DNA of 13,037 nucleotides from an uncultured archaeon (GTDB lineage: Archaea > Asgardarchaeota > Jordiarchaeia > Jordiarchaeales > Jordiarchaeaceae): assembly GCA_964510585.1 (NCBI GenBank), contig CAZECW010000073.1, forward strand, positions 1 through 13,037. The letters run 5' to 3'. Shown here one piece after another: positions 1 through 13,037 of this stretch; within the stretch, counting starts at the first letter, position 1; each line of letters opens with the position of its first letter. Below the pieces are notes generated by a model. That model worked only from the letters and a program-made list of their open reading frames with translations. It ran no database searches and was not told where the DNA came from. The position numbers and the translations under genes are program-made.

Positions 1-59
1 ATTATCAGGGTGATCAGGAGAAAGATTATTATACCTTGGAGGAGAAGTATTTCTGTCAT
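1..59 (-). CDS. 5' end of a probable membrane protein gene, truncated by the window edge
   Basis: ATG at 59-57 on the minus strand, preceded by a GGTGA Shine-Dalgarno (69-65) with 5-nt spacing. The frame is open to position 1 and reads MTEILLLQGIIIFLLITLI (hydrophobic). Product not identifiable. Confidence 0.55.
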   Translation of the reverse strand, partial: MTEILLLQGIIIFLLITLI

Positions 60-72
60 ATTTTTCACCAAG

Positions 73-119
73 GGGGGTAAGAATACCCTTCCCTCCACTA
101 TAAGGGTATCCCTACCCCC
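73..119 (-). promoter_or_regulatory. Long RNA hairpin in the leader of the minus-strand gene
   Basis: The minus strand reads GGGGGUA-GGG-AUACCCUU-(11-nt loop)-AAGGGUAU-UCU-UACCCCC, giving 18 contiguous pairs when two G-U pairs are allowed. It ends 3 nt before the GGTGA SD. Confidence 0.5.
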
Positions 120-304
120 AAAACTCATTTTCAAATACTGATAATCAACGTATAAAATAGGGATACGCGTATCGAAGAATAACATTATGTGGGATCTCAC
201 CAAGTGGCGCCAAATAGAGCAAGTCGGACACTCTTTGAGTAAGATGTATTTCAAATCTTAGAAAAGTTTAGAGAGCGCTTTACTTCCTTTAAAAAAGTTA
301 CTTA

Positions 305-1462
305 ATGGTGATATGTAAATTGCCCGAAAAGCCGCGGCAACCAAGTTTAAAAAGTAAAACCCTCGGATTAATAGTGAATCCTATTGCGGGGATTGCAGGT
401 AAATATGCGTTTAAAGGTTCAGATAATCCTGAATTAGTCCAAAGGGCGATTGAATTGGGGGCGAAACCAATCTCGCCAGAAAGAGCCAAAGAAGCTCTGC
501 TTGTTCTTAACCCCTTGAAGGATGTATTAAGACTTTTAACTTTTCCGGGTATTATGGGTGAGGATGAGGCGAGAGAGTGTGGCTTTGAACCAGAGGTTGT
601 TGGTGAACTTTCTTCTGTAAAAACCACCCCTGAAGATACTAAAAAGGCAGCTAGAATAATGGCTGAGAGGGGGGCCGAATTAATCCTTTATGCTGGCGGC
701 GACGGCACCACAGTCGACATACTTGAAGCTATAGACCAAAAAGTCCCAATTTTAGGAATTCCTTCAGGAGTAAAAATCTGGTCAGCCACATTCGCTACAA
801 CCCCAAAAACCGCTGGTCTCATCACATTACGTTATTTATGGGGTGAACTCCCAGTTAGGGAAGCTGAAGTAATGGATATTAATGAGCAATTATTCAGAAG
901 AGACGAGTTAAATGTCCAGTTGAAGGGTTACGCAATAACCCCCTACGAACCTCAGTACTTACAAGGCTCCAAATGGATGAGTCCACAAACAACAAATGAG
1001 ATAGAGGATCAAAATGCCATAGCCCGTAGTGTTGTTGAGAACTTAGAACCTAATACAGTTTATATAATTGGGCCTGGAACCACCTGCAAAGCGATAGCTG
1101 ACTTATTAGGCATAGACAAGACCTTACTGGGAGTAGATTTAGTTCAAAATGGACGAATTATTGCGAAAGATGCTGACGAACGCGAGATTCTCAAAGCCAT
1201 AGAAAATGCAAAATCCAAAATAATTATAACGCCTATAGGTCGCCAAGGCTTTATTTTTGGAAGAGGGAATCAGCAAATAAGCCCTGAGGTGATTAAAAAA
1301 GTTGGAATTGAAAATATTATTGTTATAGCCACGCCCTACAAGCTCTCAACAATACCAACACTAAGAGTTGATACCAGTTGCCCCGAACTTGATGAGAAAC
1401 TAAGAGGATACATCAGGGTAATTACGGGATACCGCCAAATATTAATAAAAAAAATTCAATAA
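305..1462 (+). CDS. ATP-NAD kinase / AcoX-like family protein (COG3199-type)
   Basis: Has GLIVNPIAG near the N-terminus, the GGDGT kinase motif (YAGGDGTT), LGIPSGVK, GPGTT and ITPIGRQGFIFGRGNQQIS, all typical of this family. Substrate not determinable. Confidence 0.85.
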   Translation: MVICKLPEKPRQPSLKSKTLGLIVNPIAGIAGKYAFKGSDNPELVQRAIELGAKPISPERAKEALLVLNPLKDVLRLLTFPGIMGEDEARECGFEPEVVGELSSVKTTPEDTKKAARIMAERGAELILYAGGDGTTVDILEAIDQKVPILGIPSGVKIWSATFATTPKTAGLITLRYLWGELPVREAEVMDINEQLFRRDELNVQLKGYAITPYEPQYLQGSKWMSPQTTNEIEDQNAIARSVVENLEPNTVYIIGPGTTCKAIADLLGIDKTLLGVDLVQNGRIIAKDADEREILKAIENAKSKIIITPIGRQGFIFGRGNQQISPEVIKKVGIENIIVIATPYKLSTIPTLRVDTSCPELDEKLRGYIRVITGYRQILIKKIQ

Positions 1463-1578
1463 CATCCAAAAATTAAAATATAATAACATTTAACCTAAAT
1501 TTATTCTCGCGATACTCTTAAAAATAACTGAAACGAAATAAGCTAAAAGTAAAAATATTTGGATTCAGTTGGCGGTCA

Positions 1579-4194
1579 GTGGTGTCTAAACTACAACAGT
1601 TTATATACGAGGCAAAAAAGCTTATCCCTATACCAAGGGTCCAAGTAAGCAGGCAGACATTATTACTAGCTCTATCTCTTCTCTCGATTTTCGTAATAGC
1701 ACTCTGTATACGATGTATACCCTTCTTTATCTACCCTTCGTATATAAGAGCCTTCGATCCCTGGCTCCAGTATGAAAACGCTCTATACGTTTCAATATTT
1801 GGTTTTGACTCCTGGTTTGGTTGGTATGATCACGCCTCATGGTATCCCATTGGTAGGGATATATCTCAATCATTCTTTCCGGGAACCCCTTTTGCCGCTG
1901 CAACCATATACTTTTTGCTACATGCCATTGGGTTTAATATTGACATTTACATGATATGTTATTTCTTTCCCGCGTTTATGGGCGCCGTAACTTGTGTAGC
2001 AACCTATTTCTTGGGGAAAGAAATCTTGGACAAGAAGACTGGACTTATTGCAGCATTCCTCCTGGCGTTTACTCCTGCTTTTATTGAACGAACCATGGTT
2101 GGCTTTTTCGATAATGAGTCAGTAGGAATGCTGTTTCTGGTGCTATCAATATACTTTTTCGTACGTTCCCTAAAAAGAGGTTCAATAACATCTGCTGTTC
2201 TGGCGGGTCTCTGCCTAGGAGGGCTGGCGGCTAGTTGGGGTGCCCATCTATACCTAATGTACATATTTGCCCTAACTGCAATACTGTTATTGTTAATAAA
2301 AAAATATACACCCCGCCTCTTTATGACTTATAGTGTTACAATAACATTAGCAGTTATTATTATTACACGTGTACCAGCAGCGGGCGGCCCAGACGCATTA
2401 AAATCTATGAGTGTTATACCTGCATTAATCGTTTTGGCAATATTCCTATTTTATGAGGTTTTCCTCCGCCTTAATGCTCAAAGAACAATGATTCTAGAAA
2501 GTGTCATAAGGTATATTCCTTTAAAAGGTAAAGCTCTGGAAGGAGTCCAGTGGTTTTTCCAGAACAGAAAAAGATTCCTGATACTAGTTGGAGGGATAGT
2601 TTCAATTTTGGCAGCCTTGCTCATTGTAGTTAACTTAGATGTTTTTGGTAATATTTCTGGGCTTGCACCTAAATTTGTCTCAATAATTTACCCTACATAC
2701 CGGGAAGAACAACACATTGTCGCAAGTGTTGCAGAACAGATGCCAACTCCTTGGGGAATTTTCTTTTACGACCTCAACTTTCTTGTTGTTCTTTTTCCAG
2801 TAGGATTATACTTTGCATTCAAAAGAAGATACGAAGAAGATTTACTATTAATAATATATGGAGTTACTGTAACATATTTTACTGGATCAATGATTCGTAT
2901 TATAATCATGTTAGCTCCTGCCGCATGTATATTAAGCGCCTACGCCTTATCAATAATATTTAAACCGCTAGCCCAAGTTATCACTAGAAGAACCCTAACT
3001 ATAGCTAGAAGACGAAGAATGAGAATCAGTGTTCCCCTAGGGCGTGACACTGCCCTGCTGGTTTTTGCAATAATAGGAATAATTTTAGTCTACGCCTTCC
3101 TTCAAGGAGTTAATACTACCATATACTCTCCTCCGCCTTCAATGATAGTTAGGGATAGTTATGGTGGAGCATATCTGGATTGGGATCAAGCGTTTTCATT
3201 TATGAGAAATGAACTTCCCGAGGATGCTGTGGTTGCGGCTTGGTGGGACTACGGTTACTGGATCACAGTTAAAGGTGGAAAGATAACTTTGGCGGATGGG
3301 AACACGCGTAATTTCACACAAATAGGCTGGATTGGTCGCGCCTTTATGGAAACTAGCGAAATAAGATCCCTAGAGGACTTCCGAAGATTTAATGCTACAC
3401 ATGTACTGGTGTTTTTCGGATACAACGATGGTAACATACACGGCGATGAAGGAAAATGGTTATGGATGGTTAGAATCTCATTCGACGAAATAGTAAACTT
3501 GGTACAAAATCTCTACGAATCTGGAGCGTCTCAAGAGTACATAAATAATTTCATTGCCAACACCCCCTATGAATACCAGTTCTATAATCCTTACGTACTA
3601 CCGGGGACATCAACGATTCAAGAAGCCTTCTTTAACAGCACAATCTATAAACTATTGTACTATCACGCCCCAGAACCAAAAATTCATCCCAATTACTACA
3701 ACACTCTAAACCGTAACCTATATACTCAAATGAGCAACAATAAATATCCTCTGGTTATCGGTGGGAACGAAACGCTTCAAACTACATACATATACCTGTG
3801 GTCCAGTTGGACTGCAGGTTTTAGGACTCTCAACCATTTCAAACCAGTATTTATATCCAGCAATGGACTCGTGAAAATCTACGAGATAGACTACTCAATT
3901 CTAGACTCAAAGCTTGATATCAATAATCTGAGAGTATATGATGATTCAACGGGCGTTTTAAACATAACAAATACTGGATTAACTACGTACAACATCACCC
4001 AAATACTTTCAAACGGAACTAGTTGTACACTTAATATAACCCTTCCAATAAGTTTGGCGCCTGGAGAAAGAAAAGAAATTACCTTCAATGTAACTCAAAC
4101 AGTTAACGTAGGCGATAAACTAATTATTCGAATAGTTACAAGTATACCTGACTTTTATGTAGAAAAAATTGTTACAGTAGAGGCGAAACCTTGA
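1579..4194 (+). CDS. aglB: Oligosaccharyltransferase AglB (STT3 family)
   Basis: Multi-TM N-terminal half with FDPW, WYPIGR, GFFDNE and SVAE motifs. The C-terminal domain has WWDYG (3241-3255), DGNT and DEGKWLWM (DK motif). GTG start at 1579 or 1582. Confidence 0.97.
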   Translation: MVSKLQQFIYEAKKLIPIPRVQVSRQTLLLALSLLSIFVIALCIRCIPFFIYPSYIRAFDPWLQYENALYVSIFGFDSWFGWYDHASWYPIGRDISQSFFPGTPFAAATIYFLLHAIGFNIDIYMICYFFPAFMGAVTCVATYFLGKEILDKKTGLIAAFLLAFTPAFIERTMVGFFDNESVGMLFLVLSIYFFVRSLKRGSITSAVLAGLCLGGLAASWGAHLYLMYIFALTAILLLLIKKYTPRLFMTYSVTITLAVIIITRVPAAGGPDALKSMSVIPALIVLAIFLFYEVFLRLNAQRTMILESVIRYIPLKGKALEGVQWFFQNRKRFLILVGGIVSILAALLIVVNLDVFGNISGLAPKFVSIIYPTYREEQHIVASVAEQMPTPWGIFFYDLNFLVVLFPVGLYFAFKRRYEEDLLLIIYGVTVTYFTGSMIRIIIMLAPAACILSAYALSIIFKPLAQVITRRTLTIARRRRMRISVPLGRDTALLVFAIIGIILVYAFLQGVNTTIYSPPPSMIVRDSYGGAYLDWDQAFSFMRNELPEDAVVAAWWDYGYWITVKGGKITLADGNTRNFTQIGWIGRAFMETSEIRSLEDFRRFNATHVLVFFGYNDGNIHGDEGKWLWMVRISFDEIVNLVQNLYESGASQEYINNFIANTPYEYQFYNPYVLPGTSTIQEAFFNSTIYKLLYYHAPEPKIHPNYYNTLNRNLYTQMSNNKYPLVIGGNETLQTTYIYLWSSWTAGFRTLNHFKPVFISSNGLVKIYEIDYSILDSKLDINNLRVYDDSTGVLNITNTGLTTYNITQILSNGTSCTLNITLPISLAPGERKEITFNVTQTVNVGDKLIIRIVTSIPDFYVEKIVTVEAKP

Positions 4195-4343
4195 GCTTGA
4201 TACTTAGAGGAAAGAGTTCTATCAAGATTAGCGGATACGAATTAGCGTTCTAGTTTAAAACCCCAAACAATTTTCTAACTTAACTCCCCTTAAAATTCGT
4301 GATTTTTTAATTCTGAATCATATCTTTAACCGGAGGTTTACAA

Positions 4344-4532
4344 ATGAAATTTATGCTTCGGAAATGTGTATCGTGTGGGGAATATACCTTTAAAGAGGTT
4401 TGTCCTTACTGTGGAGGTAAGGTTAGGATACCACATCCTTCAAGATTCTCAATTGAAGACCGAGTTGGCAAATGGAGGCGTCAGCAAAAAAGGGAATTTT
4501 ACAAGAGGTGTGAAACGTCTAAGGGAACATAG
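4344..4532 (+). CDS. nop10: H/ACA RNP protein Nop10
   Basis: Reads RKCVSCGEYTFKEVCPYCGG (Zn ribbon) followed by PHPSRFSIEDRVGKWRR. GGAGG SD at 4332-4336. Confidence 0.95.
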   Translation: MKFMLRKCVSCGEYTFKEVCPYCGGKVRIPHPSRFSIEDRVGKWRRQQKREFYKRCETSKGT

Positions 4533-4538
4533 AGAATA

Positions 4539-5333
4539 TTAACTTTTCGGAATCACCAATGTTCCGCCTTCATTCTCTATGCTTGCCTTGGCGGTGTTAA
4601 TAATTTTTTCTAATGCAGACTCGGCTTGTTTGTAATCATCGGCAGTGATTTCTATTCGATACTTTGGTGAGCCTAGAGTATATATATTTATAGTAACTTC
4701 TTCATTTTGTACAGCGTTAATTGCATCTCTAAACGCCTTTTTTATGGCATCTATACCTGCACGCTTCCAGCAAGTCATTTCTACTGTTCTTGCAACGTTA
4801 ACTTTTGGGGGTTCTACGTGTGTTTTCGCTATTTCGGTAACTACTTCAATCCATTCTTTATTTACCCCTAAATCCTCTAGTACTTTTGATCCTTTCTCAG
4901 ATATTATCTCTAAGCCTCTGTATATGCTGCCATGTGCTTCTTCTAATTTGGAACCTACTTCCGTGTATGCTTCATCTAGAGTTTTTCCAATTTTTGCAGC
5001 TGCCATTTCCAAGAGTTTTTCTGCCTTTTGAGTTCTTTTCCATTCTTGTATTTTTTGGCGTCTTTGTTGTTCATTGACGCGCCTCAAAGAAAGATCTATG
5101 AATCCTTTTTGTGGGTTTATTCTGAGCACTTTTGCCACTACTTTCTGTTTTTCTCTAACAAAATTTCTTATGTTTCGAACCCAACTCAGAGCGATTTCCG
5201 ATATGTGAATCATTCCCTCTTTGTTATCGTACTCGTCAAGCTGAACATATGCTCCGTGATTAGCAATTCTGGTGACTGTTCCAATCACCAAGTCCCCCTT
5301 TTCTGGATATTCCCTTTTTGGCCTGACCACCAT
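4539..5333 (-). CDS. eif2a: Translation initiation factor 2 alpha subunit (aIF2-alpha)
   Basis: S1 domain YPEKGDLVIGTV...EGMIHISEI...WVRNIR...KGFIDLSLRRV, and C-terminal GSPKYRIEITADDYKQAE. ATG at 5333 follows GGTGA; the ORF-track GTG at 5339 is an alternative start. Confidence 0.97.
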   Translation of the reverse strand: MVVRPKREYPEKGDLVIGTVTRIANHGAYVQLDEYDNKEGMIHISEIALSWVRNIRNFVREKQKVVAKVLRINPQKGFIDLSLRRVNEQQRRQKIQEWKRTQKAEKLLEMAAAKIGKTLDEAYTEVGSKLEEAHGSIYRGLEIISEKGSKVLEDLGVNKEWIEVVTEIAKTHVEPPKVNVARTVEMTCWKRAGIDAIKKAFRDAINAVQNEEVTINIYTLGSPKYRIEITADDYKQAESALEKIINTAKASIENEGGTLVIPKS

Positions 5334-5344
5334 TATCACCTAGT

Positions 5345-5548
5345 CTAACTTAGAAACTGTTGCTTACTTTTTTTAACCATTATTGCTGCTTTTCCTCCAA
5401 GTGGTTTTACTAGAGGCTTACCACATACGTTGCACTTAACGATGGTGCTTGCCCTATCAAAAACAATCTGCTCTGAACCACAATCGGAGCATTGCACGTT
5501 AATAAACCTACTTTTAGGTTGAGGTAAAATTTCTTTGCGTTTAACCAT
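5345..5548 (-). CDS. rps27e: 30S ribosomal protein S27e
   Basis: Reads PQPKSRFINVQCSDC...VFDRASTIVKCNVCGKPLVKPLGGKA, the C4 zinc-finger eS27 signature. Confidence 0.97.
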   Translation of the reverse strand: MVKRKEILPQPKSRFINVQCSDCGSEQIVFDRASTIVKCNVCGKPLVKPLGGKAAIMVKKSKQQFLS

Positions 5549-5563
5549 ATGCAGAATACACTC

Positions 5564-5872
5564 CTACTGAATTTCCAATTTTTTAAGACGCATTCCCTTC
5601 TTTTGAATGGTATGCCCACACTCTTTGCATTTTAACTTAAGGGAAAACTTTTTGGTAGTCTTAGCAAATCTTTTTTGTATTGGTTTGCCCCAGCTCTACA
5701 ATTATATGTAGAAGTGTTTGGGCTGACTACCATACCCCTTTTTCTTCCTACTATAACGCCTAGCACCTTGCGCCATTTTTCTGTCCTTACCCTTCTTATA
5801 CAAGGAAACGGAGTGTTCAGTGTATGTTCTGCACTTCGGGCAGTAGGTACGTTTTTCTTTAGGATATAACAT
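5564..5872 (-). CDS. rpl44e: 50S ribosomal protein L44e (eL42), split gene: exon 1 5872-5718, exon 2 5684-5564
   Basis: Manual translation after removing 5685-5717 gives [91 protein letters not shown] (91 aa, both CxxC pairs). It sits at the canonical position upstream of rps27e and is absent from the ORF track. Confidence 0.93.
5685..5717 (-). other. Putative 33-nt bulge-helix-bulge-type mRNA intron in rpl44e
   Basis: Sequence ACACUUCUACAUAUAAUUGUAGAGCUGGGGCAA contains in-frame UAA and UAG. It has a central 4-bp helix GCCC/GGGC with an AAA 3' of the helix on each strand and an intron stem UCUACA/UGUAGA. Cutting after the 2nd A of each AAA restores the frame. Confidence 0.85.
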
Positions 5873-6036
5873 CAGTATACACCCTTTCTATATTCGATTA
5901 CATTTAGACAATGATGATTACACTTATATGTAATTTGAGCAATATCCACAACTCATTTTATACCTTTCGATTTTATATGCATTTAGAAGAAAAAGCTGAC
6001 AACCTTATTTGTTACTCCCCGAAGGTGTCCTCTAAA

Positions 6037-6576
6037 TTAAATTTGTTGAAAAAATAGAAGCTTCGCAGCATTTTTTAATATTAACGCTTTTGCATTCTCC
6101 CTTGGTAGGGTAGCAATGTCCTCAACTTGGAACGGTCCATAAATCTTCATATCGCTCCCCACTATAGCTGGAATCTGCTTTAAAAATCGAATTGGAATAA
6201 ACGTTTCATCCTTTTCTTCGATTACTCTAATTTCTGGGGAGAGGCTTTTTCCATTAAAAAGTTGCGAAAATGCATTTTTAAGGTGTTCATATACTACTTT
6301 TTCTTCCTGTGTTAATTTTTCGGTGTTTAGTTCTTTTTTGGCACGTATGTTCCTCAAAATTTTCTCAAGCCGGATATTTATGAGATCATTTAATATTAGA
6401 TAGAGAATATCATATTCTTTTTTGACAAGCTTACTCGCTAATGGATCTGATTCATTTTTGTATAGTTTTATTTCTTCTAAAAATTTTTTAGCTTCAATGT
6501 AGAAGTTAGTTTCAAGTTTCTGTAAGCTTTCTTCTTTCTGTTCTTTCTCCCAGACACTATAGATTTTTTCATACAT
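6037..6576 (-). CDS. gins51: GINS complex subunit, Gins51 (Gins15) type
   Basis: Helical A-domain (LQKLETNFY...RLEKI) followed by the C-terminal B-domain IRFLKQIPAIVGSDMKIYGPFQVEDIATLPRENAKALI. Lies directly downstream of priS. Confidence 0.88.
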   Translation of the reverse strand: MYEKIYSVWEKEQKEESLQKLETNFYIEAKKFLEEIKLYKNESDPLASKLVKKEYDILYLILNDLINIRLEKILRNIRAKKELNTEKLTQEEKVVYEHLKNAFSQLFNGKSLSPEIRVIEEKDETFIPIRFLKQIPAIVGSDMKIYGPFQVEDIATLPRENAKALILKNAAKLLFFQQI

Positions 6577-6591
6577 AACATGTTACCTCGA

Positions 6592-7833
6592 TTAAGTTTT
6601 TAGAATTTGGGCAACTCCTTTACAGAGGAGAAACACTGCCGCGGATAGTGGCAGTTCAACTTTTTCGTCTTTGTAGGGCCCAAAGGTTTCTTCTCCAATT
6701 CTAAAAGTAGGCACATCACCTGCGCGCACTGTTATTTGCCCCTCGAAAATCTGCGAATCGCTGAAGGGATCAAAGCTAGCTATTTCATTCAATTTTAAGG
6801 GTTTTACTTGGAAGCCTGTTTTTCCGTTAATAGATGTTGGAAGGCGTATAAGTCTATGTATATCAGCAGTAACCGGTTCATCTATTTTCCCCTTGGCCAT
6901 ATTTATAGCGCGTTCCACAATGAGAAACCAGAAGTTGATGTCAATATTTCTCATCGCATCCCAAAGCGGAGGGTGCTGGCTCAAGGAATTTATTATTTTT
7001 TGCTTTTCTTTTATTAACATTAGCAATTTTTTCTTTGTGTACTTGTCTTCCATAATAATTTCATTTTCCTGTAACTTGGAAATAAATTTAATAACATTTC
7101 GTGTAATTCGTCCTCCCCATCCCTTATCATTAGTATCAGGTCCAGTGATTACCTTTTTGCGTCCAATTTCTTGAAGTCCATGTAACTCTGGGTCGATTCC
7201 GCCGCCTTTAATATAGTCGATTATCTCTCTTCTTGCTTGAGAATTAAGCTCCTTCACCACTTCTGATTCGACATGTATATGGTACCCTCTGTGCCCAGAA
7301 AAACAGATGCCAATTTCACTTTTAGATAATCCAAAGTCAGGAATTAGAAAATCCTCCACAATTTTAATTGTCTCTAGCTTAGCATAATCCAAGCAAGTAT
7401 CGCAGAGCCATTTTAACTCTTCGATTTTGGACTCTCCACAAACGGGGCATTTATCTGGTTTGATCCCCTTGTCTGCCTTGCCGCATACCTGGCACTTCCA
7501 CTTGTCATGTTCATTTTTACAACTAGTTTCAATATGATCCGCATCAATGTCAAAAATTAAATCACATCCCTCCCATCCTTTCATAGGCATTTTAGGCATA
7601 GCTGGCTGGAAATAGTAAGCGGCAGAGTAGAACACATCTGAGGGCGCCTCTCTAGCTAGAAACGTCTTTAACTGGTTCTCATCCTCAAAACTTAAATGTC
7701 TAATAATTGACCCATACTTAAAAAACATAAAACCGAATTCTCTTTTACGCAGGTTAGAGGGCGAAATTATTCTATCAAAATTATCATTATAATAATTCCC
7801 AAACAAATTCGTTAAAAAATCAGCGGTACTCAT
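6592..7833 (-). CDS. priS: DNA primase catalytic (small) subunit
   Basis: Has REFGF, DVFYSAAYY, catalytic LIFDIDADH, FSGHRGYHIH and DIHRLIRLPTSINGKTG motifs. Confidence 0.97.
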   Translation of the reverse strand: MSTADFLTNLFGNYYNDNFDRIISPSNLRKREFGFMFFKYGSIIRHLSFEDENQLKTFLAREAPSDVFYSAAYYFQPAMPKMPMKGWEGCDLIFDIDADHIETSCKNEHDKWKCQVCGKADKGIKPDKCPVCGESKIEELKWLCDTCLDYAKLETIKIVEDFLIPDFGLSKSEIGICFSGHRGYHIHVESEVVKELNSQARREIIDYIKGGGIDPELHGLQEIGRKKVITGPDTNDKGWGGRITRNVIKFISKLQENEIIMEDKYTKKKLLMLIKEKQKIINSLSQHPPLWDAMRNIDINFWFLIVERAINMAKGKIDEPVTADIHRLIRLPTSINGKTGFQVKPLKLNEIASFDPFSDSQIFEGQITVRAGDVPTFRIGEETFGPYKDEKVELPLSAAVFLLCKGVAQILKT

Positions 7834-7896
7834 TTAAAAATCCCACTCTAAAATCAATTTATCATCTACTGGTCAAATATTATAAACAATGCCAAC

Positions 7897-8949
7897 TCAA
7901 ATAACTGCTTTTTCGCTTCCTTTTTGTCTACGCAAACTATTACGATAATAATTTAGAGGATGCTTTACCCCTTGGCACAACTCATTTTTTTCACATAGAC
8001 CATATGTTTGAAGTGTGCTGCATGTCGGTGGAGTATATTTTGTTCCACCTCCTCTAATTCCTGCGATATGCTCCACTTGATATCTAGTTAGTTCCTCATC
8101 AAAATCAGCAACATTACTAAATATTTCTACAAGCTCATCAACAGACATGCCTATATTTATCAGGAAAGAAGTGAGGGTAAACCTTGCGTGATGAGACATA
8201 CTTTTACCTGTAATAGCGTCGGATAAAATTTTCGATATGCAGGGAGGAAAACTATCTCTGGAGACTTCACCAAACCCTCCATCAATACCTTTATCTTTTT
8301 TTTGGGCTACTAACTTCGATTCTATAATATTAACCATTTCTTTTATTTCTGACGGCAGATCCGGTGGTTTACCTTTTTTTTCCATAAGGCGCCACTTTAC
8401 CGCTTCAGAGATCAACCTAGCCACATCATTTTTCCGAAGATATACGTAACCCCTATGCAAAACTCTGTTTACTAGTTTCCAGTATTTATCCTGAAAATAT
8501 GGAGCGTATTCCAAGTAGTTGACAACATTTAGTTCATAATCGTAAAAACGCCCACTAATGCTTTGGCGTGGCGCCTTTCTAATATCCCACCCAAATGTTT
8601 CTCTTGCAATATGAATCAGTTTATCATTTTCTTCCATAGCTAAAAGTTTATCAACACGTTTAGACTCTGCAACCGCATATCTTCTTCTTAAATAATCATC
8701 TCCTAGTGATTCGACAAGTAGACGCGCCAATGGAAAAGAAAGGAGCTCTTCTATGTAATTATCATCTTTGTAAGAAACGATTCCCTTTTCTAAAGCTTCA
8801 ATGATCCGTTCACTACCTCTTCTAAGAAGAGAAGAATATTTTGGAGAAACCAAATCCCCAATATCTAAATTTAGATTCTCAATATATTTCTGGGCTTCCT
8901 TTGTGAAGGGATACTTAGCTAAATCACCTTTGGATGACATAAACACCAT
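7897..8949 (-). CDS. priL: DNA primase large subunit with C-terminal Fe-S domain
   Basis: Has KYPF at the N-terminus and RGYVYL. The C-terminal domain FPPCI...HHARFTLTSFL...TRYQVEHIAG...YTPPTC...GLC...ELC...HPLNYY has four Cys. Alternative ATG at 8940. Confidence 0.96.
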   Translation of the reverse strand: MVFMSSKGDLAKYPFTKEAQKYIENLNLDIGDLVSPKYSSLLRRGSERIIEALEKGIVSYKDDNYIEELLSFPLARLLVESLGDDYLRRRYAVAESKRVDKLLAMEENDKLIHIARETFGWDIRKAPRQSISGRFYDYELNVVNYLEYAPYFQDKYWKLVNRVLHRGYVYLRKNDVARLISEAVKWRLMEKKGKPPDLPSEIKEMVNIIESKLVAQKKDKGIDGGFGEVSRDSFPPCISKILSDAITGKSMSHHARFTLTSFLINIGMSVDELVEIFSNVADFDEELTRYQVEHIAGIRGGGTKYTPPTCSTLQTYGLCEKNELCQGVKHPLNYYRNSLRRQKGSEKAVI

Positions 8950-9240
8950 TTCACTAACCCTTATCTAACATGGTTAATAAACAAAATTAATATTTTTCAT
9001 CCATTTCCTAATTTTGACCCTTAAACTAATATATCCTAGTTGGACATTTAAACACTTGTGAAAACAGTAAATTTAATTCAGAGAAACACACTACAATACA
9101 CACTAGTTTAAAGAGGCGCCTTACTTCCTCCAGAACTTTTCGCTTGGCATTATTCTTTCTGCAGATGTGTTATTACTAATTATAAAAATTTAAATTAAAA
9201 GACACATTGCTCTCAAATAGGATCCGTTTCTATAACTCCT

Positions 9241-9996
9241 TTATTCTGCTTCTATTCTTGGAGCTAGCCAATATGTTAAGCGCCCTCCGCCAATAATGTT
9301 GAATTCTAGTTTTATAGGCATACTGGTTGAGAACTGAACTGTAACTGTATCGCTTGCCGCCGCTGCCTTCATCATATCCATTAGGTAGCTGAGAGCATAC
9401 ATTGCTTTAGAATTTTCAGTTACATTTAACTCAAGGACTGCGTCGCTAGATTTAGGCAACCTGATTTCTACCCCTCCTGTATCTCCTGAAGCATTGATAT
9501 CCAACTCTTCGGGGGTGGCCTCAACTTCTACATGGTCACTTATCACTTCTGCGTCCTTCAAGGCTTCCTTCAAAGCGTCTGCAGTCATTTTGATTTCGGC
9601 GTTAAATTTAATTGAGGGAACAGGAGTTTCTTCATGTGTCAAATCAAGTAAGCCAATATGGAATGTGCGTATGGATGCGCCCTTAAACGTAACATTAAGC
9701 TTATTCTTTTCTGGATCGAGAGACAGTTCTAACGCGTCTCCGCCCCCCGCTCTTCTCATTATTCTGGACATATCCTCAAGGTTTATTCCCAGTTTAACTT
9801 CACCACTACAGTTATATTCGCTAAAGGCGTTTTTTGGTAGTTCGAAGTCAACCATAGCTACATGACTGGGATCCATCGCCCTGGCGTGCAGGGAATTTTT
9901 GTCTGCTATGAAAACTAGTTCATCGACTAAACCAGATAGAGCGTCTATAATGTTTTTCCAAAGCTTCGCATCCGTAAAGGCGAATTTAAGAGACAT
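9241..9996 (-). CDS. pcn: DNA polymerase sliding clamp PCNA
   Basis: Has RAMDPSHVAMVDF, LGINLEDM and C-terminal LTYWLAPRIE. ATG at 9996 follows AGGTGA (10007-10002), so the ORF-track GTG at 10005 is probably part of the SD. Confidence 0.98.
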   Translation of the reverse strand: MSLKFAFTDAKLWKNIIDALSGLVDELVFIADKNSLHARAMDPSHVAMVDFELPKNAFSEYNCSGEVKLGINLEDMSRIMRRAGGGDALELSLDPEKNKLNVTFKGASIRTFHIGLLDLTHEETPVPSIKFNAEIKMTADALKEALKDAEVISDHVEVEATPEELDINASGDTGGVEIRLPKSSDAVLELNVTENSKAMYALSYLMDMMKAAAASDTVTVQFSTSMPIKLEFNIIGGGRLTYWLAPRIEAE

Positions 9997-10170
9997 ACAT
10001 ATCACCTTTTTTAAGGGTTCTCAAATAAACTAATATAAGTGATTTGAGGTAAATCAACCCATGCCCCATTTAAATAATTAATTTACAGGTGCATATTTAC
10101 AGTCCCATTCATTTTTAAACAATTCTCATAATAATTCTGTTGTTCCCCTTTATAAGCTCCCTAGGTTAAG

Positions 10171-10542
10171 TCAAAACATCTTTTCTACAGATTTCTTTAA
10201 CCGCTCCACTTCTGAGCGTAACTCAATATTAAGTTTATTCATGTTTTGAATTATATTTGCGTTGATTTGTATTTCGCCATCTTCTTCTGCTGGTAAAACT
10301 GTTCCAAATACTCTTACCTTATCCCCTACTTTAACTTTGCTTAATATTGCATCATCAAAAGCCACAATTTTTGCCTTACCAGTCCCATCATCAATAAGGG
10401 CGACGTTTTGTCTTTTCTCTAAAACAACACCCAGAACTTTAATAAAAGAAACATCATTTACAGCAATATCCTTAATCTGTTTTTCAATTGCAGGATGCTT
10501 AGGTCTCCATGAACCGCCCTCATTACGCTGATTACGCGACAT
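10171..10542 (-). CDS. Small single-OB-fold protein, RPA14/RPA3-like replication protein A subunit
   Basis: Reads PAIEKQIKDI...VLGVV...IDDGTG...VGDKVRVFG...INANIIQNM followed by a C-terminal helix. This is the pattern I recall for Thermococcales RPA14 (PAVERKI...LDDGTG...VRVIG...IQDF). ATG at 10542; TTG at 10551 is an alternative. Confidence 0.75.
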   Translation of the reverse strand: MSRNQRNEGGSWRPKHPAIEKQIKDIAVNDVSFIKVLGVVLEKRQNVALIDDGTGKAKIVAFDDAILSKVKVGDKVRVFGTVLPAEEDGEIQINANIIQNMNKLNIELRSEVERLKKSVEKMF

Positions 10543-10656
10543 TAAAATCAACTCTTCAAATATTGAAACGTAAAGACTCTATTAAATGTATTACTGCCCC
10601 AAAAGTCAGGTGGATCTTCCTTAAAGTTCTAGGTTAATTGTGAATCTTTTATGAGA

Positions 10657-11142
10657 TTAGTTGGAGCGTTCAATTATGATTTGCTCCAAAGCCTCTCTAA
10701 GTATGTGGCACATTTTCGTCCTCTTTCTGGGGTCAATTGCAACCATTCCATACGTTTTTACATTTAAAAGATCTTCAACTTGCGAGGGCTTCATCGCACC
10801 TGGAAGATCCTGTTTATTAGCTATAGCTAAAACTATAGTATTAGGTTTATTGCAAAATTCTTCAATTATTTTGCGGGTGTTTAAAACGTTTACAGGGGTT
10901 GAATCAGTAACTACAAAGATGACCTTCGCTCCCCGCATAAAACCATTCCACAAAAAACGAAAACGATCTTGCCCCGCAATATCAAAGAGACTAACTTCGC
11001 ATTCACCCAATGTCACAAAACCGAATGATATACCGATGGTCTGTTCGTAGTTAGTGACTGTCCTATTTTCACTTAAAAGGGTTATGATACTGGTTTTCCC
11101 AACCGCGGGAAGCCCGATAAAAGCTACTTTTTCATGTCTCAT
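10657..11142 (-). CDS. Ras-superfamily small GTPase (Arf/Rab-like)
   Basis: G1 GLPAVGKT, G2 Thr in YEQTIG, G3 DIAGQ, G4 NKQD in ANKQDLPGAM; 161 aa. Confidence 0.92.
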   Translation of the reverse strand: MRHEKVAFIGLPAVGKTSIITLLSENRTVTNYEQTIGISFGFVTLGECEVSLFDIAGQDRFRFLWNGFMRGAKVIFVVTDSTPVNVLNTRKIIEEFCNKPNTIVLAIANKQDLPGAMKPSQVEDLLNVKTYGMVAIDPRKRTKMCHILREALEQIIIERSN

Positions 11143-11290
11143 TTATTCGTCCTCTCGTCACTTATAATGAGAACCAAATTTTATGTAGCTTATTTTAGAT
11201 TTTGAACCTTAGTGTTACTGTAATATTGATGAGGATATTCAGTATACAAATTTGTACAAATAAATATAGGGTCTAATAATTTTATATTAA

Positions 11291-11384
11291 AAACATACAT
11301 ACGCTGAAGCGTTCTAGACAGAGAATGAAAATAATTTTCATGGTAACCTACATAAGCTTCGCTTTTTAGGCAAAGTATGAAAAA
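11291..11384. repeat. Left part of a palindromic ~52-bp tandem repeat array (one partial and one degenerate unit)
   Basis: CATACGCTGAAGCGTTCTAGACAGAGAATGAAAA (ends 11331) and TTTTCATGGTAACC...TAGGCAAAGTATGAAAA (11335-11383) match the units right of the IS. Confidence 0.8.
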
Positions 11385-11419
11385 TCTTTTCTTGTTCTCC
11401 CGCGTCTTAATGGTGTTGT

Positions 11420-11573
11420 GGGCGCCGGTGGAAGACCGTTCTTATTTTGGGGCTCTTGACCCCCTTTAATGGTAAACTGGTCTTCGCCCCCTCTTGACGG
11501 CTAGACAAATTGGGCCTTGGAGCCCGCATGGCAAATTGTCGCCGATGACCTTTAAGGGGCGTCTCCGGCGCTC
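11420..11573 (+). ncRNA. Candidate IS110 bridge/seek RNA in the left non-coding end
   Basis: Nested stems: GGCGCCGG 11421-28 with CCGGCGCT 11565-72; GAAGACC 11431-37 with GGTCTTC 11479-85; GCCCC 11486-90 with GGGGC 11556-60; GACAA with TTGTC. The position upstream of the recombinase matches the IS110-type layout. Confidence 0.6.
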
Positions 11574-11594
11574 CAATATTAGGAGGTGTAGTTT

Positions 11595-12814
11595 GTGTTA
11601 GATAAGGCTTGCGGTGTGGATGTCCATAGGGACAGCCTCGTGGCAGACATCATAGGTGACGCCTCGGCGGAGAAGAGGGCTAGATTCGAGAACAGCTTGG
11701 AGGGCATAGAAAACATAAGGGCTTGGCTTAGAGAAAACGAATGTGAACATGTGGTTATGGAGTCCACGGGAGTTCACTGGGTTCCCCTCTACACAGCCCT
11801 TGAGGAGGCGGGGGTTCATGTGGTGCTGGCGAACGCCTACAAGGTTAAGAGCACACCAGGCCGTATGACCGACACCACAAGTGCACAGTGGTTGGCTCAG
11901 CTCCTGAGAAGCGGTTTGTTAAGCCGAGCTACGTTCCTGAGAGGGGGATTAGGGACTTGAGAGAGTTGACCCGGTTCCGGTTTTTAAGCTTGTTCAAACC
12001 AGAGCCGATTTTAAGAATCGGTGCCACAAGGTTCTTGAGAGGGTTAACATAAGGCTGGGTTCCAGACTCAGCGACATCTTTGGAAAGGCGGGGACGGAGA
12101 TCCTTTGAGGGCCTCATAAACGGAAAGACAATAGAGGACATAATTAACCAGAGCCAGAACAAGTGGCTGAAGAAGAGGAAGGAAGAGATTGTCAGGGTGG
12201 TTGGGGGAGCCTTAAGCCAGGTGGACATGTTCATACTGGGGAAGTGTGTGGACATGGTGAAGTACCTGGATCAGATGATTTGTAGGCTGGATGATATGAT
12301 TAGGGGATTGATTGATGAGGATGATTTAAATCTCTTGGCCACGGTTCCTGGTGTGGATGAGAGGGCGGCGGCTGTGATTCTGGCTGAGATTGGTGATGTG
12401 GAGCGTTTTAAGAGTGGTAAGAGTCTGGCTTCCTGGGCGGGTCTGGTTCCCTCTGTTCATGAGTCGGCGGGAAAGAACCTGACTGGAGGTATAACTAAGA
12501 GGGGTTCTAAGTGGCTTAGGCGTATTATGGTTCAGGTGGCTCATGCTGCAAAGAGGGTTAAGAATTCCCAGCTGAGAGAGTTTTACCTGCGGGTGAAGGC
12601 TAGGAAGGGTGAGAAGACTGCTGTTGTTGCCCTGGCCCGGAAGATTCTCACCATAATATATCACATTCTGGTTAACCGTGAGCCCTATGTTGAGGAAGGC
12701 TTCAAGAAGAGGCTTAGGCTCAGGGCTGCTGTACATCCAAGTGGGCTTTCCTTGGAGGATATGGCTGAGGTGTTGAGGAACGCCGGCTACCTGGTGAGTC
12801 CCCTCTCCGACTGA
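11595..12814 (+). pseudogene. IS110 transposase/recombinase with three frameshifts
   Basis: AGGAGGTG SD at 11581-88, then GTG 11595. Motifs GVDVH, MESTG and TD in the N-terminal RuvC-like domain; TVPGV, AEIGDVERF, SWAGLVPSVHESAG and VALARK in the C-terminal domain. Frame breaks at ~11920, ~11983 and ~12106. Confidence 0.88.
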
Positions 12815-12826
12815 AGGCGAAAAGCT

Positions 12827-13010
12827 TTTTCATGGCAAACCATTATACGCTTAAAGCGTCTTAGACAAAGTATGAAAATTTTTAGTTTTTCATGGGAACA
12901 TTCATACGCTTAAGCGTTTTAGACAGAAATATGAAAAAAGTTTTTCATGGCAAACCATTATACGCTTAAAGCGTCTTAGACAAAGTATGAAAAAAGTTTT
13001 TCATGGCAAA
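12827..13010. repeat. Right part of the palindromic tandem repeat array (3 full units and 1 partial)
   Basis: 12827-12878 and 12942-12993 are identical 52-mers, TTTTCATGGCAAACCATTATACGCTTAAAGCGTCTTAGACAAAGTATGAAAA. 12887-12937 is a 51-bp variant, and 12998-13010 starts a further unit. Confidence 0.93.
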
Positions 13011-13037
13011 TAAATGGTAAGGAAAACCCAAAACATG

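Follow-up and report, generated by a model that had tools for sequence, protein, structure and literature searches.

The window, i.e., the whole 13,037-nucleotide stretch of DNA that we analysed, comes from an uncultured archaeon of the Asgard class Jordiarchaeia, and its nearest matches among public contigs carry the labels Candidatus Jordarchaeia or Freyarchaeota; the closed genome CP147778.1 is one of them. Nop10 is encoded on the plus strand and aIF2-alpha, S27e, L44e, GINS51, PriS, PriL and PCNA on the minus strand, a neighbour set around rpl44e that forms a well-conserved archaeal gene string. In the region 6037-11142 (minus strand), the replisome genes GINS51, PriS, PriL and PCNA lie directly upstream of the L44e-S27e-aIF2alpha string, and after them come an OB-fold protein and an Arf/Roc-like small GTPase of a type typical of Asgard archaea. 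An IS110-family transposase is spread over two ORFs that lie ~120 nt apart, 11595-11960 (plus) and 12080-12814 (plus), with an N-terminal DEDD_Tnp_IS110 part and a C-terminal Transposase_20 part; this copy may have suffered a frameshift or decay, or it may be a further case of an interrupted gene.

The rpl44e gene of this string is itself interrupted. Its frame reads normally to GYGSQPK, continues as HFYI-TAA-L-TAG-SWGK, and then resumes in the same frame. The gene, its predicted exons and intron, and the RNA elements around the interruption are located as follows.

5872-5564, minus strand: rpl44e (L44e/eL42), whole gene, with the ATG at 5872-5870 and the stop codon TAG at 5566-5564.
5718..5872, minus strand: predicted exon 1, 155 nt from the ATG to nucleotide 2 of the 5' bulge, encoding M...GYGSQP and the first two bases of a Lys codon (from translation, Pfam match and spliced product).
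5685..5717, minus strand: predicted BHB-type intron, 33 nt, with in-frame TAA (5704-5702) and TAG (5698-5696) (from structure and the same site in relatives).
5564..5684, minus strand: predicted exon 2, 121 nt, stop codon TAG (5566-5564) included, starting with the third base of the Lys codon (from translation, Pfam match and spliced product).
5720..5723, minus strand: 5' strand of the 4-bp central helix, GCCC, exonic (from the MFE fold, pairing in relatives and the CCY constraint).
5687..5690, minus strand: 3' strand of the central helix, GGGC, intronic (from the MFE fold and pairing in relatives).
5717..5719, minus strand: 5' bulge, AAA, 3 nt, predicted cleavage 5718/5717; AAA, AAG or AAT in relatives.
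5684..5686, minus strand: 3' bulge, AAA, 3 nt, predicted cleavage 5685/5684; AAA or AAG across 12 sequences.
5691..5716, minus strand: intron hairpin, stem 5716-5707 with 5700-5691, loop 5706-5701 (6 nt) (from the MFE fold and pairing in relatives).
5729..5735, minus strand: 5' strand of a weak exon-exon outer helix, GUAUGGU (from the MFE fold; not kept in relatives).
5728-5724, minus strand: 5-nt loop between the outer and central helices (from the MFE fold).
5677..5684, minus strand: 3' strand of the weak outer helix, ACC.AUAC (from the MFE fold).

An earlier reading made from the letters of the window (hereafter, the sequence-only reading) had given coordinates for rpl44e, the insert, the helix and the bulges, and every one of them is exact; its 9/10-bp stem and 6-nt loop are confirmed as well. 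The read-through product covers profile positions 1-76 of 76 of Pfam Ribosomal_L44 (PF00935; E = 2.3e-23), the insert appears as 11 extra residues within the match, and both zinc-ribbon Cys pairs are present (CPKC in exon 1, CKEC in exon 2). Excision of 5717-5685 gives a protein of 91 aa, the length of the intron-less orthologue in a genome of the same genus, which bears out the full-length L44e that had been predicted as the spliced product. A split into two genes was considered and rejected: no start codon occurs in exon 2 ahead of the final 8 codons, and both halves are required for the zinc ribbon.

An unconstrained MFE fold of 5745-5670 recovered the same structure at -18.7 kcal/mol (z = -3.2), with 1 of 200 shuffles as stable. 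In the hairpin stem 9 of 10 positions are paired; the exception is a C.C mismatch, and one of the pairs is G.U. A pair of 3-nt bulges separated by 4 bp defines the substrate of the archaeal tRNA splicing endonuclease EndA, which cuts after the second nucleotide of each bulge. A motif of equal stringency occurs at ~2.7e-4 per position and length (216,343 hits in a structural-motif scan of the genome); given this frequency, the probability that the motif fits by chance at the exact frame-restoring boundaries is ~1/1000, a figure that leaves recurrence in divergent orthologues uncounted.

A profile search of the window's genome (3.78 Mb, 96% complete) returned only one L44-family match, the gene in the window itself, and no intact second rpl44e. 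The insert was also found in contigs of independent hot-spring metagenome runs, and it is therefore not an assembly artefact. The sequence-only reading had let its case hang on both points. In an independent hot-spring metagenome, record 6 of run X3 is a low-depth contig from a divergent relative (window 5715-5888, 26 differences) whose exon 1 matches the window and which departs from it exactly at the intron boundary, leaving a loose end at 5715, which hints at a co-occurring strain whose intron differs in sequence. The one true RNA-seq run with sequence from this stretch, X20, yielded a single contig (5346-5619) whose end lies 65 nt away from the rpl44e intron. The insert is unspliced in two further runs, which bear the label 'metatranscriptomic WGS' but are probably DNA, and none of the runs gave a joint.

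We compared the locus across 11 species genomes of the class Jordiarchaeia, which represent one order and two families. The identical rpl44e codon is interrupted in 10 of these 11 genomes and in three metagenome contigs. The insert is 33 nt long in G000-G004 (G000 being the window's genome) and in metagenome contig L122, 30 nt in G007 and G008, 29 nt in G006, G009 and G010, and 34 nt in metagenome contigs L190 and L191. Because the 29-nt and 34-nt inserts shift the frame, neither readthrough nor recoding can rescue them.

Twelve distinct intron-bearing sequences were taken for the comparisons of cut rule, pairing and codons. In all 12, an open frame and the peptide GYGSQPKP[IV]Q are regained when each bulge is cut behind its second nucleotide. 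Boundaries that restore the frame are degenerate by 3-5 nt owing to a flanking repeat (CAAAC in G000), such that sequence alone cannot fix the exact cut. In G006, G009 and G010 the 5' bulge is AAT and the 3' bulge AAA: a cut after bulge nucleotide 3 would yield Asn instead of Lys in these genomes. To regain Lys, the third nucleotide of the 5' bulge must belong to the intron and that of the 3' bulge to the exon, which is the EndA rule. These cases thus confine the cut to bulge nucleotide 2 or earlier.

The insert is missing from the same-genus genome G005 (L010; a closed Freyarchaeia chromosome, CP147778.1) and from contig L121, and the DNA of both corresponds exactly to the predicted spliced junction, CAG-CCT-AAG-CCA. 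With the other family of the class as outgroup, a single precise intron loss is the most parsimonious history. On this reading the rpl44e intron is old: the common ancestor of Jordiarchaeia already had it, and a single sublineage lost it by precise removal. Beyond the class, L44e was detected in 213 of 221 sampled Asgard genomes, and among the rpl44e matches listed for these 221 genomes (67 further weak matches come in addition), internal stops or a split gene occur in ten Jordiarchaeia genomes only. Longer rpl44e spans (246-249 nt) in some other Asgard families were examined as candidates and rejected; they are stop-free, protein-level differences and not introns.

Purifying selection on both exons is strong. 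Between intron-bearing genes, pN/pS over both exons in the spliced frame is 0.05-0.19 while pS is 0.56-1.0, i.e., near saturation, so rpl44e is not a pseudogene. The RNA structure is maintained as well. In the 12-sequence alignment, standard pairs fill 88.4% of cells, a share that drops to 36-47% once the 3' partners are displaced by 1-3 columns. Pairing reaches 97.9% of cells in the central helix and 91.5% in the intron stem, where both partners have changed in 4 of 10 pairs (U-A to C-G between G007 and G008 is one example), in line with the compensatory changes that had been sought in relatives. The covariation score was equalled by 1 of 500 shuffles, although the 12 sequences are related and this shuffle control overstates significance. 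The outer exon-exon helix behaved differently: it had been proposed as an exon-side helix offset by an internal loop, which stands in the MFE fold of the window (the 5-nt loop listed above), but in relatives it does not hold, with 78.6% of cells paired and essentially no covariation. Since the outer helix is not kept, the motif is of the relaxed HBh' / bulge-helix-loop type, which agrees with the relaxed form that the sequence-only reading had assigned to it.

Codon usage next to the 5' bulge follows the same pattern. The Pro codon before the bulge is CCY (CCC or CCT) in 12/12 intron-bearing genes vs 21/44 intron-less Asgard genes, and the preceding Gln codon is CAG in 11/12 vs 17/36, the carriers being related in both comparisons. 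The exonic strand of the central helix thus seems to be under constraint. With sequences that are few and related, these pairing and codon figures are supportive and not proof.

We found that the window's genome encodes two EndA paralogues (PF01974), at L031:1468-2046 (minus strand) and L032:1192-1788 (plus strand). The candidate alpha subunit (192 aa) matches the catalytic subunit of the A. pernix heterotetramer (3P1Z_B, E = 2.8e-45), keeps the catalytic Tyr, His and Lys, and contains the inserted 'Crenarchaea-specific loop', in which a Lys aligns with A. pernix K44. The second paralogue (198 aa) lacks the catalytic His and looks like a structural beta subunit. RtcB is encoded at G000:C58:3702-5036 (PF01139 match, 1.1e-173). 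In Aeropyrum, the loop and K44 confer cleavage of relaxed and of non-canonically placed introns (PMC3241643), and the same enzyme set goes with relaxed substrates that include the cbf5 mRNA intron (PMC2738675). These matches support the prediction that the genome encodes a broad-specificity (alpha-beta)2-type EndA together with RtcB.

Together, these data make it highly probable that 5717-5685 is a relaxed-form BHB intron in single-copy rpl44e that is spliced by EndA and RtcB. In the mechanism we propose, exonic GCCC would pair with intronic GGGC and the rest of the intron would form a hairpin, which would leave the two AAA bulges on opposite strands, 4 bp apart. EndA (catalytic alpha and non-catalytic beta) would then cut at 5718/5717 and 5685/5684, and RtcB would ligate the exons to create CCC-AA/A-CCA (Pro-Lys-Pro) and a 91-aa L44e; RtcB would probably also circularise the 33-nt intron. 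A BHB intron is what had been suspected at this site, and the predictions of that suspicion that concern sequence all hold, from the class-wide site and the cut rule to covariation and the enzymes.

Some considerations weigh against the intron. The 3' site is not a canonical bulge between two helices, and the outer helix is weak and unconserved, for which reason cleavage would depend on an enzyme of relaxed specificity, as predicted for this organism. In addition, as the cell has no nucleus, its ribosomes could start on transcripts that are still unspliced and make a 56-aa fragment.

The lack of a conserved outer helix also leaves some room for removal by something other than EndA and RtcB, such as an unknown nuclease and ligase or self-cleavage, with the BHB-like shape being only part of the signal. 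The degeneracy of the exact cut by 3-5 nt (the CAAAC repeat in G000) is compatible with this idea as well. However, 3-nt bulges 4 bp apart are present in all 12 sequences, which is just what EndA recognizes, and the AAT/AAA genomes place the cut no later than bulge nucleotide 2; the genome encodes a crenarchaeal-type EndA with the specificity loop, and a hairpin of 29-34 nt is too small for a ribozyme. Given a textbook EndA substrate and the right enzyme, a different processing activity is an unnecessary assumption, and we regard this explanation as improbable.

Even less probable is translational bypassing of the T4 gene 60 type, in which the ribosome would take off at the AAA Lys codon, skip the hairpin and land on the downstream AAA without any RNA processing. 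The insert in G000 does resemble the gene 60 gap: it is a non-coding gap with a hairpin and stops in the ORF, it is flanked by identical AAA codons, and its stops follow a few codons downstream. Unlike in gene 60, take-off and landing codons are mismatched in three orthologues (AAT for Asn vs AAA in G006, G009 and G010), where the peptidyl-tRNA could not re-pair, so that the protein would lack the Lys or have another residue in its place. Take-off is followed by CAC, CTC or CCC, and in no orthologue directly by a stop. Bypassing also has no role for the 4-bp exon-intron helix and the 3-nt bulges, and it leaves their exact spacing and the constrained CCY Pro codon unexplained, as it does the occurrence of the same architecture in unrelated genes with different flanking codons.

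We likewise give very little credence to a broken gene, i.e., a pseudogene or a mobile hairpin element with a target-site duplication, in a cell where L44e is missing or supplied from elsewhere. In-frame stops are what such a gene would show, and the direct repeat CAAAC...CAAAC with inverted-repeat arms superficially resembles a miniature transposable element. Against this, the 96%-complete genome has no second copy to supply the protein, and L44e was found in nearly all sampled Asgard genomes (213/221, above). The same codon is interrupted in two families that are saturated at synonymous sites, with both exons under the purifying constraint described above in the spliced frame, and in a pseudogene exon 2 would not stay open behind a frame-shifting insert of 29 or 34 nt. 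Least credible of all is stop-codon recoding or readthrough (e.g., TAG as pyrrolysine) that would make the insert a translated 11-residue loop: stop-codon recoding is reported for members of Jordarchaeia and TAG is the sole insert stop in G002, G007 and G008, but the G000 insert also contains TAA, the insert-encoded residues are unconserved as protein while the RNA pairing is conserved, and the 29-nt and 34-nt versions, by shifting the frame, refute it as a general explanation.

The EndA-type intron of rpl44e has counterparts elsewhere in the window's genome. Stop-containing hairpin inserts of 30-33 nt with the same architecture are present in gatE, an aconitase-family large subunit gene, selD and ahcY, and in each of these four genes one Pfam domain spans the insert. 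As a set, the four sites are G000:C18:16244-16273, C181:4156-4188, C193:53626-53655 and C4:20568-20597, all outside the window. A genome-wide scan for the structural motif bridging two coding frames, combined with an ORF filter and a codon-usage filter, returned 62 loci at the correct cut vs 48-53 in controls where the 3' cut was shifted by 1 or 2 nt. The scan is insensitive, as it misses rpl44e itself and rtcB, and operon junctions contaminate its output. Owing to this insensitivity and the weak contrast to the shifted-cut control, we give no intron count and report only the four Pfam-verified cases.

A candidate insert in rtcB (30 nt with an in-frame TGA; G000:C58:3762-3791, equivalent to L120:1561-1590) also lies outside the window. 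It fits CCCG-ACA...CGGG-AAG, and excision by the same rule would give LPDAHQGYG, which we take to be a conserved RtcB motif. The insert is found in 5 of 6 genomes of the genus with differing stops (TGA or TAA), while the Pfam match of the sixth, G005, lacks its 5' end; the other family of the class is without the insert. Its fold has z = -2.3, which is moderate-to-weak support. The RtcB ligase may therefore need its own mRNA to be spliced.

We lean towards a broader hypothesis that extends the rpl44e intron to the class, namely that Jordiarchaeia routinely interrupt essential protein genes with 23-35-nt EndA-type introns, that expression of core machinery in these cells would need mRNA splicing without a nucleus, and that the rpl44e intron is kept by selection. 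The genes concerned would include those for L44e, gatE, selD, ahcY, the aconitase-family enzyme and perhaps RtcB. Selection enters this hypothesis because the intron is of class-wide age and its stem is conserved despite saturated synonymous sites. Under such selection, a possible role would be to couple ribosome production to RNA-processing capacity, as opposed to mere tolerance of the intron.

A close precedent is the cbf5 pre-mRNA intron of Crenarchaeota, which was reportedly described by Watanabe in 2002 and Yoshinari in 2006. This intron occurs in Desulfurococcales and Sulfolobales (Yokobori 2009, PMC2738675), and the relaxed HBh' / BHL form is known from both crenarchaeal tRNA introns and cbf5 introns (PMC3241643, PMC2738675). 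Like the rpl44e intron, the cbf5 intron is short, lies within the coding sequence of an essential translation-related gene, has a relaxed BHB, and shows a patchy distribution of gain and loss among relatives; its hosts have a hetero-oligomeric (alpha-beta)2 EndA, as predicted here. The two differ in gene and host, in that cbf5 encodes a pseudouridine synthase of Crenarchaeota and rpl44e a ribosomal protein of the Asgard class Jordiarchaeia. They also differ in evidence: cbf5 splicing was shown by RT-PCR and in vitro cleavage, whereas we infer the cleavage and ligation of rpl44e themselves from sequence only.

In a 2023 review, EndA-dependent splicing of mRNA is credited to two archaeal genes (cbf5 and HVO_1309), with more expected to follow (PMC10485636). 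The HVO_1309 mRNA of Haloferax volcanii has a BHB motif, is cleaved by EndA and, according to the review, gives a spliced product in RNA-seq (PMC7714728; PMC10485636). It shares with rpl44e a BHB motif in a transcript that is neither tRNA nor rRNA; it differs in coming from a euryarchaeon whose alpha2 enzyme needs a strict BHB and in being unrelated to rpl44e as a gene.

Within the lineage itself, 92-95% of tRNA genes in Jordiarchaeia/Atabeyarchaeia have introns, at ~2.4 per gene, with many non-canonical positions and repeated gains (PMC11291895; bioRxiv 10.64898/2026.10.13.758758). These introns share the lineage and the presumed machinery with the rpl44e intron; the two reports deal with tRNA genes only, whereas the rpl44e intron lies in an mRNA and interrupts a reading frame. 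Neither of the two reports mentions introns in protein-coding genes; in bioRxiv 10.64898/2026.10.13.758758 the word mRNA is absent and 'protein-coding' appears once, for gene neighbours. A full-text literature search, in which subscription journals were thinly covered, found no published rpl44e intron and no Asgard mRNA BHB introns. The rpl44e intron thus belongs to a known type, for which both the host gene and the phylum are new, and its importance lies mainly in its place within a broader, apparently unpublished pattern of mRNA mini-introns in Jordiarchaeia.

Asgard archaea are the closest prokaryotic relatives of eukaryotes. BHB introns are mechanistically unrelated to spliceosomal introns, so the finding has no direct bearing on the origin of the spliceosome. 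Gene callers will annotate such genes as truncated or as pseudogenes, which distorts completeness estimates, marker-protein phylogenies and metabolic reconstructions. The finding also raises a question about cells that couple transcription to translation, namely how they keep ribosomes from reading messages that are not yet spliced. If true, it means that mRNA splicing can be obligatory for the core translation machinery in a prokaryote.

Follow-up and report, generated by a model that had tools for sequence, protein, structure and literature searches.

Introduction

IS621 and ISCro4 (PMC11208160, PMC11208158), the closest described systems, combine a DEDD RuvC and Tnp protein with a two-loop RNA encoded upstream of the gene, the target loop preceding the donor loop, and insert at a 2-nt core without further duplication. 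Members of the IS110 group place the left guide before the right and have inverted repeats of only 2-3 bp. The IS1111 group, guided by seekRNA (ISEc11, ISKpn4, ISPa11; 10.1101/2024.04.26.591405), has subterminal inverted repeats of 7-17 bp and a top-strand match 5′ of the bottom-strand match, and its RNA lies downstream of the gene. IS110-derived MITE-like elements are already known, as are tandem non-coding units beside IS110. MITEPpu9 of ISPpu9 is non-autonomous, has ends like those of its parent and forms circles (PMC12288879). Tandem non-coding units that adjoin an IS110 transposase carry left-donor sequence at their boundaries and were inferred to arise by local duplication, with the statement that the target is not regenerated (10.64898/2026.08.14.744561).

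Here we describe an IS110-family element near the end of the window, by which we mean the whole 13,037-nt stretch of archaeal DNA that was analysed. Our overall reading, to which we give a probability of about 70%, is of a 1,492-bp element whose core is AA, which has subterminal inverted repeats and a bridge RNA encoded upstream of its gene, and which lies between its own non-autonomous miniatures of 54-60 bp. The element shares with IS621 and ISCro4 the type of protein, the upstream two-loop RNA with the target loop before the donor loop, and a 2-nt core without extra duplication; unlike them, it has a reversed guide order within each loop, an AA core and long inverted repeats. With the IS1111 group it shares subterminal inverted repeats and the top-strand match 5′ of the bottom-strand match, but its RNA is upstream and 30-36 nt separate its left repeat from the end. 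Although it belongs to the IS110 family, the element fits the definition of neither group, having neither the left-before-right guides nor the 2-3-bp repeats of the IS110 group; this placement was judged by features, the tree covering the loci gathered here.

Results

A decayed IS110 transposase gene

The transposase gene (11595..12814, + strand) is a pseudogene with PF01548 and PF02371 domains, in agreement with the family named in the sequence-only reading of this DNA. Compared with an intact, near-identical protein, P0001, it carries frameshifts at 11912, 11981-82 and 12104, two of which are also present in Logan contigs of run X1. The source assembly contains three full copies of the element, all frameshifted, plus several fragments; the intact gene was found in other assemblies only. 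P0001 scores 277 against NF033542 (cut-off 140), and the likeness to the IS621 and ISCro4 protein extends to PDB 8wt6 (E=1e-20). Catalytic residues D9, E56 and D93 are conserved, and the serine loop aligns with that of IS621. At the fourth DEDD position (P0001 residue 96; window ORF 11595-11960), P0001 and several intact homologues have Ser where most have Asp. The nearest named relatives are from Jordarchaeia/Freyarchaeota, followed by Bathyarchaeia, methanogens and bacteria, and a metagenome scan returned mostly distant relatives. One Jordarchaeia copy (L004 / L123) has a transposase gene interrupted by ~170 bp and is without a left end.

Element ends and core

The sequence-only reading had placed the element between two CTTTT sites. 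The letters that it quoted are indeed there (left text 11375-11396, right text 12816-12836, 18-bp linker 12931-12948), and joining the two sites does yield an 18-bp palindrome. However, the element is not the ~1.44 kb delimited by those sites: its true left end is 32 bp upstream of, and its right end 3 bp downstream of, the junctions then quoted, so that it spans 11345-12836, or 1,492 bp counting one AA core. The left AA core (11345..11346, +) was located from homologue boundaries, from a left target guide that fits the preceding 5 bases and from a contig with a loose end at 11345. It is followed by the left end outside the inverted repeat (11347..11376, +), common to copies at unrelated sites, and by the left subterminal inverted repeat (11377..11391, +), earlier taken for the left half of a linker. 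This repeat is conserved in the clade and complementary at 14 of 15 positions to the right subterminal inverted repeat (12819..12833, +), which was recognized by conservation among homologues. Bases 12834-12836 form the right end of the element, and the right AA core is at 12837..12838 (+). The non-coding ends measure ~250 bp on the left, upstream of the gene, and 22 bp on the right.

The assignment of these ends and of the AA core rests on homologues that are identical yet differently located, on an oxidase gene split by an insertion and on covariation between guides and flanks. An identical element found at several sites has in common the sequence that begins ~32 bp ahead of the left arm and stops ~5 bp past the right arm. 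At L183, where a multicopper-oxidase gene is interrupted, a sensible reading frame is recovered only after the whole left segment has been removed, and the orthologous site in the genome G001 is without the entire insert of the window locus. Filled and empty sites have one AA core in common, with an ambiguity of ±1 within A runs, and show no further target duplication. The ATGAAAA...TTTTCAT arms belong to the element because distant homologues carry the same arms as inverted repeats: they are found as such in Jordarchaeia, Bathyarchaeia, methanogen and bacterial homologues, perfect over at most 23 bp and mostly 8-23 bp long, and are retained to ~35% protein identity. Where core mismatches could be followed junction by junction, their inheritance fits expectation at L180 and L183 and is contrary to it at L021. 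An intact Bathyarchaeia element (L101) has, beyond its inverted repeats, ends that fit neither of the donor guides.

Several parts of the earlier account change with the ends. The core is AA rather than CT, and C56 and C196, the other full copies, have A in place of the right-hand C of the supposed core. The insertion point is between repeat units and not in a linker; the TC-centred linker that the earlier account reconstructs has no occurrence in the 3.8-Mb genome, where AG-centred linkers occur 10 times and TG-centred linkers 6 times. The circle junction proposed from CTTTT ends is likewise superseded by ends at the AA core. Logan contigs of four runs contained neither a circle junction nor a clean empty allele, a result of no evidential weight as contigs drop rare forms; a joint of 11379 to 12935 in X4/X5 has a short side of only 35 bases and may be any miniature. 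It had been suggested that other copies in unrelated sequence would speak against a repeat target; once their ends are correctly placed, C196, C177, C216 and most homologues do lie in unique sequence.

The window locus

The two sides of the window copy come from different places. Its left flank adjoins the right flank of C56 in G001, the positions concerned being window 11290 and G000 C56:2693, its right flank comes after other sequence in G001 and G004, and another assembly joins the 5′ half of C56 to the 3′ half of the window copy. For the left flank of C56 itself, comparison with relatives gave no clear orthologue. The window copy is evidently a recombinant or an assembly chimera, and its two flanks do not make up a single insertion site.

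Several side observations concern this region. At least the last 119 bases of the window match the end of contig C181 without a difference, through either recombination between IS copies or misassembly. Within 12800-12854, a contig of run X4 changes strand at the hairpin apex of a miniature (U2, below), possibly a palindrome artefact. The runs holding the stretch are hot-spring metagenomes; no RNA run is listed among them, which carries no evidential weight. Beside the insertion, Pfam matches indicate a small Arf/Roc/Ras-type GTPase (10657-11142, −) and an OB-fold protein (10171-10551, −). Further away, the ORFs at 305-10005 presumably encode proteins resembling an NAD-kinase-like protein, AglB/STT3, eIF2-alpha, GINS, PriS, PriL and PCNA.

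A bridge RNA and its target guides

Covariation indicates a bridge RNA gene with two internal loops between the left end and the transposase gene (11411..11590, +). Both sides have changed in 12 of 15 named base pairs, 83.7% of cells are paired compared with 28-52% in slid controls, and four helices are backed by compensatory change. The single-sequence fold is unremarkable (z = −1.64). A search of the region against Rfam returned no family, and a sigma-70 scan, a model that does not cover archaea, returned no promoter. From the covariation, we regard a structured RNA with loops fitting target and donor as present.

Loop 1 is the target loop. The right target guide on its 5′ strand (11438..11448, +) is antisense to the flanking bases that follow the right core, matching 4.45 of 6 positions versus 2.91±0.15 on permutation, and the left target guide on its 3′ strand (11469..11476, +) reads in the same sense as the flanking bases that precede the left core, matching 4.21 of 5 versus 2.89±0.13. 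Neither score was reached in any of 20,000 permutations; the windows for the guides had been positioned by hand, and every score, permuted ones included, is that of the best offset. In the window, the right guide misses the immediate right flank because the flanks derive from two loci, and a Logan contig extends past 12839 with the bases that this guide predicts. The guide order in loop 1 is reversed and is that of the IS1111 group, yet the RNA is upstream, as in the IS110 group.

Donor guides and a left-end hairpin

The 5′ donor guide (11501..11511, +) is non-canonical. In IS621, the corresponding guide is antisense to the adjacent right donor, whereas here it has the same sense as a distal left-end site beyond a hairpin, with 6.59 of 8 positions matched versus 4.01±0.23 on permutation. 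This site consists of 8-9 bases ending 2-4 nt ahead of the left inverted repeat, ~25 nt from the core; in the decayed copy of the window it lies at 11367..11374 (+) and matches at 7 of 8 positions. Canonical antisense tests of the donor gave chance values, the right donor guide scoring 3.16 against core-adjacent DNA versus 3.37±0.15 on permutation. The 3′ donor guide (11528..11535, +) is same-sense to the right end together with the core and matches at 7-8 of 8 positions in most elements, a match that is no independent test since the guide was located by search. Donor-guide matching is short in Bathyarchaeia (5-6 of 8). Among 21 disjoint pairs of relatives, picked by hand and mostly from the tree of loci gathered here, 22 of 35 changes in the 5′ donor guide have an exact counterpart in the DNA, and 14 of 112 unchanged positions differ. 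An isolated donor-loop remnant was also seen at G000 C204:11632-11699, near sequence that we take to be the end of an IS605/IS607-type element.

Between the core and the distal donor site lies a DNA hairpin with a 4-bp stem and a 3-nt loop (11354..11364), its apex often about midway. Stem pairing is by C-G in 47 and by A-T in 11 of 70 miniature units, a compensatory exchange. Left ends form more stable folds than shuffled sequences (mean z −1.17 versus −0.23 for flanks), with a hairpin that is weak or unpredicted in 20 of 44 left ends. Wobble pairs number six on the top strand versus three on the bottom strand, so the bottom strand is not favoured. Relatives with short left ends (L007, L153-159) have no hairpin and an antisense arrangement by eye; the rooting of the tree is too weak to order the two states.

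The repeat consists of miniature elements

The repeat array in which the element sits is real (TRF period 56, score 270; 84 HMM matches genome-wide). Each unit comprises the core, a left end with the hairpin, the two inverted repeats with a variable linker and a 3-bp right end, that is, the left end of the element fused to its right end. By this anatomy, the repeat is a non-autonomous miniature of the IS110 element. To the left of the element, U1 (54 bp; 11291..11344, +) is identified by an HMM match and by its AA core, hairpin-bearing left end, collapsed inverted repeats and 3-bp right end; it is missing, together with the IS, at the orthologous G001 site. To the right are U2 (60 bp; 12837..12896, +), recognized by HMM match and unit parsing, U3 (55 bp; 12897..12951, +), of a type found in six identical copies, and U4 (56 bp; 12952..13007, +), with the last core at 13008-13009. 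This array is missing from the orthologous flank in G001 and G004.

The Jordarchaeia (Asgard) genome contains 61 intact units at 49 sites, nearly all outside long ORFs. In filled and empty pairs from the same genus, the inserts lie exactly at the AA core and measure 170 bp (made up of three units), 54 bp and 53 bp; C64 carries an empty paralogue of the C70 site. Thirteen identical miniatures lie in unrelated flanks and carry a linker that is in no full copy, while C136 shows deletion intermediates that retain more of both repeats. Like MITEs, the units are geneless, dispersed and insertion-polymorphic and have the ends of an autonomous element; their inverted repeats, however, are subterminal and asymmetric rather than terminal, and only the core is shared with the target. 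From comparison of loci, we are nearly certain where the element ends, what its core and its four guides are, and that the miniatures were inserted precisely at AA cores.

The right-end type of a miniature predicts its target class according to the guides of the matching helper (14:1 versus 4:9, Fisher p=0.001, the copies being non-independent). Units with a right end fitting the C177/C216-type donor guide occupy targets that fit the target guide of that type, and units of the window type are mostly located after a pentamer resembling the right end. Miniatures would arise by deletion between the inverted repeats and would then be moved in trans by intact copies, an origin that the sequences make very probable. 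Miniatures of like design, ~70 bp long, occur in methanogens, in the Methanotrichaceae genome G067 (L254, L257, L259) and at L253; a search of five Bathyarchaeia genomes with one strict pattern found none.

Probable self-targeting and nested arrays

The target guide of the lineage in the window fits the ends of its own family. Between the window copy and C56, the left target guides differ at a single base, a difference that the flanks of the two copies repeat exactly, and each guide spells out the family's right end; the right target guides of the two copies resemble an inner site before the left repeat. The earlier proposal of repeat targeting therefore stands in part: the target guide of the window sub-lineage does fit the right end of the family's own miniatures, but the repeat is not a host repeat.

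Arrays are both tandem and nested, probably because this guide fits the family's own ends, and unit types are mixed within them. At L221, an outer unit encloses five identical units, and the site that these occupy fits the target loop of the full element L104 once the first unit is present; in G001, a resident unit has gained at its 3′ core a further unit that differs from it. Of 19 pairs of neighbours, all 19 are arranged head to tail and none in opposite orientation; the inverted palindrome pairs of REP/BIME repeats do not occur. Circular permutation at the inner site, first suggested by half-units, was dropped when unit parsing gave nesting. Each insertion would leave a new matching site, with arrays growing in tandem or nested. 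That arrays extend themselves through a target guide that spells the right end as well as the inner site ahead of the left repeat is, in our view, probable.

Discussion

What the repeat is can be decided largely from its ends and flanks. A palindromic repeat of the host, struck at a CT core in its linker as IS621 strikes REPs, would explain why repeat-like sequence lies to the left of every copy in the source genome, and IS621, ISPpu10 and ISPa11 in REPs are precedents. That left sequence, however, is the element's own end, and the supposed linker palindrome is its own subterminal inverted repeat; the empty linker predicted by such a target is missing, the guides fit flanks outside the unit, and empty alleles are without the whole unit. 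We consider a host target highly improbable, and no more credit goes to a REP/REPIN-like repeat moved by an HUH (Y1) transposase: hairpins are short as expected, and the genome has four Y1_Tnp matches, but unit ends coincide with the IS110 core, flanks obey the bridge-RNA guides and inverted pairs are lacking. Those Y1 matches are in G000 C7, C169, C162 and C81, one of them in a 571-aa frame. More serious, although still improbable, is the view that miniatures are scars, full elements having lost their interior in place and arrays having formed by local duplication under a half-match model (10.64898/2026.08.14.744561). Deletion intermediates exist, tandem non-coding units with left-donor boundaries have been reported beside IS110, and the five identical units of L221 fit local duplication. 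Scars do not account for the 13 identical miniatures with a linker in no full copy, nor for the added unit of L227, which differs from the resident, nor for arrays of mixed unit types. Local duplication may contribute to arrays, while the units themselves are best read as mobile miniatures. The closely linked, RNA-guided archaeal element without duplication beyond its core, as seen in the sequence-only reading, is upheld by these comparisons.

The form of the donor is less settled. Apart from a flip of the DNA, the reversed guide order reproduces the geometry of IS621. In that element, cleavage begins on the strands bound by the 3′ guides, so here the bottom strand would be exchanged first. 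Because the 5′ donor guide is same-sense to the distal site, both donor guides would pair with one strand, the bottom strand, and the left-end hairpin would fold this strand back and place the second site opposite the core. With guides on one strand and a hairpin bringing the distal site opposite the core, the donor may be read as a folded single strand, much as attC is read by integron integrase, and a copied-out single strand, most simply a single-stranded circle, would be a complete donor. We lean slightly towards this reading. The same anatomy could instead serve a double-stranded donor, the hairpin acting as a cruciform or a protein-binding spacer, or the distal match being used for excision or circle-free transfer only. 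A single-stranded circle and an extruded hairpin are indistinguishable by sequence, the stem being self-complementary on both strands, and the wobble pairs show no bottom-strand preference; CazIS110-1, with its circle-free route, prefers duplex at one junction. Against this, both donor guides address one strand, and single 54-bp units move although they are too short for easy duplex looping or circularization; a 54-bp duplex circle is physically unlikely. We regard a double-stranded donor as rather unlikely, and slightly favour the folded single strand. Single-strand excision has been reported for IS621 (10.64898/2026.08.31.748434) and for CazIS110-1 (10.1101/2025.10.25.684509).

These features set the clade beside, and apart from, known systems. 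Integron attC sites are read by a tyrosine recombinase without RNA. DNA secondary structure would take part in recognition here as it does at attC and in ISPpu10, but ISPpu10 has its stem-loop in the target and its guides on opposite strands (10.64898/2026.03.19.712850), and in attC-targeting IS1111 members the folded partner is the target, whereas here it would be the donor. MITEPpu9 resembles our units in being IS110-derived and non-autonomous with parent-like ends, but it has a small-RNA gene, while the miniatures are 54-60 bp of ends only, and nested. The arrays resemble the reported tandem units in adjoining a transposase and in having left-donor sequence at boundaries; unlike those units, they consist of complete two-ended miniatures, which are also dispersed singly, and the guide regenerates the site. 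In the literature searched (outside ISfinder and subscription journals), we came upon no earlier account of a donor guide that pairs on the same strand across a hairpin, of ends-only 54-bp mobile units or of self-regenerating nested arrays.

We put forward, as a proposal about evenly balanced between right and wrong, a widespread archaeal-bacterial IS110 clade in which the donor loop has been rewired to a folded single strand, 54-nt ssDNA mini-circles transpose, and guides for the element's own ends build polar and nested arrays that regenerate themselves. The miniatures account for an Asgard repeat family that resembles operators or spacer-less arrays, and annotation of ends at the inverted repeats misplaces boundaries and guides clade-wide. 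The 54-bp units would be a natural minimal donor and very small mobile elements. One-strand donor pairing across a hairpin, if true, extends the bridge-RNA rule of opposite-strand pairing and suggests a recombinase that accepts single-stranded donors. Preprints of 2025-26 openly disagree on whether the intermediates of IS110 elements are single- or double-stranded, a question that this clade makes directly testable.
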